Assembly (NCBI RefSeq): GCF_024223415.1
Contig: NZ_CP100500.1
Strand: one strand, 5' to 3'
Length of the DNA stretch: 64,000 nt
Origin: Escherichia coli
GTDB taxonomy: Bacteria; Pseudomonadota; Gammaproteobacteria; Enterobacterales; Enterobacteriaceae
Part shown: positions 1 to 64,000 of the stretch, piece after piece
How positions within the stretch are numbered: the stretch's first letter is position 1
Layout: the number at the start of each line of letters is the position of its first letter
The notes under the pieces: model-generated
The model's database searches: none
What the model was told of the DNA's origin: nothing
What the model saw: the letters and a program-made list of their open reading frames with translations, nothing else
Program-made: the position numbers and the translations under genes

Positions 1-74
1 TTTGCAGTGGCATGAGGGCACCACTTTATATGTCAGAAAAGTTTCACTCTCCCGACATATTCTTACAAAACAAA

Positions 75-1178
75 TCAGAACTGATAAGTCAAACCAACAG
101 CGACAATATCATCGGTTAATACATCAGTTCTTTCAGTGAATTGATTCTTATCAAGCAGGTTGATTTTATAGTCTACGTATGTAGACATATTTTTGTTGAA
201 GTAATAAGCAGCACCGACTTCAATGAATTTTTCAATGTATCCGTCATTATGTTTTTCAGGGATACCAGTTTTGGTGGAAAGGTCTTTGGCTTTCGACTGG
301 ATATAAGCAAGAGACGGGCGCAAACCAAAGTCGAACTGATACTGTGCAACTACAGCGAAATCTTCAGTTTTATTGGCTACACCGTTGTAGCCGCCGGGCG
401 AGTACTTGATTGCGCGGGTATTACGTGTTTCACCATAAGTGGCTGCCAGGTACAGATTATTCGCGTCATATTTTACGCTGGTAGCCCACTGTTCAGCTTT
501 TTTACCTTTACCAAAAGTCGTCGCTTCCTGTGCATTGGTGCGATCGGCTGCACCATATGCAGCTACAAAACCAAAGCCTTCATATTCATAACTGACAGAG
601 CCGCCAACACCGTCGCCGTTTGAAGTGCCTGCATTGTCACGCTCATTTTTACCCAGATACTGAACCGCAAAGTTCAGTCCATCAACCAGACCGAAGAAGT
701 CGGTATTACGGTAAGTGGCAACACCACCTACACGACCCACGAAGAAGTTATCCCCGTTAACAGAACCAGGCCCAAATTCAGGGAGGACATCAGTATAGCT
801 TAATGCGTCATACACCACGCCATAGTTACGACCATAATCCAGAGAGCCAATATTTTCTAGTTTCAGGCCAGCGTATGCCAGACGGGTTTTGTCTCCTGCA
901 GAGCCATCTTTTTCTGCCTTGTTGCCTTTGAATTCATATTCCCATTGACCAAAACCAGTTAACTGATTGTTGATTTGGGTTTCACCTTTGAATCCAAGAC
1001 GGGCATAAGTTCCATCACCTTCTTCTTTGGCGTTAGAAGAAAAGTAATGTTTACCCACTACTTTGCCATATAAATCCAGTTTATTACTGTTTTTATTATA
1101 TATTTCTGCTGCATTTGCAGACATTGCCAGAAATACTGATGCTGCTACAGCAGAAAGTGCCACTGTTAAATTTTTCAT
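75..1178 (-). CDS. Outer-membrane porin, OmpC/OmpF/PhoE family (NmpC/OmpD-like prophage moron)
   Basis: 367 aa with signal peptide [23 protein letters not shown] and C-terminal beta-barrel ending GLTYQF; SD GAGGA 5 nt upstream; sits upstream of the lysis genes as nmpC does in DLP12. Confidence 0.9.
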
Positions 1179-1776
1179 TTTTTATCCTCTGGTGGGAGTT
1201 AATTGGACGACAAAATGCTATCAGGATGAAAATTTAATTTCTGTGTATAATGTATACAAGGAAAATTAAGGAGTCCGATTCTTTATATGTGACCACCATC
1301 ACAAAATAAGAAGTCATGCAAGCTAATAAATAGATGGCTATCTTTCACTCAAAAAATTAAGATCAATCTTTTTTATTAGAAGTGCTAAATATATTTAATT
1401 ATTTGGGGTTGTGAGTTATTTATATAACCTTAATAAAGACATTACTTTTGAAGAAAAATACGTGCATAGAAGAATGCATAATCTTTAATTACATCTTGCC
1501 AAGCGTCGCAACAATCCAGAGATTGTATGTGGGGTGAATCATGCAGCATGCAGGGTATGAACAAACACTTTACGATCGTAAAAGTATGCATATCATGGTA
1601 AGAGTGGTTCCTACGCCACACAACTTAAACCCGCAGCCAGGCGGTTTTTTACATCGAAAATCTGCACCGGACATTAAGCTCTTTGGCGGACCAGATAAGA
1701 GGTGCGCTTAGTTGGGTTTGTCGGGCTTTCTCTGAGATTTGCGGTATTAATCCCGTAACGTTATTATGCTGCTCGA

Positions 1777-1852
1777 GGCCCTTTAGCTCAGTGGTGAGAG
1801 CGAGCGACTCATAATCGCAAGGGCGCTGGTTCAAATCCAGCAAGGGCCACCA
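1777..1852 (+). tRNA. tRNA-Ile2 (anticodon CAT, lysidine type; ileX/ileZ-like)
   Basis: Cloverleaf with 7-bp acceptor ggccctt/aagggcc, D stem gctc/gagc, anticodon loop ctCATaa, T loop ttcaaat, encoded CCA; close to E. coli ileX. Confidence 0.85.
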
Positions 1853-1853
1853 A

Positions 1854-1927
1854 CCGCCACTAGCTCATCAGTACAGAGCATCAGCCTTCTAAGCAGACGG
1901 TGCGGGGTTCGAGTCCTCGGTGGCGGA
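1854..1927 (+). tRNA. tRNA-Arg (anticodon TCT)
   Basis: Acceptor ccgccac/gtggcgg, D stem gctc/gagc, anticodon loop ctTCTaa, T arm cgggg-ttcgagt-cctcg; one A-A mismatch in the anticodon stem; no encoded CCA. Confidence 0.75.
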
Positions 1928-1933
1928 TATCAT

Positions 1934-2009
1934 GCCGACTTAGCTCAGCAGGCAGAGCAGTTGATTTGTAATCATCAGGTCACCAGTTCGAACCCGGTAG
2001 TCGGCACCA
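1934..2009 (+). tRNA. tRNA-Thr (anticodon TGT), thrU-like, possibly slightly degenerate
   Basis: Acceptor gccgact/agtcggc plus ACCA, D stem gctc/gagc, anticodon loop ttTGTaa, T loop ttcgaac; one mismatch each in anticodon and T stems. Confidence 0.6.
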
Positions 2010-2017
2010 TATTTTCA

Positions 2018-2040
2018 GGCTCGCATTTGCGGGCCTTTTT
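2018..2040 (+). terminator. Rho-independent terminator after the tRNA cluster
   Basis: Hairpin ggctcgc-attt-gcgggcc followed by TTTTT; a second weaker hairpin plus T7 follows at ~2059-2078. Confidence 0.5.
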
Positions 2041-2404
2041 CATATCTGAACAATACAGCCGCTTTGTGCGGTTTTTTTCATTTGCACAACAGGTAAGAGT
2101 ATTGAATCCGCAGACCTCGCGGAACTGGTGAAAGGTGCCGCGCAGTGCTCTTATCGTTGTGGTGAAGCTCAATGGCGAGCTAGCAGATAGGCGACAGTGA
2201 AAATACTAGTCATGTATCTGACCGCCGCGCGTACTGCAATCGGCAGCGCACCGATGGAAGCCGGTTCGATTCCGGCCGCCACAACCCAAACTGAGCCGTA
2301 GCCACTGGCTGTCCTGAACTCCTCAGTGATAGTTACGCTGCGGCCTTCTTTTTCCCCTTCCTAATACAAGAACTACGCAATCCGTTACTGGCGGAGGCGT
2401 TGCT

Positions 2405-2620
2405 ATGAAATCCATGGATAAGATAACAACGGGTGTCGCCTATGGCACCTCGGCAGGCAGTGCCGGGTACTGGTTTTTGCAGTGGATTGATCAGGTCAGT
2501 CCGTCACAGTGGGCTGCTATTGGTGTGCTGGGGAGTCTGGCACTGGGCTTTCTGACTTATCTGACGAATCTGTACTTCAAAATAAGAGAAGACAAGCGTA
2601 AGGCTGCACGGGGAGAGTAA
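2405..2620 (+). CDS. S: Class II holin (pinholin, phage 21 S21-like) with dual-start motif
   Basis: 71 aa, [30 protein letters not shown]... matches S21 as recalled; two TM segments; SD GGAGG upstream; M1-K-S-M4 dual start. Confidence 0.9.
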
Positions 2621-2624
2621 TTCA

Positions 2625-3176
2625 ATGACTCAAAACTATGAACTGATTGTGAAAGGGATCCGCAATTTTGAGAATAAAGTTACGGTAACTTTAGCGTTAC
2701 GGGACAAAAAACGCTTTGACGGTGAAATTTTTGACCTGGACATCTCGCTGGACCGTGTTGAAGGTGCCGCGCTGGAGTTTTATGAGTCAGCAGCCAGAAG
2801 GAGCATCAGACAGGTCTTCCTGGATGTTGTTGCCGGGTTATGTGAAGGGGATGAGCAGTCGCCGGAAAAGCGCCCCGTAATTTTAGAGGCGCAGAATGTG
2901 TGGATAACCTACAAAGGAAAGCTACCGGGAAGAATTACTGGTTCTCTGAAGACGCCACCGACGGCATTGCGGTCAGAAAAAGATGATATTGAATCGCCCA
3001 TTGAAAAACTGGAGGGCAGCGTAGCTGATCTGAATAAAAAATTGTCGGTGCTGATCCCTTCTGAAGATGAAAAAAAACGCCGCGATGAGCAGTTTGCGGC
3101 GTTTTACGATTATTGCATTGAAGTTACTCGCAGGAATTTTGTGAAGATTTTTGAGGAGGGTAAATCTCTTCAGTAA
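2625..3176 (+). CDS. Hypothetical protein (moron inserted between holin and endolysin)
   Basis: 183-aa ORF starting 4 nt after the holin stop with SD GGGGAGAG; no family recognised; AT-richer than flanking lysis genes. Confidence 0.6.
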   Translation: MTQNYELIVKGIRNFENKVTVTLALRDKKRFDGEIFDLDISLDRVEGAALEFYESAARRSIRQVFLDVVAGLCEGDEQSPEKRPVILEAQNVWITYKGKLPGRITGSLKTPPTALRSEKDDIESPIEKLEGSVADLNKKLSVLIPSEDEKKRRDEQFAAFYDYCIEVTRRNFVKIFEEGKSLQ

Positions 3177-3384
3177 GCTTAATGGCGGACGCTGCAATTA
3201 ATTCAGGAAGGTCCGCAAGGTCATCTGTCAGTGGATATGATGAAAAATCGGCGGCAGTTCTGTTAAGAATCGCTTTAACTAATTCCTTTTCCTTCTCCGG
3301 CAACAAGTTGATTAGAGCTACGACTGCTTGCCTGAGTGCGATTAAATCAGCAAAAGTTTGTTTTGGTAGATTTGTGTAATCCAT
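3124..3384 (-). CDS. Hypothetical small acidic protein, convergent with and 3'-overlapping the previous ORF
   Basis: 86 aa from ATG at 3384 (MDYTNLPKQTF...) with SD GAGGTG 3 nt upstream; the six-frame ORF extends to 3507 but that part overlaps the endolysin start and lacks an RBS. Confidence 0.5.
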   Translation of the reverse strand: MDYTNLPKQTFADLIALRQAVVALINLLPEKEKELVKAILNRTAADFSSYPLTDDLADLPELIAASAIKLTEEIYPPQKSSQNSCE

Positions 3385-3497
3385 AGTCACCTCTGTGTTT
3401 ATCAGATTGACATCCTCCTCCCGCCAGTGCCCATCACTGGTGAGGTAAGATTTAACATATCCAGGGTTCAGAAACCGATAAATCCTGATAAATATCC

Positions 3498-4031
3498 ATG
3501 AGCGCAAAAATCAAATACGGCCTGTCAGCTGCTGTTCTGGCGCTGATTGCTGCAGGCGCGTCTGCTCCTCAAATACTTGACCAGTTTCTGGATGAAAAAG
3601 AGGGTAACCACACTACGGCATACCGCGATGGTTCCGGTATATGGACCATCTGTCGTGGTGCCACAATGGTGGATGGTAAGCCCGTCATACCGGGAATGAA
3701 GCTGTCGAAGGAAAAATGCGACCAGGTTAACGCTATTGAACGTGATAAGGCGCTGGCATGGGTGGAGCGCAATATTAAAGTACCACTGACCGAACCACAA
3801 AAAGCGGGTATAGCGTCATTCTGTCCCTATAACATTGGCCCCGGTAAGTGTTTCCCGTCGACGTTTTATAAGCGGCTTAATGCCGGTGATCGTAAAGGTG
3901 CCTGTGAGTCGATTCGCTGGTGGATTAAGGACGGTGGGCGTGATTGCCGCACACGTTCAAATAACTGCTACGGACAGGTTATTCGTCGTGACCAGGAAGC
4001 AGCACTTGTGTGCTGGGATATCGACAGATGA
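3498..4031 (+). CDS. R: SAR endolysin (phage lysozyme, R21-like)
   Basis: 177 aa; N-terminal signal-anchor LSAAVLALIAAGASAP followed by lysozyme-like motifs (EGNHTTAYRDGSGIWTICRG); paired with a pinholin. Confidence 0.9.
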   Translation: MSAKIKYGLSAAVLALIAAGASAPQILDQFLDEKEGNHTTAYRDGSGIWTICRGATMVDGKPVIPGMKLSKEKCDQVNAIERDKALAWVERNIKVPLTEPQKAGIASFCPYNIGPGKCFPSTFYKRLNAGDRKGACESIRWWIKDGGRDCRTRSNNCYGQVIRRDQEAALVCWDIDR

Positions 4032-4125
4032 GCAGAATATTTTGCTGAAAAATGACGTTGGCCAACGCGGACGGATAACACGATATTCGACATAAATGAA
4101 TTTAAATAGTGAATAAAAGCAGAAA

Positions 4126-4154
4126 CCCCGATTGTTGGTCGCAATCGGGGTTTT
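4126..4154 (+). terminator. Rho-independent terminator immediately downstream of R
   Basis: 9-bp stem ccccgattg/caatcgggg, 7-nt loop, then TTTT. Confidence 0.6.
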
Positions 4155-4216
4155 GTGTTTCTGGCAGTAAGTTATGGGAGGCTGCCTTGATTAATTTTAG
4201 CGGAGGAGACTGGATT

Positions 4217-4354
4217 GTGGAAGCTCTGAAATTGCTCGAAAGAAGTCCGGTTCTGAGAAGAATGTTTTATATAGCTCTTATAGTTATCGGAGCATTCGCC
4301 GTTGCGAAATCACTTCCGGGAATAGCTGAAATCATAAAGGCGCTGAATGCATAA
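4217..4354 (+). CDS. Small membrane protein (45 aa, GTG start), part of the insertion between R and Rz
   Basis: SD GGAGGA 9 nt upstream of GTG; one predicted TM helix MFYIALIVIGAFAVA; alternative ATG start at 4262. Confidence 0.35.
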   Translation: MEALKLLERSPVLRRMFYIALIVIGAFAVAKSLPGIAEIIKALNA

Positions 4355-4520
4355 AGAATACCTGGCTGAGGCTGACAAACAGGTCTCTGAATTGAAAGCT
4401 CCGGTAACCGATGACATCAGCGGAGCGGTGGCTTTTGCCATTAAGTGGGTGGCAGTCGGCGTTGCTATATCACCGGTACTGTATGGGCTGGCAAAGCTGG
4501 TTATTGCGTTGAAATCATAA
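4347..4520 (+). CDS. Small membrane protein (57 aa), start overlaps the stop of the previous small ORF
   Basis: MHKEYLAEADKQVSELK... with C-terminal TM helix AFAIKWVAVGVAISPVLYGLAKLVIAL; below the 60-aa cutoff of the ORF track. Confidence 0.4.
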   Translation: MHKEYLAEADKQVSELKAPVTDDISGAVAFAIKWVAVGVAISPVLYGLAKLVIALKS

Positions 4521-4583
4521 CTGTTACGGCCAGGTGATTCGTCGTGACCAGGAAAGTGCATTAGCCTGTTGGGGGATAGATCA

Positions 4584-5051
4584 GTGAGCAGAGTCGCCGC
4601 GATTATTTATGCTCTGGTTATCTGCATCATCGTCTGCCTGTCGTGGGCGGTCAATCATTACCGTGATAACGCCATCGCCTACAAAGAACAGCGTGATAAA
4701 AAAGTCAGTGAGCTGAAGCAGGCGACCGCCACCATTACTGACATGCAGCAACGCCAGCGTGCTGCTGATGTACTCGATGCTAAATACACGAAGGAGTTGG
4801 CTGATGCGAAAGCTGAAAATGATGCTCTTCGGCGCAAGCTTGATAATGGTGGTCGGGTGCTCGTCAAAGGAAAATGCCCTGTGCCATCCTCAGCCGAAAC
4901 CTCCAGCGCCTCCGGCATGGGCAATGATGCCACCGTCGAACTCTCTCCAGTTGCTGGACGAAACGTTCTCGGTGTCCGGGACGGAATTATCCGCGACCAA
5001 ACAGCACTGAGAACGCTTCAGGAATACATCAGGACGCAATGCCTTCGATGA
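4584..5051 (+). CDS. Rz: Rz i-spanin
   Basis: GTG start, [40 protein letters not shown]... closely matches lambda Rz as recalled; N-terminal TM anchor. Confidence 0.85.
4804..5010 (+). CDS. Rz1: Rz1 o-spanin lipoprotein, embedded in the +1 frame of Rz
   Basis: [21 protein letters not shown]... with lipobox VVGC and proline-rich mature part; entirely inside Rz. Confidence 0.8.
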
Positions 5052-5191
5052 TAGCGATAATTTTACTCATCATCCTTCACATCTGGCTGTGTAGACAGGG
5101 TGGTGATCACTTCTGGAGTGAATCCAGATTAAACATCTCATTGCTGATGCTTGAAGTTGAGCATCTGGCGCGCGGTAAGGGGCTGCGTTGA
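5048..5191 (+). CDS. Possible small membrane protein (47 aa), ATG overlaps the Rz stop
   Basis: ATGA overlap with Rz stop; N-terminal hydrophobic [15 protein letters not shown]; followed by a terminator at 5226-5248. No homology support. Confidence 0.3.
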
Positions 5192-5225
5192 AATAAGAGC
5201 CAGTCATTAAAAATACCTGGATTTA

Positions 5226-5248
5226 GCCTCGCATTCGCGGGGCTTTTT
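5226..5248 (+). terminator. Rho-independent terminator
   Basis: Hairpin gcctcgc-attc-gcggggc followed by TTTTT. Confidence 0.5.
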
Positions 5249-5546
5249 ATTGCCATTACAAAAGCCACTCCCTACAGAGTGGCTTTGATAATGGCTTATA
5301 CCCTACACGGGATAACTTAACTGATATCCCTTTTAACGGATAAAGGTATTCAAGCCTGACACATCATGCGCTGTATCGTCGCCGTATTCCCGTATTAACA
5401 GAGACCGTAGCCCGACGGGGAACTCCTTCTGCGCGAGTGTGCGGGAATAATCAAAAACGATGCACACCGGGTTTTACTGTGCTGACAGACGCAGGGTTAC
5501 CCTCATAGTCGCTTTTCCGGTGCGATGGTGGAAGAAACCGGGATGT

Positions 5547-5741
5547 TTATTCATCATCTCTTTGGATTGATGTATATGCTCTCTTTTCTGACGTTAGTCT
5601 CCGACGGCAGGCTTCAATGACCCAGGCTGAGAAATTCCCGGACCCTTTTTGCTCAAGAGCGATGTTAATTTGTTCAATCATTTGGTTAGGAAAGCGGATG
5701 TTGCGGGTTGTTGTTCTGCGGGTTCTGTTCTTCGTTGACAT
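5547..5741 (-). CDS. YlcI/YnfO-family small protein (DUF3950, ribbon-helix-helix-like)
   Basis: 64 aa with motif NIRFP...NFSAWV..AC; paralogous to the ORF at 63486-63683; this family sits before the terminase genes in DLP12 and Qin. Confidence 0.7.
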   Translation of the reverse strand: MSTKNRTRRTTTRNIRFPNQMIEQINIALEQKGSGNFSAWVIEACRRRLTSEKRAYTSIQRDDE

Positions 5742-5899
5742 GAGGTTGCCCCGTATTCTGTGTCGCTGATTTGTATTGTCTGAAGTTGTTTTTACGTTAA
5801 GTTGATGCAGATCAATTAATACGATACCTGCGTCATAATTTATTATTTGACGTGGTTTGATGGCGTAGATGCACGTTGTGACATGTAGATGATAATTAT

Positions 5900-6060
5900 T
5901 ATCATTTTGCGGGTCCTTTCCGGCATGTGGACCCGTTACGGGGCGTCGACCTCGCGGTTTTTCGCTATTTATGAGATTTTTTGAGGGGGTGGTTGTTGTT
6001 TAATTGTTTGGTATATCTAATTGATAAGTAAGGTGAAAATAAAATAAATACAACAACCTT
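5900..6060 (+). other. cos site (cosN cohesive-end sequence at 5941-5952, flanked by cosQ and cosB regions)
   Basis: gttacg|GGGCGTCGACCT|cgcggtttttcgctatttatga matches the lambda cos sequence GGGCGGCGACCTCGCGGGTTTTCGCTATTTATGA with one mismatch in the 12-nt overhang. Confidence 0.75.
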
Positions 6061-6168
6061 ACGATGTGCTTTGATGTCATTAATGTGAAAAAATTAAATG
6101 ATATCAAATGGTTTTGTAAAAACACATGGTTGTTGTATCGCTTTTTATCGATGACTTATGGAGAGGAG

Positions 6169-6675
6169 ATGGCCTTTTTATTGAATAAAAGTGATATGGC
6201 CTCCTCCATCGGTATCTCTGTTCAGGCATTTGATAAATGGGGCGTTCCTCCTGTCGAGCGTCGGGGGAGGGAAGTTTTTTATGACGTTAAAACTGTACTG
6301 GAGATAGATCGCGAGCGGCGACAACACAATCATAGAACACCTGATGACGGGGGCGATCTGGAGGAAAGGCTGCTTCGGGCCAGAGCTGAACTGACAGAAG
6401 AACAGGCCGTAGCTCAAAAACTTAAAAATCAGGTAACCGAAGGTAAGCTCATCGATTCAGACTTCTGCGTTTTCGCCCTCAGCAAGCTGGCAATGGCGTT
6501 ATCCAGTACGCTTGATTCCATCCCTTTATCCATGCAACGACAGTTTCCTGATTTAACACCGCGCCATCTTGACCATCTGAAAACCCTTATTGCGAAGGGG
6601 GCAAATCAGTGTGCGCGGGCAGGGGATAAATTACCGGATTTACTCGATGAATATATCAGAGCAACAACTGAATAA
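6169..6675 (+). CDS. Nu1: Terminase small subunit (Nu1-like)
   Basis: N-terminal HTH region NKSDMASSIGISVQAFDKWGVPP aligns with lambda Nu1; exact start uncertain (6151, 6169 or 6196 all in frame). Confidence 0.8.
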   Translation: MAFLLNKSDMASSIGISVQAFDKWGVPPVERRGREVFYDVKTVLEIDRERRQHNHRTPDDGGDLEERLLRARAELTEEQAVAQKLKNQVTEGKLIDSDFCVFALSKLAMALSSTLDSIPLSMQRQFPDLTPRHLDHLKTLIAKGANQCARAGDKLPDLLDEYIRATTE

Positions 6676-8575
6676 TATGATGAGTGCTGTCACAACAGCA
6701 TTACAGCCCCTGATAAGGGCATTGCCGGTGACGGCAGTTGAATGGGCTGACCAGTATTATTATCTGCCTAAAGAATCCTCATACGGTGACGGCGAATGGA
6801 AAACGCTGCCGTTCCAGATCGCCATCATGAACAGTATGGGTAATGACCTGATCCGCACTGTTAATCTGATTAAATCTGCCCGTATTGGTTATACAAAGAT
6901 GTTGCTGGGGGTGGTCGGGTATTTTATTGAGCATAAATCCCGAAACAGTCTGCTTTTTCAGCCCACGGATTCTGCCGCTGAAGATTTTATGAAGTCTCAC
7001 GTGGAGACGACGATTAGGGACGTGCCATGCCTGAAAGACCTTTCCCCATGGCTGGGTCGTAAACATCGTGATAATACCCTCACGCTGAAACGCTTTTCAT
7101 CGGGCGTCGGTTTCTGGTGCCTGGGCGGCGCTGCCGCCAAAAACTACCGTGAAAAATCCGTGGACGTGGTCTGCTATGACGAACTCTCATCGTTTGAACC
7201 TGATGTTGAAAAAGAGGGCTCGCCAACCCTGCTGGGGGATAAGCGTATTGAGGGCTCTGTATGGCCAAAATCCATTCGCGGCTCGACGCCTAAAATCAAA
7301 GGCTCCTGCCAGATCGAAAAAGCCGCTAACGAGTCGGCACATTTCATGCGTTTTTATGTGCCCTGTCCGCACTGTGGGGAGGAGCAGTATCTGAAATTTG
7401 GTGATGATGCCTCGGCTTTCGGTCTTAAGTGGGAGAAGAATAAGCCAGAAAGTGTTTTCTACCTTTGTGAGCATCATGGCTGTGTGATCCATCAGTCTGA
7501 GCTTGACCAGAGTAACGGGCGGTGGATCTGTGAAAACACGGGGATGTGGACCCGTGACGGTCTGACGTTTTTCAGCGCCCGGGGTGATGAAATTCCGCCG
7601 CCGCGCTCCATCACTTTCCATATCTGGACGGCGTACAGTCCGTTCACCACCTGGGTACAGATAGTCTATGACTGGCTGGATGCACTGAAAGATCCCAACG
7701 GCCTGAAAACCTTTGTGAACACCACGCTGGGCGAGACCTGGGAAGAGGCCGTGGGCGAAAAACTCGATCACCAGGTACTGATGGATAAGGTTGTGCGTTA
7801 CACGGCGGCGGTGCCTGCCCGGGTGGTTTATCTGACGGCGGGCATTGACTCGCAGCGAAACCGTTTTGAGATGTATGTCTGGGGATGGGCTCCGGGAGAG
7901 GAAGCCTTTCTGGTGGATAAAATCATCATTATGGGACGTCCCGATGAGGAAGAGACGCTGTTACGTGTGGATGCGGCGATCAACAAAAAATACTGCCATG
8001 CAGACGGAACCGAAATGACCATTTCCCGTGTCTGCTGGGACATCGGGGGGATCGATGGCGAAATCGTTTATCAGAGGTCAAAAAAACACGGTGTTTTCCG
8101 GGTGCTGCCGGTAAAAGGCGCATCTGTCTATGGCAAGCCGGTGATCACCATGCCAAAAACCCGCAATCAGCGGGGCGTGTATCTGTGTGAAGTGGGGACG
8201 GACACCGCAAAAGAAATTCTCTATGCCCGTATGAAAGCCGCTCCCACGCCTGCGGATGAATCCACGTCGTATGCCATCCGTTTTCCTGATGATCCGGAGA
8301 TTTTTTCGCAGACAGAGGCGCAGCAACTGGTCGCGGAAGAGCTTGTGGAGAAGTGGGAAAAAGGAAAGATGCGTCTGCTGTGGGATAACAAAAAGCGGCG
8401 TAACGAAGCGCTGGACTGCCTGGTGTATGCCTACGCGGCATTACGTGTGTCCGTGCAACGCTGGCAGCTTGATCTGGCTGTACTGGCAAAATCCCGGGAA
8501 GAAGAGACGACCCGGCCAACCCTTAAAGAACTGGCAGCGAAGCTGTCCGGAGGAGTGAATGGTTACAGTCGCTGA
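6647..8575 (+). CDS. A: Terminase large subunit (gpA-like)
   Basis: 642 aa; MNISEQQLNN...TAVEWADQYYYLPKESSYGDGEWKTLPFQIAIMNSMG closely parallels lambda gpA. Confidence 0.95.
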   Translation: MNISEQQLNNMMSAVTTALQPLIRALPVTAVEWADQYYYLPKESSYGDGEWKTLPFQIAIMNSMGNDLIRTVNLIKSARIGYTKMLLGVVGYFIEHKSRNSLLFQPTDSAAEDFMKSHVETTIRDVPCLKDLSPWLGRKHRDNTLTLKRFSSGVGFWCLGGAAAKNYREKSVDVVCYDELSSFEPDVEKEGSPTLLGDKRIEGSVWPKSIRGSTPKIKGSCQIEKAANESAHFMRFYVPCPHCGEEQYLKFGDDASAFGLKWEKNKPESVFYLCEHHGCVIHQSELDQSNGRWICENTGMWTRDGLTFFSARGDEIPPPRSITFHIWTAYSPFTTWVQIVYDWLDALKDPNGLKTFVNTTLGETWEEAVGEKLDHQVLMDKVVRYTAAVPARVVYLTAGIDSQRNRFEMYVWGWAPGEEAFLVDKIIIMGRPDEEETLLRVDAAINKKYCHADGTEMTISRVCWDIGGIDGEIVYQRSKKHGVFRVLPVKGASVYGKPVITMPKTRNQRGVYLCEVGTDTAKEILYARMKAAPTPADESTSYAIRFPDDPEIFSQTEAQQLVAEELVEKWEKGKMRLLWDNKKRRNEALDCLVYAYAALRVSVQRWQLDLAVLAKSREEETTRPTLKELAAKLSGGVNGYSR

Positions 8576-8765
8576 ACTGCAGGCGCTGCGTCAGGCGCGC
8601 CTTGATTTATTAACCGGTAAACGGGTGGTGTCTGTCCAGAAAGATGGTCGCAGAATTGAATATACGGCGGCTTCTCTGGATGAGCTTAACCGGGCGATCA
8701 ATGATGCGGAGTCGGTACTGGGGACAACCCGACGTCGCCGTCGTCCGCTGGGAGTGAGGTTATGA
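8559..8765 (+). CDS. W: Head-tail joining protein W
   Basis: 68 aa, ...LTGKRVVSVQKDGRRIEYTAASLDEL... resembles lambda gpW; SD GGAGG. Confidence 0.9.
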   Translation: MVTVAELQALRQARLDLLTGKRVVSVQKDGRRIEYTAASLDELNRAINDAESVLGTTRRRRRPLGVRL

Positions 8766-10354
8766 AAAGAACGCCTGTCCTGATTGATGTGAACGGCGTT
8801 CCGCTTCGTGAGAGTCTCAGCTACAACGGGGGCGGCGCAGGATTTGGCGGGCAAATGGCGGAGTGGTTGCCACCGGCGCAGAGTGTCGATGCGGCCCTGC
8901 TGCCCGCGTTGCGTCTGGGGAATGCCCGGGCAGATGATCTGGTGCGCAATAACGGAATAGCGGCTAATGCGGTGGCCCTGCATAAGGATCACATAGTCGG
9001 GCATATGTTTCTGATCAGCTACCGTCCGAACTGGCGCTGGCTGGGGATGCGGGAGACCGCAGCAAAAAGCTTTGTCGATGAGGTGGAGGCGGCCTGGTCG
9101 GAATACGCCGAAGGGATGTCTGGCGAGATCGACGTGGAAGGAAAACGCACGTTCACGGAATTTATCCGGGAAGGCGTGGGCGTTCATGCGTTTAACGGCG
9201 AAATCTTTGTGCAGCCGGTCTGGGATGCGGAGACTACGCAGCTGTTTCGTACGCGTTTTAAAGCCGTGAGTCCGAAACGGGTGGACACGCCAGGATACGG
9301 TTTGGGGAACCGCTTTCTGCGGGCCGGGGTGGAGGTCGATCGGCATGGACGGGCCGTTGCGTACCATATCTGTGAGGATGATTTTCCGCTCTCTGGTAGT
9401 GGACGATGGGAACGGATCCCGCGTGAACTTCCCACCGGGCGTCCGGCCATGCTGCATATTTTCGAGCCGGTTGAGGACGGGCAGACCCGTGGGGCTAATC
9501 AGTTTTACAGCGTCATGGAACGGCTGAAAATGCTCGATTCCCTGCAGGCAACACAGCTTCAGTCAGCCATAGTGAAGGCGATGTATGCAGCGACGATTGA
9601 AAGTGAACTTGATACCGAAAAGGCCTTTGAATATATCGCCGGTGCGCCGGAGGGGCAGAAGGATAATCCGCTTATTAATATTCTGGAGAAGTTCTCCAGC
9701 TGGTATGACACGAATAACGTGACACTGGGCGGTGTCAAAATTCCGCACCTTTTCCCCGGTGATGATCTGAAACTACAGACTGCGCAGGATTCAGACAATG
9801 GATTTTCTGCGCTTGAACAGGCGCTGCTGCGGTATATCGCCGCCGGTCTTGGCGTTTCCTACGAACAGTTGTCCCGTGATTACTCGAAGGTCAGCTATTC
9901 AAGTGCCCGCGCCTCCGCCAATGAGTCGTGGCGCTATTTTATGGGGCGGCGAAAATTTATTGCGGCCCGGCTGGCCACGCAGATGTTTTCCTGCTGGCTG
10001 GAAGAGGCTCTTCTGCGGGGGATTATTCGTCCGCCACGGGCGCGTTTTGATTTTTATCAGGCGCGTTCATCCTGGTCACGGGCAGAGTGGATTGGAGCCG
10101 GAAGAATGGCCATTGACGGGCTCAAGGAGGTCCAGGAATCGGTGATGCGCATTGAGGCCGGACTGAGCACGTATGAGAAAGAGCTGGCGCTGATGGGTGA
10201 GGATTATCAGGACATTTTCCGCCAGCAGGTCAGGGAATCTGCAGAGCGGGAAAAAGCCGGACTCTCACGTCCGGTGTGGATAGCGCAGGCGTATCAGCAG
10301 CAGATAGCGGCGAGTCGCAGGCCGGAAGAGGAGACAACACCACGTGAGACGTAA
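8762..10354 (+). CDS. B: Portal protein (gpB-like)
   Basis: 530 aa, lambda-B length and position; start overlaps the W stop. Confidence 0.9.
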   Translation: MKRTPVLIDVNGVPLRESLSYNGGGAGFGGQMAEWLPPAQSVDAALLPALRLGNARADDLVRNNGIAANAVALHKDHIVGHMFLISYRPNWRWLGMRETAAKSFVDEVEAAWSEYAEGMSGEIDVEGKRTFTEFIREGVGVHAFNGEIFVQPVWDAETTQLFRTRFKAVSPKRVDTPGYGLGNRFLRAGVEVDRHGRAVAYHICEDDFPLSGSGRWERIPRELPTGRPAMLHIFEPVEDGQTRGANQFYSVMERLKMLDSLQATQLQSAIVKAMYAATIESELDTEKAFEYIAGAPEGQKDNPLINILEKFSSWYDTNNVTLGGVKIPHLFPGDDLKLQTAQDSDNGFSALEQALLRYIAAGLGVSYEQLSRDYSKVSYSSARASANESWRYFMGRRKFIAARLATQMFSCWLEEALLRGIIRPPRARFDFYQARSSWSRAEWIGAGRMAIDGLKEVQESVMRIEAGLSTYEKELALMGEDYQDIFRQQVRESAEREKAGLSRPVWIAQAYQQQIAASRRPEEETTPRET

Positions 10355-11849
10355 TCTTTCACACATTATTGCCGCAGCATTCAATGAACCGCTGCTTCTG
10401 GAGCCCGCCTATGCGCGGGTTTTCTTTTGCGCGCTCGGGCGCGAGATGGGGGCAGCAAGTCTTTCGGTACCACAACAGCAGGTACAGCTTGATGCTCCCG
10501 GAATGCTGGCTGAAACGGACGAGTACATGGCCGGAGGTAAACGACCGGCCCGTGTTTACCGGGTGGTGAACGGTATTGCTGTACTGCCGGTGACCGGCAT
10601 GCTGGTGCACCGGCTGGGTGGTATGCGGCCATTTTCCGGAATGACAGGCTATGACGGCATTGTCGCCTGTCTTCAGCAGGCAATGGCGGACACCGCTGTC
10701 CGGGGCGTACTGCTGGACATTGACAGTCCGGGCGGGCAGGTCGCAGGCGCGTTTGACTGCGCTGACATGATTTACCGCCTCCGTCAGCAGAAGCCGGTCT
10801 GGGCACTGTGCAATGACACGGCCTGTTCTGCAGCCATGCTGCTGGCGTCGGCCTGCTCCCGACGGCTGGTTACCCAGACATCCCGTATCGGCTCCATTGG
10901 CGTGATGATGAGCCATCTCAGCTATGCCGGTCATCTGGCGCAGGCCGGTGTGGATATCACGCTGATTTATGCCGGGGCGCACAAGGTGGATGGCAATCAG
11001 TTTGAAGCCTTACCGGAAGAGGTGCGTCAGGACATGCAGCAGCGCATTGATGCGGCACACCGGATGTTTGCCGAAAAAGTGGCGATGTATACCGGGCTGT
11101 CTGTGGATGTGGTCACGGGAACAGAGGCCGCCGTTTTTGAAGGTCAGTCCGGCATTGAGGCCGGGCTGGCGGATGAATTAGTCAATGCGTCGGATGCCAT
11201 CAGTGTGATGACCACGGCGCTGTACACACATGATACAGGAGGCACTATGCCGCAATTAACTGCAACGGAAGCCGCCGCGCAGGAGAACCAGCGAGTGATG
11301 GGGATCCTGACGAGTAAGGAAGCGAAAGGACGTGAACAGCTTGCCACGATGCTGGCGGGACAACAGGGCATGAGCGTTGAACAGGCCCGGGAGATCCTGG
11401 CCGCGGCGGCACCACAGCAGCCGGTGGCATCCGCGCAGAGTGAAGCCGATCGCATTATGGCGTGTGAAGAGGCGAAAGGTCGTGAACAACTGGCGGCAAC
11501 GCTGGCGGCGATGCCGGAGATGACGGTGGAAAAAGCCCGCCCGATCCTGGCAGCTTCACCGCAGGCGGATGCCGGACCATCACTCCGTGATCAGATCATG
11601 GCCCTGGATGAGGCAAAAGGGGCTGAGGCGCAGGCTGAACAGCTGGCTGCCTGCCCGGGAATGACCGTGGAGAACGCCCGGGCTGTGCTGGCTGCGGGAT
11701 CAGGTAAGGCAGAACCGGTCTCTGCATCCACAACCGCCATGTTTGAACATTTCATGGCGAACCATTCACCGGCAGCGGTACAGGGTGGCGTGCCACAGAC
11801 GTCAGCAGACGGTGATGCGGACGTGAAAATGCTCATGGCCATGCCATGA
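10344..11849 (+). CDS. C: Head maturation protease / scaffold (gpC with nested Nu3-like region)
   Basis: N-terminal half aligns with lambda C (ClpP-like protease); C-terminal part has three tandem ~40-aa EAKGREQLA repeats. Confidence 0.85.
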   Translation: MRRNLSHIIAAAFNEPLLLEPAYARVFFCALGREMGAASLSVPQQQVQLDAPGMLAETDEYMAGGKRPARVYRVVNGIAVLPVTGMLVHRLGGMRPFSGMTGYDGIVACLQQAMADTAVRGVLLDIDSPGGQVAGAFDCADMIYRLRQQKPVWALCNDTACSAAMLLASACSRRLVTQTSRIGSIGVMMSHLSYAGHLAQAGVDITLIYAGAHKVDGNQFEALPEEVRQDMQQRIDAAHRMFAEKVAMYTGLSVDVVTGTEAAVFEGQSGIEAGLADELVNASDAISVMTTALYTHDTGGTMPQLTATEAAAQENQRVMGILTSKEAKGREQLATMLAGQQGMSVEQAREILAAAAPQQPVASAQSEADRIMACEEAKGREQLAATLAAMPEMTVEKARPILAASPQADAGPSLRDQIMALDEAKGAEAQAEQLAACPGMTVENARAVLAAGSGKAEPVSASTTAMFEHFMANHSPAAVQGGVPQTSADGDADVKMLMAMP

Positions 11850-11885
11850 AGCCAGTGCTGACCATCAATAGGAGGTTTTTACAAT

Positions 11886-12233
11886 ATGGTAACGAAAACC
11901 ATCACTGAACAGCGTGCGGAAGTACGTATTTTTGCCGGTAATGATCCGGCTCATACCGCCACAGGCAGCAGCGGGATTTCCTCGCCAACACCGGCACTGA
12001 CGCCCCTGATGCTGGATGAAGCCACCGGGAAACTGGTGGTCTGGGACGGACAGAAAGCCGGTAGTGCGGTTGGCATACTGGTACTGCCGCTTGAAGGCAC
12101 AGAGACGGTGCTGACGTATTACAAGTCGGGAACCTTTGCGACGGAGGCAATCCGCTGGCCTGACAGTGTGGATGAACACAAAAAGGCCAACGCCTTTGCC
12201 GGTAGTGCCCTGAGTCACGCGGCGCTGCCGTAA
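11886..12233 (+). CDS. D: Head decoration protein D
   Basis: 115 aa; NDPAHTATGSSGIS...PLMLDEATGKLVVWDG...YKSGTF matches lambda gpD; strong SD. Confidence 0.9.
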   Translation: MVTKTITEQRAEVRIFAGNDPAHTATGSSGISSPTPALTPLMLDEATGKLVVWDGQKAGSAVGILVLPLEGTETVLTYYKSGTFATEAIRWPDSVDEHKKANAFAGSALSHAALP

Positions 12234-12290
12234 CACGTTATCAGGCCACCGCGGTGGCCTGACTGATTTCTGAATGAAAGGAACTGATTT

Positions 12291-13220
12291 ATGGGATTGT
12301 TTACGACCCGCCAGTTACTCGGTTATACCGAACAAAAAGTGAAATTTCGTGCGCTGTTTCTGGAGCTGTTTTTCCGTCGTACGGTGAATTTCCATACCGA
12401 AGAGGTGATGCTGGACAAAATTACCGGAAAAACGCCGGTGGCGGCCTATGTCTCCCCGGTTGTTGAAGGAAAAGTGCTGCGTCATCGTGGTGGTGAAACC
12501 CGCGTGTTGCGTCCGGGCTACGTCAAGCCGAAACACGAATTTAATTCCCGGCAGGCGGTTGAGCGCCTTCCTGGTGAAGATCCGGCTCAACTGAACGATC
12601 CGGCTTACCGCCGTCTGCGTATCATTACCGATAACCTCAAACAGGAAGAGCACGCGATTGTCCAGGTGGAAGAAATGCAGGCGGTAAATGCCGTGCTGTA
12701 TGGCAAATACACCATGGAAGGAGACCAGTTCGAGAAAATTGAGGTCGATTTTGGCAGGTCGACGAAGAATAACATTACGCAGGCCAGTGGTAAAAAATGG
12801 TCTGAGCACGATCGTGACACGTTCGATCCTGCGCATGATATTGACCTCTACTGCGACCAGGCCAGCGGCCTTGTGAATATTGCCATTATGGACGGTACCG
12901 TCTGGCGTCTGCTGAATGGTTTTAAGCTGTTCCGCGAAAAACTGGATACCCGTCGCGGTTCAAATTCGCAACTCGAAACGGCAGTGAAAGACCTGGGGGC
13001 GGTGGTGTCTTTCAAAGGGTATTACGGTGATCTGGCCATTGTGGTGGCGAAAACGTCTTATGTGGCAGAGGACGGTACCGAAAAACGTTATCTGCCAGAC
13101 GGCACGCTGGTCCTGGGGAATACTGCTGCAGATGGGATCCGTTGTTACGGTGCCATTCAGGATGCACAGGCGTTGTCTGAAGGAGTGGTGCCTCTTCCCG
13201 TTATCCGAAACACTGGCTGA
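12291..13220 (+). CDS. E: Major capsid protein E, apparently frameshifted near 13186 (C-terminal 44 codons continue in another frame to 13318)
   Basis: N-terminal 300 aa align with lambda gpE; after ...QALSEGV the frame reaches a stop, while frame +2 encodes ASSRYPKHWLTVGDPAREFTMTQSAPLMVLPDPDEFVVVQVK, the expected gpE C-terminus. Confidence 0.75.
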   Translation: MGLFTTRQLLGYTEQKVKFRALFLELFFRRTVNFHTEEVMLDKITGKTPVAAYVSPVVEGKVLRHRGGETRVLRPGYVKPKHEFNSRQAVERLPGEDPAQLNDPAYRRLRIITDNLKQEEHAIVQVEEMQAVNAVLYGKYTMEGDQFEKIEVDFGRSTKNNITQASGKKWSEHDRDTFDPAHDIDLYCDQASGLVNIAIMDGTVWRLLNGFKLFREKLDTRRGSNSQLETAVKDLGAVVSFKGYYGDLAIVVAKTSYVAEDGTEKRYLPDGTLVLGNTAADGIRCYGAIQDAQALSEGVVPLPVIRNTG

Positions 13221-13327
13221 CGGTGGGGGATCCCGCCCGTGAATTTACCATGACGCAGTCCGCGCCGCTGATGGTGTTGCCGGACCCGGATGAGTTTGTG
13301 GTGGTACAGGTGAAATAATCCGTGAGC

Positions 13328-13355
13328 GGGGGCGAAATGCCCCCGTGTCTTTTTT
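13328..13355 (+). terminator. Hairpin plus T-run between capsid gene E and FI
   Basis: gggggc-gaaat-gccccc, 5 nt, then TTTTTT. Confidence 0.5.
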
Positions 13356-13369
13356 CACAGGGGGCTGAT

Positions 13370-13732
13370 ATGGCAACGAAAGAGCAAAATCTGAAACGGC
13401 TTGATGAACTGGCCCTGATTCTGGGGCGTGAGCCGGATATATCCGGGAGTGCCGCAGAGATAGCGCAGCGGGTGGCGGAATGGGAAGAGGAAGCAGAGGA
13501 CAAAAACCAGGAGAGTGATGAGAACGAAAGGCATTTGATGACGTATAGCCACTCCACTGGCGGGGATGAAATGAGCACTGTTCGTGTACTCAAAACCCTG
13601 CATGTGGCGGGAAAACATCCGCATGATGACAGTGATATGGAGATTGTTGTTACAGGTATGACTGTCAGAGTTGATCCAGTGAATGTTGCGGAACTTGTCC
13701 TGGAGGGGCTTGTTACAGATGAAAGTTATTAA
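13370..13732 (+). CDS. FI: DNA-packaging protein FI-like
   Basis: Position after E, lambda FI-like size, acidic; SD AGGGGG. Confidence 0.7.
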   Translation: MATKEQNLKRLDELALILGREPDISGSAAEIAQRVAEWEEEAEDKNQESDENERHLMTYSHSTGGDEMSTVRVLKTLHVAGKHPHDDSDMEIVVTGMTVRVDPVNVAELVLEGLVTDESY

Positions 13733-14081
13733 TATCAGGGATAACGGTTTTGATACAGCCATTGCCCGGGCTGATGAAACGATACGCGGGCATATGGGAA
13801 CGTCAGCCACCATTACATCCGGTGAGCAGCCCGGCGCAGTAATACGTGGTGTTTTTGATGACCCTGAAAATATCAGCTATGCCGGACAGGGCGTGCGCGT
13901 TGAAGGCTCCAGCCCGTCCCTGTTTGTCCGGACTGATGATGTGCGGCAACTGCGGCGTGGAGACACGCTGACCATCGGTGAGGAAAACTTCTGGATAGAC
14001 CGGGTTTCGCCGGATGATGGCGGAAGCTGTCATCTCTGGCTTGGGCGGGGCGTACCGCCTGCCGTTAATCGTCGCCGCTGA
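13719..14081 (+). CDS. FII: Head completion protein FII
   Basis: ...FDTAIARADETIRGHMGTSATITSGEQPGAVIRGVFDDPENISYAGQGVRVEGSSPSLFVRTDDVRQLRRGDTLTIGEENFW... near-identical to lambda FII as recalled. Confidence 0.9.
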   Translation: MKVINIRDNGFDTAIARADETIRGHMGTSATITSGEQPGAVIRGVFDDPENISYAGQGVRVEGSSPSLFVRTDDVRQLRRGDTLTIGEENFWIDRVSPDDGGSCHLWLGRGVPPAVNRRR

Positions 14082-14092
14082 AAGGGGGATGT

Positions 14093-14668
14093 ATGGCCAT
14101 ACAGGGTCTTGAGCAGGCCGTTGAAAACCTCAGCCGTATCAGCAGAACGGCGGTGCCTGGTGCCGCCGCAATGGCCATTAACCGCGTGGCCACAACGGCG
14201 ATTAATCAGTCTTCGTCTCAGGTCGCCCGTGAAACCCGGGTGCCGAGAAAACTTGTTAAAGAGCGATCCAGACTGAAACGGGCTACGGTCAGAAATCCGA
14301 ACGCAAAAATTATCGTTAACCGCGGCGATCTTCCTGTGATTAAGCTGGGGATCAGGATGCTGGGACGTCGCCCGAACAGCATACTCAAAGCCGGTCAGCA
14401 TCGTTATCAGCGGGCATTCATCCAGCGACTGAATAATGGGCGCTGGCATGTTATGCAACGTCTGCCAGAAGCCAGGTATGCGAAGGGCAATGACGATAAG
14501 GGAAGGAAAAAGCGTAATCGTCTTCCCATTCAGGTGGTGAAAATTCCGATGTCGGCCCCACTGAAACAGGCTTTTGATGAGAACGTTAACCGTATCCGAC
14601 GCGAACGTCTGCCAAAAGAACTGAGCTATGCGCTGAAACAACAACTGAGGATTGTGATAAAGCGATGA
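14093..14668 (+). CDS. Z: Minor tail protein Z
   Basis: 191 aa, lambda Z position and size. Confidence 0.85.
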   Translation: MAIQGLEQAVENLSRISRTAVPGAAAMAINRVATTAINQSSSQVARETRVPRKLVKERSRLKRATVRNPNAKIIVNRGDLPVIKLGIRMLGRRPNSILKAGQHRYQRAFIQRLNNGRWHVMQRLPEARYAKGNDDKGRKKRNRLPIQVVKIPMSAPLKQAFDENVNRIRRERLPKELSYALKQQLRIVIKR

Positions 14669-15060
14669 AAAATACTGATATCCGTACAGCCGTACTGGAT
14701 GCACTGGAGAAGCATGACACCGGGGCGACGTTTTTTGATGGTCGCCCCGCTGTTTTTGATGAGGCGGATTTTCCGGCAGTTGCCGTTTATCTCACCGGCG
14801 CTGAATACACGGGCGAAGAGCTGGACAGCGATACCTGGCAGGCGGAGCTGCATATTGAAGTTTTCCTGCCTGCTCAGGTGCCGGATTCAGAGCTGGATTC
14901 GTGGATGGAGTCCCGGATTTATCCGGTGATGAGCGATATCCCGGCACTGTCAGATTTGATCACCAGTATGGTGGCCAGTGGCTATGACTACCGGCGCGAC
15001 GATGATGCGGGCCTGTGGAGTTCAGCCGATCTGACTTATGTCATTACCTATGAAATGTGA
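14665..15060 (+). CDS. U: Minor tail protein U (tail terminator)
   Basis: 131 aa, near-identical to lambda gpU (…[46 protein letters not shown]…). Confidence 0.95.
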
Positions 15061-15067
15061 GGACGAT

Positions 15068-15808
15068 ATGCCAACACCAAATCCTCTGGCACCGGTGAAA
15101 GGGGCCGGGACCACACTGTGGGTTTATAAGGGGAACGGTGACCCTTATGCGAACCCGCTTTCAGACAATGACTGGTCGCGTCTGGCTAAAGTTAAAGACC
15201 TGACGCCCGGCGAACTGACCGCAGATTTCTATGACGACAGCTATCTCGATGATGAAGATTCGGACTGGGCCGCGACCGGACAGGGGCAGAAATCCGCCGG
15301 AGATACCAGCTTCACGCTGGCGTGGATGCCCGGAGAGCAGGGGCAGCAGGCGCTGCTGGCGTGGTTTAATGAAGGTGATACCCGTGCCTATAAAATCCGC
15401 TTCCCGAACGGCACGGTCGATGTGTTCCGCGGCTGGGTCAGCAGCATCGGTAAGGCGGTGACAGCGAAGGAAGTGATCACCCGCACGGTGAAAGTCACCA
15501 ACGTGGGACGTCCGTCGATGGCAGAAGATCGCAGCACGCTAACAGCGGCAACCGGCATGACCGTGACGCCTGCCAGCACCTCGGTGGTGAAAGGGCAGAG
15601 CACCACGCTGACCGTGGCATTCCAGCCGGAAGGCGCAACCGACAAGAGCTTCCGTGCGGTGTCTGCGGATAAAACAAAAGCCACCGTGTCGGTCAGTGGT
15701 ATGACCATCACCGTGAAGGGCGTTGCTGCAGGCAGGGTCAACATTCCGGTCGTATCCGGTAATGGTGAACTTGCTGCGGTTGCAGAAATCAACGTCACCG
15801 CCAGTTAA
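15068..15808 (+). CDS. V: Major tail protein V
   Basis: 246 aa, lambda V length; C-terminal Ig-like region. Confidence 0.9.
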
Positions 15809-15823
15809 TCCGGAGAGTCAGCG

Positions 15824-16246
15824 ATGTTCCTGAAAAACGAATCATTTGAACATAACGGCGTGACCGTCACGCTTTCTGAACTGTCAGCCCTGCAGCGTAT
15901 TGAGCATCTTGCCTGGTTGAAAGAGCAGGAAAAAAAGGCTGAATCCAGTGGCAACCTGCAGGTGTCTGTAGAGGATCTTATCAGAGGCGGGGCGTTTCTG
16001 GTGGCGATGTCTCTGTGGCATAACCATCCGCAGAAGACAAAGCTGCTGCCCATGAATGAAGCCATTACGCAGATTGAGCAGGAAGTGCTTACCACCTGGC
16101 CCACGGAGGCAATTGCTCAGGCTGAAAACGTGGTGTTACGTCTGTCCGGAATGTCTGAGTTTGTTGTGAATAATGCCCCTGAACAGGCAGATGACGCCGG
16201 GCCTGCAGAGCCTGTTTCTGCGGGAAAGTGTTCGACGGTGAGCTGA
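15824..16246 (+). CDS. G: Tail assembly chaperone G
   Basis: 140 aa; ends just after the slippery heptamer GGGAAAG. Confidence 0.9.
   Translation: MFLKNESFEHNGVTVTLSELSALQRIEHLAWLKEQEKKAESSGNLQVSVEDLIRGGAFLVAMSLWHNHPQKTKLLPMNEAITQIEQEVLTTWPTEAIAQAENVVLRLSGMSEFVVNNAPEQADDAGPAEPVSAGKCSTVS
16222..16228 (+). promoter_or_regulatory. Programmed -1 ribosomal frameshift slippery site (G GGA AAG) producing the G-T fusion
   Basis: Exact lambda G/GT heptamer located 6 codons before the G stop; the T frame opens here. Confidence 0.8.
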
Positions 16247-16662
16247 GTTTTGCCCTGAAACTGGCGCGTGAGATGGGGCGACCCGACTGGCGCGCCATGC
16301 TTGCCGGGATGTCATCCACGGAGTATGCCGACTGGCACCGCTTTTACAGTACCCATTATTTTCATGATGTTCTGCTGGATATGCACTTTTCCGGGCTGAC
16401 GTACACCGTGCTCAGCCTGTTTTTCAGCGATCCGGATATGCATCCGCTGGATTTCAGTCTGCTGAACCGGCGCGAGGCTGACGAAGAGCCTGAAGATGAT
16501 GTGCTGATGCAGAAAGCGGCAGGGCTTGCCGGAGGCGTCCGCTTTGGCCCGGACGGGAATGAAGTTATCCCTGCATCCCCGGATGTGGCGGACATGACGG
16601 AGGATGACGTAATGCTGATGACAGTATCAGAAGGGATCGCAGGAGGAGTCCGGTATGGCTGA
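16228..16662 (+). CDS. T: Tail assembly protein T (made only as a G-T fusion by -1 frameshift)
   Basis: -1 frame ORF extending from the slippery site to the start of H. Confidence 0.8.
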   Translation: MFDGELSFALKLAREMGRPDWRAMLAGMSSTEYADWHRFYSTHYFHDVLLDMHFSGLTYTVLSLFFSDPDMHPLDFSLLNRREADEEPEDDVLMQKAAGLAGGVRFGPDGNEVIPASPDVADMTEDDVMLMTVSEGIAGGVRYG

Positions 16663-19216
16663 ACCGGTAGGCGATCTGGTCGTTGATTTAAGTCTGGATG
16701 CGGCCAGGTTTGACGAGCAGATGGCCAGAGTCAGGCGTCATTTTTCCGGTACGGAAAGTGATGCGAAAAAAACAGCGGCAGTCGTTGAACAGTCAATGAA
16801 CCGGCAGGCGCTGGCTGCACAGAAAGCGGGGATTTCCGTCGGACAGTATAAAGCCGCCATGCGTATGCTGCCTGCACAGTTCACCGACGTGGCCACACAG
16901 CTTGCAGGCGGGCAGAGTCCGTGGCTGATCCTGCTGCAACAGGGTGGTCAGGTGAAGGACTCCTTCGGCGGGATGATCCCCATGTTCAGGGGGCTTGCCG
17001 GTGCGATCACCCTGCCGATGGTCGGGGCCACCTCGCTGGCGGTGGCGACCGGTGCGCTGGCGTATGCCTGGTATCAGGGCAACTCAACCCTGTCCGATTT
17101 CAACAAAACGCTGGTCCTTTCCGGCAATCAGGCGGGACTGACGGCAGATCGTATGCTGGTCCTGTCCAGAGCCGGGCAGGCGGCAGGGCTGACGTTTAAC
17201 CAGACCAGCGAGTCACTCAGCGCACTGGTTAAGGCGGGGGTAAGCGGTGAGGCTCAGATTGCGTCCATCAGCCAGAGTGTGGCGCGTTTCTCCTCTGCAT
17301 CCGGCGTGGAGGTGGACAAGGTCGCTGAAGCCTTCGGGAAGCTGACCACAGACCCGACGTCGGGGCTGACGGCGATGGCGCGCCAGTTCCATAACGTGAC
17401 GGCGGAGCAGATTGCGTATGTTGCTCAGTTGCAGCGTTCCGGCGATGAGGCAGGGGCATTGCAGGCGGCGAACGAGGCCGCAACGAAAGGGTTTGATGAC
17501 CAGACCCGCCGCCTGAAAGAGAACATGGGCACGCTGGAAACCTGGGCAGACAGGACAGCACGGGCATTCAAATCCATGTGGGATGCGGTGCTGGATACTG
17601 GTCGTCCTGATACCGCGCAGGAGATGCTGATTAAGGCAGAGGCCGCGTTTAAGAAAGCGGACGATATCTGGAATCTGCGCAAGGATGATTATTTTGTTAA
17701 CGATGAAGCGCGGGCGCGTTACTGGGATGATCGTGAAAAGGCCCGTCTTGCGCTTGAAGCCGCCCGAAAGAAGGCTGAGCAGCAGAGTCAACAGGACAAA
17801 AATGCGCAGCAGCAGAGCGATACCGAAGCGTCACGGCTGAAATATACCGAAGAGGCGCAGAAGGCTTACGAACGCCTGCAGACACCGCTGGAGAAATATA
17901 CCGCCCGTCAGGAAGAACTGAACAAGGCACTGAAAGACGGAAAAATCCTGCAGGCAGATTACAACACGCTGATGGCGGCGGCGAAAAAGGATTATGAAGC
18001 GACGCTGAAAAAGCCGAAACAGTCCGGCGTGAAGGTGTCTGCGGGCGATCGTCAGGAAGACAGTGCTCATGCCGCCCTGCTGACGCTTCAGGCAGAACTC
18101 CGGACGCTGGAGAAGCATGCCGGAGCAAATGAGAAAATCAGCCAGCAGCGCCGGGATTTGTGGAAGGCGGAGAGTCAGTTCGCGGTACTGGAGGAGGCGG
18201 CGCAACGTCGCCAGCTGTCTGCACAGGAGAAATCCCTGCTGGCGCATAAAGATGAGACGCTGGAGTACAAACGCCAGCTGGCTGCACTTGGCGACAAGGT
18301 TACGTATCAGGAGCGCCTGAACGCGCTGGCGCAGCAGGCGGATAAATTCGCACAGCAGCAACGGGCAAAACGGGCCGCCATTGATGCGAAAAGCCGGGGG
18401 CTGACTGACCGGCAGACAGAACGGGAAGCCACGGAACAGCGCCTGAAGGAACAGTATGGCGATAATCCGCTGGCGCTGAATAACGTCATGTCAGAGCAGA
18501 AAAAGACCTGGGCGGCTGAAGACCAGCTTCGCGGGAACTGGATGGCAGGCCTGAAGTCCGGCTGGAGTGAGTGGGAAGAGAGCGCCACGGACAGTATGTC
18601 GCAGGTAAAAAGTGCAGCCACGCAGACCTTTGATGGAATTGCACAGAATATGGCGGCGATGCTGACCGGCAGTGAGCAGAACTGGCGCAGCTTCACCCGT
18701 TCCGTGCTGTCCATGATGACAGAAATTCTGCTTAAGCAGGCAATGGTGGGGATTGTCGGGAGTATCGGCAGCGTCATTGGCGGTGCTGCCGGTGGTGGCG
18801 CATCAGTGTCAGGCGGTACAGCCATTCAGGCTGCTGCGGCAAAATTCCATTTTGCGACCGGGGGATTTACGGGAACCGGCGGCAAATATGAGCCAGCGGG
18901 GATTGTTCACCGTGGTGAGTTTGTCTTCACGAAGGAGGCAACCAGCCGGATTGGCGTGGGAAATCTCTACCGGCTGATGCGCGGCTATGCCACTGGTGGT
19001 TATGTCGGTGGCACCGGAAGTCCGGCACAAATGCGGCGTTCAGAGGGTATCAGGTTTGAGCAGAACAACAACGTGGTGATTCAGAACGACGGTACGAATG
19101 GTCTGCCAGGTCCACAGATGCTGAAGGCGGTGTATGACATGGCCCGCAAGGGTGCCCGTGATGAAATTCAGACACAGATGCGTGATGGTGGTCTGTTCTC
19201 CGGAGGTGGACGATGA
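16655..19216 (+). CDS. H: Tail tape measure protein H
   Basis: 853 aa, the same length as lambda H; coiled-coil-rich with a Gly-rich C-terminal region. Confidence 0.9.
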   Translation: MAEPVGDLVVDLSLDAARFDEQMARVRRHFSGTESDAKKTAAVVEQSMNRQALAAQKAGISVGQYKAAMRMLPAQFTDVATQLAGGQSPWLILLQQGGQVKDSFGGMIPMFRGLAGAITLPMVGATSLAVATGALAYAWYQGNSTLSDFNKTLVLSGNQAGLTADRMLVLSRAGQAAGLTFNQTSESLSALVKAGVSGEAQIASISQSVARFSSASGVEVDKVAEAFGKLTTDPTSGLTAMARQFHNVTAEQIAYVAQLQRSGDEAGALQAANEAATKGFDDQTRRLKENMGTLETWADRTARAFKSMWDAVLDTGRPDTAQEMLIKAEAAFKKADDIWNLRKDDYFVNDEARARYWDDREKARLALEAARKKAEQQSQQDKNAQQQSDTEASRLKYTEEAQKAYERLQTPLEKYTARQEELNKALKDGKILQADYNTLMAAAKKDYEATLKKPKQSGVKVSAGDRQEDSAHAALLTLQAELRTLEKHAGANEKISQQRRDLWKAESQFAVLEEAAQRRQLSAQEKSLLAHKDETLEYKRQLAALGDKVTYQERLNALAQQADKFAQQQRAKRAAIDAKSRGLTDRQTEREATEQRLKEQYGDNPLALNNVMSEQKKTWAAEDQLRGNWMAGLKSGWSEWEESATDSMSQVKSAATQTFDGIAQNMAAMLTGSEQNWRSFTRSVLSMMTEILLKQAMVGIVGSIGSVIGGAAGGGASVSGGTAIQAAAAKFHFATGGFTGTGGKYEPAGIVHRGEFVFTKEATSRIGVGNLYRLMRGYATGGYVGGTGSPAQMRRSEGIRFEQNNNVVIQNDGTNGLPGPQMLKAVYDMARKGARDEIQTQMRDGGLFSGGGR

Positions 19217-19542
19217 AAACCTTCCGCTGGAAAGTGAAACCCGGTATGGATGTGGCTTCGGTCCCTTCTGTAAGAAAGGTGCGCTTTGGTGATGGCTATT
19301 CCCAGCGAGCGCCTGCCGGGCTGAATGCCAACCTGAAAACGTACAGCGTGACGCTTTCTGTCCCCCGTGAGGAGGCCACGGTACTGGAGTCGTTTCTGGA
19401 AGAGCACGGGGGCTGGAAATCCTTTCTGTGGACGCCGCCTTATGAGTGGCGGCAGATAAAGGTGACCTGCGCAAAATGGTCGTCGCGGGTCAGTATGCTG
19501 CGTGTTGAGTTCAGCGCAGAGTTTGAACAGGTGGTGAACTGA
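19213..19542 (+). CDS. M: Minor tail protein M
   Basis: 109 aa, lambda M size and position. Confidence 0.9.
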   Translation: MKTFRWKVKPGMDVASVPSVRKVRFGDGYSQRAPAGLNANLKTYSVTLSVPREEATVLESFLEEHGGWKSFLWTPPYEWRQIKVTCAKWSSRVSMLRVEFSAEFEQVVN

Positions 19543-20240
19543 TGCAGGATATCCGGCAGGAAACACTGAATGAATGCACCCGTGCGGAGCAGTCGGCCAG
19601 CGTGGTGCTCTGGGAAATCGATCTGACAGAGGTCGGTGGAGAACGTTATTTTTTCTGTAATGAGCAGAACGAAAAAGGTGAGCCGGTCACCTGGCAGGGG
19701 CGACAGTATCAGCCGTATCCCATTCAGGGGAGTGGTTTTGAACTGAATGGCAAAGGCACCAGTACGCGCCCCACGCTGACGGTTTCTAACCTGTACGGTA
19801 TGGTCACCGGTATGGTGGAAGATATGCAGAGTCTGGTCGGCGGAACGGTGGTCCGGCGTAAAGTTTATGCCCGTTTTCTGGATGCGGTGAACTTCGTCAA
19901 CGGAAACAGTGACGCCGATCCGGAGCAGGAGGTTATCAGCCGCTGGCGCATCGAGCAGTGCAGTGATTTGACAGCGGTCAGCGCGACCTTTGTACTGGCC
20001 ACGCCGACGGAAACGGACGGCGCTGTTTTTCCGGGACGTATCATGCTGGCCAACACCTGCACCTGGACCTATCGCGGCGATGAGTGCGGTTATAGCGGTC
20101 CGGCTGTCGCGGATGAATATGACCAGCCAACGTCCGATATCACGAAGGATAAATGCAGCAAATGCCTGAGTGGCTGTAAGTTCCGCAATAACGTCGGCAA
20201 CTTTGGCGGTTTTCTTTCCATTCACAAACTTTCGCAGTAA
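19542..20240 (+). CDS. L: Minor tail protein L
   Basis: 232 aa, lambda L size; C-terminal Cys cluster. Confidence 0.9.
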   Translation: MQDIRQETLNECTRAEQSASVVLWEIDLTEVGGERYFFCNEQNEKGEPVTWQGRQYQPYPIQGSGFELNGKGTSTRPTLTVSNLYGMVTGMVEDMQSLVGGTVVRRKVYARFLDAVNFVNGNSDADPEQEVISRWRIEQCSDLTAVSATFVLATPTETDGAVFPGRIMLANTCTWTYRGDECGYSGPAVADEYDQPTSDITKDKCSKCLSGCKFRNNVGNFGGFLSIHKLSQ

Positions 20241-20244
20241 TTCC

Positions 20245-20988
20245 ATGACAGAGACAGAATCAGCGATTCTGGCGCACGCCCGGCGATGTGCGCCAGCGGA
20301 GTCGTGCGGCTTCGTGGTGAGAGCGCCGGAGGGGGAAAGATATTTCCCCTGCGTGAATATCTCCGGTGAGCCGGAGGCGTATTTCCGGATGTCGCCGGAG
20401 GACTGGCTGCAGGCAGAGATGCAGGGTGAGATTGTGGCGCTGGTCCACAGTCACCCCGGTGGTCTGCCCTGGCTGAGTGAGGCCGACCGGCGGCTGCAGG
20501 TGCAGAGTGATTTGCCGTGGTGGCTGGTCTGCCGGGGGGCGATTCACAAGTTCCGCTGTGTGCCGCATCTCACCGGGCGGTGCTTTGAGCACGGGGTGAC
20601 GGACTGTTACACGCTGTTCCGGGATGCTTACCATCTGGCGGGAATTGAGATGCCGGATTTTCATCGCGGGGATGACTGGTGGCGTAACGGTCAGAATCTC
20701 TATCTTGACAATATGGAGGCGACTGGTTTTTACCGTGTCGCACTGACAGAGGCGCAGCCCGGCGACGTGCTGCTGTGCTGTTTTGGTTCATCGGTGCCGA
20801 ATCATGCCGCCATTTACTGCGGCGACGGCGGGCTGCTGCACCATATTCCTGAACAACTGAGCAAACGAGAGAGGTATACCGACAAATGGCAGCGACGCAC
20901 ACACTCCCTCTGGCGTCACCGGGCATGGCACGCATCTGCCTTTACGGGGATTTGCAACGATTTGGCCGCCGCATCGACCTTCGTGTGA
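20245..20988 (+). CDS. K: Tail assembly protein K (NlpC/P60 plus JAB-like domains)
   Basis: MTETESAILAHARRCAPAESCGFVV... matches lambda K as recalled. Confidence 0.9.
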   Translation: MTETESAILAHARRCAPAESCGFVVRAPEGERYFPCVNISGEPEAYFRMSPEDWLQAEMQGEIVALVHSHPGGLPWLSEADRRLQVQSDLPWWLVCRGAIHKFRCVPHLTGRCFEHGVTDCYTLFRDAYHLAGIEMPDFHRGDDWWRNGQNLYLDNMEATGFYRVALTEAQPGDVLLCCFGSSVPNHAAIYCGDGGLLHHIPEQLSKRERYTDKWQRRTHSLWRHRAWHASAFTGICNDLAAASTFV

Positions 20989-21533
20989 AAACGGGAGCCG
21001 AAGCCATCCGGGCGCTGGCCACGCAGCTCCCTGCGTTTCGTCAGAAACTGAGCGACGGCTGGTATCAGGTGCGTATTGCCGGGCGTGATACAGGCGAAAA
21101 CGAATTATCAGCCCGTCTTAATGAACCGCTGGCAAATGGTGCCGTGATCCACATCGTGCCGCGTCTGGCGGGAGCCAAACGTGGTGGTGTGTTTCAGGCA
21201 GTGCTGGGCGCGGCGCTGATTGCGGTGGCATGGTGGAACCCTGCAGGCTGGCTGGGGGCTGCGGCTTTATCGGGCATGTATGCGGCAGGGGCCAGTATGG
21301 TGCTCGGTGGTGTGGCGCAGATGCTGGCACCGAAAGCCAAAACCCCCCGCACACAGACAACGGATAACGGCAAACAGAACACCTATTTTTCTTCACTGGA
21401 TAACATGGTTGCCCAGGGGAATGCTCTGCCCGTTCTGTACGGTGAAATGCGCGTGGGGTCACGGGTAATTTCGCAGGAGATCAGCACAGCGGATGAGGGG
21501 GATGGCGTCCGGGTTGTGGTGATTGGTCGCTGA
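20886..21533 (+). CDS. I: Tail assembly protein I
   Basis: MAATHTLPLASPGMARICLYGDLQRFGRR... lambda I-like; overlaps the K 3' end. Confidence 0.85.
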   Translation: MAATHTLPLASPGMARICLYGDLQRFGRRIDLRVKTGAEAIRALATQLPAFRQKLSDGWYQVRIAGRDTGENELSARLNEPLANGAVIHIVPRLAGAKRGGVFQAVLGAALIAVAWWNPAGWLGAAALSGMYAAGASMVLGGVAQMLAPKAKTPRTQTTDNGKQNTYFSSLDNMVAQGNALPVLYGEMRVGSRVISQEISTADEGDGVRVVVIGR

Positions 21534-21593
21534 TGAAAAACGTTTTATGTGAAACCGCCTCCGGGCGGTTTTGTCGTTTATGGAGCGTGAGGA

Positions 21594-24500
21594 ATGGGTA
21601 AAGGCAGCAGTAAGGGGCATACCCCGCGCGAAGCGAAGGACAACCTGAAGTCCACGCAGTTGCTGAGTGTGATCGATGTCATCAGCGAAGGGCCGATACA
21701 AGGACCGGTGGATGGATTAAAAAGCGTGCTGCTGAACGGTACGCCGGTGCTGGACAGTGAGGGGAATACCAATATATCCGGCGTCACGGTGGTATTCCGG
21801 GCCGGTGAGCAGGAGCAGACGCCGCCGGAGGGATTTGAATCCTCCGGCTCCGAGACGGTGCTGGGTACGGAAGTGAAGTACGACACGCCGATTACCCGGA
21901 CCATCACGTCGGCAAACATCGACCGTCTGCGCCTGACCTTCGGTGTGCAGGCACTGGTGGAAACCACCTCAAAGGGGGACCGGAATCCGTCGGAAGTCCG
22001 CCTGCTGGTTCAGATACAGCGTAACGGTCGCTGGTTAACGGAAAAAGACATCACCATTAAGGGCAAAACCACTTCACAGTATCTGGCTTCGGTGGTGGTG
22101 GATAACCTGCCGCCGCGCCCGTTCAGTATCCGGATGCGCAGGATGACACCGGACAGCACCACAGACCAGCTGCAGAACAAAACGCTCTGGTCGTCATACA
22201 CCGAAATCATCGATGTGAAACAGTGCTACCCGAACACGGCACTGGTCGGTGTGCAGGTGGATTCGGAGGAGTTCGGCAGCCAGCAGGTGAGCCGTAATTA
22301 TCATTTTCGCGGGCGCATTCTGCAGGTGCCGTCGAACTATAACCCGCAGACGCGGCAATACAGCGGTATCTGGGACGGAACGTTTAAACCGGCATACAGC
22401 GATAACCCGGCCTGGTGTCTGTGGGATATGCTGACCCACCCGCGCTACGGCATGGGGAAACGTGTTGGCGCAGCGGATGTGGACAAATGGGCGCTGTATG
22501 TCATCGGCCAGTACTGCGACCAGTCGGTGCCGGACGGCTCTGGTGGCACGGAGCCGCGCATCACCTGTAATGCCTGGCTGACCAGGCAGCGTAAGGCGTG
22601 GGATGTGCTCAGTGATTTCTGCTCGGCGATGCGCTGTATGCCGGTATGGAACGGGCAGACGCTGACGTTCGTGCAGGACCGACCGTCGGATAAGGTGTGG
22701 ACCTATAACCGCAGTAATGTGGTGATGCCGGATGATGGCGCGCCGTTCCGCTACAGCTTCAGCGCCCTGAAGGACCGCCATAATGCCGTTGAGGTGAACT
22801 GGAGTGACCCGGATAACGGCCAGGAGACGGCGACAGAGCTTGTGGAGGACACGCAGGCCATTGCCCGTTACGGTCGTAACGTCACGAAGATGGATGCCTT
22901 TGGCTGTACCAGCCGGGGGCAGGCACACCGCGCCGGGCTGTGGCTGATTAAAACGGAGCTGCTGGAAACGCAGACCGTGGACTTCAGCGTGGGTGCCGAA
23001 GGGCTTCGCCATGTGCCGGGCGATGTCATTGAAATCTGTGATGATGACTATGCCGGTATCAGCACCGGTGGGCGCGTGCTGGCGGTGAACAGCCAGACCC
23101 GGACGCTGACGCTCGATCGTGAAATCACGCTGCCATCCTCCGGTACCACGCTGATAAGCCTGGTTGACGGAAGTGGCAATCCGGTCAGCGTGGAGGTTCA
23201 GTCCGTCACTGACGGCGTGAAGGTGAAAGTGAGCAGTGTTCCTGACGGCGTTGCTGAATACAGCGTGTGGGGGCTGAAGCTGCCGACGCTGCGCCAGCGC
23301 CTGTTCCGCTGCGTGAGTATCCGTGAGAACGACGACGGCACGTATGCCATCACTGCCGTGCAGCATGTACCGGAAAAAGAGGCCATCGTGGATAACGGGG
23401 CGCACTTTGACGGCGACCAGAGCGGAACGGTGAATGGTGTCACGCCGCCAGCGGTGCAGCACCTGACCGCAGAAGTCACCGCAGACAGCGGGGAATATCA
23501 GGTGCTGGCGCGCTGGGACACGCCGAAGGTGGTGAAGGGCGTGAGCTTCCTGCTTCGCCTGACCGTGGCAGCGGATGACGGCAGTGAGCGGCTGGTCAGC
23601 ACGGCCCGGACGACGGAAACCACATACCGCTTCAGGCAACTGGCGCTGGGGCGTTACACGCTGACGGTCCGGGCGGTAAATGCCCGGGGGCAGCAGGGAG
23701 ACCCGGCGTCGGTATCGTTCCGGATTGCCGCACCGGCAGCGCCGTCGCGGATTGAGCTGACGCCGGGCTATTTTCAGATAACCGCCACGCCGCATCTTGC
23801 GGTTTACGATCCGACGGTACAGTTTGAGTTCTGGTTTTCGGAAAAGCGGATTACCGATATCAGGCAGGTTGAAACCACAGCCCGTTATCTTGGTACCGGA
23901 AGGCAGTGGCTTGTCTCCGGCCAGAATATTAAACCTGGCCATGATTATTACTTTTATATCCGCAGTGTTAACACTGTCGGTAAATCGGCATTCGTGGAGG
24001 CAGTCGGTCGGGCGAGTAATGATCCTGCCGGTTACCTTAATTTTTTCAGGGGGGCGATAAATAAAACGCATCTGGGACGGGAGATCAATGAACGCATTGA
24101 TGCCTCTGCACGGCGCACTGAAGTTGAGCAACTGGAGAATGCGATTAACCGCGAAATGACGCAGCTGGAGAAAGATGTGAGGCAGCGTGCGGAGCGTGAT
24201 ATCGCAGAGGTGACGAAAAAAATCACGGCGTCTGAAAACAGCATAACGGAACTGGTGGCGAAAAAGAGCGGTGAACAGTCAATGGCCATTGCGGAAGTTG
24301 ACAGAAAAGTTGACAGGATGGGAAGCGAAATCCGGCAGACAGTAAGCAGGAGCACGGAGGAGAACAGCCGACAGATAGCGCAGATCAGACAGTATGTTGA
24401 TGATAAGGGAAGTCAGATCACACAGAGCACGGATAAAAAACTGGGATCCTGGAATGCCAGCATTGAGCAGATACAGAAAGTTCAGGAGGACACGCGCCGG

Positions 24501-25325
24501 AACCTGAACAGCATGTGGGCTGTGAAGCTGCAGCAGACACGGGATGGACGTCTCTATATTGCAGGTATTGGTGCCGGAATCGAAAATACGTCTGACGGAA
24601 TTCAGAGTCAGATCCTGATGCAGGCAGATCGTATTGCGATGATTAACCCGGAAAATGGCAATACAACACCTTTGTTTGTAGCTCAGGGTGATCAGCTGTT
24701 CATGAATGATGTTTTCATGAAGCGACTGTTTGCGGTGAGTATCACCTCATCCGGCAATCCCCCGGCATTTTCCCTGACACCGGACGGGCGTCTGACGGCG
24801 AAAAATGTCGATATCAGTGGTAACGTGAATGCGAATTCGGGCTCGCTCAACAACGTCACGATTAACGAGAACTGTCGGGTTCTGGGAAAACTGTCTGCAA
24901 ACCAGATTGAAGGCGATCTCGTTAAAACAGTGGGTAAGGCTTTCCCCCGTGACTCCCGTGCACCGGAGACGTGGCCATCAGGGACCATTACCGTCAGGGT
25001 TTATGACGATCAGCCGTTTGACCGGCAAATTGTTATTCCAGCGGTGGCTTTCAGGGGGGCCAGACATCCGCGGAAGGATAAGGAGCCTTATTCGTCATGC
25101 CGCCTGATAGTGAAGAAAAACGGGGCTGAAATTTATAACCGAACGGCTCTGGATAATACGCTGATATACACGGGTGTTATTGATATGCCTGCAGGCAGTG
25201 GCGTAATGACACTGGAGTTTTCGGTATCAGCATGGTGGGTAAATGGCTGGTATCCCTCAGCAAGTATCAGCGATTTGCTGGTTGTTGTGATGAAGAAAGC
25301 CACTGCAGGCATCACGATTAGCTGA
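21594..25325 (+). CDS. J: Central tail fibre / host specificity protein J
   Basis: 1243 aa with conserved J N-terminal domains; C-terminal ~350 aa is the receptor-binding region. Confidence 0.9.
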
Positions 25326-25343
25326 ATTTTATAACCCAGATAC

Positions 25344-25368
25344 GGGCGCCAGAAATGGCGCCTTTTTT
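25344..25368 (+). terminator. Rho-independent terminator after J
   Basis: ggcgcc-agaaat-ggcgcc followed by TTTTTT. Confidence 0.6.
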
Positions 25369-25383
25369 ATTTGTGGAGCGAGT

Positions 25384-27198
25384 ATGGCGGCTGTAAAAAT
25401 TTCAGGCGTGCTGAGGGACGGAACCGGAAAACCGGTACCGGGATGCATTATTGAGCTGAAAGCGAAGAGAACCAGCGAGACAGTCATCGCCACGACAGTG
25501 GCTTATGGCATGCCGGAAGAGACGGGGAGTTACAGTATGGATGTGGAGCCAGGAATATACAGGGTGACACTCAATACAGAAGGTTACCGTCCTTCGTATG
25601 TGGGAGATATCGTGGTCAGGGAGGATTCTTCACCGGGAACACTGAATAAATTTCTGATGGAGATGGAAGATGCTCCTTATTATCCGAAGGCGTTGTCAGA
25701 GCTGGAGGCTGTGGTGCAGTCCATACTGCACAGAGCAGAGTCCGCGGCATCTGAGGCGGAGGAAGCCCGGAAACGAGCTGCATCTGCCCGGGGACCACGA
25801 GGAGAGAAAGGGGATACTGGTGCTCGTGGTGAAAGAGGCATTACCGGGCCACAGGGGCCAAAAGGTGAAACAGGAGCACGTGGCCCGGCAGGACCACAGG
25901 GACCAAAAGGTGAAACAGGTGAACGCGGTCCGGCAGGTCCACAGGGACTAAAGGGCGATACAGGTGAACGCGGCCCGGCAGGTCCACAGGGACCAAAGGG
26001 TGAAACAGGTGCACGCGGCCCGGCAGGTCCACAGGGAGCAAAGGGCGAAACAGGTGAACGCGGCCCGGCAGGTCCACAGGGAGCAAAGGGCGAAACAGGT
26101 GCACGTGGTCCGGAAGGCCCTCAGGGTCTGAAGGGAGAAAAGGGTGAGCGAGGAGAAAAAGGCCCTAAGGGGGATAAAGGAGATCCGGGAGGTCCACAGG
26201 GACCAAAGGGGGATACAGGTGAACGCGGCCCGGCAGGTCCACAGGGATCAAAGGGCGATACAGGTGAACGTGGCCCGGCAGGTCCTCAGGGACCAAAGGG
26301 GGATACAGGTGAACGTGGCCCGGAAGGTCCACAGGGAGCAAAGGGTGAAACAGGTGAACGCGGCCCGGCAGGACCACAGGGACCAAAAGGTGAAACAGGT
26401 GAACGCGGTCCGACAGGTCCACAGGGAGCAAAAGGTGAAACAGGAGCACGCGGTCCGGCAGGTCCTCAGGGACCAAGAGGAGAGTCAGCCCGTGGACAAC
26501 TGCTGAATGGTGATCTGAACCGACTGGGACGAGTGACCGATCAGGGTGATTATTATCAGCCATCAGACAGTGGGGCTACACGAGAAAATAATTATCCGAT
26601 TCAGAGAGCGGGTTATCTTCAGGTAAGAGTTGGTGCATGGGGATATTGCCAGCATGAATATACAACCTGGAACCCACCACGAAAGTTCGTAAGAACTGTT
26701 ACTGGTAATTTTACCGGTAATGGCCCCTGGTCTGAATGGAAAGAGCTGGGAGCCCAGGGGGAGCGTGGTCCACAGGGACCAAAAGGTGAAACAGGTGCAC
26801 GCGGTCCGGCAGGTCCACAGGGGCCAAGAGGGTATACAGGTGAACGCGGGCAGACAGGTCTACAGGGGCCAAGAGGGTATACAGGTGAACGCGGTCCGGC
26901 AGGTCCACAGGGGCCAAGAGGAGAAGCGGGGCGGCCAGCGAGCGTCGGAAGTGTTTATTCCGTGGGGTCTTATGTTCTGGGGATCATAGAACGAAATCAT
27001 GAGATAACAAATACCCGTCAAATACCCGGGTATCGTATCAGACAGGCCGTTATTGTGTCGTCGTCATCGGATAAACTTACAGATATCCGCTTTTTATTTG
27101 GCAATCCTATGCTTGGTACATGGATGTTATGCACAACTAACATGACGGTGAATAATATCATTGGGACGATTTGGGGCCTGTTTCAGAGAATACGGTGA
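25384..27198 (+). CDS. stf: Side tail fibre protein with collagen-like Gly-X-Y repeats (Stf N-terminus)
   Basis: N-terminus [29 protein letters not shown] resembles lambda Stf; then long runs of [16 protein letters not shown]. Confidence 0.85.
25790..26490 (+). repeat. Collagen-like (Gly-X-Y)n coding repeats inside stf; second block at ~26750-26935
   Basis: Tandem 27-bp units encoding [16 protein letters not shown] and variants; these create spurious ORFs in other frames. Confidence 0.85.
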
Positions 27199-27212
27199 CA
27201 GGGGAGAAATGA

Positions 27213-27788
27213 ATGAAGGTCGATAAAATCACGTCACCAGTGTGGGCTGACAGGGGTCATACGACCATAAACTGTATAGTGAAGTTTTCAGACGCGGAAA
27301 CAGAATGTGTATTTACAGCAAGTGCGGATGATCCTGAGTCTTACGGTCGTGAAATATTTGAAGCCTGCATAAGAGGTGATGCAGGGCCGGTAGGTGAGTA
27401 CCGGGCAAATGATGATATGGCTGTGGAAGAAGCACGCAGGATGAAAAACGCGGAGATAAATGCCTGGCGTGATGCGATGGAGGCGTCAGGGTATGTTTTT
27501 GAGCACAGAGGACGGAAATGGGATTATGGAAAGGAAACCATGACACGTCTTGGAATGTCGGCATCAGCGGCCAGAGGCGGTGTGTTGCCGGAAGGATTTT
27601 TCTGGACGGACGCAGAGAATAATGATGTACCGATGACGGCAGATGAACTGATATCCCTGAGTGATGCTGCTGGTAAAGCGATGTTCAGGAAAGGCCTTGA
27701 AATACATATAAGGCAAAGGGAGATGAAAAAGGCAATAGCAGAACTGAGTGACAGTGAAACCATTCTGGCGTACAGGGTTGGATGGTGA
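27213..27788 (+). CDS. Hypothetical protein downstream of stf (possible tail-fibre assembly or accessory protein; not lambda Tfa-like)
   Basis: 191 aa with SD GGGGAG; sits where tfa would be but lacks the Tfa sequence pattern. Confidence 0.6.
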   Translation: MKVDKITSPVWADRGHTTINCIVKFSDAETECVFTASADDPESYGREIFEACIRGDAGPVGEYRANDDMAVEEARRMKNAEINAWRDAMEASGYVFEHRGRKWDYGKETMTRLGMSASAARGGVLPEGFFWTDAENNDVPMTADELISLSDAAGKAMFRKGLEIHIRQREMKKAIAELSDSETILAYRVGW

Positions 27789-28534
27789 AACTGATAAAAA
27801 AACCCCTCTGAAAATTCTGTCAGAGGGGGGCAAGGATCTATATTTATTATGCAGTAATGCTTTCACTCCGGTAATTAATTTCCGTGATTAACTGCTTTCG
27901 ATCAATAAAGGAATTGCAAAAAGGTGATCTTGTTCACGACATCGTGGATGATAATATGCCTGATGTCTGAATCCGGAAACAGTGATCTGGCGGGTTTCAT
28001 GTGAAGTTGACGGATAAAAAAATCCGCACGACCAGACAGACGTGCGGTTTACGAAATTCGTAACAAGAGGCTTTTCTACGGATCACGTGGTGCGTGCCAC
28101 GTGAAATTTTTGTAGCGCAAAATGTGTAATGTGTAAATACAAGGAAGGAAAAAGTTAAATCGGTGGAAGTCCATGCCTGCCACATGTATGTCTGCATTCC
28201 TCGTTTTGAACAGAATTCTCACCAGACATCGTGAATTTCTCATTCAATCATCAGAGATATTAACCAGGATTTTTATTGTTTTGTGATATCAGCAGTGCAG
28301 GTATACAGACATTAAAGTAATCAGGTTTATTATAACCACCTTTACAAAGTTGTATGTGTTTATAATTTAAGGATTTTAATCCCAGTCGTTTTCTGCTGCT
28401 TAAATTGAGGGCGCATATTATACACAATAATATTCCTGGCATTATTAAATTAATAAAAGAGGATTCTTATCACTGTATTTTTGCTCCGCACTACCGTTCT
28501 GGCTGGTGAAGTAATAATACAGGAGAATAACAGA

Positions 28535-29644
28535 ATGCTTAAAAGACGTGATGCTTTTTTAAAGAAAAGCGCGCTGGCAGTGAGTGTGGCCCTGCTGCTC
28601 TCATCTCAGGCTTCGGCTCATAAAACAATTACTGATTCAACGGCGGGTATTATCTGGATTGATGGTGGCGGTCAGTCACTTGAAAAAGTAGCTGTGATTG
28701 ACCGTCAACTAAATGATACAGGATATAATTTTGCCGTAGGTAGTGGTGCAGCAATTCTGGATGCGGATAAATCCATGGCAACAGGAAATAATACAGCTGT
28801 TTTTAATGCAGACAACAGTGTCGCTCTGGGGTATGGCTCTCAGGTGAATGGAGAAAGCAATGTACTTTCTGTAGGGGCCGGTCCTTCAGGATATGGATTT
28901 TCAGTTGATGGTGCACCGGAAACCCGCCGGATTATAAATGTTTCAGATGGTGTTAAGGATAGTGATGCGGCCACAAAAGGACAGATGGACAACGCCATTG
29001 CAGATGCTGTACGGGAGTCGGGGGATGCCCTGCGCGGTGAGATAGGAGCTGTCTACCGTGATGCTGTTGCTGATGCTAAGAGTCGAGTGGAATCGGCAGA
29101 AAACAGACTTAACGGTAATATTACAGCTGCCAGGGCTTCTGCGCAGGAATACACGGATGCGGTGAAGTCGGATGTTCTGGACGAGACGCGTACATATACA
29201 GACAGCAGTGTGCGTACTGTCCGTAACGAGGTGAAAAGCCAGGCAGAACATCTCAGCGATGTGCTTGTGAAGAACAGGGCGCAGACGGATGCAGCAATAG
29301 CCTCAAATACAGCAGCGATAAGGAATAACAGTCATCGTCTGGATTTGACGGAAGCCTGGCAGAAGATGGCGACAGAGAGAATGAATAATATGCAGGAGCA
29401 GATTAAAGAGAACCGGAAGGAGTTAAGGGAGAGTGCAGCCCAGAGCGCGGCACTGGCCGGTCTTTTCCAGCCATACAGTGTTGGAAAATTTAACGCGACA
29501 GCAGCCGTTGGTGGTTACCGTGATGAGCAGGCCATTGCGGTGGGCGTGGGCTACCGTTTCACAGAGAATGTGGCAGGAAAAGTTGCAGTTGCTGCAGGTG
29601 GGTCATCCGCATCGTGGAATGCTGGTGTGAATTTTGAGTTCTGA
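28535..29644 (+). CDS. Trimeric autotransporter adhesin, YadA-like (Eib-family-like)
   Basis: Signal peptide, head/neck motifs (INVSDGVKDSDAATKGQMDNAIAD), coiled-coil stalk and C-terminal anchor ending AGVNFEF; SD AGGAGA. Confidence 0.8.
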   Translation: MLKRRDAFLKKSALAVSVALLLSSQASAHKTITDSTAGIIWIDGGGQSLEKVAVIDRQLNDTGYNFAVGSGAAILDADKSMATGNNTAVFNADNSVALGYGSQVNGESNVLSVGAGPSGYGFSVDGAPETRRIINVSDGVKDSDAATKGQMDNAIADAVRESGDALRGEIGAVYRDAVADAKSRVESAENRLNGNITAARASAQEYTDAVKSDVLDETRTYTDSSVRTVRNEVKSQAEHLSDVLVKNRAQTDAAIASNTAAIRNNSHRLDLTEAWQKMATERMNNMQEQIKENRKELRESAAQSAALAGLFQPYSVGKFNATAAVGGYRDEQAIAVGVGYRFTENVAGKVAVAAGGSSASWNAGVNFEF

Positions 29645-29704
29645 CAGGTCAGGATTTAGATATCTGTCCCGGGGGAGTCCCCCGGGATATAATGAGGTAC
29701 AGAG

Positions 29705-30160
29705 ATGCTGGATATAATCCTGGCGACGAGAGATATTTATTTTGAAAAAGCCCTGCGAGAGATATTTGGAACCGTAAGCAGTCGAATCAGATATATAGAA
29801 GATGCCATATCAGACAGAAGAAGGGTGCAGTCAGGCAGGTCATTCAGATATTATTTTGTATTCTGTGATGATGAGTATACAGATATTGTTCGTATTCTTT
29901 TTACCGGAGAGGCCTGCTGTATTCTGAATAAGTCGATGCTGAATCTGAGAGCGGCCGGAGGTGTGTTGACGCTGGAAGAGCGCAGAGCGGTACTGAACCG
30001 GTATTACAGAGGTTTAAGTATTGCGGAGATTACAGAAGAGACGGGGCAGAATGACAAGACGGTATACGGTCATCTTCGTCGTGCACTGCAGCGGTCTGGA
30101 TTCCGGAAGGGGCGTTTTATAAAGGGGAGAGAAGCTGCGGGGGATTCAGGTGTTGAATAA
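29705..30160 (+). CDS. Putative transcriptional regulator with sigma-70 region-4/LuxR-type HTH
   Basis: C-terminal LTLEERRAVLNRYYRGLSIAEITEETGQNDKTVYGHLRRALQR; preceded by palindrome cccgggggagtcccccggg. Confidence 0.6.
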   Translation: MLDIILATRDIYFEKALREIFGTVSSRIRYIEDAISDRRRVQSGRSFRYYFVFCDDEYTDIVRILFTGEACCILNKSMLNLRAAGGVLTLEERRAVLNRYYRGLSIAEITEETGQNDKTVYGHLRRALQRSGFRKGRFIKGREAAGDSGVE

Positions 30161-30543
30161 TGTATCTTATATTGTGATATCGGTGCTGCTGCTGTTATTT
30201 TTTGTTGTATTTGTGACGAATGGTTAAGAATAAAACATGAGCTGGTGATTATCAGGACAGGTTGCTTGTATATGAAGATAACAAAGGCGGCATTTATTTT
30301 TGCGCTGTCAGTGTGGAGTGTTGCTGTGATATGTCTTTTATTATTTGTACTGGTTGTTCTGGGATAGCTATAGTGGAATTATTATTTTTTTAAGACTATG
30401 GTTTATATTTTTATTCGGCAATATTTCTGTAAACAATTAAATATCAGAAAGGCGTGTTGTATGCGTGAACACGCCTGAGTATGTATACAGAGATTGTTAA
30501 TTTGGAGAGAATAATTACAGTTGTTATTTATTTGACGTCCTGA

Positions 30544-30792
30544 TTAGTGAAAAAACCAGTCATCAGCAGTTTCCCAGACTTCCTGCAGCGTTTCCTGTAT
30601 GAACTTCTGAGCGTTTTCTTTATCTACGGCTCTTAAAATGGTCAGTCCGTCATTACTGGCGGATTTTACTATAACCTCCACATCGTCATATCGTTTTCTG
30701 ATACGGCGAGACATTTCCTGTTGTAGAGCAGGTACAGAGCCTTTTGGCATTTTGCTGAATTTTTCTTTAGCGATACAGATCTCAACACGCAT
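30544..30792 (-). CDS. DinI-like protein
   Basis: 82 aa [16 protein letters not shown]...[14 protein letters not shown] resembles DinI; SD GGAGGG. Confidence 0.85.
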
Positions 30793-31005
30793 AACCCCCT
30801 CCTGTAACTGTAGTTATGTACAGGTGTTATTTTTAGCTGTGTGGATAACCAGTGTCAATTGGTAATATTGCCTATGGGGCATGTATGGGACACTTTTTAT
30901 CGGCGAAATCCGTCGAAGTTCGTCGACATCGAAAACGAATCATCTGTCCAACCCTTGAAAAATGGCGCTCCTGGACGATCTTCGTCGATTTTTAAAAATG
31001 TTGCG

Positions 31006-31074
31006 TCACGCGCGTAACGTGACAGGATTAATATCACAAAGCAACGCCACTTCACCAATTGTGTAAAGCGCCAT
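31006..31074 (-). pseudogene. mlrA: mlrA (yehV) 5' fragment, truncated after codon 23 by prophage insertion
   Basis: Minus-strand ATG at 31074 encodes MALYTIGEVALLCDINPVTLRA then a stop; this matches the MerR-type MlrA N-terminus as recalled, and the sequence to the left is phage. Confidence 0.7.
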
Positions 31075-31295
31075 CGTCTCACCCTTGCTCGCGAGGTCCC
31101 GGTTTAACTTTAGACGCAGTTTTGCGAACCAGGTAGTTTTGCCCGTTTTTTGTGCATCTATAGGGTGATTTTATTTTTGCCAGGCGATTTTGAGTGATCG
31201 TACTCACGAATTCTCATTTTTCTGCAAGAGTTCAAAGAAAGTTAAACGCAGGCAATGTATGTTACGCGTTTTAAAGGGAAGTGTGGTTTGCGGGT

Positions 31296-32981
31296 ATGTA
31301 CGATTTTAATCTGGTGTTGCTGCTGCTTCAGCAGATGTGCGTTTTTTTAGTCATTGCATGGTTAATGAGTAAAACGCCATTATTCATACCGTTAATGCAG
31401 GTCACGGTTCGTCTGCCGCATAAATTTCTCTGCTACATCGTCTTTTCCATCTTCTGCATCATGGGCACCTGGTTTGGGTTGCACATTGACGATTCTATTG
31501 CCAATACCCGTGCGATAGGCGCGGTAATGGGCGGCTTACTCGGCGGTCCGGTCGTCGGTGGGCTGGTTGGGCTGACCGGCGGCTTACATCGATATTCGAT
31601 GGGGGGCATGACCGCGTTAAGTTGCATGATCTCGACCATCGTTGAAGGATTACTCGGTGGCCTGGTACACAGCATCCTGATCCGCCGCGGGCGCACTGAT
31701 AAAGTCTTTAACCCCATTACCGCCGGTGCCGTCACGTTCGTCGCTGAAATGGTGCAAATGCTGATCATCCTTGCGATCGCCCGACCTTATGAAGATGCGG
31801 TGCGTCTGGTGAGTAATATTGCTGCGCCAATGATGGTCACCAATACCGTCGGCGCGGCGCTGTTTATGCGTATATTGCTCGATAAACGCGCGATGTTTGA
31901 AAAATACACTTCGGCTTTTTCTGCCACTGCGCTGAAAGTGGCAGCCTCGACGGAAGGCATTTTGCGCCAGGGGTTTAACGAAGTGAACAGCATGAAAGTG
32001 GCTCAGGTGCTGTATCAGGAACTGGATATTGGTGCAGTCGCGATTACCGATCGAGAGAAATTGCTGGCCTTTACCGGAATTGGTGACGACCACCATTTAC
32101 CCGGCAAACCGATTTCTTCAACTTATACTTTAAAAGCGATTGAAACCGGTGAAGTGGTCTACGCTGATGGCAACGAAGTACCTTACCGTTGCTCTTTGCA
32201 TCCGCAATGCAAACTGGGGTCGACGCTGGTAATTCCGTTGCGTGGTGAAAATCAGCGGGTGATGGGCACCATCAAATTGTATGAAGCCAAAAACCGTTTA
32301 TTCAGTTCAATCAACCGCACGTTGGGTGAGGGGATTGCGCAATTGCTTTCGGCGCAGATCCTTGCCGGGCAATATGAGCGGCAAAAAGCGATGCTCACCC
32401 AGTCAGAGATCAAACTGCTTCACGCCCAGGTGAATCCCCATTTTTTGTTTAATGCGCTTAACACCATTAAAGCGGTGATCCGCCGCGACAGCGAACAGGC
32501 CAGCCAGCTGGTGCAGTATCTTTCCACTTTTTTCCGCAAAAACTTAAAGCGGCCTTCGGAGTTTGTTACTCTCGCCGACGAAATTGAACATGTGAATGCT
32601 TATCTGCAAATTGAAAAGGCGCGCTTCCAGTCGCGGTTGCAGGTCAACATTGCTATTCCGCAAGAATTATCCCAGCAGCAATTGCCCGCGTTTACCCTGC
32701 AACCGATAGTGGAAAACGCCATTAAACATGGGACATCACAACTGCTGGATACAGGGCGAGTGGCAATCAGCGCCCGACGTGAGGGGCAACATTTGATGCT
32801 GGAGATCGAAGACAATGCCGGTTTGTATCAACCGGTAACCAATGCCAGTGGGCTGGGGATGAATCTGGTGGATAAGCGTTTACGTGAACGGTTTGGCGAT
32901 GACTATGGAATAAGCGTCGCCTGTGAGCCTGATAGTTACACCCGAATAACGTTACGACTACCATGGAGGGACGAGGCATGA
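31296..32981 (+). CDS. btsS: Sensor histidine kinase BtsS (YehU), LytS family
   Basis: 561 aa; 5TM-LytS, GAF and HisKA_3/HATPase domains; followed by a LytTR regulator. Confidence 0.95.
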
Positions 32982-33697
32982 TTAAAGTCTTAATTGTCGA
33001 TGATGAACCGTTAGCACGGGATAACCTGCGTGTATTTTTGCAGGAGCAGAGCGATATTGAAATCGTTGGAGAGTGTTCAAACGCCGTGGAAGGGATCGGC
33101 GCGGTGCATAAACTGCGCCCGGATGTGCTGTTTCTCGATATCCAGATGCCGCGCATCAGTGGTCTGGAAATGGTGGGGATGCTTGACCCGGAACATCGCC
33201 CGTATATTGTTTTTCTCACTGCGTTTGACGAATACGCAATTAAAGCCTTTGAAGAACATGCCTTTGATTATCTGCTGAAGCCAATTGATGAAGCGCGACT
33301 GGAGAAAACGCTGGCGCGATTGCGTCAGGAGCGCAGCAAGCAGGATGTTTCGCTGTTACCGGAAAATCAACAGGCGCTGAAATTTATCCCTTGTACGGGG
33401 CATAGTCGGATTTATTTGCTGCAAATGAAAGATGTGGCATTTGTCAGCAGTCGGATGAGCGGTGTCTACGTTACCAGCCACGAAGGGAAAGAGGGCTTTA
33501 CCGAATTGACATTACGTACCCTGGAAAGTCGTACACCACTACTGCGCTGCCATCGTCAGTATCTGGTTAACCTCGCGCATTTACAGGAGATTCGTCTGGA
33601 AGATAACGGCCAGGCCGAGTTGATTTTGCGTAATGGCTTAACCGTGCCGGTCAGCCGCCGTTATCTGAAAAGCTTAAAAGAGGCGATTGGCCTGTAA
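32978..33697 (+). CDS. btsR: Response regulator BtsR (YehT), LytTR family
   Basis: 239 aa; receiver domain [18 protein letters not shown] plus LytTR DNA-binding domain. Confidence 0.95.
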
Positions 33698-33743
33698 AAG
33701 ACTGCTAAAATGGCTTTTTGCCTCATCAACACCTGAAGGCCTC

Positions 33744-34214
33744 ATGCTAAGTAACGATATTCTGCGCAGCGTGCGCTACATTTTGAAAGCCAATAATAAT
33801 GACCTGGTGCGTATTCTGGCGCTGGGTAATGTCGAAGCCACCGCGGAACAGATCGCCGTCTGGCTACGTAAAGAAGACGAAGAGGGTTTTCAGCGTTGTC
33901 CGGACATTGTTTTGTCGTCATTCCTCAATGGCCTGATTTATGAAAAACGCGGCAAGGATGAGTCTGCTCCGGCACTGGAGCCGGAACGTCGCATTAATAA
34001 CAACATCGTGCTGAAAAAATTACGCATCGCGTTTTCGCTGAAAACCGATGACATTCTGGCTATCCTCACCGAACAGCAGTTCCGCGTTTCGATGCCGGAA
34101 ATTACAGCGATGATGCGCGCACCGGATCATAAAAACTTCCGCGAATGCGGCGATCAATTTTTACGTTATTTTCTGCGTGGACTGGCAGCGCGCCAGCATG
34201 TGAAAAAAGGCTAA
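33744..34214 (+). CDS. yehS: YehS (DUF1456)
   Basis: 156 aa; conserved position after btsR. Confidence 0.85.
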   Translation: MLSNDILRSVRYILKANNNDLVRILALGNVEATAEQIAVWLRKEDEEGFQRCPDIVLSSFLNGLIYEKRGKDESAPALEPERRINNNIVLKKLRIAFSLKTDDILAILTEQQFRVSMPEITAMMRAPDHKNFRECGDQFLRYFLRGLAARQHVKKG

Positions 34215-34220
34215 AAAATT

Positions 34221-34247
34221 GGCGGTCATGTTTAGAGCATGACCGCC
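34221..34247. terminator. Bidirectional terminator hairpin between yehS and yehR
   Basis: ggcggtcatg-tttagag-catgaccgcc flanked by A-run and T-run. Confidence 0.55.
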
Positions 34248-34253
34248 AACCGA

Positions 34254-34715
34254 TTATTTCACTTCTTTAAAACCAGCGGCTTTCATCACCAGTTCCATTT
34301 GCGCCATAGTGATACCTTTTTTGGCATCTTCAGCAGAAACGTTGATTCCTGAAATACCCTGCAGGGCTTTAAAATCCACTTTTTCCATATCGATAGTCAC
34401 GTTTTCCTGCGCGTAGGTATCGGTATAGGTTAATTTTTCTTCAACACCCGCGATGTTTTTGTATTTGGCGCTTAACGGCTCAAGTGTCTTGGCAGCATCT
34501 TCTTTGGTGGTTGCACCAATGGAGGCAAATTGAATTTTGGTTTCAGAAGATTGCTTAAGCACCTTGTCACCTTTGTAGACATAGGTAATGGCAATTTCAG
34601 TGCCGTTCAGATTGGCGCTGAATTTCTTCGATTCTTCTTTGTCACCGCAGCCAGCAAGAGAGAAAACCAGAACAGATGCAACAACGAGGGAAAACAGCTT
34701 ATTGAAAGCCTTCAT
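34254..34715 (-). CDS. yehR: Lipoprotein YehR (DUF1307)
   Basis: 153 aa with lipobox LAGC. Confidence 0.85.
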   Translation of the reverse strand: MKAFNKLFSLVVASVLVFSLAGCGDKEESKKFSANLNGTEIAITYVYKGDKVLKQSSETKIQFASIGATTKEDAAKTLEPLSAKYKNIAGVEEKLTYTDTYAQENVTIDMEKVDFKALQGISGINVSAEDAKKGITMAQMELVMKAAGFKEVK

Positions 34716-34839
34716 GTAAAACTCCATTTTATTTAATCAAGGAACTGGTGACTCTCACCAGGGGCTATATAGGATATGCCTAATACCGTGGCGTGAGCAG
34801 TCCGGAACTGGAGTAGAACTCTTAGTAAAAAGCACTATT

Positions 34840-36840
34840 TCATCCTTGTTGCTGAAGCATGGGGAATAATTGTTCGCAAAGCAAAACACCGTTATTCATT
34901 GCTTCTACCCGTGCCTCGCTTTCTGTATTACGAAATTGTCCCAACACATGTGCCAGCCGATAAAAACCCACCGCGGTGAGGTCATTCGCCAGCAACTCTG
35001 CCTGACCAATAGCACTCTGTTCCTGATAGCGCCAGCCGTTATGGAGCAGTTGAATAAGTAACGCCTGGCAGCGTATCAGCAACTGATGAGCAGTAGACGG
35101 CACAGGCAAAACGCTGGCAGAAGGTAGCGGTGCCACAGGCGTAGTTTCTGCGTCCAGCGCCCAGGCACGGGTTTTTGTCATCATCACCCGTGGTTCCAGT
35201 GTCAATTGCCCTTCAACAAAACTGACAAAGCCAGAAACCAGACACACGGGGTCGTCTGTTTGTTGCAAAAGCGCCGCCATGCGTTCAACGGCATAAGGTG
35301 CGCTGGCTGAGGCTGGTAATGATAACGTCAGCACATTATCTTCCCCTTCGCCGCTAATGACCTGCGCATCCAGCGTCTGGCGGCTGCTGTCCCAACCGAG
35401 CGAAATACACTCAGCGACCGGCAGAATAAATAAGTTATCGACCTGATTAAGAGGCCGTATGCAGGCGGGGGGACGCTGGCGTAAATATTCCCGCAAAGCC
35501 ACAATGCCCGGCTGGCGTAACGGCGCGCTCAACATTTGCCAGGCATCAGGCGACAGCGGCACAACGCTGCTTAAGCGGTTGCGGGTAGCTAACAGCAGCT
35601 CGCCATCGGCACTGCGTTTTGCTGCTTGTGAAACAATTTGCCCGCCCGCCAGTGCGCCAGCCTGAAAACTAAACAGCCGACGCGTAGCTGCCGGTGAGTT
35701 TTCCTGTTCACTTCGCGGCCAACTGCGCGAAAGGTGCAAAATACTGCCGGTGTCGGGATCGGTAAACCAGATGCGTAAACCATAATGCTCAATATCCTGC
35801 CAGCAACGCATACCTAAAGACACCAGCCGCAGATGATCAAGCTTTGCTTCTCCGGCAATGCCAGAGCCAACGACCGTGCGCCACGGCACAGGAGGAACTT
35901 CACCAATACTGTCGCGCCGGGCCATCTCTTGTGCGCAATTTAATCGACTGTTTAATGCCGCAAGCTGATGTAAGCATTCTCCGGCATTATAGTGGCTGGC
36001 GCGGGCGTGGAAGGCATCAACGCTGGCGCGCAGTTGCCGTAGCGATTCACTCACCCAGCGCCAGTTGCAGGTCTCTGCCGCCTGCAATGCGCGGTTGAAT
36101 GCTGCCTCGTAATGGATGAGCGGCTGGCTGATGCCGCCAAGCCATAATGTCTGGCTTAATTGCTGAACATATTGACGACACGCGTTGCCTTCTTCGCTGG
36201 CAAACGGATCGTCAGATGATGTGACGTGTTCGCTGCGCATCTGCCAGATTAAATGGTTAAATTCTGCTTGCTGCGCTTTGGCCTCGACGAAGGCCTGTAC
36301 CGCCAGTACGACATGTTCGCAAAGTGTGCCTTCAATACAATCACAACGGGCGAAACGAATACTGCTGCGGGAATAAAAACGCACATCGCTCATCGGTAAG
36401 CGGGCAGAGGGAATTTCACCCGGCGCACAGAACAACTCAATGGTGATGCCTTTAGCGACCAGCGCCTGTGCGCGTTTGCGGGTAGCATCGGGAAGGGTAG
36501 CCAGTTCTTCCAGCCAGATTGCCGGATCCCACTCTTCTTCTTTTTCCGTAGACTGAGTGGTGGCACAAAGTCGTTGATAACTTAACACCAGCATCACGCG
36601 ATGACGGCACATACCGTTGGCCCCGCAACTGCACTGAGCCTCTTTCAGTGCCTGGCCGTTCGCCAGCTGGGTACGGACACCGTCACTGAAGGTGGCGATT
36701 AAAGCGTCGTTCTCATGGCTGATCTCCGGGACGTTGCCATTTTCCAGTTCCTTAAGACTGCGCTTAACAAAACCGGCATTGCTTAACGCCGTCAGGGCCT
36801 GCGGTGTCAGTTCTAATAATTCCGGACGTAGTGAATTCAT
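34840..36840 (-). CDS. yehQ: YehQ (SWIM zinc-finger protein), last gene of yehLMPQ
   Basis: Start overlaps the yehP stop (ATGA); SWIM-like Cys/His motif CSCGANGMCRH. Confidence 0.8.
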   Translation of the reverse strand: MNSLRPELLELTPQALTALSNAGFVKRSLKELENGNVPEISHENDALIATFSDGVRTQLANGQALKEAQCSCGANGMCRHRVMLVLSYQRLCATTQSTEKEEEWDPAIWLEELATLPDATRKRAQALVAKGITIELFCAPGEIPSARLPMSDVRFYSRSSIRFARCDCIEGTLCEHVVLAVQAFVEAKAQQAEFNHLIWQMRSEHVTSSDDPFASEEGNACRQYVQQLSQTLWLGGISQPLIHYEAAFNRALQAAETCNWRWVSESLRQLRASVDAFHARASHYNAGECLHQLAALNSRLNCAQEMARRDSIGEVPPVPWRTVVGSGIAGEAKLDHLRLVSLGMRCWQDIEHYGLRIWFTDPDTGSILHLSRSWPRSEQENSPAATRRLFSFQAGALAGGQIVSQAAKRSADGELLLATRNRLSSVVPLSPDAWQMLSAPLRQPGIVALREYLRQRPPACIRPLNQVDNLFILPVAECISLGWDSSRQTLDAQVISGEGEDNVLTLSLPASASAPYAVERMAALLQQTDDPVCLVSGFVSFVEGQLTLEPRVMMTKTRAWALDAETTPVAPLPSASVLPVPSTAHQLLIRCQALLIQLLHNGWRYQEQSAIGQAELLANDLTAVGFYRLAHVLGQFRNTESEARVEAMNNGVLLCEQLFPMLQQQG

Positions 36841-37973
36841 GACTGAAGATTCTCCGCAAGCCATGATGCCAGCTCGCCCGGCGTCATGGCGGCTATTTGT
36901 GCGCCGACATTAACCAGCGCCTGGGCCGTATCGCGGTCATAGCAAGGTGTTGCGGTGCTATCGAGCGCTGCCAGTCCCAGCACTTTGATGCCGCTCTGGA
37001 CACACTTTTTCACCTGATGCGTCAGTAATGATGATGAACCCCCTTCGTAAAAATCGCTCACGAGGATAATGACGCTTTTCGCTGGTTGTTCAATAAGTTG
37101 CCGACCATACTCCACGGCACTGGCGATATTGGTCCCGCCGCCCAACTGTACTTTCATTAATAACTCTACCGGATCGGCAACGTCTGCCGTGAGATCAACG
37201 ACGCTTGTGTCAAACGCCACCAGATGGGTACGAATGCCGGGTAACTGCCACAAACAGGCCGCCATCACCGCAGAGTGGATCACCGAATCGACCATCGATC
37301 CGCTTTGATCAACCAGTAAGACCAGTTGCCATTGTTCGCTTTGGCGTTTAATGCGGCTGTTAAAGCGGGGGGATTCGATATACAACTTGCCGTGTTGCGG
37401 GTGCCAGTGTTGCAGGTTGGCGCGCAGAGTACTTTTGAAATCAAAGTTTCGCGCCAGTGGAATAAATGAACGGCGACGGCGATCGCGGACACCAGAAAAA
37501 GCCTGACGAACTTCCTTTGCCAGTCGAGCCATAATTTCTTCAACAACCTGGCACACTATCCGGCGGGCGGCAGCCAGTACTTCGGGGTTCATCAGATGTT
37601 TGGTGTGCAAAACAGCGCGTAGCAGGCTTTCAGAAGGCTGCATACGTTCCAGCACGTCGAGATTCGTCACCACATCTTCAATGCCGTAGCGCAGCACGGC
37701 ATCGCTTTCCAGCCGCTCAATCACCTGCTGCGGAAACAGCGTGTGAATACTGTTGATCCACTCAGGGGTGGTGAGATTTGAGCCACCTAATCCACCGGAA
37801 CGTTCACCACGCTGGAGCCGTTCAGGATCGCGCCCATACAGCCACTCCAGCGCGTGGTCTATCTGCCGGGCGTTGTCATCCAGCCCACAAAGCGTCGTTT
37901 CTGCCGCTTCGCCAAGAATTAATCGCCAGCGTTGTAGCTCACGGGTGGTCAGAAGATCGTTCAGTTCAGACAT
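36837..37973 (-). CDS. yehP: YehP (von Willebrand factor A domain protein)
   Basis: 378 aa; VWA motif LLVDQSGSM. Confidence 0.85.
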   Translation of the reverse strand: MSELNDLLTTRELQRWRLILGEAAETTLCGLDDNARQIDHALEWLYGRDPERLQRGERSGGLGGSNLTTPEWINSIHTLFPQQVIERLESDAVLRYGIEDVVTNLDVLERMQPSESLLRAVLHTKHLMNPEVLAAARRIVCQVVEEIMARLAKEVRQAFSGVRDRRRRSFIPLARNFDFKSTLRANLQHWHPQHGKLYIESPRFNSRIKRQSEQWQLVLLVDQSGSMVDSVIHSAVMAACLWQLPGIRTHLVAFDTSVVDLTADVADPVELLMKVQLGGGTNIASAVEYGRQLIEQPAKSVIILVSDFYEGGSSSLLTHQVKKCVQSGIKVLGLAALDSTATPCYDRDTAQALVNVGAQIAAMTPGELASWLAENLQS

Positions 37974-40245
37974 GGAAAACTCCCCAGTTTTGCAGCGATG
38001 CCAGTGCCTGCTGTTCGAGTTGTTGATGATGTGCAATGGCCTGTGGTGGACAATGCAACGGCATTTGCAGCGCCGAAACGGGAAGTTGCGCCAGTTGATA
38101 ATGCTCAAGCACCTGATGCGCCAGCGTCCCGCGTTCTCGTGGTGGTAGCCAGGCCATCGCCGCGCGTAAATCGGGCAGGGCGTTAATAAAATCGGCTTCA
38201 CTCAGTTGATTTAAATGACTGCTGAAACCAGCGATAAATGCCGGCTGACAGGCCAGTTGATGGCGGGCCAGCGCCAGCAAACCGTGCAGCGCCTCACCAG
38301 ATTGTGCCGGGGATAACTGCGCCAGCATCGTCAGCGCCGCTTCGGCACTGGCGTTGGGATGTTCCAGACGCATTAGTGCGCCAAGAGCCGCGCCGCGATC
38401 CAGCGCCGGGGCATGAATTGCCTGACTGCGTCGCTCCAGTAAGGCTACCGCCGCAGAAAGAGAAACGCCGGGTAAATTAACGCCGCTATGTAGATCGCGC
38501 AGAATATGGCAAAGCGCTTGCCAGCTATGCAGGTGAGCGTGAAACTCCTTTTCATCCGGTCTGCCGTTAGATTCACACAGCCACAGCGTGCGATCGATAG
38601 TCGCGCATAACGTCGTTTGTAATATCTGCGCGCCTTGCATACCGCTAATTTCATCCAGCCGCCATAAGGCATAAAGCACTTCCAGCGCCTGGCCCATTTC
38701 GGCAAATTGATTTTCCTGGGCGATTAATAGTGTGAGTTGCTCCAGTAATTGTTGACTGAAGGACGCCAGACCCGCTAACGCCGCCTGGCTAAGACATGTG
38801 GTGATACTGCCGATTCCGCCCGCGTCCAGCATATCGGCTTCTAATTTATTGCGTGCGGCTTCCTGGAGTGTGGCACCAAAACAGGCGGCCTCAATCAATG
38901 CCGCATGCTGGCTAAGCGGGCGGGTTAATTTCCAGCGTTCTTCACCGTTGCCTGCAAGTGTCAGTGTACTTCCCTGCTGGCGTACAATCCCAGGGATCTC
39001 CAGTATTGCCAGCCGATGTAACACCTGACTTTGCGCCAGCCCATCGGGGGTAAAGCGATTTAAGGTAAGCTCCGCCGGAAGGGAGATTGCGGTACGTTCC
39101 AGTTCGCAGGTGACATCTTTTGGCAGAGGCGGTTGTGGCGTAGAAGGGGCAAGTTTACCGAATCCGTCACCCGCTAATGTGTCTATCAACGTTAGCAGAA
39201 TCGGATCGGTATCGGGATGAATAACGCCGCGATAGCTCCACGGCAACGGCGCGTTCAGGGCTTCTTTAATCAGCGAGCCTGCTATGGCATCCAGCCAGTC
39301 AGTGCGTAACGGTAGTGTATGACCGCGCAACTGTGCCAGCGCCATCGCATGCAGATGAGCGGCAGCCATATCCGCGGTAGAAGCGGGCAATTTGTGCTGG
39401 CGCAAACGGGTAAGGATAGTTTTTAGCAGTTGTTCACCGGCCTTCTGCAAGCCCCACTGCCAGCACCAGTTTTGCCATACCGGGGCAGGCATTCCTGAAA
39501 GGTATCCTGCCAGCACATCAAGGCGCTTTTCACTGTAGGGTGTGAGATAACAACCTGTAACGGCATCTGCCAGCGAGGGCAATTCTGGCTTGTTAATTTT
39601 CTGAGGGCATTCGCGCCACATCTTTGCCAGTGCCGGAGCGTGCCAGCCACCGCAGACAACTAACACGTCGCCATTATTTTGCTGCATCGCCCATCCAATC
39701 CAGCGGGCCATAAAGGCTTCGCGCTGACGATTGAGCGCATCGCCGGAGGCGTCGCCCCGCAGTTGGGCAAAATAGTGCGCCAGCGCAGAGGGTAATGCAG
39801 TTTGCTGGCTTTCATCTTCGAACAAGTGATCCCACAGGGTATCGCTGTTATCCATGCGGGTGGCACGCAGCAGTAAGGCCTGGCTTTCATCTTGCGTATC
39901 AGGCGAATCGTCCTCTTCTTCACTCTGCGCCCAGCAAGGCAAATCGATGAAGTAAGTTTGTGCCTGAATGCGACGTGCGGCTTGTAGCGCCTGCCACTCC
40001 GGCGAAAATTCAGCAAATGGCGTCCAGGCACCACGCCCGGGGGCTGCACCGTCCTGATACTGGCAATAACTGTAAATAGCTACCGGAAGCTGGTGGGCTA
40101 AAAACAGTTCGTCTACCCGGTCATTAAAATCAGCCGGGCCTTCAATCAACACGTATCGTGGCCGCTGGCTTTCGATTAACGATTTCACCAGCCGGGCGCA
40201 GGCCGGACTATGATGCCGGATGCCGACAATTAACGGCTCGCTCAT
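37966..40245 (-). CDS. yehM: YehM
   Basis: 759 aa from MSEPLIVGIRHH...; operon context. Confidence 0.85.
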   Translation of the reverse strand: MSEPLIVGIRHHSPACARLVKSLIESQRPRYVLIEGPADFNDRVDELFLAHQLPVAIYSYCQYQDGAAPGRGAWTPFAEFSPEWQALQAARRIQAQTYFIDLPCWAQSEEEDDSPDTQDESQALLLRATRMDNSDTLWDHLFEDESQQTALPSALAHYFAQLRGDASGDALNRQREAFMARWIGWAMQQNNGDVLVVCGGWHAPALAKMWRECPQKINKPELPSLADAVTGCYLTPYSEKRLDVLAGYLSGMPAPVWQNWCWQWGLQKAGEQLLKTILTRLRQHKLPASTADMAAAHLHAMALAQLRGHTLPLRTDWLDAIAGSLIKEALNAPLPWSYRGVIHPDTDPILLTLIDTLAGDGFGKLAPSTPQPPLPKDVTCELERTAISLPAELTLNRFTPDGLAQSQVLHRLAILEIPGIVRQQGSTLTLAGNGEERWKLTRPLSQHAALIEAACFGATLQEAARNKLEADMLDAGGIGSITTCLSQAALAGLASFSQQLLEQLTLLIAQENQFAEMGQALEVLYALWRLDEISGMQGAQILQTTLCATIDRTLWLCESNGRPDEKEFHAHLHSWQALCHILRDLHSGVNLPGVSLSAAVALLERRSQAIHAPALDRGAALGALMRLEHPNASAEAALTMLAQLSPAQSGEALHGLLALARHQLACQPAFIAGFSSHLNQLSEADFINALPDLRAAMAWLPPRERGTLAHQVLEHYQLAQLPVSALQMPLHCPPQAIAHHQQLEQQALASLQNWGVFHV

Positions 40246-40255
40246 GCATCTTTCC

Positions 40256-41344
40256 TCACGGCAGGCGGTGGCGGGCTTGATAATAAGCCTGCCAGTGAGC
40301 TTCTTTATGTGTGGCGACACGCTGTTCGAAGTAACGGCGCAGACGCGCGCGATCTTCTTCGTTATCTTTGACGATGGTTCCGGCAATACATTCCACCAGG
40401 TCGGCAGGCTCCCCCGCGCGATTCGCTAAAAACCAGGCGCGGACGCCCACAGCATGGGCCACGTTCACGGCTTCAGCGGTGGACATAATCGCTGTCAGTG
40501 TATCCATTGACGTTTTCTTTTCGCCGTTGGCACGCAGATCGCGGAAGGTGCGGACCAGTAATTCCAGTACCGCGTCAGGCACTTTATGCGGAATACCGCT
40601 ATGGGCCAGCAAACGCGCCGAAGCACTGGCGACCAGTTCCAACTCCTGGGCGAAATCCATAATCGGAAAAACCGTTTCAAAATCGAAGCGACGCTTTAGC
40701 GCAGCACTCATTTCATTGACGCCGCGATCGCGGGTATTGGCAGTGGCAATAATATTAAAGCCTTCTCGCGCATAGAGCTGACTGGCTTCACCAGTGAGTT
40801 CCGGCACCGTCATCACCCTGTCAGAAAGCATACCTAACAGACAGTCCTGCACTTCCAGCGGTGTACGCGTTATCTCTTCGAAACGGACGATTTTGCCGTC
40901 GCGCATTCCCTGATAAAGCGGGGCAGGGACCAGCGCTTCCGTTGACGGACCATGATTGATAAGCAAGGCGTAGTTCCAGCCATACTTGATTTGATCTTCG
41001 GTGGTAGATGCCCCGCCCTGGATGGTTAACCCGGCATCGCCGCTAATAGCGGTTGCCAGTAATTCAGAAAGAAGAGATTTTGCGGTACCCGGTTCCCCCA
41101 CCAACATCAAACCGCGGCCGGTAGCAAGAGTGACTAACATACGTTCGACAGCGGAGGGGCTAATCACCACTTTACGGCTGATATTTTGCGCTTCGTCGCC
41201 AAGGATAAAAGCACGGGCCGCAGGCAAACTTAACTGCCAACCGGGCGGGCAAGGTGCGTTATCATTTTGTTTTAATTTTGCCAGTTCATCGGCGTATAAC
41301 ACAGCAGCAGGCGGACGCTGCAGATGATTATTCTGCGGTGACAT
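40256..41344 (-). CDS. yehL: YehL, MoxR-like AAA+ ATPase
   Basis: 362 aa; Walker A GEPGTAKS. Confidence 0.85.
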   Translation of the reverse strand: MSPQNNHLQRPPAAVLYADELAKLKQNDNAPCPPGWQLSLPAARAFILGDEAQNISRKVVISPSAVERMLVTLATGRGLMLVGEPGTAKSLLSELLATAISGDAGLTIQGGASTTEDQIKYGWNYALLINHGPSTEALVPAPLYQGMRDGKIVRFEEITRTPLEVQDCLLGMLSDRVMTVPELTGEASQLYAREGFNIIATANTRDRGVNEMSAALKRRFDFETVFPIMDFAQELELVASASARLLAHSGIPHKVPDAVLELLVRTFRDLRANGEKKTSMDTLTAIMSTAEAVNVAHAVGVRAWFLANRAGEPADLVECIAGTIVKDNEEDRARLRRYFEQRVATHKEAHWQAYYQARHRLP

Positions 41345-41650
41345 ATATTCATCCCTGAAATGTATTAATGAAATAAACGATATTTTACGCGCAATAAATG
41401 TTTGGCGCATTAGTTGTTTGAGCGAAAAATATCTGGAAAGCAGATCACAGTAAATAAAAAAACCTGCTGGTGAGGCAGGTTCTTTTATTTACTATTTTCA
41501 GGCCTAACACCACAGCCTGTGCAACATCGTGTTCCAACGAACGAATTATAACCACGGCTGGACCCCGTTGCAATTAAGATAATGAGATTTATAATCCAGG
41601 CCATTGGGACGTTGCGCCGGATCGGACCAATTTGAATTATTTAGAGTATA

Positions 41651-41968
41651 TTATTCTATTTCTTGGTTGAATATATTCTGTAGTTCACGATTAAAAATTG
41701 CTATTACAGTTTCAGGTGATTCACCTCGTAATTTCCGCTCATCAATACACTCATCTCTTATATAAATCAACGCATCATTTATTAGCGGGTCAGCATCTTC
41801 TCGATCACGTTGATGAAATGTTGGACGTAGCCGGAATCGCTCCAGTCGATAGACGGAACCTGTAAATAATTCAGAGCATTTATGGATCTCAAGTCTGAAG
41901 GAAAACGGATCTTCAGGTACAGGGACCTCATAATCGTAAATAGCAACCAGCTCTTTTTGCACGATCAT
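41651..41968 (-). CDS. yehK: YehK
   Basis: 105-aa conserved small protein. Confidence 0.8.
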   Translation of the reverse strand: MIVQKELVAIYDYEVPVPEDPFSFRLEIHKCSELFTGSVYRLERFRLRPTFHQRDREDADPLINDALIYIRDECIDERKLRGESPETVIAIFNRELQNIFNQEIE

Positions 41969-42028
41969 CGCTTTCCCCGCTGGTAAGTCGTGTTGATAAC
42001 GGGCAGTTGCATCACTGCCCGCTGTGTT

Positions 42029-45000
42029 TTAATGGAAAATGACGTCAGGTGCGCTTAACGCCTCACTCAAATCAAACACATCAAGTTCGGCAAAGGTGAC
42101 GGATTTATTGTCACGGTACACTCGAAGAGAACGGAAGCTCATTAGCGCTTTGCTATCAACATTGTAGTGGTTAAAACCGGGTGAAAACTTAAGGACCAGC
42201 CGGTACTCACCCAGGTTATAGACAAATGCGTCCTCATAGCCTGACTCCCAGCCTTTGTATCGCATTCCCATAAGTTGCCCAACGGTAGCGGATTTACCTT
42301 CCCAGCGAGTCAGGCTGTTACTGGTTGACTCGTCAGGTGTGAGCAGCACCGTGCGGCGCGACAACTGGCGAAAAGGCGGCATAATTTCGTAATCGGCAAA
42401 AAGCTGTGCAAATTCACTGCGCATTTCTGCTGTCATTTCTAACGGGTGGGCAATGCCAATCAGAGCGTCCGCAGGCAGGTCAATTGGCTCATCTTGCGCA
42501 TTGCAGAACTCCCCCTCTGCGGCCACACGAAAGGCTTTGAGTAAACAACGCGGTTCATTTGCCGGATAAACCCCCCATATTAATCGCTGGGTAACCAGAC
42601 GGGTAAAGGGATGATTAACAAACAGAGAATGAAAATCTGCCAGCGACCAGCGTCGGGTGGTACGTAGGGCCGTTTCAAGACGCGGGAGCAGGTTTTTGCT
42701 CACCTGAGTAGCATCTTTTTTTAGCCCTTTTAGTCGGGCCAGTGCCTCGGGCGCTTTCAGTTGATCGTCATCGGCGCGCAAACGGGGAACGCTTTTCTGG
42801 CGAACGTTTTGCTGATCAAAGATAACCGGGTTGAGATTTTCATCGAAGCGAACGGTAAACTGCCGGGGACCAAAATCAAAACTCAACGCCTGCGGATCAT
42901 CAAGGCCCAGGGTTGGGACTAATCTGTCCGCTAGCTCTTCCTGGCTTAGCCCGCGATTTTCTGCGACCACCTGAAGAAATTCCGCCGCGTTATCACGTAA
43001 GGGGCGGGATTTAGCCCGTTGCGATATATGATGCAGCTGTATCAGCGCCATATCATTATTCATCAGGGTAAGGATGTTCAGGCCGCTGACAGCACGGGCA
43101 GATTTGCCTTCTTGTGGCCAGGCGAGGATCTGTGTCGTCAGATCCCGTGCCGTGCTTTCGTCACCAAAGAGACTTAACGCCAGAAATGCCCAGTTGTCTT
43201 TTGCGGGGGCACCAGCTTGTTGCCACGCAGTGAAGAGATCCCAAGCAAAAGCTGCCAGCGTTTGTGGCTGGCAGAACGTTTTCAGTTGTTCCAGCCCGCT
43301 ATAAAAACGTCCCCCCTGGGTAAAGCGCAGCATTTCGCCGATAATTTCCAGAGCGTCATTGGTAACAGTTTGATTATTAGTGATAAGGCGCGGCCTGGAC
43401 CACATTTGCGGATGCCAGAAATCAGGGGCTTTTGGAATGCGTGCCGGGTAAATGTCCATTGGACCCTGTTTAAGCAACTGCTCCAGGGCAGACCATACAT
43501 CTGTACGCTGCCAGCGGTTTGCCACGGTTTGTAGCAATTCGCCATGTCCCTGTTCGTACAGTAAACGCAGGGCAAGTAATGCGGCTTCGCTATTATCGCT
43601 GGGTTTGGTAAAGACAAGAGGGATAAGTGCACTAGCCGTATGTTCCGGCCATTGTAAAATCCACTGGCGAGCCAGATCACGCTGCGCCGCGAAACGTCGC
43701 CAGACGTGGGCAACAGGCAGCGCCAGTTCTGTTGCGCCAAAATTTAAAATTAACGGAAATGTTTCTTTTGGACGATGTGAAAAAGCCAACAGCAGACCTG
43801 GTAGCGCATCCAATCCGAGGATACTGAGAAAATAGTCCTCACCCGCGAACAGATGCTTTTTCTCATTGATACGCAGCCAGAAGGTCAAAGCCATCTCACG
43901 CGGCAACTGTGCCAATAAATACAGGTTCCAGACACTCTTTTCCGGACGATAATGTGAGTAGTTGTCATTTTCCCATATGTTAATTAACGCTTCTATGTGA
44001 CCGCTGCGGAGCGCCTGTTCTGCTAATTGTGCTTCCGGGGAGTTCCAGCCATTCAGGATCTCTTCAACCCGCCCCTGGTAGTAATGCCACTGAACAAAGA
44101 GTGAATTGCGTGCAGCATCCAGTTTTCCGGGGAGTATATAATTCAGAAACAGCCATACATCATCCCCAAAACCCAGTTCCTGTAATACAACTCGTCCACT
44201 TTTTTGTTCCATGCGTTGCGCAAGAGATTCCGTGCTGAAATAACGGGCAGGCTCAGTGGCGGCAAGCCTCTCTTGTTCGCCTGGTTGCCAGTAAACTTGC
44301 GGAGTTAATTCGAGCGGTGCCAAATCAAGACGTGGAGCTGTCATTTTTTTCTTACTACGCCACGGTGGTGAAACGAGGATTTCTGGCAGATTGCTGTTAT
44401 CGGTGCCATCAATAACCGGTTTGGGCGGTGCCGATAAATAACTCTTCAGCACTGACTGGGGTTGAGTACTTAACCACGGCATCACTTCTGCTGCCAGTTG
44501 TGGCTGCGATGCCATCAGCGTTTGTAACAGCGCACGCCAGTATTCATCGCGTGCTTTTTGCTGTGCAGGCAGCTTTTTGTCTTCGATGATTGGATAACCA
44601 GGGCGGGCTGGTGGTTCTGTTAACGCCAGCAGTTCTGCCAGTGCGGCGAGCGTCGCATGGGGGAAGTTTTTATGGTATTTAGCTACACGTTGCAGGCTGG
44701 GTTTGTTTTTATCAGCCACCAGTAGCAAGGTGCGGATGACTTGCGGATGGTTAATTTGTACCAGCAGACTGCCGCAATCTTCTTTATGGGCATACATCGC
44801 GAGGCGCGGAATGGCTGCCAGTCCTTGTTCGCGCAAAAGGGCGGCGCAGGCCGCGTAGCCGAAGTGGTTTTCATGCGACATGTAGCTGGCTTCTCGATCG
44901 CTAAATATATCCTGGCTCCAGTAGTGTTCGAGTTTTCTCACCGCTGTGGGGTCATTAGCAACAACTTTTAACCACTCCTTAGAATGAAAATGAGTTCGCG

Positions 45001-45661
45001 GGCATTCAAGGCCTACCAACTCATTGGCTATTTCTGGTTTTTCCGGGAGGATCAGCGCAATAAAAGGGCGGCGAACTTTGGTTATTCCTGGTAGTGCGGC
45101 AATGAGTTTGTCGGCGCAACGCTGCCAGCAGCTTTCCTCTGCCAGAGAGAGATGCTTACGCAGTCGGAGATCGAATTCGTTATAGGTTTCTGAGCGATAA
45201 CCATAGCCATAATCCTCGTCCTGATACTGCAATGTCACTACCAGAGGATCACTCTCATAACACCGCGCAATAAACTGGCGTGCAATCACCACCTCAGTCG
45301 CATATTCCAGCCCCTCTTGTTGGACGATTTCGTCGAGCAACTGTTGGCTGTCATTTTGCGCGATACAGGCTAGCGCCGCCATTGTCCGGTCCGGGATTGA
45401 GGGTTTGTGTTCGCCGATCAAGTTGATGGCCTGCGTGATGGCGGACTGCCACTCCAGTGAAAAATTCTCATAACGCCAGACAATGTTTTTTTTCTTCTCA
45501 GCTTTTTGTAGCAATTCATCACCCAATGTCTGGATGAGACTTCCAGTGATAACGGACACTGGTTCGCCCGGCCAGCGACGATGACTGAGCGGCGTTTTGC
45601 CTTTTTTATATTTCAGTTCCAGTTGGGCGTTATCCGCCAGCCACGGTAATTCCTTGTCCAT
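42029..45661 (-). CDS. yehI: YehI (DUF4132 protein)
   Basis: 1210 aa; paralogous to MolR over much of its length. Confidence 0.85.
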   Translation of the reverse strand: MDKELPWLADNAQLELKYKKGKTPLSHRRWPGEPVSVITGSLIQTLGDELLQKAEKKKNIVWRYENFSLEWQSAITQAINLIGEHKPSIPDRTMAALACIAQNDSQQLLDEIVQQEGLEYATEVVIARQFIARCYESDPLVVTLQYQDEDYGYGYRSETYNEFDLRLRKHLSLAEESCWQRCADKLIAALPGITKVRRPFIALILPEKPEIANELVGLECPRTHFHSKEWLKVVANDPTAVRKLEHYWSQDIFSDREASYMSHENHFGYAACAALLREQGLAAIPRLAMYAHKEDCGSLLVQINHPQVIRTLLLVADKNKPSLQRVAKYHKNFPHATLAALAELLALTEPPARPGYPIIEDKKLPAQQKARDEYWRALLQTLMASQPQLAAEVMPWLSTQPQSVLKSYLSAPPKPVIDGTDNSNLPEILVSPPWRSKKKMTAPRLDLAPLELTPQVYWQPGEQERLAATEPARYFSTESLAQRMEQKSGRVVLQELGFGDDVWLFLNYILPGKLDAARNSLFVQWHYYQGRVEEILNGWNSPEAQLAEQALRSGHIEALINIWENDNYSHYRPEKSVWNLYLLAQLPREMALTFWLRINEKKHLFAGEDYFLSILGLDALPGLLLAFSHRPKETFPLILNFGATELALPVAHVWRRFAAQRDLARQWILQWPEHTASALIPLVFTKPSDNSEAALLALRLLYEQGHGELLQTVANRWQRTDVWSALEQLLKQGPMDIYPARIPKAPDFWHPQMWSRPRLITNNQTVTNDALEIIGEMLRFTQGGRFYSGLEQLKTFCQPQTLAAFAWDLFTAWQQAGAPAKDNWAFLALSLFGDESTARDLTTQILAWPQEGKSARAVSGLNILTLMNNDMALIQLHHISQRAKSRPLRDNAAEFLQVVAENRGLSQEELADRLVPTLGLDDPQALSFDFGPRQFTVRFDENLNPVIFDQQNVRQKSVPRLRADDDQLKAPEALARLKGLKKDATQVSKNLLPRLETALRTTRRWSLADFHSLFVNHPFTRLVTQRLIWGVYPANEPRCLLKAFRVAAEGEFCNAQDEPIDLPADALIGIAHPLEMTAEMRSEFAQLFADYEIMPPFRQLSRRTVLLTPDESTSNSLTRWEGKSATVGQLMGMRYKGWESGYEDAFVYNLGEYRLVLKFSPGFNHYNVDSKALMSFRSLRVYRDNKSVTFAELDVFDLSEALSAPDVIFH

Positions 45662-45670
45662 GCTCTTTCC

Positions 45671-48600
45671 TTATTCAAACAGGGCTTCAATATCGTTAAT
45701 TAGCTCGCTGGCGGTGATGGCATCGATTACGGAGAACTGCGCTTCCTGTGTTGAATTACTCCCCCAGCCATATCTTTCTGCTTTGCCTTCCCATAGCCAC
45801 AGCTTGCTTAAGAGCTGCTCAGCGCTGAGTTCGGCTGGCGACATGCCTACCGCAAAGCCTTCATCGATTTCCATGATTAACGACCAGCGACCCAAAGGTT
45901 TGATCATCCATCCGATCCAGCCTCCATCCTGTGGTTCGCCCTTTATCCAGCCTTTATTCGCCAGCCCCATGACCCGACCACTCGGGCATTTTCTGCCTGC
46001 CCAGCGGGTCAGTTCACTGGCATTGCGCTCGGCTTCTGTCAGGGCGTAGCTGTTACGGTCGATCTGGCGGAACGGTGGTAGCAGTTCGTAGTCGGCAAAA
46101 AGCTGACCAAAGGCGGCAGCATCCGTTGGTGATATTTCCAGAACGTGAGGAGTGCCGATAGAGATATCGCCTTCCGGCAGGGTGAAAAGATCATCGTCAG
46201 CGGTGCTGGAGCTGTTATCTTCTGCTACGCGAAAGCAAGCCAGTAGCTGGTTTTCGGCGCTATAAACGCCCCAAATCAGACGGCGGGTTAAGTGACGAAC
46301 CAGCGGATGCTCAACCAGGAAGAGCTGGAAGTTTTCCAGCGACCAGCGGCGGCGCAGGCACATGGCGGATTCCAGCCTTGCTACCTGCTGGGCGGCGATG
46401 GTACGCGCATCTTTTTTCAGCAATTTGTAGCGGTTAACCGCATCGTTCGCCCGCGTTTCATCATCGCTTTTGTTCGGTTTGGGCAGGTCTTTCAGGCGGC
46501 TGCCGGAAACATCACGCACAAACGGTTTTAAGGTTTCATCAAAGCTGACGGTGAACTGCCGTGGGCCAAAATCCAGCAGCAGCGAACCGTTATCATCCAG
46601 ACCGAGATCCGGTGCTAACCGATCTTCAAGCTCCGCCACCGTGAGTTCGCGGCTCTCGGCAATGTCGGCAATTTTTTCTTTTGCCCGCTCCTGTAATGCT
46701 TTGAATTTCAGTTTCTGGGCGATGCCGTTAAGCTGCATAAGGGCGATATCACTACCGATAGCAGCGAGAATATCCAACCCAACGGTGGCGCGTTTATGCT
46801 GGGATTCACCAGGCCAGGCGCGTATTAATGGCGTCAGTTTGCGGGCGGTGTCATCGTTACCGAGAACGCCTAACGCAGTGAACGCCCAACTCTCTTTCGA
46901 CGGCGCGCCAGCGGTCTGCCAGGCGGTAAACAGATCCCAGGCAAATCCCGCCAGTGAGTCGGCGGAACAGACGTCTTTCACCTGCAATAATCCCGGATAC
47001 AGAGCCTCTTCCTGAGGGAAGCGGAGCATTTCACCGAGGTGGAGGAGGGCGCTATCTGGCAGTGATTGGGCATTTGCTTTTAATACCGGGCGCGTCCAGA
47101 GCGATGGCTGATAAAAGGCCGGAAGAGTGGGGATTTTTGTCGGGTGATTATCTAAGGGATCGAGCGCAAGCAGAGCGTTCACCGCATCGGTTACTTCCGG
47201 CTGGTTATAACGTCGGGCGATTTCTTGCAGTAATGGCTGATGACCGTTTTCGGTAAGCATACGCAAGGCAGCGCGGGCGTTATCCTGGGCTTCACCGGCT
47301 TTGCCGAGCGCCGCAGGCAGCAGGCCGGTAAGGGCATGTTCCGGGTATTTCAACAGCCAGCTACGGGCGTTTTCGCGTAGCGTTTTCAGTTTGTTGAAGG
47401 CACGGGCGACGGCAGGAGCCAGCTCACTCGCTGCGAAGTAATTCGTGATGGGCAAGGCTTCTTGTGGATAGCGTGCAAGTGAGTTTACTAACCCAGGTAA
47501 CCCTTTGAGTCCAAAATGTAACATGGAGTATTCGGTATCGGTATGTGGAGATAGGGTAAGGGCATTCCATGCTTTTACTGCTTTCTCCAGCGGCAATGTT
47601 GTCAAAATCCCCAACTGCCAATAATGCCCGGTAGGTGAATGAAACACCTTAAATTCACTTAGTAAGGTTGAATAATCTTCATTTAGCCATGCCTCAACTA
47701 CCGCTTCGGGAGCTTTAATATATGTACCAGCGATCCGTCGTTGAAAACCCATCCTTGCCAACAGGTTGGTAGTACTTTCTTCATGGCTAACCGTGATGTG
47801 TTTTGAATACCAGATATATTTCGCCAAAAGTTGATTACTGATTTCTTCTGTCAGATAACAGATTGGCTCAATGCCTAATGGCGCTAAATCCAGCACCGGA
47901 ATCGGCGATTTTTTCTTTTTCGAAAGCCAGGGAGGGGAGACTACTACGGCTGGCAGTAGATCGGCGCTGGCATGGTTTGAGGGCTGTGTCAGTTGTTGCT
48001 GGCATGATTTCAGTACGGCAACTGCGGGTGTCGAGAGCCAGGGAATGACCTGTTCTGCCAGTGCTGGTTGTGAGATAAGCATTGTCATTAGCATAATGCG
48101 CCAACTGTTCTCTTCTTTTTGCCCAAGAAGTTCCGTCAGTGCCGCCATTGCTGCATGTGGGAACGCAGCAATGGCTTTCGTCATCCGATCGTGACAGCGT
48201 TTAGTTTGCCCGGCTACACGTATAAGCAGTGTCAATGCGAACGGATGATTGATATGACGCAACACATCGGCGCAGTAGTCACTTGCGGCATAGGGAGCAA
48301 ATCGGGGCAGGGCTGCAACACCTTGCTCCTGTAATACGGTGGCTGACCATATCGCACCACAATAGTAATCATCAAAAATGGCATATGGTTCGTGATATTT
48401 TTCTAATGAGGCAAGAATGTGCTCATCAGTCGCCACTATTTTTAACCACTCAAGCGAGGGTAATTTTTTTTGCCCCAGTAGACGCTGGGCAATTTCATGT
48501 GCAATTTCTGGTTTTTCGGGTAATAACAAAGCAATTAATGGTTGCCGCCATTCTGGAATATGTGGAATTGCTGCAATAAGTTTTTGTGCACATTTTTGCC

Positions 48601-49465
48601 AGAGAGACTCTTCCGTCAGTGATAAATGTTTACGTAGGCGTAATTCAAATCTGGAATATTGCTCCAAGTAGCTAGGTGCAATGCCAGACGGCAGAATAAT
48701 AATGACATTATTCGCATAATCCCATTCAATATCAATCTGTTGAAGGTGTGTTATTACATCAGTAGCATATTCCAGACCGCCTTCCTGGACGATCTGATCC
48801 ATAACATCCTCACGCACTTTATATCTTGTGCATTTCATTTCAAGTGCCGTGAGTACAGCCATTACTGGTGATGGTAACTGTGTTGTTTTCAGGCCGTCGA
48901 TCTGACTGATCGCCTGGGCGACGGTGTTTTGCCATTCTAAAGAACAGGCGCTGAAGTCAAATGTGGCTGTTTTATTATCCCGTTGCGACACACTACAGGC
49001 TAAGCGACGTAATTGGGTCAATTTGTCTGCTTGCTGAACAGGAACTCCGGGAAAGCGGCGATGACTTAACGTGGTGTGTACAACTTCGGGCGGAAAAACG
49101 ACAGCAATATCTTTCGCCAGCCACGGTAAAACAGCATCTGTATTTTTGTCAGGCGCACGGGTTTCTGCTACGAAAGAGGGTTGTTCCTGAATAATGGTGG
49201 ATAAGTCCGCTACCTTGAGAGAGCCCGTTACCGTTTGGGAAGGTTGCAAAGAATTATCCTTCGCTTGCTCCACATACCCCTTCTTCACCTTCTCCGCAAT
49301 CAGCTTAAGTTCCGCTTTTTCCGCTGCCGCAGCATCTGAAAAACTTTTTATCTGACTTTGCCCTTTGGTGCCAACTTTTCCCCAACTGATATGCAACTCG
49401 TTTCCCTGTTGCTCCACCGCCCAGAATTTATGTGATTTTTCGTCCTGATAGATAAAGTGTCTCAT
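45671..49465 (-). CDS. molR: MolR, intact (WGR domain N-terminus plus DUF4132)
   Basis: Single 1264-aa ORF; N-terminal WGR-like HKFWAVEQQGNELHISWGKVGTKGQ. Confidence 0.8.
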   Translation of the reverse strand: MRHFIYQDEKSHKFWAVEQQGNELHISWGKVGTKGQSQIKSFSDAAAAEKAELKLIAEKVKKGYVEQAKDNSLQPSQTVTGSLKVADLSTIIQEQPSFVAETRAPDKNTDAVLPWLAKDIAVVFPPEVVHTTLSHRRFPGVPVQQADKLTQLRRLACSVSQRDNKTATFDFSACSLEWQNTVAQAISQIDGLKTTQLPSPVMAVLTALEMKCTRYKVREDVMDQIVQEGGLEYATDVITHLQQIDIEWDYANNVIIILPSGIAPSYLEQYSRFELRLRKHLSLTEESLWQKCAQKLIAAIPHIPEWRQPLIALLLPEKPEIAHEIAQRLLGQKKLPSLEWLKIVATDEHILASLEKYHEPYAIFDDYYCGAIWSATVLQEQGVAALPRFAPYAASDYCADVLRHINHPFALTLLIRVAGQTKRCHDRMTKAIAAFPHAAMAALTELLGQKEENSWRIMLMTMLISQPALAEQVIPWLSTPAVAVLKSCQQQLTQPSNHASADLLPAVVVSPPWLSKKKKSPIPVLDLAPLGIEPICYLTEEISNQLLAKYIWYSKHITVSHEESTTNLLARMGFQRRIAGTYIKAPEAVVEAWLNEDYSTLLSEFKVFHSPTGHYWQLGILTTLPLEKAVKAWNALTLSPHTDTEYSMLHFGLKGLPGLVNSLARYPQEALPITNYFAASELAPAVARAFNKLKTLRENARSWLLKYPEHALTGLLPAALGKAGEAQDNARAALRMLTENGHQPLLQEIARRYNQPEVTDAVNALLALDPLDNHPTKIPTLPAFYQPSLWTRPVLKANAQSLPDSALLHLGEMLRFPQEEALYPGLLQVKDVCSADSLAGFAWDLFTAWQTAGAPSKESWAFTALGVLGNDDTARKLTPLIRAWPGESQHKRATVGLDILAAIGSDIALMQLNGIAQKLKFKALQERAKEKIADIAESRELTVAELEDRLAPDLGLDDNGSLLLDFGPRQFTVSFDETLKPFVRDVSGSRLKDLPKPNKSDDETRANDAVNRYKLLKKDARTIAAQQVARLESAMCLRRRWSLENFQLFLVEHPLVRHLTRRLIWGVYSAENQLLACFRVAEDNSSSTADDDLFTLPEGDISIGTPHVLEISPTDAAAFGQLFADYELLPPFRQIDRNSYALTEAERNASELTRWAGRKCPSGRVMGLANKGWIKGEPQDGGWIGWMIKPLGRWSLIMEIDEGFAVGMSPAELSAEQLLSKLWLWEGKAERYGWGSNSTQEAQFSVIDAITASELINDIEALFE

Positions 49466-49605
49466 TCTGCATCCCTGTAATTTTATCCAGTTGAATGCAG
49501 ATGCTACCAGTATTTATGCGGGTTAGAGAGAGACAAAATCGCAAGAAAACAACTTTAGGAATTTATAAAGAAAAGGCGCTGTCGATGCAGCGCCTTGAAG
49601 GGGGA

Positions 49606-51639
49606 TTATTTCACCTGATGACCCGGTTTAGCACCAGCATCCGGGCTTAGCAGGAAGATATCTTTCCCGCCTGGACCGGCAGCCATCACCATGCCTTCGG
49701 AGATTCCAAAGCGCATTTTACGTGGTGCCAGGTTAGCCACCATAATGGTGTGACGACCAATCAGTGCCTGCGGATCCGGGTAGGCAGAACGAATACCGGA
49801 GAAGACATTGCGTTTTTCACCGCCGAGATCCAGTGTCAGGCGCAGCAGTTTGTCAGAACCTTCAACAAACTCTGCGTTTTCGATCAGCGCTACGCGCAGG
49901 TCAACTTTGGCGAAGTCGTCAAAGGTGATGGTTTCCTGAATCGGATCATCTGCCAGTGGGCCAGTAACTGGCGCGGCAGCTGCTTTCACTTCTTCTTTAG
50001 AGGCTTCCACCAGAGCTTCAACCTGTTTCATATCGATGCGGTTATACAGCGCCTTGAACGGATTCACTTTGTGGCCCAGCAGCGGTTGCTGGATACCATC
50101 CCAGGTCAGTTCCGTATTGAGGAAGGCTTCTGCACGCTCGGTCAGTTTCGGCAGTACCGGCTTCAGGTAAGTCATCAGCACGCGGAACAGGTTGATGCCC
50201 ATTGAGCAAATCGCCTGCAGGTCAGCATCGCGACCTTCCTGTTTTGCGACTACCCACGGAGCCTGTTCATCGACATAGCGGTTAGCCAGATCAGCCAGCG
50301 CCATGATTTCGCGCACAGCTTTACCAAATTCACGGCTTTCCCACGCTTCACCAATCACTTCAGCGGCATCAGTGAAGGTTTTGTACAACTGCGGGTCAGC
50401 CAGTTCGTTTGCCAGCACGCCGTCAAAACGTTTGTTGATAAAGCCCGCGTTACGGGAGGCCAGGTTAACCACTTTGTTAACGATATCGGCATTCACGCGC
50501 TGAACGAAATCCTCCAGGTTGAGATCGATATCATCAATGCGCGAAGAGAGTTTCGCAGTGTAGTAGTAACGCAGGCTGTCAGCGTCAAAATGATTCAGCC
50601 AGGTGCTGGCTTTAATAAAGGTGCCGCGAGACTTGGACATCTTCGCGCCGTTCACCGTCACATAGCCATGAACAAACAGGTTGGTCGGCTTGCGGAAGTT
50701 GCTGCCTTCCAGCATGGCAGGCCAGAACAGGCTGTGGAAGTAAACGATATCTTTACCGATGAAGTGGTACAGCTCGGCGGTGGAGTCTTTCTTCCAGTAT
50801 TCATCGAAGCTTACGCTGTCGCCGCGCTTGTCGCACAGATTCTTGAAAGAACCCATGTAGCCAATCGGTGCGTCCAGCCAGACGTAGAAATATTTGCCCG
50901 GCGCGTTCGGAATTTCAAAACCGAAGTAAGGGGCGTCGCGGGAGATATCCCACTGTTGCAGGCCAGATTCAAACCACTCCTGCATTTTATTTGCCACCTG
51001 CTCCTGCAACGCACCGCTGCGGGTCCATGCCTGCAACATTTCGCTGAAAGAGGGCAGATCAAAGAAGAAGTGTTCAGAATCACGCATTACCGGCGTAGCG
51101 CCAGAAACCACCGATTTCGGCTCGATCAATTCAGTCGGGCTGTAGGTCGCGCCGCAGACTTCGCAGTTATCGCCGTATTGATCCGGGGATTTACATTTCG
51201 GGCAGGTGCCTTTCACAAAACGGTCCGGCAGGAACATGCCTTTTTCCGGATCGTACAGCTGAGAGATGGTGCGGTTTTTAATAAAACCGTTTTCTTTCAG
51301 GCGAGAGTAGATAAGTTCTGACAACTGGCGGTTCTCTTCGCTGTGCGTCGAGTGATAGTTGTCATAGCTGATGTTAAAGCCTGCGAAATCAGTCTGATGC
51401 TCCTGACTCATTTCGCCAATCATCTGCTCCGGTGTGATACCAAGCTGCTGAGCTTTCAGCATGATCGGTGTACCGTGGGCATCGTCGGCGCAGATGAAGT
51501 TGACCTCGTGGCCGCGCATTCGCTGGTAACGGACCCAGACATCAGCCTGGATGTGCTCCAGCATATGGCCGAGGTGGATTGAGCCGTTAGCGTACGGCAG
51601 TGCGCACGTCACCAGAATTTTCTTCGCGACTTGAGTCAT
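49606..51639 (-). CDS. metG: Methionine--tRNA ligase
   Basis: 677 aa; HIGH motif (ANGSIHLGH), KMSKS, Zn knuckles CPKC/CEVC. Confidence 0.97.
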
Positions 51640-51770
51640 AGTAGGCATTACTTCTTAATAGTGAAAAGGGGTTAGATAGTACCAAATGGGAAAATGTTAA
51701 GTAAGTACTTCTCTATATTCTTCAGGTAAACTATCAGCTGATGGTTTATCTATACAAAAAAGGAGTCGGG

Positions 51771-52880
51771 ATGAACGAACAATCCCAGGCCAAATCACCA
51801 GAAGCCTTGCGCGCAATGGTCGCCGGGACACTGGCCAATTTTCAGCACCCAACCCTGAAGCATAACCTCACCACGCTGAAAGCGTTGCACCATGTCGCCT
51901 GGATGGACGACACGTTGCATGTGGAACTGGTTATGCCATTCGTCTGGCATAGCGCGTTTGAAGAGTTAAAAGAGCAATGTAGCGCCGAACTGCTGCGTAT
52001 CACCGGGGCGAAAGCTATCGACTGGAAACTGTCGCACAATATCGCCACCTTAAAACGCGTGAAGAATCAGCCGGGTATTAATGGCGTGAAGAACATCATT
52101 GCGGTCAGTTCCGGTAAAGGCGGCGTGGGTAAATCCTCCACGGCGGTAAACCTGGCACTGGCGCTGGCGGCAGAAGGGGCGAAAGTCGGCATTCTGGACG
52201 CCGATATCTACGGCCCATCAATCCCAACAATGTTGGGCGCAGAAAATCAGCGTCCAACTTCGCCGGACGGTACCCATATGGCACCGATTATGTCTCATGG
52301 CCTGGCAACCAATTCAATTGGTTATCTGGTCACTGACGACAATGCGATGGTGTGGCGTGGACCGATGGCGAGCAAGGCGTTAATGCAGATGTTGCAGGAA
52401 ACCTTGTGGCCGGATCTCGACTATCTGGTGCTTGATATGCCGCCAGGCACCGGTGACATTCAATTGACGCTTGCGCAAAACATTCCAGTAACTGGTGCAG
52501 TCGTGGTCACCACCCCGCAGGACATCGCGTTGATCGATGCGAAAAAAGGCATTGTGATGTTCGAGAAAGTCGAGGTTCCGGTGCTTGGTATTGTCGAGAA
52601 CATGAGTGTGCATATTTGCAGTAACTGTGGTCACCATGAACCGATTTTCGGTACCGGTGGTGCAGAGAAACTGGCTGAAAAATACCACACACAGCTGCTG
52701 GGGCAGATGCCGTTACACATCTCCTTACGTGAGGATCTCGATAAAGGCACGCCAACGGTTATCAGCCGTCCGGAGAGCGAATTTACCGCTATCTACCGCC
52801 AGCTGGCTGACCGCGTTGCAGCTCAGCTCTACTGGCAGGGTGAAGTCATTCCAGGCGAGATTTCCTTCCGCGCGGTCTAA
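51771..52880 (+). CDS. apbC: Fe-S cluster carrier ATPase ApbC (Mrp)
   Basis: 369 aa; P-loop GKGGVGKS, CxxC motif; divergent from metG. Confidence 0.95.
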   Translation: MNEQSQAKSPEALRAMVAGTLANFQHPTLKHNLTTLKALHHVAWMDDTLHVELVMPFVWHSAFEELKEQCSAELLRITGAKAIDWKLSHNIATLKRVKNQPGINGVKNIIAVSSGKGGVGKSSTAVNLALALAAEGAKVGILDADIYGPSIPTMLGAENQRPTSPDGTHMAPIMSHGLATNSIGYLVTDDNAMVWRGPMASKALMQMLQETLWPDLDYLVLDMPPGTGDIQLTLAQNIPVTGAVVVTTPQDIALIDAKKGIVMFEKVEVPVLGIVENMSVHICSNCGHHEPIFGTGGAEKLAEKYHTQLLGQMPLHISLREDLDKGTPTVISRPESEFTAIYRQLADRVAAQLYWQGEVIPGEISFRAV

Positions 52881-53142
52881 CGCCTATTAACCATTCTGGT
52901 TATTCTTCATACACCGCAGAGATGTTACATTGATGCGGTGTATTAGTTTTTGCCGCATTAATGAACACTTATTTAATACTGCGAATATTCTGCGGACCTT
53001 CGTCCGAAACTCTACAAAGTCGATTGATCATACAGGCAATGCTTCATTATCATCCTTCGTGGCTGTGTAGTGGATGTACAGCTATAGTTTGTTATGCACT
53101 CATTCTATCCAGGCATAACCTTTACTACAGGGATAACGTTCA

Positions 53143-53424
53143 ATGAATAAGTATTGGCTGTCAGGAATTATTTTTCTTGCCTATGGATTGGCTTCTCCCG
53201 CATTCTCTTCAGAGACTGCCACATTAGCGATTAATGGCAGGATCAGTCCCCCAACATGCAGTATGGCTATGGTTAATGGTCAACCTCAACAGCATTGTGG
53301 TCAGTTAACGTATAATGTTGACACCCGTCATCTGTTTTCTTCGCCCGTCAAAGGTGTAACGACAGAAGTGGTTGTTGCAGGTAGCGATAGCAAACGTCGA
53401 ATCGTGTTAAATCGCTACGATTAA
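53143..53424 (+). CDS. yehE: YehE (DUF2574)
   Basis: 93 aa with signal peptide; upstream of the yeh fimbrial operon. Confidence 0.8.
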   Translation: MNKYWLSGIIFLAYGLASPAFSSETATLAINGRISPPTCSMAMVNGQPQQHCGQLTYNVDTRHLFSSPVKGVTTEVVVAGSDSKRRIVLNRYD

Positions 53425-53716
53425 TTTGGCAACCTGATTTTAATTGCATTTAGAAAGCCGAAATCATTTATATAAATGATTTCGGCTTTTTTATTGATAT
53501 CAACAATACCATTTACATAAATCTACATTAATTGATAGATGCGATAAATAGTTAATACTCTTAAATATTTGTTGTATTTATATTGCAATGGTTAATTTGT
53601 TTTAAATCAATAAAACAATGTGTTTACATTGCGGCAACTTTTTTGATGTGAGAAATTTGTTTCCAAGAGATACAGACTCTTAACAACCAAAAATAAATTT
53701 TATTAAGGAACATATT

Positions 53717-54259
53717 ATGAAACGTTCAATTATTGCTGCCGCTGTCTTTTCTTCTTTTTTTATGAGCACTGGAGTATTTTCTGCAGACGTTGATACCGGA
53801 ACATTAACTATTAAGGGGAATATTGCAGAATCTCCGTGTAAATTCGAAGCGGGTGGTGATTCAGTAAGTATTAATATGCCGACTGTACCAACCACTGTCT
53901 TTGAAGGTAAAGCTAAATATTCTACCTATGATGATGCAGTCGGTGTAACCAGCAGCATGTTAAAAATTAGCTGCCCGAAAGAAGTTGCTGGTGTAAAACT
54001 CTCGTTGATTACCAACGATAAAATAACCGGTAACGATAAGGCGATAGCCAGTAGCAACGATACCGTGGGGTACTATCTCTATTTAGGTGATAACAGCGAT
54101 GTCCTGGATGTTTCTGCACCTTTTAACATTGAGAGTTATAAAACAGCGGAAGGTCAATATGCTATTCCGTTTAAAGCAAAATACCTGAAACTGACAGATA
54201 ACTCAGTGCAATCAGGTGATGTGTTATCTTCTCTGGTTATGCGTGTGGCGCAGGATTAA
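53717..54259 (+). CDS. yehD: Fimbrial major subunit YehD
   Basis: 180 aa; signal peptide, conserved Cys pair, fimbrial C-terminal strand. Confidence 0.9.
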   Translation: MKRSIIAAAVFSSFFMSTGVFSADVDTGTLTIKGNIAESPCKFEAGGDSVSINMPTVPTTVFEGKAKYSTYDDAVGVTSSMLKISCPKEVAGVKLSLITNDKITGNDKAIASSNDTVGYYLYLGDNSDVLDVSAPFNIESYKTAEGQYAIPFKAKYLKLTDNSVQSGDVLSSLVMRVAQD

Positions 54260-54338
54260 TAAATAAAATTGTAAGTTTCTCCAGGTAATAAACATGGCCG
54301 CTATCCCATGGCGGCCTTTTAATTTAAGAGGCATTAAA

Positions 54339-55013
54339 ATGAAAGGATTATTATCTTTACTCATTTTTTCTATGGTCCTTCCTGCACATGCCGGAATTGT
54401 TATCTACGGGACGCGCATTATTTACCCGGCAGAAAATAAAGAAGTGATGGTGCAGTTGATGAACCAGGGAAACCGTTCTTCGCTGCTGCAGGCGTGGATT
54501 GATGATGGCGATACGTCATTACCACCAGAAAAAATTCAGGTTCCTTTCATGTTAACGCCACCAGTGGCAAAAATAGGGGCAAATTCCGGGCAGCAAGTAA
54601 AAATCAAAATTATGCCGAATAAACTGCCCACTAATAAAGAAAGCATTTTTTATCTGAATGTTCTGGATATTCCACCAAATAGTCCAGAGCAAGAAGGTAA
54701 GAATGCACTGAAGTTTGCGATGCAAAACAGAATTAAGTTGTTTTACCGGCCAGCGGGTATTGCTCCGGTAAATAAAGCGACATTTAAAAAATTGCTGGTA
54801 AATCGCAGTGGCAATGGTTTGGTGATAAAAAATGACTCAGCTAATTGGGTGACGATTTCGGATGTCAAAGCTAATAATGTTAAAGTCAATTATGAAACTA
54901 TTATGATTGCCCCCTTAGAAAGTCAGAGTGTTAATGTCAAAAGTAATAATGCAAATAACTGGTATCTGACCATTATCGATGACCACGGCAACTATATTAG
55001 TGACAAAATTTAA
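54339..55013 (+). CDS. yehC: Fimbrial periplasmic chaperone YehC
   Basis: PapD-like; start at MKGLLSLL with SD AAGAGG. Confidence 0.85.
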   Translation: MKGLLSLLIFSMVLPAHAGIVIYGTRIIYPAENKEVMVQLMNQGNRSSLLQAWIDDGDTSLPPEKIQVPFMLTPPVAKIGANSGQQVKIKIMPNKLPTNKESIFYLNVLDIPPNSPEQEGKNALKFAMQNRIKLFYRPAGIAPVNKATFKKLLVNRSGNGLVIKNDSANWVTISDVKANNVKVNYETIMIAPLESQSVNVKSNNANNWYLTIIDDHGNYISDKI

Positions 55014-55028
55014 TTGCAGGAGCTGCCT

Positions 55029-57509
55029 ATGTTGAGAATGACCCCACTTGCATCAGCAATCGTAGCGTTATTGCTCGGCATTGAAGCTTATGCAGCTGAA
55101 GAAACCTTTGATACCCATTTTATGATAGGTGGAATGAAAGACCAGCAGGTTGCAAATATTCGTCTTGATGATAATCAACCCTTGCCGGGGCAGTATGACA
55201 TCGATATTTATGTCAATAAGCAATGGCGCGGGAAATATGAGATCATTGTTAAAGACAACCCGCAAGAAACATGTTTATCAAGAGAAGTTATCAAGCGGTT
55301 AGGCATTAATAGCGATAACTTCGCCAGCGGTAAGCAATGTTTAACATTTGAGCAACTTGTTCAGGGGGGGAGCTATAGCTGGGATATCGGGGTTTTTCGT
55401 CTCGATTTCAGTGTCCCGCAGGCTTGGGTGGAAGAACTGGAAAGTGGCTATGTTCCACCGGAAAACTGGGAGCGGGGTATTAATGCGTTTTATACCTCTT
55501 ATTATGTGAGTCAGTATTACAGCGACTATAAAGCGTCGGGTAATAACAAGAGTACATATGTACGTTTTAACAGCGGGTTAAATTTACTGGGGTGGCAACT
55601 GCATTCTGATGCCAGTTTCAGTAAAACAAATAACAATCCAGGGGTGTGGAAAAGCAATACCCTGTATCTGGAACGTGGATTTGCCCAACTTCTCGGCACG
55701 CTTCGCGTGGGTGATATGTACACATCAAGCGATATTTTTGATTCTGTTCGCTTCAGCGGTGTGCGGTTGTTTCGTGATATGCAGATGTTGCCTAACTCGA
55801 AACAAAATTTTACGCCACGGGTGCAGGGGATTGCTCAGAGTAACGCGCTGGTAACTATTGAACAGAATGGTTTTGTGGTTTATCAGAAAGAGGTTCCTCC
55901 TGGCCCGTTTGCGATTACAGATTTGCAGTTGGCCGGTGGTGGAGCGGATCTTGATGTCAGCGTGAAAGAGGCGGACGGTTCGGTAACCACCTATCTGGTG
56001 CCTTATGCAGCGGTGCCAAATATGCTGCAACCCGGCGTGTCGAAATATGATTTTGCGGCGGGTCGTAGCCATATTGAAGGGGCGAGCAAACAAAGTGATT
56101 TTGTCCAGGCGGGTTATCAGTATGGTTTTAATAACTTATTGACGCTGTATGGTGGCTCGATGGTTGCTAATAATTACTATGCCTTTACTTTGGGGACTGG
56201 CTGGAATACACGCATTGGTGCCATTTCCGTCGATGCCACGAAGTCGCATAGTAAACAAGACAACGGCGATGTGTTTGACGGGCAAAGTTATCAAATTGCC
56301 TACAACAAATTTGTGAGCCAAACGTCGACGCGTTTTGGTCTGGCGGCCTGGCGTTATTCGTCGCGTGATTACCGGACATTTAACGATCACGTTTGGGCAA
56401 ACAATAAAGATAATTATCGCCGTGATGAAAACGATGTCTATGACATTGCCGATTATTACCAGAATGATTTTGGTCGCAAAAATAGCTTTTCCGCCAATAT
56501 GAGCCAGTCATTGCCAGAAGGTTGGGGGTCTGTGTCATTAAGTACGTTATGGCGAGATTACTGGGGGCGTAGCGGCAGTAGTAAGGATTATCAGTTGAGT
56601 TATTCCAACAACCTGCGACGGATAAGCTATACCCTCGCGGCAAGCCAGGCTTATGACGAGAATCATCATGAAGAGAAACGTTTTAATATTTTTATATCGA
56701 TTCCCTTTGATTGGGGTGATGACGTTTCGACGCCTCGTCGGCAAATATATATGTCTAACTCAACGACGTTTGATGATCAGGGGTTTGCCTCAAATAATAC
56801 GGGATTATCAGGAACAGTAGGGAGTCGGGATCAGTTCAATTATGGTGTCAACCTGAGTCATCAACATCAGGGAAATGAAACGACAGCTGGGGCGAATTTG
56901 ACCTGGAACGCGCCGGTTGCGACAGTGAATGGCAGTTATAGTCAGTCGAGTACTTATCGACAGGCTGGAGCCAGTGTTTCAGGGGGCATTGTCGCCTGGT
57001 CGGGTGGCGTTAATCTGGCGAACCGTCTTTCCGAAACGTTTGCTGTGATGAATGCGCCAGGAATTAAAGATGCTTATGTCAATGGGCAAAAATATCGCAC
57101 AACAAACCGTAATGGAGTGGTGATATACGACGGAATGACACCTTATCGGGAAAATCACCTGATGCTGGATGTGTCGCAAAGCGATAGCGAAGCAGAATTA
57201 CGTGGCAACCGGAAAATTGCCGCCCCTTATCGCGGCGCGGTTGTACTGGTTAATTTTGATACCGATCAGCGCAAGCCCTGGTTTATTAAAGCGTTAAGAG
57301 CGGATGGTCAACCATTAATGTTTGGTTATGAAGTCAATGATATCCATGGTCATAATATTGGCGTTGTCGGCCAGGGAAGCCAGTTATTTATTCGCACCAA
57401 TGAAGTACCGCCATCGGTTAATGTGGCAATTGATAAGCAACAAGGACTTTCATGCACAATCACCTTCGGTAAAGAGATTGATGAAAGTAGAAATTATATT
57501 TGCCAGTAA
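55029..57509 (+). CDS. yehB: Fimbrial outer-membrane usher YehB
   Basis: 826 aa usher-family protein; SD AGGAG. Confidence 0.9.
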   Translation: MLRMTPLASAIVALLLGIEAYAAEETFDTHFMIGGMKDQQVANIRLDDNQPLPGQYDIDIYVNKQWRGKYEIIVKDNPQETCLSREVIKRLGINSDNFASGKQCLTFEQLVQGGSYSWDIGVFRLDFSVPQAWVEELESGYVPPENWERGINAFYTSYYVSQYYSDYKASGNNKSTYVRFNSGLNLLGWQLHSDASFSKTNNNPGVWKSNTLYLERGFAQLLGTLRVGDMYTSSDIFDSVRFSGVRLFRDMQMLPNSKQNFTPRVQGIAQSNALVTIEQNGFVVYQKEVPPGPFAITDLQLAGGGADLDVSVKEADGSVTTYLVPYAAVPNMLQPGVSKYDFAAGRSHIEGASKQSDFVQAGYQYGFNNLLTLYGGSMVANNYYAFTLGTGWNTRIGAISVDATKSHSKQDNGDVFDGQSYQIAYNKFVSQTSTRFGLAAWRYSSRDYRTFNDHVWANNKDNYRRDENDVYDIADYYQNDFGRKNSFSANMSQSLPEGWGSVSLSTLWRDYWGRSGSSKDYQLSYSNNLRRISYTLAASQAYDENHHEEKRFNIFISIPFDWGDDVSTPRRQIYMSNSTTFDDQGFASNNTGLSGTVGSRDQFNYGVNLSHQHQGNETTAGANLTWNAPVATVNGSYSQSSTYRQAGASVSGGIVAWSGGVNLANRLSETFAVMNAPGIKDAYVNGQKYRTTNRNGVVIYDGMTPYRENHLMLDVSQSDSEAELRGNRKIAAPYRGAVVLVNFDTDQRKPWFIKALRADGQPLMFGYEVNDIHGHNIGVVGQGSQLFIRTNEVPPSVNVAIDKQQGLSCTITFGKEIDESRNYICQ

Positions 57510-57524
57510 TAGTCAGGTGGTTCT

Positions 57525-58559
57525 ATGGAAATTCGCATAATGCTATTTATATTAATGATGATGGTTATGCCTGTGAGCTATGCGGCATGTTATAGTGAGT
57601 TATCTGTTCAGCACAATTTGGTTGTTCAGGGGGATTTTGCACTTACTCAAACACAAATGGCGACATATGAGCATAATTTTAATGATTCGTCATGCGTGAG
57701 TACAAATACTATCACCCCTATGAGCCCGTCGGATATTATTGTTGGACTTTATAACGATACCATTAAATTAAATTTACATTTTGAATGGACCAATAAAAAC
57801 AACATCACGTTGTCAAATAATCAGACCAGTTTCACCAGTGGTTATTCAGTTACGGTGACACCTGCGGCCAGTAATGCAAAAGTGAATGTTTCTGCGGGGG
57901 GCGGCGGTTCAGTGATGATTAATGGTGTTGCGACATTATCCAGTGCTTCATCATCGACACGCGGGAGTGCCGCAGTACAATTTCTACTGTGTTTATTAGG
58001 TGGCAAGTCATGGGATGCATGTGTAAATAGCTACAGAAATGCATTGGCACAAAATGCAGGTGTCTATTCCTTTAATCTGACATTGTCATACAACCCGATA
58101 ACCACAACCTGCAAACCGGACGATTTATTAATTACTTTAGACAGTATTCCCGTTTCACAATTACCAGCCACAGGTAACAAAGCAACAATAAATAGTAAAA
58201 AAGAGGATATTATTCTGCGTTGTAAAAATTTATTAGGTCAACAAAATCAAACATCACGGAAAATGCAGGTGTATTTATCAAGTTCTGACTTGTTAACCAA
58301 CAGCAACACAATACTGAAAGGTGCGGAAGATAATGGCGTAGGATTTATTCTTGAAAGTAATGGTTCGCCAGTCACACTTTTAAATATCACTAACAGCAGT
58401 AAAGGATACACAAATTTAAAAGAAATTGCGGCAAAGTCAAAACTTACAGATACAACGGTTTCAATTCCGATAACAGCCAGTTACTACGTCTACGATACAA
58501 ATAAAATTAAATCTGGCGCACTGGAGGCAACCGCATTAATCAACGTGAAATACGACTAA
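57525..58559 (+). CDS. yehA: Fimbrial adhesin-like protein YehA
   Basis: 344 aa; last gene of the chaperone-usher operon. Confidence 0.85.
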   Translation: MEIRIMLFILMMMVMPVSYAACYSELSVQHNLVVQGDFALTQTQMATYEHNFNDSSCVSTNTITPMSPSDIIVGLYNDTIKLNLHFEWTNKNNITLSNNQTSFTSGYSVTVTPAASNAKVNVSAGGGGSVMINGVATLSSASSSTRGSAAVQFLLCLLGGKSWDACVNSYRNALAQNAGVYSFNLTLSYNPITTTCKPDDLLITLDSIPVSQLPATGNKATINSKKEDIILRCKNLLGQQNQTSRKMQVYLSSSDLLTNSNTILKGAEDNGVGFILESNGSPVTLLNITNSSKGYTNLKEIAAKSKLTDTTVSIPITASYYVYDTNKIKSGALEATALINVKYD

Positions 58560-58640
58560 TAACAAGCAAGACGAGCAAGTGGCTAATAATAAAAAATAAC
58601 AAGGTGTCTGCATTTCCCCCTCATGATGAGGGGGCTTTTT

Positions 58641-58979
58641 TTAGCGATGATAAAAAATCTCACCGTCGTAGGCTTTAATGATTTTACCGTCGGTGTCGCT
58701 GATCAACACGTACGCGCCACCCATATAGGTCCAGTGCGTCCCGGCATCAGGCGCGGGCAGGTTACGTAACTGCCACTGCTTAATGTTGTACTCATCGGTG
58801 CGGTACATCTCTGGGACGGTATCACCTGGTTTGAAATGCTTAAAGTCAGCAATGAAACTACTTAACTCATACTTAGAAATTCCCGAGGTATTGGTCGAAC
58901 CCGCGGTGGCTGGTGCGGCCCAGGCGGCACTGGTAACCAGCAAAAGCACACCCAGCAACATCTTATTTTTAATGGTCAT
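58641..58979 (-). CDS. rcnB: Periplasmic Ni/Co homeostasis protein RcnB (YohN)
   Basis: 112 aa from MTIKNKMLLGVLLL; downstream of rcnA. Confidence 0.9.
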   Translation of the reverse strand: MTIKNKMLLGVLLLVTSAAWAAPATAGSTNTSGISKYELSSFIADFKHFKPGDTVPEMYRTDEYNIKQWQLRNLPAPDAGTHWTYMGGAYVLISDTDGKIIKAYDGEIFYHR

Positions 58980-59197
58980 AAACTCTCCACTTTGGGGATC
59001 TGTAATATCAGTCGCATATCTTTCCTGCCATACAATATAACTGACAAGCGATATTTTGTTAGTGATCCCATGATTTCGTAAAAAGTGTAAATGAAAGGAT
59101 GCCCTAAAAGCATCCTTAGCGAGCAGAGAGTCAGCGGAAATAGCTGATTTAAGAATCATCCTGGGCTGAAGATAACATGCAAGCCTAAAGGATTGAG

Positions 59198-60022
59198 TTA
59201 TCGCATTATGCCCATGAAGCCATGTACGCCCATATACACACCGACTAAGCCAATCAACAGACTGGAAAAATAGGGGGCGCGTTTAGCGAGAGTGTTAAAT
59301 CCGCTCCAGCGTTTTGCGACCTGCTGAACGCTGATTGCTGCGCCAACGCCTACGGTGACAAGCGTTAACGCCAGGCCAATGCTGAAACTGACGACCAGTG
59401 TTGCGCCCAGTGTCAGGGCTTTCAACTGAATGCAAATCAACAGCACGGTAATTGCTGCCGGACAGGGGATAAGACCACCTGTTAAGCCAAATAACAAAAT
59501 TTGCCAGTTGGTGACCTCTCTACCATCAAAGCGTCGTTTAATATCATTGGCATGGGCTCGTGCATGGGCATCCTGATACTCGCCATGTTCGTGATGGTGA
59601 TGATGTCCATGGTCGTGGTGATCTTCGTGATCGTGGTGATGATGTTCATGATCATACTCGTGCATATTCTCCAGCCAGTTGCGTTCGCCGCGCCAGGTAC
59701 GCCAGAACATCCAGAACGCGGTGCCAATAATGATCACTGCGGAAATCAGCTGGAGCCACGGTTCTGCTGATTGAGCAGTAAAGCGCTTGCTGATCACCAT
59801 CCCGCCAAAGGCAATTAACCAGACCACTGCGGTATGCGAAATAGTTGCTGCCAGTCCGAGCATCACCGCCTGTTTAATGGTGCCTTTGATGGCGATGATA
59901 AACGCCGCCATCATCGTTTTTGAGTGCCCTGGTTCCAGGCCATGAAGCGCACCAAGTAAGATGGCGCTGGGGATGAAGAACCAGGCGTTTCCTTGCTGAA
60001 GAAGAGTTGTAAATTCGGTCAT
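59198..60022 (-). CDS. rcnA: Nickel/cobalt efflux permease RcnA
   Basis: 274 aa with His-rich loop (HEYDHEHHHHDHEDHHDHGHHHHHEHGEYQDAH). Confidence 0.95.
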   Translation of the reverse strand: MTEFTTLLQQGNAWFFIPSAILLGALHGLEPGHSKTMMAAFIIAIKGTIKQAVMLGLAATISHTAVVWLIAFGGMVISKRFTAQSAEPWLQLISAVIIIGTAFWMFWRTWRGERNWLENMHEYDHEHHHHDHEDHHDHGHHHHHEHGEYQDAHARAHANDIKRRFDGREVTNWQILLFGLTGGLIPCPAAITVLLICIQLKALTLGATLVVSFSIGLALTLVTVGVGAAISVQQVAKRWSGFNTLAKRAPYFSSLLIGLVGVYMGVHGFMGIMR

Positions 60023-60143
60023 GATAATAATTCTTAGTATTAATTCGGCAATCTGATTCTACTCCCCCCCCAGTACCTGATACTACCCCCCAGTAGATTA
60101 ATAGTGCTATGATTTTTCATATTCTTGTTAACCAGGTGTTGCC

Positions 60144-60416
60144 ATGTCTCATACAATCCGTGATAAACAGAAACTGAAAGCGCGTGCCAGTAAGATTCAG
60201 GGCCAGGTCGTGGCGCTCAAGAAAATGCTCGACGAGCCGCACGAATGCGCTGCAGTTTTACAACAGATTGCTGCTATCCGTGGCGCGGTAAACGGTCTGA
60301 TGCGGGAAGTGATTAAAGGTCATCTGACGGAACACATCGTTCACCAGGGGGATGAGCTAAAACGTGAAGAAGATCTGGATGTCGTTCTGAAGGTGCTGGA
60401 TTCATATATCAAATAA
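60144..60416 (+). CDS. rcnR: Metal-responsive repressor RcnR (CsoR/RcnR family)
   Basis: 90 aa; divergent from rcnA. Confidence 0.95.
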
Positions 60417-60505
60417 TTTATTAACGCGATTGTAAAACTGCCGTTTTTCCTCGTTTACAACGCGTGCGCTGGACATTACCATCCTCCTCTGCGATTTATC
60501 ATCGC

Positions 60506-60557
60506 AACCAAACGACTCGGGGTGCCCTTCTGCGTGAAGGCTGAGAAATACCCGTAT
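60506..60557 (+). promoter_or_regulatory. thiM TPP riboswitch aptamer, 5' portion only, truncated by insertion
   Basis: AACCAAACGACTCGGGGTGCCCTTCTGCGTGAAGGCTGAGAAATACCCGTAT matches the E. coli thiM leader as recalled, then diverges (expected CACCTGATCTGG..., found TTTCTCATTTAG...). Confidence 0.75.
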
Positions 60558-60745
60558 TTTCTCATTTAGTGTTTTTTGTGGTTCGGGGTTGTTCGTGGTT
60601 GTTTGTGTATGTGTTTGATATATATTGAATTATTGTGTTTTCTTGTTTGTTGTTGTTCGTCGTTGTTCGTAGAGCTTCAACAAAATGTGTGGTCAGTTGT
60701 GTGGTCAGTTTTTTGAGGCTGGAGGACTGAAAAGAGGATCTGATA

Positions 60746-61969
60746 GTGGGAAAAGCACTAAACAAACTGAGCGATTCGACGTTAAAAAAATTGGCGTCTG
60801 TCCAAGCAGAAAAAGAGCGTTTTTACTCCGACGGGGGCGGGCTGGAGATTAAACACTCAAAGGGCGGCAAATTAACCTGGTATTTCCGGTACCGAACGGG
60901 AGGCCGTGAGGTTGCCGCAGAGCGGTTAAAGCTGGGGGCTTACCCTGAATTGTCGCTGAAAGCTGCAAGGGAAAAACGCGCACAGTGCCGGGCATGGCTG
61001 GCTGAGGGTAAAAACCCCCGTTATGAGTTGTGCGCCACAGTACAGGAAGCGCTAAAACCCGTTACGGTGAAGGAGGCGATTAACTACTGGCTGGATGAAT
61101 ATGCGAAGGATAACCGCAAAGACTACATAAAGCTGGTGCAACGTATGGATAAGCACATCATTTGCCATATAGGGGCAATTCCCCTTGATAAGTGTGATAC
61201 AAGGCAGTGGATCGCATGTTTTGACCGTGTACGAAAAAAAGCACCAGTAGCAGCAGGGCACGTCATGCAAACCTGCAAACAGGCGCTAAAGTTCTGCCGC
61301 AGGAGACGCTACGCGTTCAGTAATGCCCTGGACGATTTGATCGTCAGCGATGTGGGTAAGAGAGCAGAAATTCGCGAGAGGGTGCACAGCAACAGCGAAT
61401 TAAAGGAAATTTTACGCGCTATTGATGGTGATGTGTTCGCGCCTTACTACAGCGCGTTAATGCGCTTGCTGATTGTGTTCGGGTGCAGAACGGCAGAGGT
61501 CAGACTTTCAGAGATCAAAGAATGGGATCTGAAAGAAATGTTGTGGACAGTGCCAAAAGAGCATAGCAAAACGAAGGTAACGATATTCAGGCCAATCCCC
61601 GATGGCATTTTGCCGTTCATTCAGAAGCTGGTGGAGCAGAACCGGCATACAGGGTTATTACTCGGAGAACTGAAAAAAGATACCACGGTAGCGCAATATG
61701 GGCGAAATGCGCATAAGCGGCTTAACCAGGAACACTGGACGCTGCATGACTTTCGCCACACGTTTACAACGATGCTGAACGATTTAGGTGTCGATCCGCA
61801 TATCGTGGAGCACATCACAGCGCATCAGATGCCCGGTCAGCAAAAAACCTATAACCATTCACGCTATTTACAGGCGAAGCGAGACGCTCTGAATCTGTGG
61901 GTTGAGCGCCTCGATGTGCTGGCTGGAAATCATGAAAATATTGTCATATTAAGGGCTGAAAATGAATAA
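60746..61969 (+). CDS. int: Tyrosine recombinase, P4/CP4-57-type integrase
   Basis: 407 aa; C-terminal catalytic motifs (HDFRHTF...HITAH...Y); GTG start. Confidence 0.9.
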   Translation: MGKALNKLSDSTLKKLASVQAEKERFYSDGGGLEIKHSKGGKLTWYFRYRTGGREVAAERLKLGAYPELSLKAAREKRAQCRAWLAEGKNPRYELCATVQEALKPVTVKEAINYWLDEYAKDNRKDYIKLVQRMDKHIICHIGAIPLDKCDTRQWIACFDRVRKKAPVAAGHVMQTCKQALKFCRRRRYAFSNALDDLIVSDVGKRAEIRERVHSNSELKEILRAIDGDVFAPYYSALMRLLIVFGCRTAEVRLSEIKEWDLKEMLWTVPKEHSKTKVTIFRPIPDGILPFIQKLVEQNRHTGLLLGELKKDTTVAQYGRNAHKRLNQEHWTLHDFRHTFTTMLNDLGVDPHIVEHITAHQMPGQQKTYNHSRYLQAKRDALNLWVERLDVLAGNHENIVILRAENE

Positions 61970-62747
61970 TCTGGGCCGTGTATATCATACGCTGCCAATG
62001 GCAGCTAAAAAAATGGGATGTACTGTAGAGGATATTCTACATTTTGGTGCAACTAACCGACTTGAAATATGTGCGTATATTGATGATATTGAACAGAGAA
62101 AAGATTATTGCACTTTTAATGTGTTTTTTGATAATGAAGATAGCGAGAATAGTTTTTCTAAAACTATAAATAAATATAATTCCATATTTACTGACATGTA
62201 TGAAATATCATTGTTTAATTATAATGATGAGTTTTGTGTTGATGATGAGCGTATGGTTATTGAAGGTTTGTATGCTAATCATATGAAAGGCTTTTTTGCA
62301 ATACCATCTGAATTTCTTGTCGAAGTTGAATTGTCAAGTGCCTGTGAAATCATAAATCTATCGCCTCGTTATTTATATACACCGAAAGGTTATGGTGATT
62401 ATATTCGGTTGGATAGTATAGAAGGTCTTTCTATTCCAGAAAACAGGCTCGTGATATTCGATAGTGAGATATCGGGTTTTAATTATCAAAAGAAACCTAA
62501 ATATGCCGGAGGTGAAAGAGAATCACCTAAAACCAGAGCTAAAAAAGCCGAGATAATACCTGCTCTCATAAAACTGATCCCTGAGATGCAAGATGTGGAT
62601 TTGGAGGATACACCCGTATCCAAAATTGCAGAAATGATAGAGGTTATTGCTGCACAAAGAGGGGTTGAGTTACCTAGCACTCACAGGCAGACATGGCAGA
62701 AATATTTAGGGCGTGATGCTGGTGACGTTCCAAAACGTCAAAAGTGA
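61962..62747 (+). CDS. Hypothetical protein, low GC, start overlaps the integrase stop
   Basis: 261-aa ORF overlapping the int stop (ATGAATAA); AT-rich codon usage; no family recognised. Confidence 0.6.
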   Translation: MNNLGRVYHTLPMAAKKMGCTVEDILHFGATNRLEICAYIDDIEQRKDYCTFNVFFDNEDSENSFSKTINKYNSIFTDMYEISLFNYNDEFCVDDERMVIEGLYANHMKGFFAIPSEFLVEVELSSACEIINLSPRYLYTPKGYGDYIRLDSIEGLSIPENRLVIFDSEISGFNYQKKPKYAGGERESPKTRAKKAEIIPALIKLIPEMQDVDLEDTPVSKIAEMIEVIAAQRGVELPSTHRQTWQKYLGRDAGDVPKRQK

Positions 62748-62837
62748 TATCACGTACAGATAGTGTGATATCACACAAACGGCATTTTACCACCGCCTAG
62801 AATCGTCCTCGTTCGGCAACGTTCGAGGACGTTTTTT

Positions 62838-63062
62838 ATGAATCAAAATACACAATTTCAATCACTATCAGATCGCGTAATCCGTGAGGATGAATGCCGT
62901 AAGTTAACAGGAGTGTGCCGCACTACACGCTACGAACTGGAGAAAAAAGGGAGCTTTCCGTCTCGCCGTAATCTTGGTGGGCGTTCTGTAGGTTGGCTGC
63001 TGTCCGAGGTTATGGAATGGGTTAAAAGCCGGGATCGCATTAATTCAGGCAAGGCAGCGTAA
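62838..63062 (+). CDS. alpA: AlpA-family phage transcriptional regulator
   Basis: 74 aa; HTH region RKLTGVCRTTRYELEKKGSFPSRRNLGGRSVGWLLSEVMEWV typical of AlpA. Confidence 0.85.
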   Translation: MNQNTQFQSLSDRVIREDECRKLTGVCRTTRYELEKKGSFPSRRNLGGRSVGWLLSEVMEWVKSRDRINSGKAA

Positions 63063-63200
63063 AGGGGAGTATATGACACATAAAACAAAGGCGACCGGGG
63101 GCGGTCGCCAATGGGAAAACACTAAACATAAGCCCGGCCATCATAGCGATTTGCTGGCTGGTGGGCAATGTGTCCAGTGTGGTGGCTTGCTGGTGGATTG

Positions 63201-63428
63201 TCAGCCAGGCGGTCGGTTTTTGCCGGATTTAAGCCGCCGTGGGTATTTATCGACAAAATCTTCAAGGGCAAATTTTTCTGGTGGCACTAAGCGCGGCGCT
63301 GGTGGTGGTATTTTTGTTCTGGTTAGTTCTTCCTCAAGTCTGGCGCAGGCTTCTGACTGCCTTTGCCGGATGATTTCATCATCTTGCGTTTGCGTGTCTT
63401 GTATTGGTGATAGTGTGTTGTTGGTCAT
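63201..63428 (-). CDS. Hypothetical protein
   Basis: 75-aa ORF downstream of the RHH-like gene on the same strand. Confidence 0.45.
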   Translation of the reverse strand: MTNNTLSPIQDTQTQDDEIIRQRQSEACARLEEELTRTKIPPPAPRLVPPEKFALEDFVDKYPRRLKSGKNRPPG

Positions 63429-63485
63429 GATACTGCCCTGTAAAGCAATGCGCCGTAGTACCTCACACCACGGCGCTGATAGTGA

Positions 63486-63683
63486 TTATTCTGATTCTTT
63501 GGCCTTGCGGCGCTGTTCATATTTTAATTTGCGTCCACAGGCATCTAAGACCCATGCGGAAAAATTAGCACTAGGATTAGTTAATTTTTCTTGTTCAACG
63601 CTGGCATCAATCCCATCTATAAGCTCATGTGGGAATCGAATATTTTTCTTTGCTGATTTGTTGTTTGTGTTACCACTAGACAT
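63486..63683 (-). CDS. YlcI/YnfO-family ribbon-helix-helix-like small protein, candidate repressor
   Basis: 65 aa with NIRFP...NFSAWV..AC motif; SD GAGGTG; divergent from an operator-containing promoter. Confidence 0.7.
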   Translation of the reverse strand: MSSGNTNNKSAKKNIRFPHELIDGIDASVEQEKLTNPSANFSAWVLDACGRKLKYEQRRKAKESE

Positions 63684-63751
63684 TGATGCACCTCACTTAA
63701 ATGGACTTTATGGGCGCACACAATACAGCAAAAAAAGTGAGAAGTTAAGTA

Positions 63752-63790
63752 TTGACATGTGCGCACACATGATTCTAATCTGTGCGCACA
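63752..63790 (+). promoter_or_regulatory. Sigma-70-type promoter (TTGACA, 16 nt, TCTAAT) overlapped by two TGTGCGCACA palindromic operators
   Basis: -35 at 63752-63757, -10 at 63774-63779; perfect 10-bp palindromes at 63758-63767 and 63781-63790; related half-sites at ~63711-63720 and 63911-63920. Confidence 0.55.
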
Positions 63791-63883
63791 GTTTGGGTTG
63801 CATTGCTCAAATTAAGCAACGCCCCGCAGTGCTCGCAACACATGCAGGGCGTCTAACCAAACCGTTAATAGGAGTAACGATTA

Positions 63884-64000
63884 TGGCTGGAACACAGCAT
63901 ACCCCACGCCTTGCGCACACACAAACCGCCTTTGTGTGGCGTTTTCTGGCACTGAGTGCCGGAGAATCTCAAATTATCCACGTAACCGCCTGGACGGAAC
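63884..64000 (+). CDS. Hypothetical protein, 5' end only (runs off the window)
   Basis: ATG with SD AGGAG downstream of the operator-controlled promoter. Confidence 0.5.

Follow-up and report, generated by a model that had tools for sequence, protein, structure and literature searches.

Two classes of repeated site in the left att arm of a PICI-type satellite at the thiM riboswitch leader of Escherichia coli

Introduction

Which proteins read the short repeats that fill the 188 bp between the Escherichia coli chromosome and the integrase gene of an integrated element? The window analysed here is a stretch of 64,000 nucleotides (contig NZ_CP100500.1), and the 188 bp lie near its right-hand end. 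The initial annotation took this segment for an arm of an attL site, and its repeats for candidate arm-type integrase sites or IHF sites. Arm-type sites are textbook parts of attachment sites, and finding them is in itself ordinary. The identity of the reader is a question that has been raised before: the attP of helper-embedded phage-inducible chromosomal islands (HE-PICIs) contains a doubled motif, tgTGTATTGCantgTGTATTGCa (NAR Genom Bioinform 2023, PMC10111431), which its authors reported to be absent from other PICIs and which, according to them, would be read either by the arm domain of the integrase or by AlpA (PMC10111431).

The insertion point

The E. coli chromosome in the window contains yehABCD, rcnB, rcnA and rcnR, and the thiM leader comes next after rcnR. 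The features on both sides of the junction are the following.

60144-60416: rcnR, the host gene ahead of the thiM leader
60454-60482, plus strand: promoter-like site TTTACA-17-TACCAT in host sequence, upstream of the thiM leader
60508-60557, plus strand: 5' half of the thiM TPP riboswitch aptamer, split by the insertion (Rfam and attB/attL/attR alignment)
60544-60557: attL identity block AGAAATACCCGTAT, 14 bp, containing the crossover region
60746-61969, plus strand: int, for a P4-like tyrosine integrase that has an arm-binding domain at its N terminus (GTG start; Pfam)
62838-63062, plus strand: alpA, Phage_AlpA family (Pfam PF05930, E = 4.4e-16)

When the window is aligned with the K-12 attB and with the right end of a related island, the last host base falls at 60557 and the first island base at 60558. 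The junction and the gene calls made earlier, with int starting at a GTG at 60746, are right, and the arm is 188 bp long. The block AGAAATACCCGTAT is present at both ends of a related island (L001, positions 20145 and 34550) and in a single copy in the K-12 attB. The Rfam TPP model gives 19.5 bits at the half-riboswitch of the window (gathering score 54.3) compared to 71.2 bits at the intact K-12 site, the low score being due to the riboswitch half having been cut. As judged from these alignments, the island sits inside the thiM TPP riboswitch leader, into which it was inserted by recombination within AGAAATACCCGTAT. Literature searches turned up no account of the thiM leader serving as an attachment site, nor of an insertion that splits its riboswitch in this way.

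The promoter-like site at 60454-60482 is the sole sigma-70-like match within 60400-60900. It has the same letters in the empty site of K-12, and it faces through attL into int once the island is inserted. The attL keeps the promoter and the 5' half of the riboswitch (60454-60557 in the window; the empty site is 5337-5433 of the K-12 locus L093), and the 3' half, together with thiMD, ends up 10-16 kb away at attR (34550-34650 in L001). Neither a promoter nor a plus-strand terminator is detectable in the right arm before thiMD. With the riboswitch split, transcription from the host thiM promoter would run into int, and thiMD would be left without promoter and sensor. TPP control of thiMD is probably lost in the 75 carrier genomes, these being the genomes in which the arm was found among 5426 complete E. 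coli genomes; the arm occurs at two places per genome at least in all 75.

The surroundings of the site vary. The O157:H7 locus (L002, 17787-19748) has an additional ~2.3 kb between rcnR and the riboswitch half, comprising an outer-membrane protein gene, a hypothetical gene and an HTH-like fragment, and this segment may be the remnant of another element. Far from the island, at 1777-2009, the window contains a close cluster of tRNA-Met, tRNA-Arg (tct) and tRNA-Thr (tgt) genes, of the type found in lambdoid prophages.

The island and its relatives

Counting from 60558, the order of elements is the 188-bp non-coding arm, int, an ORF, alpA and a DUF3950 gene. The integrase matches Arm-DNA-bind_3 (PF13356, E = 2.3e-18) and Phage_integrase (PF00589, E = 7.1e-17), and its residues 8-95 match the arm-binding domains of PDB entries 3JTZ and 3JU0. 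The product of alpA is the activator and probable excision factor of the island; the part played by AlpA in the induction and excision of PICIs has been described (PMC6092414). The product of the ORF at 61962-62747 is 261 amino acids long and gives no Pfam match; the ORF overlaps the stop codon of int. In islands of Erwinia, Serratia and Kosakonia, int is likewise followed by ORFs of this sort, and a DUF6387 gene takes this place in L003 and L004.

The window stops 3.4 kb into the island, the right end of which lies beyond 64000, and the evidence on the right arm comes from relatives that are ~95% identical. These same-site relatives are complete elements of 10-16 kb, either cf-PICIs or Rpp-type PICIs, and int is followed by a co-directional alpA, as in PICIs. 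Two of them, L001 and the O157:H7 locus L002, are capsid-forming PICIs with genes for int, alpA, an icd-like protein, a helicase or primase, SSB, PerC, capsid, protease, portal, HNH, TerS and TerL. Two others, L003 and L004, are PICIs with a DUF1441 gene. The four islands differ in cargo at one site and therefore a single int/att module serves satellites with different cargo, which fits published descriptions of PICIs and of EcCIEDL933. By this comparison, the 188 bp is the P' arm of the attL of a PICI-type phage satellite.

Parts of the left arm

The arm can be divided, from the core towards int, into the parts listed below, where motif A is the TTGTTC-type unit and motif B the doubled 12-mer.

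60556-60587, plus strand: core-proximal conserved segment with a candidate C' core-type integrase site ATTTTCTCA, plus TTAGTGTT
60580-60606, plus strand: proximal motif A array GGTTCGGGG, GTTGTTCGT, GTTGTTTGT, TTGTTC-type, 10-bp period
60608-60620, minus strand: IHF-like site TATCAAACACATA, with one mismatch to WATCAANNNNTTR, identified by consensus match only
60621-60641: AT-rich spacer of variable sequence and constant length
60642-60670, plus strand: distal motif A array CTTGTTTGT, GTTGTTCGT, GTTGTTCGT, 10-bp period, a candidate site for AlpA or another accessory factor
60686-60709, plus strand: motif B, TGTGTGGTCAGT twice, a candidate pair of arm-type integrase sites
60733-60738, plus strand: int Shine-Dalgarno sequence AGAGGA, 7 nt ahead of the GTG start, as read from the sequence

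The three copies of GTTGTTCGT that had been noticed before are all exact (60588-60596, 60652-60660 and 60662-60670), and no further exact copy exists on either strand of the whole 64-kb window. Degenerate copies stand in phase with them (GGTTCGGGG at 60580, GTTGTTTGT at 60598 and CTTGTTTGT at 60642), so that the TTGTTC-type units make up two arrays, 60580-60606 and 60642-60670, each with a period of 10 bp. The tandem repeat of TGTGTGGTCAGT is also real, but it had been placed one base too high, at 60687-60710; the two exact copies occupy 60686-60697 and 60698-60709. Both classes of repeat lie 36-160 bp upstream of the int start. No sigma-70-like int promoter or promoter-like hexamers were found inside the arm.

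The stretch is rich in T (46%) and G (29%), and the repeats were compared with 5000 dinucleotide-preserving shuffles of it. An exact tandem 12-mer appeared in 0.02% of the shuffles and a 9-mer present three times in 1.5%. The tandem 12-mer doublet is clearly non-random by itself. The triple 9-mer is marginal when taken alone, and is rescued by its conservation on both arms of the island and across families.

Twelve distinct attL variants of the thiM family differ in a manner that follows these parts. The motif B doublet is 100% invariant. The core-proximal segment 60556-60587 has 90% invariant columns and the IHF-like site at 60608-60620 has 85%. The motif A arrays have 58-72%, with the lowest value for units A1-A2 (60588-60606) of the proximal array, in which a TGTT[CT]G core is conserved, and the AT-rich spacer has 33%. 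The sequence TTAGTGTT is common to all E. coli families examined, and in the families at thiM, yifB, abgR/smrA and tqsA the IHF-like site keeps its position, at +59 to +64 relative to the core. Neither class of repeat matches the IHF consensus WATCAANNNNTTR. Thus, of the earlier reading of the segment, the attL arm stands, as does the arm-type integrase site in as far as the doublet behaves like one, whereas neither repeat is likely to be an IHF site.

The other end of the island and the geometry of attP

Comparison with the other end of the element, which had been proposed as a check, was carried out on the ~95% identical relatives, and similar repeats are indeed present there. A direct copy of a ~75-bp module recurs beside the right-end core of L001-L004, 60-130 bp before the core. 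The module consists of three TTGTTC units phased at 10 bp and, after them, the TGTGTGGTCAGT doublet. Conservation of the right arm extends over ~215 bp, and the islands diverge upstream of it. Four more proviruses from IMG/VR have the doublet at each end, 10.8-14 kb apart.

Related integrases, with ~70% DNA identity, are found in PICIs at yifB, abgR|smrA, cspD|clpS, tqsA and roxA. For the first four, complete islands were analysed. In all four, each arm consists of 3-4 phased TTGTTC-type units followed by a doubled 12-mer, with the sequence GGTGTAGTTAAT or GGTGTAGTCACT in these families. Counted from the start of the identity block, the first bases of the doublets in the reconstructed attP lie at -89 and +143, or at -94/-95 and +138/+139. 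The distance from doublet to doublet, 232-233 bp, is constant in five integrase families, and doublets are present on both arms in 11 complete islands. The two doublets of an attP are co-oriented, and the stretch from either doublet to the core contains IHF-like sites at conserved positions. The reconstructed core has an imperfect inverted symmetry, TAAGAAA / TACCCGT / ATTTTCTCA, with the same layout in the other families; from its place in this arrangement, we infer that ATTTTCTCA would act as a core-type integrase site. The islands have an integrase with an arm domain, a shared identity block and repeated non-core sites on both arms that co-vary with the integrase, as an attachment arm should. 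All this defines a compact attP of ~420 bp, which would be useful for integration vectors built on these integrases.

An 11.1-kb metagenomic viral contig (L226, IMGVR_UViG_3300045988_152974) is circular by a terminal overlap of 119 bp. Its positions 1-330 and the terminal 119 bp form a contiguous attP of the tqsA family, with the doublets 233 bp apart. The contig is direct evidence of an excised or packaged tqsA-family PICI in a virome. No attP junction of the thiM family was found in the viral contigs.

Left arms with the same layout, each with a doublet of its own, are also found in Phytobacter, Raoultella, Kosakonia, Erwinia, Serratia and Xenorhabdus. A scan of one genome per species gave seven relatives, none with a right end within 10 kb, and the evidence on right arms comes from E. 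coli.

The reader of the doubled 12-mer

In a comparison of 37 loci, the sequence of the doublet tracks the β-hairpin of the integrase N-terminal domain. The hairpin LEIKHSKGGK goes with the doublet GTGTGGTCAG, VRHST[SN]GL with GGTGTAGT[TC]AA, and VKYLTSGK with GGTGTAGTCAC. Further variants of the doublet occur in the other genera named above and in the HE-PICIs. AlpA does not behave in this manner. L002 encodes exactly the same AlpA protein, WP_001075374, as L008 and L009, but its doublet is GTGTGGTCAG and theirs is GGTGTAGTTAAT, and near-identical AlpA proteins are paired with both GTTAA and GTCAC doublets. Since one AlpA protein coexists with two different doublets, AlpA is not the reader of the doublet, and since three variants of the doublet occur in a single host species, a host factor is not the reader either. 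The integrase is the only protein that changes together with the doublet.

Part of this association is to be expected because close linkage alone would give much of it: the attL doublet lies within ~170 bp of the codons of the N-domain hairpin, and all parts of attP are within ~450 bp of int. The assignment to the integrase rests on the concerted identity of the two arms and on the exclusion of AlpA and of host factors. The same sequence on both arms and the fixed geometry go beyond what linkage would produce. The doubled 12-mer TGTGTGGTCAGT is most likely the arm-type docking site of the island's own integrase. The choice between the integrase arm domain and AlpA as reader of the doubled PICI motif is thereby answered in silico, in favor of the integrase. 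In a natural hybrid (L064), a core of the roxA site is combined with an N-domain hairpin and a left doublet that are both of the tqsA type; no island identical to it was found among complete E. coli genomes.

The reader of the TTGTTC arrays

The TTGTTC core remains unchanged while the arm domain of the integrase changes. The initial annotation had offered the GTTGTTCGT copies, too, as arm-type integrase or IHF sites. They are more likely to be sites of an accessory factor, as they do not change with the integrase and are present at promoters within the islands as well. The GTTGTTCGT units and the TGTGTGGTCAGT doublet appear to be two separate classes of site and should not be lumped together.

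Phased TTGTTC arrays were seen in the islands alone, and ~300 kb of host flanks contained none. Within the islands they occur in attL (twice), in attR, upstream of the capsid operon and, inverted, in the spacer between int and alpA. The capsid-operon arrays (L001 27009-27035, L002 28267-28293 and L010 25689-25715) lie just past a terminator, with the third unit at the -35 position, before TATTTT. The inverted arrays are found in L005 (20250-20301), L006, L007 (20366-20392), L010 and L011. The thiM family has no motif A array upstream of alpA.

Besides the integrase, AlpA is the sole annotated helix-turn-helix regulator that is common to all complete islands. The arrangement fits that of an excision-factor array, with phased direct repeats beside the arm sites and an alpA gene (62838-63062) in the same element. 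Elimination of other candidates and the analogy with TorI, RdfS and Vis make AlpA the likeliest reader of the GTTGTTCGT/TTGTTC units, an assignment that is weaker than that of the doublet. In EcCICFT073, overexpression of AlpA induces the island in a manner that depends on int, and closed circles of excised DNA are detected; AlpA also activates the promoter of its own gene (PMC6092414). The activity of the int promoter was left unchanged by AlpA (PMC6092414). This last result counts against the explanation that we prefer, as do the lack of an array upstream of alpA in the thiM family, the presence of arrays on both arms and the failure to detect an int promoter in the arm. It is possible, though we hold it tentatively, that the phased TTGTTC arrays are a PICI-wide AlpA operator, coupling excision to control of the int-alpA region and to the switching-on of the island's own capsid operon. 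The second phased motif ties the att arms to island promoters, and it gives a testable way into the question of how AlpA might link excision to late expression.

Several other proposals for motif A were considered and rejected. A correspondence of TTGTTCG with the AlpA recognition helix TTRYE and of TTGTTCC with CRYR fails because the capsid-operon array is identical in both classes and because arrays mix the two forms. Replication iterons were dismissed since the same arrays accompany RepA helicase, DUF927 or primase-type replication proteins. YlcI/YnfO is not a universal reader, as L006 and L010 lack it.

Alternative explanations

The reading opposite to ours for the doublet, in which it is a site of the excision factor AlpA and not of the integrase, draws on P4, where Vis reportedly binds two boxes between int and the core, as Cali and colleagues are said to have described in 2004. 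It was also left open for the analogous HE-PICI motif (PMC10111431). The occurrence of one AlpA protein with two doublets (L002 compared to L008/L009), and of near-identical ones with the GTTAA and GTCAC types, makes this highly improbable. Chance origin from a low-complexity stretch rich in T and G, to which the composition of the arm and the frequency of triple 9-mers in the shuffles would lend some credit, is refuted by the comparative data: not only is a tandem 12-mer very rare in the shuffles, but the doublet is invariant, is repeated on the other arm and has homologues in many families and genera, leaving this explanation a probability that is virtually nil. The repeats might also be nothing other than operators of the int promoter, dispensable for recombination. 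They do lie at a suitable distance upstream of int, and such sites regulate int in KplE1 and ICEMlSymR7A. A second copy, however, is found 10-15 kb away at the other end of the island, at a fixed distance from the core in five families, and the arm contains no promoter-like hexamers; the roles of operator and of recombination site are, in addition, not exclusive. An operator function as the sole role is thus very unlikely.

Two other explanations concern the arrays. Both classes of repeat could be arm-type sites of the integrase, of two affinities or in two registers, with no excision factor bound. The two classes stand side by side on each arm, and the sites P'1-P'3 of phage lambda resemble tandem units phased at 10 bp. 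Yet the integrase has a single arm domain, with which motif B changes and motif A does not, and motif A is also found away from att, at promoters, which makes this explanation quite unlikely. A host protein, either a response regulator or a nucleoid-associated protein that recognizes phased repeats, might read the TTGTTC arrays and bend the arms for recombination. A common host factor would explain why the TTGTTC core is near-constant across integrase families, both AlpA classes and other genera. The helix-turn-helix of AlpA is itself well conserved, however, so that a constant motif fits AlpA equally; furthermore, the arrays occur in islands alone, none being present in the ~300 kb of flanking chromosome, and they are placed at regulatory positions specific to the islands, the capsid operon and the int-alpA spacer. 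We regard the host reader as unlikely, and AlpA is kept as the preferred reader of the arrays.

Comparison with known systems

Phage lambda has a two-domain integrase, and its attP contains arm sites (P1, P2 and P'1-P'3) on both sides of the core that are unlike the core sites. The DNA is bent between arm and core by IHF, and directly repeated accessory sites, for Xis, lie beside the arm sites. All these traits, the two-domain integrase, the two-sided arm sites, the bends and the repeated accessory sites, have counterparts in the layout of the island, those of the bends and the accessory sites being predicted. The arm domains belong to different fold families, that of the island being PF13356, compared to the N-terminal domain of lambda Int. 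Unlike lambda, the island has two sites per arm in one orientation and candidate accessory arrays on both arms instead of one; excision-factor sites on both arms, as the island would have, are unusual beside lambda. Also unlike lambda, int is transcribed away from attL and the arm overlaps the region upstream of int.

In this last respect the island resembles KplE1 (CPS-53), in which the attL carries IntS arm-type sites and TorI sites that overlap the intS promoter (PMC2951348). In both elements int adjoins attL and is read away from the core, and the two classes of site share ~200 bp upstream of int; with such an overlap, auto-regulation of int is expected. KplE1 targets a tRNA gene and its sites were mapped by experiment, whereas the island targets a riboswitch leader, its sites are predicted and its arm contains no detected promoter.

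The attP of ICEMlSymR7A, 283 bp long, has five G/T-rich arm sites, TGKTGGTATC, for the P4-family integrase IntS, and the excision factor RdfS binds beside the arm site just upstream of intS as well as at its own promoter elsewhere in the element (PMC11963761). The integrase of the island is of the P4 family too, but the arm sites differ in sequence and number. RdfS has no clear consensus site, whereas the candidate accessory sites of the island are a clear phased repeat. ICEMlSymR7A is conjugative and the island is a phage satellite. Lambda, KplE1 and ICEMlSymR7A together provide the mechanistic frame for the att arm of the island.

Phage P4 is likened to the island by description and not by sequence, and its Vis boxes are described on the int-proximal side alone. 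Cali and colleagues reportedly found in 2004 that Vis is both a regulator of late promoters and a requirement for excision. Vis is elsewhere described as a relative of AlpA that regulates late promoters and is needed for excision (PMC6092414).

The closest parallel is the doubled motif of the HE-PICIs. In both cases the motif is a tandem 12-bp doublet, of which two co-oriented copies are placed asymmetrically in attP, and in both the integrase is a P4-like PICI integrase with alpA downstream. The HE-PICI doublets are 81 bp upstream and 132 bp downstream of the center, and those of the island start at -89 and +143 from the identity block, so that the summed spacings may differ by about two helical turns, depending on how they are measured. 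The motif itself is different, with the core TGTATTGC in HE-PICIs and TGTGGTCAG in the island, and the published HE-PICI motif was found in none of the 100 loci checked. On the side of the island, each integrase clade has a doublet of its own and AlpA is excluded as the reader. The comparison suggests that the island doublet is the same kind of site as the HE-PICI motif, in another clade, and that every PICI clade has one. The doubled motif described for one clade would then be general, with each integrase clade using its own version in the same geometry.

Proposed mechanism

From the anatomy of the arm, its presence at both ends, the fixed geometry and the co-variation with the integrase, all of which are observed, we infer which protein binds which site and what this does to excision and transcription. 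The core-binding and catalytic domains of the integrase would act at the crossover, with the N-terminal arm domain docked on the TGTGTGGTCAGT doublet. Because an identical, co-oriented doublet is present on the other arm, attP would have four docking sites, one for each subunit of the tetramer. Four integrase subunits could thus occupy the core sites and reach across to the four half-sites that the doublets provide, and IHF-type bends in the AT-rich segments between doublet and core may bring each arm back to the core. AlpA, which is related to Vis of P4 and TorI of KplE1, would coat the phased TTGTTC units and switch the complex to excision, and could use the same TTGTTC motif at island promoters.

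Both classes of site probably also tune transcription of int and of the island operons. Since the two classes lie within 160 bp upstream of int, in an arm without promoter-like hexamers, int may control its own expression, as it does in KplE1. Once the island is integrated, int may be read from the host thiM promoter. Taken as a whole, this scheme, in which the P' arm of a PICI attL serves for docking of Int on the doublets, for binding of AlpA to the TTGTTC arrays and for tuning of int and the operons, seems probable to us.

Other elements of the islands

A stable, GC-rich hairpin followed by a T-run abuts the alpA start codon (62803-62837; -19.2 kcal/mol, z = -3.6), and the ribosome-binding site of alpA is within the 3' half of its stem. 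A similar hairpin abuts the capsid gene in related cf-PICIs (L001 27210-27249, z = -2.6). The alpA hairpin could be a terminator or a translational block for a helper phage to overcome. Just upstream of alpA, the palindrome GTGATATCAC occurs twice (62744-62753 and 62765-62774), 21 bp apart, and the pair looks like an operator for a dimeric regulator. At the opposite end of the islands, the block CATCCACCAGCTTCATAACGGATAGCCGGAAAATGATAACGGTTAA (L001 34346-34395) is also found at the right ends of L006, L007, L008 and L173. It is kept across PICIs that have different integrases and att sites, one helper-embedded PICI included.

Follow-up and report, generated by a model that had tools for sequence, protein, structure and literature searches.

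In front of alpA, in a probable PICI-type phage satellite of E. coli, we identified what appears to be a composite control region of about 100 bp. According to the explanation that we favor as a whole, and that we regard as evenly balanced between right and wrong, an operator pair read by Orf261, a promoter, a hairpin holding the alpA Shine-Dalgarno (SD) sequence and an AlpA box would together control alpA; the binder, the direction of control, the promoter and the start site are what we infer in this explanation. The DNA analyzed is a 64-kb stretch (the window) that reaches only 3.3 kb into the left end of the island, where int, orf261 and alpA follow each other in this order, and int, alpA, an RHH gene (YlcI/DUF3950) and the start of an Icd-like gene are visible. 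AlpA was assigned to its family with the Pfam PF05930 HMM (58.9 bits for a cut-off of 21, E = 4.4e-16) and its PHROG annotation is "excisionase and transcriptional regulator". A 95%-identical relative inserted at the same rcnR-thiM site (L001) carries RepA helicase, SSB, PerC, capsid, protease, portal, HNH, TerS and TerL genes, a gene content that identifies it as a capsid-forming PICI. The island of O157:H7 (L139), which we checked as possible EcCIEDL933, is a classical PICI located at cspD-clpS. The features of the control region are the following.

60581..60669, no strand: attL-arm copies of GTTCG-N5-GTTCG, at 60581-60595 and at 60655-60669; the hairpin loop has this motif too.
61962..62747, + strand: orf261, a 261-aa gene of an uncharacterised family with an 8-nt overlap with the int stop, encoding the candidate cognate regulator of the palindromes.
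62744..62753, no strand: O1, 10-bp palindrome GTGATATCAC, overlapping the orf261 TGA stop (62745-62747); family consensus GTGAWWTCAC.
62764..62775, no strand: O2, 12-bp palindrome TGTGATATCACA, with its 10-bp core at 62765-62774.
62775..62803, + strand: spacer from O2 to the hairpin, 29 nt here and 28 nt in most lineages, identity 0.33.
62798..62803, + strand: TAGAAT, a -10-like hexamer (family pattern yAnaAT) that abuts the hairpin, a putative promoter element.
62804..62811, + strand: hairpin 5' arm CGUCCUCG (anti-SD), with covariation.
62811..62825, no strand: doubled box GTTCG-N5-GTTCG within the hairpin loop; the att arms carry this repeat too, with its 10-bp period.
62824..62831, + strand: hairpin 3' arm CGAGGACG, holding the alpA SD sequence GAGGA (62825-62829).
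62832..62837, + strand: T6 run abutting the alpA ATG, terminator-like together with the hairpin in this island.
62838..63062, + strand: alpA, 74 aa, Phage_AlpA family, with its ATG at 62838.

Both palindromes are perfect dyads, over 10 bp for O1 and 12 bp for O2 (where 62764-62775 reads tGTGATATCACa), and their centers are 21 bp apart, which confirms the positions and spacing proposed by an earlier sequence-only reading of this DNA. The only exact copies of GTGATATCAC in the window are those of O1 and O2, and the paired pattern is unique there even when up to 3 mismatches are allowed, with matches in 0 out of 100 shuffles. To follow the pair in other islands we gathered 20 distinct lineages of orf261 homologues, from Escherichia, Salmonella/Citrobacter-type proteins, Klebsiella, Pluralibacter, Kosakonia, Erwinia, Yersinia, Serratia and metagenomes (nine or more genera). 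They were collected via the Orf261 protein and the sample is thus unbiased regarding the DNA motif. All 20 carry a GTGAWWTCAC-N11-GTGAWWTCAC pair 3' of the orf261 stop, with O1 either containing the stop codon or lying 0-16 nt past it. The spacer between O1 and O2 is 11 nt in 17 lineages, 10 nt in one and 12 nt in two, the center spacing being held at 20-22 bp. Identity in the lineage alignment is 0.91 in the boxes and 0.33-0.35 in the spacers, and each island examined has one such pair and no second. Invariant boxes, randomised spacers and fixed spacing fit the earlier suggestion that alpA is operator-controlled. Because the pair does not show convincing covariation as an RNA stem, it is best read as a protein operator; its two sites would lie on one face of the DNA. 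What counts against this operator explanation is length: for a classical HTH dimer, 10 bp make a short palindrome. The CRP consensus is TGTGA-N6-TCACA; TGTGA and TCACA arms are present in the palindromes but 2 nt apart, not 6, and we know of no E. coli transcription-factor consensus that matches them.

The palindrome pair tracks, as judged from these comparisons, the upstream gene orf261. It is absent upstream of alpA in islands of the DUF6387 type and of the classical type, and in one island (L140) it is kept beside an AlpA of another subtype, without the SD hairpin. From this co-occurrence, and from a wHTH-like fold, Orf261 is the best candidate for the protein that binds O1 and O2. Its N-terminus resembles the wHTH of Xis/MerR proteins and its C-terminus is a helical domain; conservation is 0.70 in the N-terminal part, 0.42 in the middle, which is hypervariable, and 0.64 in the C-terminal part. 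A profile search with the C-terminal domain in 1.84 billion representatives returned 63 clusters. In all 63 the domain is C-terminal, and the N-terminal motif is kept in 18 out of 18 retrieved sequences; none of these 18 is thus a domain-swapped relative of the kind that could link the operator to one of the two domains. An Orf261 profile scan of genome contigs gave 3 loci, from which we left out L115 (Methylococcaceae), whose match covers only 39 N-terminal residues. The physical adjacency of gene and site, 0-16 nt from the stop, confounds the co-occurrence and counts against Orf261 as the reader.

Adjacency by itself could indeed account for the co-occurrence if the operators are real and their reader is not Orf261 but a helper-phage regulator with a direct activating effect on alpA, or a host factor that the Enterobacterales have in common. 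We consider this rather unlikely. It would agree with the induction of alpA by helper phages in PICIs without orf261 (PMC6092414), and sites at about -40 and -61 of a promoter without a -35 element would suit an activator. In addition, arrays of GTGATATCAC form apparent operators beside RHH genes in unrelated phage contigs, and therefore other protein families can read GTGATATCAC. However, the pair occurs only with orf261 and never in the other alpA architectures of the same hosts, whereas one would expect islands without orf261 to be served by a host or helper factor as well. The search of enterobacterial phage contigs also gave no paired site except the terminator-like one of L010, and no known E. 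coli transcription-factor consensus fits. In L010 the same pair lies 3' of an ORF6N/P22_AR_C antirepressor gene; we considered it as a link to helper phages and it may be a chance terminator.

The second conserved element of the region is the hairpin at 62804-62831. It has an 8-bp stem, CGTCCTCG (62804-62811) with CGAGGACG (62824-62831), containing 6 G-C pairs, with an inner CG/CG pair closed by a GCAA loop, and its fold energy in a 116-nt context has a z of -4.7 relative to shuffles. The sequence-only reading had described a 7-bp-stem hairpin plus a T-run that ends at the ribosome binding site: the hairpin and the T-run are there, but the stem has 8 bp, the T6 run abuts the ATG and the ribosome binding site lies inside the 3' arm. 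Across lineages compensatory changes are seen at 6 out of 9 stem pairs, and 94% of the cells are paired, values that 0 out of 500 shuffles reach; this pattern indicates that the hairpin is a genuine conserved RNA structure and bears out the view that it is under selection in the control region of alpA. GAGG is found in the 3' arm in 17 out of 17 aligned lineages, and the hairpin is stable in every lineage (-10 to -20 kcal/mol), always with the SD sequence in the 3' arm. Judging from this alignment, sequestration of the SD sequence is the universally conserved feature of the hairpin. The T-run is more variable: at least 5 T are present in about 11 out of 20 lineages and absent in about 9 out of 20, the stem being kept without a U-run in L113, L116/L136, L119, L120, L123, L128, L130, L133, L135 and L138. 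In the window the hairpin followed by U6 is a G+C-rich stem with a U-run, as in an intrinsic terminator, and a terminator consensus scan missed it only because its loop is 12 nt for a limit of 8. The proposal that alpA expression is attenuated is thus half right at most: it fits the terminator-like T6 of this island but does not extend to the lineages without a T-run, where SD occlusion is what is conserved. A search of 60400-64000 with the Rfam 15 covariance models gave no match at E <= 1; the sole Rfam hit, a weak one below threshold, was to SymR in L003.

Nearly all lineages keep 28-29 nt between the operators and the hairpin, although the sequence there is randomised, and RNAalifold found no conserved RNA structure in the 62775-62803 spacer. 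The hexamer at its end is position-invariant across lineages, with A at position 2 in about 15 out of 20 and T at position 6 in 20 out of 20. At the same place the DUF6387-type islands have TTGCAC-N16-TAAGAT or TTGCTT-N17-AAAAAT, with a TTGC -35 element correctly spaced from that hexamer position. Against a promoter stand the 4-5 lineages whose hexamer is without the key position-2 A. The hexamer also pairs with the U/A-U nucleotides that follow the stem and can be explained as an A/U extension of it. A scan of the orf261-type regions with a sigma-70 promoter PWM detected no consistently strong promoter, only weak scores, and no -35 element; there may be no promoter at all before alpA in these regions.

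The loop of the hairpin contains, at the DNA level, the doubled GTTCG box. Exact matches to GTTCG-N5-GTTCG in the window number 3, all in the left end of the island, for 0.14 expected, and the repeat is also found in attL and attR of relatives. In Yersinia the GTTCG repeat co-varies with the recognition helix of AlpA. These observations suggest that the doubled box is probably the binding site on DNA of AlpA, acting as a recombination directionality factor (RDF); the repeats could alternatively be arm-type sites of Int. P4 Vis, 186 Apl and P2 Cox are dual-function wHTH recombination directionality factors. RdfS is another such dual-function wHTH factor (PMC11963761). Small wHTH proteins of this kind oligomerise on short direct repeats with a period of about 10 bp, in att sites and promoters, which matches the presence of GTTCG in attL, attR and the alpA leader. 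Unlike in Vis, Apl, Cox and RdfS, binding of AlpA to GTTCG is only predicted, and we found no precedent for an AlpA-type site in the loop of an SD hairpin.

These elements can be combined in the following scheme. O1 and O2 would be read by a sequence-specific dimeric protein, for which Orf261 is the best candidate. If the hexamer belongs to a promoter that lacks a -35 element, O2 falls at about -40 and O1 at about -61, and the protein on them would gate transcription of alpA, either as an activator of the class-II/class-I type or as a repressor covering the -35 region. The anti-SD arm would pair with the alpA SD sequence and is followed by T6 after the hairpin here, so that read-through RNA from int-orf261 would be ended there and/or left untranslated. 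A transcript initiated about 7 nt past the hexamer would instead start at the end of the 5' arm, without the anti-SD sequence, and would be translatable. The doubled AlpA-type box in the DNA of the hairpin loop would serve autoregulation. Against the scheme, a start site inside the hairpin would put the AlpA boxes at about +1 to +16, which suggests repression, as opposed to the positive autoregulation published for another PICI type.

Lambda CI bound at OR1 and OR2 represses PR and activates PRM, a site near -40 being a class-II activator position. The present pair resembles the lambda one in having two dyad sites about two helical turns apart, the promoter-proximal one near -40 of a putative weak promoter. 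However, O1 and O2 are 10-12 bp long and not 17 bp, the arrangement of the half-sites differs, there is no divergent promoter and the binder is only a candidate. We rejected a lambda-CI-like operator, whose geometry does not fit.

Alternatively, alpA may not have a promoter and may be expressed only by read-through from int-orf261, with the hairpin and T6 acting as a terminator or attenuator that is overcome by antitermination (by AlpA or a helper-phage factor) and with the protein bound at the operator acting as a roadblock. This we hold to be improbable but of some weight. In this island the hairpin and T6 fit terminator criteria, no strong sigma-70 promoter is predicted, and P. aeruginosa AlpA acts as a processive antiterminator, letting transcription pass intrinsic terminators (PMC7969949; PMC9371919). 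In the P. aeruginosa module the AlpA binding element lies in the promoter, between -35 and -10, and an intrinsic terminator lies downstream (PMC9371919; PMC7969949). Both systems combine, within one short control region, a protein of the AlpA family with a hairpin that looks like an intrinsic terminator, but here the terminator precedes alpA itself and the conserved feature of the hairpin is SD occlusion. The SD-sequestering stem is kept without a T-run in about 9 out of 20 lineages and therefore termination is not the conserved function; moreover the SD sequence would still be occluded in the read-through RNA, and a roadblock leaves the fixed 28-29 nt spacing unexplained. The Pseudomonas-type AlpA binding element GGGACG-N5-GGTA is absent from the island: with at most 1 mismatch we found none there, the four matches in the window being all in host genes.

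It is very unlikely that the palindromes act not as DNA operators but as an 11-bp RNA stem ending the int-orf261 message, whether as a stabiliser, a processing site or a terminator. O1 and O2 are paired in the minimum-free-energy fold, four lineages keep the pairing as GTGAAATCAC...GTGATTTCAC, and in L010 the pair precedes a T-run, terminator-like, after the antirepressor gene. Yet 9 out of 10 stem positions do not show changes on both sides, though their surroundings are randomised, 4 out of 10 pairs never vary, and the one pair that varies is kept by compensation in 4 lineages but broken (U.U or A.A) in 4 others. L120 has 3 stem mismatches and yet its first site is a perfect palindrome, GTGAATTCAC. 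The covariation score is reached by 21 out of 500 shuffles and so misses the stringent level of the tool, at most 5 out of 500, which is itself reachable by unconstrained related sequences. In the islands no U-run lies 3' of the palindromes, and by a rough estimate the viral collection should contain some hairpins with this stem by chance alone, which would account for L010. On the 18-lineage alignment we consequently rejected an RNA stem as the main account of the palindromes.

Also very unlikely is the account of the sequence-only reading itself, in which AlpA or the RHH protein binds the palindromes, since the pair is absent from islands that have a near-identical AlpA or an identical RHH and another upstream gene, which argues against both. 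In its favor, AlpA autoregulates in other PICIs, and the RHH protein of the island resembles those encoded after GTGATATCAC arrays in high-GC phage contigs (tblastn E of about 7e-4 in a small database). However, AlpA is about 92% identical in islands without the pair, the pair persists with the different AlpA subtype of L140, and the doubled GTTCG box is a better AlpA site. The RHH protein, for its part, has operators of its own in the promoter region of RHH/Icd, and these change together with the RHH variant (TGTGCGCACA in the island of the window; GTGAATACCA, GTGTTTAACAC, GTGGGCCACAC, GGTATATACC and others elsewhere), whereas the palindromes are invariant across islands with differing RHH variants, and the identical RHH protein WP_000094457 is encoded in L004, where the pair is absent.

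Two facts have been known since 2018: alpA transcription is turned on by helper phages, and AlpA raises its own expression (PMC6092414; PMC11773190). It was stated to be unclear whether Gram-negative PICIs have a comparable global repressor (PMC6092414). In the literature searched on PICIs we did not find a description of the cis elements of the alpA promoter or of the sensing mechanism or inducer (PMC6092414; PMC11773190). The alpA region of the published Gram-negative PICIs (EcCICFT073, EcCIMP1) is like the present one in that int is followed by alpA and that alpA is the helper-induced, autoregulated master activator, but the published islands that were examined are of the type without orf261 (L081-like), unlike this island. 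Stl, the master repressor of SaPIs and PICIs of Gram-positive cocci, offers a functional likeness that we extend to Orf261 by analogy: a DNA-binding protein of the island encoded beside the switch gene, with conserved and variable parts. No sequence or fold relationship between Orf261 and Stl was detected; in contrast to the divergent stl, orf261 is co-transcribed with int, and interaction with a helper protein is hypothetical for Orf261. We tentatively propose, as an idea that is more probably wrong than right, that Orf261, encoded by the island, serves some of the Gram-negative PICIs as sensor and master regulator, in functional analogy to Stl of SaPIs; its conserved N- and C-terminal domains would keep it on the operator pair at the alpA promoter and its hypervariable middle domain would recognise a helper-phage protein.

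If the palindromes are the ordinary autoregulatory site of an accessory gene, they are of local interest only. If the proposal is true, Orf261 alone would set helper specificity and the SD hairpin with its AlpA box would be a second lock, making expression of alpA dependent on a start at exactly one place. Gram-negative PICIs, whose master activator is AlpA, disseminate genes for virulence and defence, and work is under way to engineer them into delivery vehicles. The locus offers a conserved control region of about 100 bp, a candidate regulator with a sensor-like domain pattern and a candidate AlpA box common to the att arms, and helper induction of alpA becomes directly testable there.

Host genes in the window are yehA, rcnB, rcnA and rcnR, and the island starts after rcnR, with the following genes:

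60746-61969: int, P4-type tyrosine integrase
61962-62747: orf261, a 261-aa ORF overlapping the int stop by 8 nt
62838-63062: alpA (PF05930, E = 4e-16)
beyond alpA, minus strand: two small genes, one encoding a YlcI/DUF3950 RHH-like protein
after the two minus-strand genes: an Icd-like gene, only its start in the window

The relative L001, which shares 95% identity and occupies the same rcnR-thiM site, further carries genes for RepA helicase, SSB, PerC, capsid, protease, portal, HNH, TerS and TerL, a content that corresponds to a capsid-forming PICI. The int-orf261-alpA module also occurs in a classical PICI at cspD-clpS of O157:H7. The overlap between the orf261 start codon and the end of int (61962-61969) is 4 nt (ATGA) in most relatives; such an overlap suggests that orf261 is translationally coupled to int and constitutively expressed along with it. 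[quoted passage not shown] No description of cis elements of the alpA promoter was found in the PICI literature covered.

The sequence-only reading had placed a pair of palindromes upstream of alpA, and both are present as claimed: GTGATATCAC at 62744-62753 (O1) and TGTGATATCACA at 62764-62775 (O2, core 62765-62774), with centres 21 bp apart as read from the sequence. Across the 64 kb window these are the only exact copies of the 10-bp palindrome, and the paired pattern has no second match there at up to three mismatches (0 of 100 shuffles matched). Several PICI-like lineages with the pair and unrelated spacers were first met in a motif scan of viral contigs. Because that set is biased, its members having been picked by the motif itself, loci were gathered via Orf261, the orf261 product. 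This protein-based collection comprises 20 distinct lineages, with Orf261 identity down to ~31%, from Escherichia, Klebsiella, Pluralibacter, Kosakonia, Erwinia, Yersinia, Serratia and metagenomes; the homologues found in the protein search include Salmonella and Citrobacter proteins too. All 20 lineages have the order int, orf261, GTGAWWTCAC-N11-GTGAWWTCAC, the spacer departing from 11 nt in three of them (10 nt in one, 12 nt in two). The pair begins within the orf261 stop codon or 0-16 nt past it, and it is the single such pair per island. Mean pairwise identity is 0.91 per box versus 0.35 and 0.33 in the two spacers. By this comparison the palindromes are a conserved, putative protein-type operator pair tied to orf261.

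Fold prediction also allows O1 and O2 to pair with each other as RNA, a reading that the comparative test disfavours. Of the ten pairs four are invariant and a single one varies on both sides, being U-A in 10 lineages, A-U in 4 and disrupted in another 4; read as a stem, L120 has three mismatches, although its first box is still perfectly palindromic (GTGAATTCAC). The downstream hairpin, compared over these lineages, has compensatory changes at 6 of its 9 pairs. It is thus the GTGA..TCAC sequence that is kept, not pairing.

AlpA or the RHH protein had been proposed to bind this operator pair, and the distribution of the boxes speaks against both. An AlpA ~92% identical is found in islands where a DUF6387 gene replaces orf261 and the palindromes are absent, and L140, in which the SD hairpin is absent, has a perfect pair beside a different AlpA subtype. 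L001 has the pair and L004 lacks it, yet their RHH proteins are identical; the boxes upstream of alpA are constant across all RHH variants, and RHH has its own paired operators in the RHH/Icd-like intergenic region, which change with the variant. The association instead points to Orf261 as the candidate cognate protein. Orf261 matches no Pfam or PHROG family. Its family (63 clusters at 50% identity) has a C-terminal helical domain that is terminal in 63 of 63 clusters, an N-terminal motif also kept in 18 of 18 retrieved sequences, and a middle region highly variable in length and sequence (identities 0.70, 0.42 and 0.64 for the N-terminal, middle and C-terminal parts). Because gene and site are physically adjacent, the link between Orf261 and the pair is one that we infer.

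The RHH gene diverges from the Icd-like gene in the region 63709-63793, which contains:

63753-63758: TTGACA of a promoter of the form TTGACA-N16-TCTAAT
63758-63767 and 63781-63790: paired operators TGTGCGCACA over this promoter
near 63711-63720: a degenerate copy of TGTGCGCACA

Other islands replace TGTGCGCACA with GTGAATACCA, GTGTTTAACAC, GTGGGCCACAC, GTGGAATCCAC, GGTATATACC or GGTACGTACC, tracking the RHH variant, and operator and variant shift together in seven other islands. Co-variation of this kind is what characterises a classic immunity-specificity module. Arrays of 4-6 GTGATATCAC boxes were also observed in unrelated high-G+C viral contigs:

L044, 5560-5665
L042, 660-770
L065, 6920-7010
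L026, 12720-12800
L055, 140-240

A small RHH gene (MSTQVAIRFPDDLVAAID...) directly follows the array in L044/L049 and L042; since the arrays abut RHH genes, the 10-mer seems to be an RHH operator in other phages. One phage family (L015, L059, L012 and about 45 related ~55-kb IMG/VR contigs, e.g. L016 5100-5260) has TTGACA-N17-TATAGT, then GTGATATCAC-N12-GTGATATCAC, then 4-8 more ATGATATCAC repeats, and the gene behind them has the ribosome-binding site AAGGAGGTG. The prophage-like contig L010 (2165-2215) has GTGATATCAC-N11-GTGATATCAC and a T-run behind it, 33 nt past an ORF6N/P22_AR_C antirepressor gene; this may be a terminator that arose by chance, or it may point to a connection with phage antirepressors.

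The hairpin reported before alpA exists, with a stem of 8 bp rather than 7 (CGTCCTCG at 62804-62811 with CGAGGACG at 62824-62831) and an inner CG/CG pair closed by GCAA. The T-run is likewise real (T6, 62832-62837) but is followed by the alpA ATG at 62838; the run thus ends at the start codon and not at the RBS, since the Shine-Dalgarno GAGGA (62825-62829) is part of the 3' arm. The fold of this region beats 200 of 200 shuffles (z = -4.7). Seventeen lineages fit one structure, with 94% of cells paired, covariation that none of 500 shuffles reached and stabilities of -10 to -20 kcal/mol. The SD sequence is always in the 3' arm and a T-run of at least 5 is found in about half of the lineages, being absent from the remainder, which argues that the conserved function is RBS occlusion. 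In this island the hairpin should also terminate, and int-orf261 read-through would give no AlpA, by termination or by RBS occlusion.

O2 and the hairpin are separated by 28 nt (29 nt in three lineages, that of the window included), a distance held in every lineage with the hairpin despite randomised sequence; no RNA structure is conserved in this spacer across lineages. Its last six bases form a -10-like hexamer, TAGAAT in the window and CAGAAT, CACAAT, AATAAT, CAAAAT, CAATAT and similar elsewhere, with T6 invariant and A2 in about three quarters of lineages, a pattern partly explicable by pairing with bases after the hairpin stem. DUF6387-type islands have TTGCAC or TTGCTT 16-17 bp before the same position; orf261-type regions have no -35 element, and a PWM scan of them gave no strong promoter. 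From the hexamer we infer a possible promoter and start site for alpA. If it is the -10, O2 would be centred near -40 and O1 near -61, classical activator positions, with repression by occlusion equally possible; transcription would start ~7 nt past the hexamer, where the hairpin 5' arm ends, giving an mRNA without the anti-SD sequence.

The hairpin loop and adjacent bases form GTTCG-N5-GTTCG (62811-62825), a motif found in exact form at just two other places in the window, 60581 and 60655, both in the attL arm (chance expectation 0.14). Relatives have the same 10-bp-periodic repeats in attL and attR alike. P4 Vis, 186 Apl and P2 Cox are dual-role wHTH directionality factors with short 10-bp-periodic repeats at att and promoters. 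Direct repeats of this kind are likewise typical of RdfS, a wHTH recombination directionality factor doubling as a regulator (PMC11963761). As the pattern is typical of such factors, we read the GTTCG repeats as putative AlpA boxes, the alternative being Int arm sites; if they are AlpA boxes, AlpA would probably bind at the hairpin loop and not at the palindromes. In the Yersinia island the att-arm repeats are GTATAT and the loop is GTTTAC-N4-GTATAC, and its AlpA has CRMHRY, all others having CRTTRY. The classical PICI type retains CGAAC-N5-CGAAC, ~135 nt ahead of alpA. Most other lineages have the reverse complement, CGAAC-N5-YGAAC, in the loop, which means that what lies between the stem arms is an inverted segment. 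This segment (window 62812-62823) reads TTCGGCAACGTT in E. coli window-type islands and AACnnnnnCGAA in most others (L005, L121 and further lineages compared), the stem arms keeping their orientation, as if the loop had been flipped by recombination between inverted arms. The att core GAAATACCCGTAT is at 60545-60557 in the window and 28553-28565 in L001; both att arms (window 60545-60709; L001 28420-28565) show the 10-bp-periodic GTTCG repeats and then a tandem 12-mer, TGTGTGGTCAGT twice at window 60686-60709, which differs between integrase lineages and is probably an Int arm-type site.

Further putative RNA structures were noted. The leader of the Icd-like gene has a conserved stem-loop, ACGCCCCGCA...TGCAGGGCGT then TAACCA (63814-63860), with compensating versions in relatives (GAAGCCCCG...CGGGGCTTC and GAAACCCGG...CCGGGCTTC). 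It recalls the P1 c4/P4 CI-type immunity RNAs, reportedly present in PICIs (PMC10111431); it has no Rfam match, and with z = -1.7 it does not fold exceptionally well. The Icd-like leader of a related island (L003 3409-3481, minus strand) gives a weak, sub-threshold Rfam match to the SymR antitoxin RNA (33.6 bits versus a gathering score of 61, E = 0.005). Two strong terminator-like hairpins lie on the minus strand, at 63090-63109 behind a 75-aa ORF and at 63450-63476 behind the RHH gene; the former, GGCGACCGCCCCCGGTCGCC, is just past the alpA stop codon and could terminate transcripts arriving from either side.

The alpA control element matches no Rfam family and does not contain the Pseudomonas-type AlpA binding element, and the palindromes do not match CRP site geometry. 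Its logic is made of well-known parts, an operator pair, an SD-sequestering/terminator hairpin and an autoregulatory RDF site, and is not very surprising in principle. What is new is the specific, deeply conserved arrangement, the att-arm repeat within a regulatory hairpin, and the strict association with an uncharacterised protein family, Orf261, whose domain pattern would fit a sensor-regulator. For orf261-type islands, the question of how helper phages induce alpA is thereby made directly testable.

Follow-up and report, generated by a model that had tools for sequence, protein, structure and literature searches.

The control region at the right end of the DNA studied here, a stretch of 64,000 nucleotides from Escherichia coli that we call the window, is probably an immunity-type switch of a PICI or cf-PICI satellite (we put this at roughly three chances in four). 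The small RHH-like protein YlcI would act on three operators, regulating its own gene and repressing the operon for replication and packaging. The first-pass annotation of this DNA had described a repressor-operator switch over the island's cargo, lying outside the window. The switch is supported by our analysis, whereas the target is the satellite's own set of icd-like, primase, SSB, capsid and terminase genes. This touches on a question that is still open in satellite biology. Gram-negative PICIs and cf-PICIs are common and move virulence and defence genes, and the field model is that Gram-negative PICIs rely on the activator AlpA, without a repressor; the founding paper leaves the repressor question open. 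A global repressor in Gram-negative PICIs has been called 'unclear', and AlpA described as the activator (PMC6092414). An RHH repressor/operator switch is of a known kind, and a repressor for this type of satellite would be new.

Judged by its genes, the end of the window is probably the left arm (int, alpA, ylcI and icd-like) of an E. coli PICI/cf-PICI satellite. The flanking chromosome is the yehA-rcnA-rcnB-rcnR region of E. coli (99.5% identity). Next to rcnR, the left end of the satellite carries a tyrosine integrase gene (60746-61969, plus strand), 98% identical to the cf-PICI-type integrase of the related locus L001. It is followed by a 261-aa ORF (61962-62747) and by an alpA/vis-like gene (62838-63062, plus strand; phrog_2790, E=1e-17). 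The int-alpA RNA RF02996 of Rfam has no match in the window, where the 261-aa ORF lies between int and alpA instead; it was found near int/alpA in four relatives (L010, 9042-9108; L022, 4331-4399; L062, 7286-7355; L065, 7856-7923). On the opposite strand, ylcI (63486-63683) is followed by a 75-aa ORF (63201-63428, minus strand), which had no family match in profile searches and is replaced in L001 by a different small ORF. The ylcI unit ends in a strong intrinsic-terminator-like hairpin (63090-63109, minus strand; 8-bp stem with 7 GC pairs, then a T run), situated just past the alpA stop codon, and a weak plus-strand terminator-like hairpin was detected at 63196-63214. In each of the 45 loci having an AlpA-like gene, alpA is transcribed in the same direction as the icd operon and converges with ylcI. 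AlpA of Pseudomonas is a processive antiterminator (PMC9371919). One may speculate that AlpA-driven and possibly terminator-resistant transcription runs antisense through ylcI, silencing the repressor gene, and enters the replication operon.

The rightward operon starts at the ATG (63883) of an icd-like ORF that is cut by the window end (63883-64000, plus strand). The 39-aa fragment matches NF033153 (phage_ICD_like) with E=1.5e-5, full-length relatives score 63-70 bits, and the RefSeq annotation agrees. PICIs and cf-PICIs were recognized by int followed by alpA, a replication module, capsid, portal and terminase genes in the case of cf-PICIs, and a size of about 10-15 kb; since the window ends in icd, we looked at relatives for the rest. 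In E. coli JNE170426 and O157:H7, the relatives that occupy the same insertion site are complete and about 15 kb long, encoding in order Int, AlpA, YlcI, an Icd-like protein, DUF4222, a RepA helicase or a primase, SSB, PerC, capsid, protease, portal, connectors, HNH, TerS and TerL, which is the gene order of capsid-forming PICIs. More generally, icd-like, small ORFs, primase/helicase and SSB genes lie downstream of the promoter in relatives, with head and terminase genes in many of them. The switch would thus govern the satellite's own replication and packaging genes and not accessory cargo.

Three sites occupy the intergenic region. The 64 kb window contains two exact copies of the palindrome TGTGCGCACA, one at 63758-63767 and one at 63781-63790, with no third, and two or more copies were obtained in 0 of 100 dinucleotide shuffles (mean 0.15). 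The two perfect 10-bp palindromes noted before are therefore both in place and non-random. At one mismatch, the sole additional match in the window is TGGGCGCACA (63711-63720), and this copy and both copies of TGTGCGCACA are confined to 80 bp. We named these putative operators O1 (ATGGGCGCACAC, 63710-63721, around the TGGGCGCACA core), O2 (63757-63768, around the first TGTGCGCACA) and O3 (CTGTGCGCACAG, 63780-63791, core 63781-63790). Two further related sites had been reported beside the palindromes. One of them is the core of O1, with its one mismatch and conserved position; the other, CTTGCGCACA at 63910-63919, has two mismatches, lies inside the icd-like ORF and is not conserved. As an operator or an RNA target we rejected it, since L001 has a degenerate form of it (TGTACACACA) and none of the other relatives sharing this operator has it; it is most likely a chance occurrence.

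The sites are closely fitted to two divergent promoters. The rightward promoter (63752-63781, plus strand) has a perfect -35, TTGACA (63752-63757), and an imperfect -10, either TCTAAT (63774-63779) with a 16-nt spacer or TAATCT (63776-63781) with an 18-nt spacer; across loci, TTGAC(A/G) is conserved together with TAnnnT at 17-18 nt. O2 sits within the spacer, directly 3' of the -35 in every locus, and O3 overlaps the -10 and +1. For the leftward ylcI promoter (63720-63748, minus strand), which we infer from the sequence and its relatives, the elements would be -35 TTAACT (63748-63743), a 17-nt spacer and -10 TATTGT (63725-63720). In relatives this -10 reads TATAGT, TATGGT or TATTGT and directly abuts site 1, as it abuts O1 here, an arrangement that mirrors the fusion of the rightward -10 to site 3. 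A consensus promoter scanner called neither promoter, the ylcI -10 being below threshold, and the assignments therefore rest on conservation. What had been called a good sigma-70 promoter thus holds for its perfect -35 and conserved position and less so for its imperfect -10, uncalled by the scanner.

To compare relatives, we gathered loci with a YlcI profile, 31 from contigs of one genome per species and 52 from IMG/VR. Their hosts belong to Escherichia, Klebsiella, Serratia, Rahnella, Pectobacterium, Pantoea and Brenneria as well as Xenorhabdus, Proteus, Arsenophonus, Providencia, Gilliamella and Orbus. We also searched IMG/VR with the conserved leader hairpin described below instead of the protein, and obtained 61 satellite-sized loci (L086-L146). 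Altogether, three sites are found at fixed positions in about 140 related loci of Enterobacterales. In nearly every locus, site 1 lies about 47 bp upstream of site 2 (45-47 bp for the O1 region in nearly all relatives, which carry a cognate site there) and abuts the TAT(A/G/T)GT of the ylcI promoter, site 2 is directly 3' of the TTGAC(A/G) -35, and site 3 lies about 23 bp beyond, a spacing kept in most YlcI loci. The sequence of the sites varies by element, for example TGTGCGCACA, GTGTATATGCAC, GTGTTTAAACAC, GTGGGTGCACAC, GTGTACCCCCAC, GTGTGGCCGCAC or TGTGCGGACA, within the general form (G)TG-N6-CA(C). Between the window and two Rahnella loci (L004 and L005), the sites are identical while the intervening spacers have diverged. 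Chance palindromes absent from homologous elements had been named as the outcome that would speak against a switch; instead, the sites are kept in position in these loci. We rejected Int arm sites and a replication origin as explanations: elements with unrelated integrases have these sites in common, and the sites coincide with promoter elements.

Two close relatives differ in the number of sites. L048, whose YlcI is 97% identical to that of the window, has lost the 23 bp from O2 to O3, leaving one site and no -10; in L035, whose YlcI is 100% identical, a further tandem copy brings the sites to three, at +6, +29 and +52. The loci found with the leader hairpin also extended the picture beyond YlcI of the window type. 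A small RHH-like gene occupies the divergent slot in 59 of the 61: 9 are window-type YlcI, 38 form a second branch that still matches NF041551, and 12 represent a third family, weakly similar to RHH_1 over the full length. Each family has repeated sites of its own, for example GTTGACATTGTCAAC, GTGTCTGACAC, GGTACCTACC and CATGGTAATTACC. The presence of at least three RHH-like families in one slot suggests that repressor/operator modules are exchanged as cassettes before a constant operon.

The protein itself was then examined. The leftward gene had been assigned to an RHH/YnfO family, and the YlcI/YnfO membership of its 65-aa product is above the curated cutoff (NF041551, 59 bits, cutoff 30); it also matches PF13132 (DUF3950) with E=1.6e-6, as do all 41 aligned homologues, and phrog_949 with E=1.4e-27. 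The RHH part comes from structure prediction. The AlphaFold (AF2) monomer is extended to residue 18 with helices at 19-35 and 41-63, and together with the motif alignment given below it reproduces the beta-alpha-alpha layout of the RHH unit of about 45 residues, in which a strand alternating between polar and hydrophobic residues precedes two helices. A tandem-fusion AF2 model mimicking the dimer had as best matches the single-chain RHH proteins TraY and single-chain Arc; pLDDT was moderate (68-72), and DSSP assigned zero beta-strand in either model. Foldseek with the monomer model gave no meaningful matches, and sequence and profile searches of the PDB with YlcI reached no solved RHH protein. 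Among Pfam, PDB and hhalign comparisons, none gave a significant sequence-profile match to any RHH family, the Pfam hits being all sub-threshold (HicB_lk_antitox best at 2.3e-3, Arc 0.011, NikA-like 0.029). Arc contacts bases through Q9, N11 and R13. The hhalign comparison with Arc (probability 5%) aligns K12/N14/R16 with these three residues, and the conserved YlcI motif K-x-I-R-F-P-H-E-L-I-x-x-I-D aligns with N-L-R-W-P-R-E-V-L-D of Arc. Positions 12 and 14 are variable and covary with the operator, and R16 is invariant across homologues, which fits the base-contact register of Arc. Overall, the YlcI/YnfO protein resembles RHH proteins in its predicted fold.

The weak similarity to HicB antitoxins is in line with another explanation, in which YlcI binds the sites but mainly restrains a potentially toxic Icd-like inhibitor of cell division, as an antitoxin or autoregulator. 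YlcI would then adjust expression finely without being the master repressor of the satellite life cycle, and AlpA alone would decide induction. The first controlled gene is indeed icd-like, and AlpA is necessary and sufficient for induction of EcCICFT073 and necessary for that of EcCIEDL933, two elements whose induction and packaging depend on a helper phage. However, the same promoter heads primase/helicase and packaging genes in relatives, the two genes are divergent and not co-transcribed like toxin-antitoxin pairs, and the many specificity types resemble immunity systems. We therefore regard this explanation as unlikely, although it is the one among the alternatives that survives best.

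We wanted to see which protein reads the sites, and for this we compared operator divergence with protein divergence. The distance between operators correlated with that between YlcI residues 11, 12 and 14 (Mantel r=0.51, p<=0.0002; partial r of 0.51 when the rest of the protein was controlled), against r=0.08 for helix residues 19-56. Position by position, the signal came from residues 5, 12, 6, 14, 11 and 4, strongest at 5 and 12, with all helix positions at or below 0.13. After redundant loci had been collapsed, r was 0.455 for the beta-strand and 0.003 for the helices. In pairwise tests, loci with the same residues 11/12/14 and helices diverged by at least 20% had operators differing at 0.94 of the 8 inner positions, while those with near-identical helices and different beta-strands differed at 2.72 of 8; in these and in the Mantel tests, phylogenetic non-independence is only partly removed. 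The second branch, which has the same three-site layout, shows 11 beta-strand types paired one-to-one with 11 GTG-N5-CAC operators, and this mapping is an independent replicate of the covariation. The residue-base code is not clean: AKKN, AKKY and TKKG all occur with TGTGCGCACA, and ATKG occurs with two operators. Because the covariation is confined to one end of a 65-residue protein, plain linkage cannot explain it. Recognition of DNA by the N-terminal arm and beta-strand is thus indirectly indicated through the covariation of the operator with residues 4-6 and 11-14 only. The palindromes are most likely conserved operators bound by the neighbouring YlcI/YnfO protein; the RHH-like neighbour had been proposed as the binder, and both this covariation and the predicted RHH fold of the dimer mimic argue for it.

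The same data bear on whether another regulator (AlpA, or a protein of the island, the helper phage or the host) binds the sites, with YlcI merely linked to them. AlpA is known to activate the genes of Gram-negative PICIs and the sites overlap a promoter that needs activation on induction, but operator type shows no correlation with AlpA (r=0.076), L007, L066 and L067 combine one and the same AlpA with three operator types, and the TGTGCGCACA group includes unrelated Int, AlpA and Icd proteins. AlpA was rejected as the binder for the first two of these reasons. Moreover, only the N-terminal arm and beta-strand of YlcI covary and the helices do not, for which linkage is insufficient, and if a host factor were the binder, dozens of site variants would not be required in one host clade. 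This possibility is accordingly quite improbable, about half as probable as the previous one.

In the switch that we favour, YlcI dimers would bind the three operators of 10-12 bp. O1 overlaps the -10/+1 of the leftward promoter, and its occupancy would lead to negative autoregulation of ylcI. O2 takes up the rightward spacer and O3 lies over the -10/+1 of the same promoter; when both are occupied, RNA polymerase would be excluded from the promoter of the icd-like, primase-helicase, SSB and (in cf-PICIs) capsid-terminase genes, leaving the integrated satellite silent. Specificity would be set by the N-terminal arm together with positions 12 and 14 of the beta-strand, by analogy with Gln9 and Asn11 of Arc, and the invariant Arg16 (Arg13 in Arc) would read the conserved outer TG/CA. 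Different satellites would carry different protein/operator pairs, like immunity groups, so that co-resident elements would not cross-repress. In two genomes, Serratia sp. Ag1 (L003 and L015) and Xenorhabdus kozodoii (L019 and L022), two elements are present with different YlcI beta-strands and operator types, and this is consistent with orthogonal immunity. We infer the binding, the repression, the transcription start sites and the lifting of repression by a helper phage, via AlpA or an anti-repressor. A broader and tentative proposal, which we find somewhat short of even odds, is that YlcI/YnfO and its sister RHH families supply the master repressors so far missing from Gram-negative PICIs and cf-PICIs, with dozens of orthogonal immunity types.

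The rightward transcript would begin with a structured 5' leader (63790-63879, plus strand; MFE -36.5 kcal/mol, z=-2.4). It consists of hairpin 1 (63790-63813), hairpin 2 (63819-63852), a single-stranded CTAACCAAAC and hairpin 3 (63863-63879), which holds the Shine-Dalgarno AGGAG in its loop. RNAalifold on 38 sequences (alignment A2) found compensatory changes at 9 of 15 consensus pairs; the Shine-Dalgarno hairpin occurs as CGTTA/TAACG, CGTAA/TTACG, TGTTA/TAACA and CATTA/TAATG, and the linker CTAACCACAAC is nearly invariant. The leader is common to satellites with different repressor families, and a 100% match (query 132-176) is present in other E. coli islands. Neither the leader nor the sites matched Rfam at E<=1 in the window part 60000-64000 or in 14 relatives, where the Rfam matches were int-alpA RNA and tRNA only, away from the leader. 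This conserved RNA could be a further layer of control. Within the icd-like ORF, 35 nt from its start, a terminator-like hairpin (63918-63938, plus strand) is made of CACACAAACCGCCTTTGTGTG followed by GCGTTTTCTG. We rejected it as a conserved attenuator, because it is present in the window/L001 subgroup only and conserved codons for W-R-F-L account for the T run; in that subgroup it could act as an attenuator.

Could the repeats act as RNA, as a 5' stem or an antisense target like seqA/seqC of P4 or the a/b elements of P1 c4? O3 lies at or after +1, and in many loci leader hairpin 1 takes in the 3' half of O3. In the window, the leader start (63781-63797, O3 plus GTTTGGG) is 76% complementary over 17 nt to 63903-63919, codons 7-12 of the icd-like gene. 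P4-like satellites and some PICIs use RNA immunity, the immunity RNAs of PICIs sitting in a 'dynamic zone' between integration and replication genes (PMC10111431). On the other hand, O1 and O2 are outside the rightward transcript, the complementarity is not kept in relatives, and the covariance models of C4 (RF01695) and IsrK gave nothing at E<=1 in the window part 60000-64000 and nothing at gathering score in 14 relatives. As the variation of the sites is also explained by protein-DNA covariation, we consider an RNA role for the repeats very improbable. Finally, a functionless chance cluster or a recent local duplication is practically untenable: short GC-rich palindromes can arise by slippage, and L035 and L048 display duplication or deletion between direct copies, but no shuffle reached two copies, the sites are kept while the spacer diverges between the window and Rahnella, and about 140 loci repeat this geometry with sites of other sequence, so that the comparative data refute it.

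In the immI region of P22, the RHH repressors Mnt and Arc act at the divergent promoters Pmnt and Pant. The YlcI switch would be similar in having a small RHH repressor gene divergent from the repressed operon, operators over -10/+1, autoregulation and beta-strand recognition residues equivalent to Gln9, Asn11 and Arg13 of Arc, the single-chain form of which was matched by the dimer mimic. It would differ in that YlcI belongs to DUF3950, without a significant Arc match, that a satellite replication/packaging operon is controlled, that in P22 a tetramer binds a single operator of 21 bp whereas three sites of 10-12 bp are present here, with spacings of 47 and 23 bp, and that a second Arc-like repressor is absent from the satellite operon. 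With the Stl/Rpr master repressors of Gram-positive PICIs (SaPIs), YlcI shares the slot between the int and replication modules, divergent from the replication operon (PMC6092414), and the presumed silencing of the island until the helper phage acts. Stl repressors, however, are large HTH proteins removed by specific phage proteins, while YlcI is a 65-aa RHH-like protein with no Stl-type (cI-like) HTH in Pfam searches or the AF2 monomer; Gram-positive PICIs use Stl, and the Gram-negative ones have been described as using the activator AlpA instead. Other RHH autoregulators (CopG, omega, ParG, the HicB C-terminal domain) are also small and act on short repeats over their own promoter, and the sub-threshold HicB_lk_antitox, Arc and NikA-like hits, with RHH_1 for the sister family, point the same way. 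Here, in contrast, the setting is neither plasmid copy control nor a toxin-antitoxin operon, and the gene is divergent from its target. A likeness to P1 immI (c4 RNA-icd-ant) and P4 CI is seen in the icd-like ORF that comes first downstream of a regulated promoter and a structured leader, and in the position in the 'dynamic zone' of PICIs. The differences are that C4 or IsrK RNA was undetected here, that specificity would lie in a protein/operator pair and that the leader is a different, uncurated RNA. One relative, L052, carries an Ant/Bro-type anti-repressor gene (3023-3862, minus strand) after the icd-like gene, giving an icd-ant order under RHH-type operators.

In the literature that could be searched, we found no functional study of YlcI, YnfO or DUF3950 and no link to regulation or satellites. 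If the switch is confirmed, DUF3950 would gain a function, the silencing and induction of these satellites would become directly testable, and the coexistence of several satellites in one cell without cross-talk would be explained. Engineering would also gain a set of small repressor/operator pairs that are orthogonal and have a specificity region that can be read.

The window contains a second YlcI/YnfO paralogue of 64 aa (MSTKNRTRRTTTRNIRFPNQ..., 5547-5741, minus strand) in a lambdoid prophage. It lies between lysis genes (lysozyme, 3498-4031; Rz-like, 4569-5051) and terminase genes (6064-6675 and 6590-8575), and a lambda-like cos sequence (GGGGCGTCGACCTCGCGGTTTTTCGCTATTTATGAG) follows closely on its right, near 5940-5975. 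The three-site GTG-N6-CAC layout is absent upstream of it, and this paralogue may have a different role. As for the satellite, of 5426 complete E. coli genomes 1302 contained a match to its alpA-ylcI-icd region, and 68 of these carry the exact control region.
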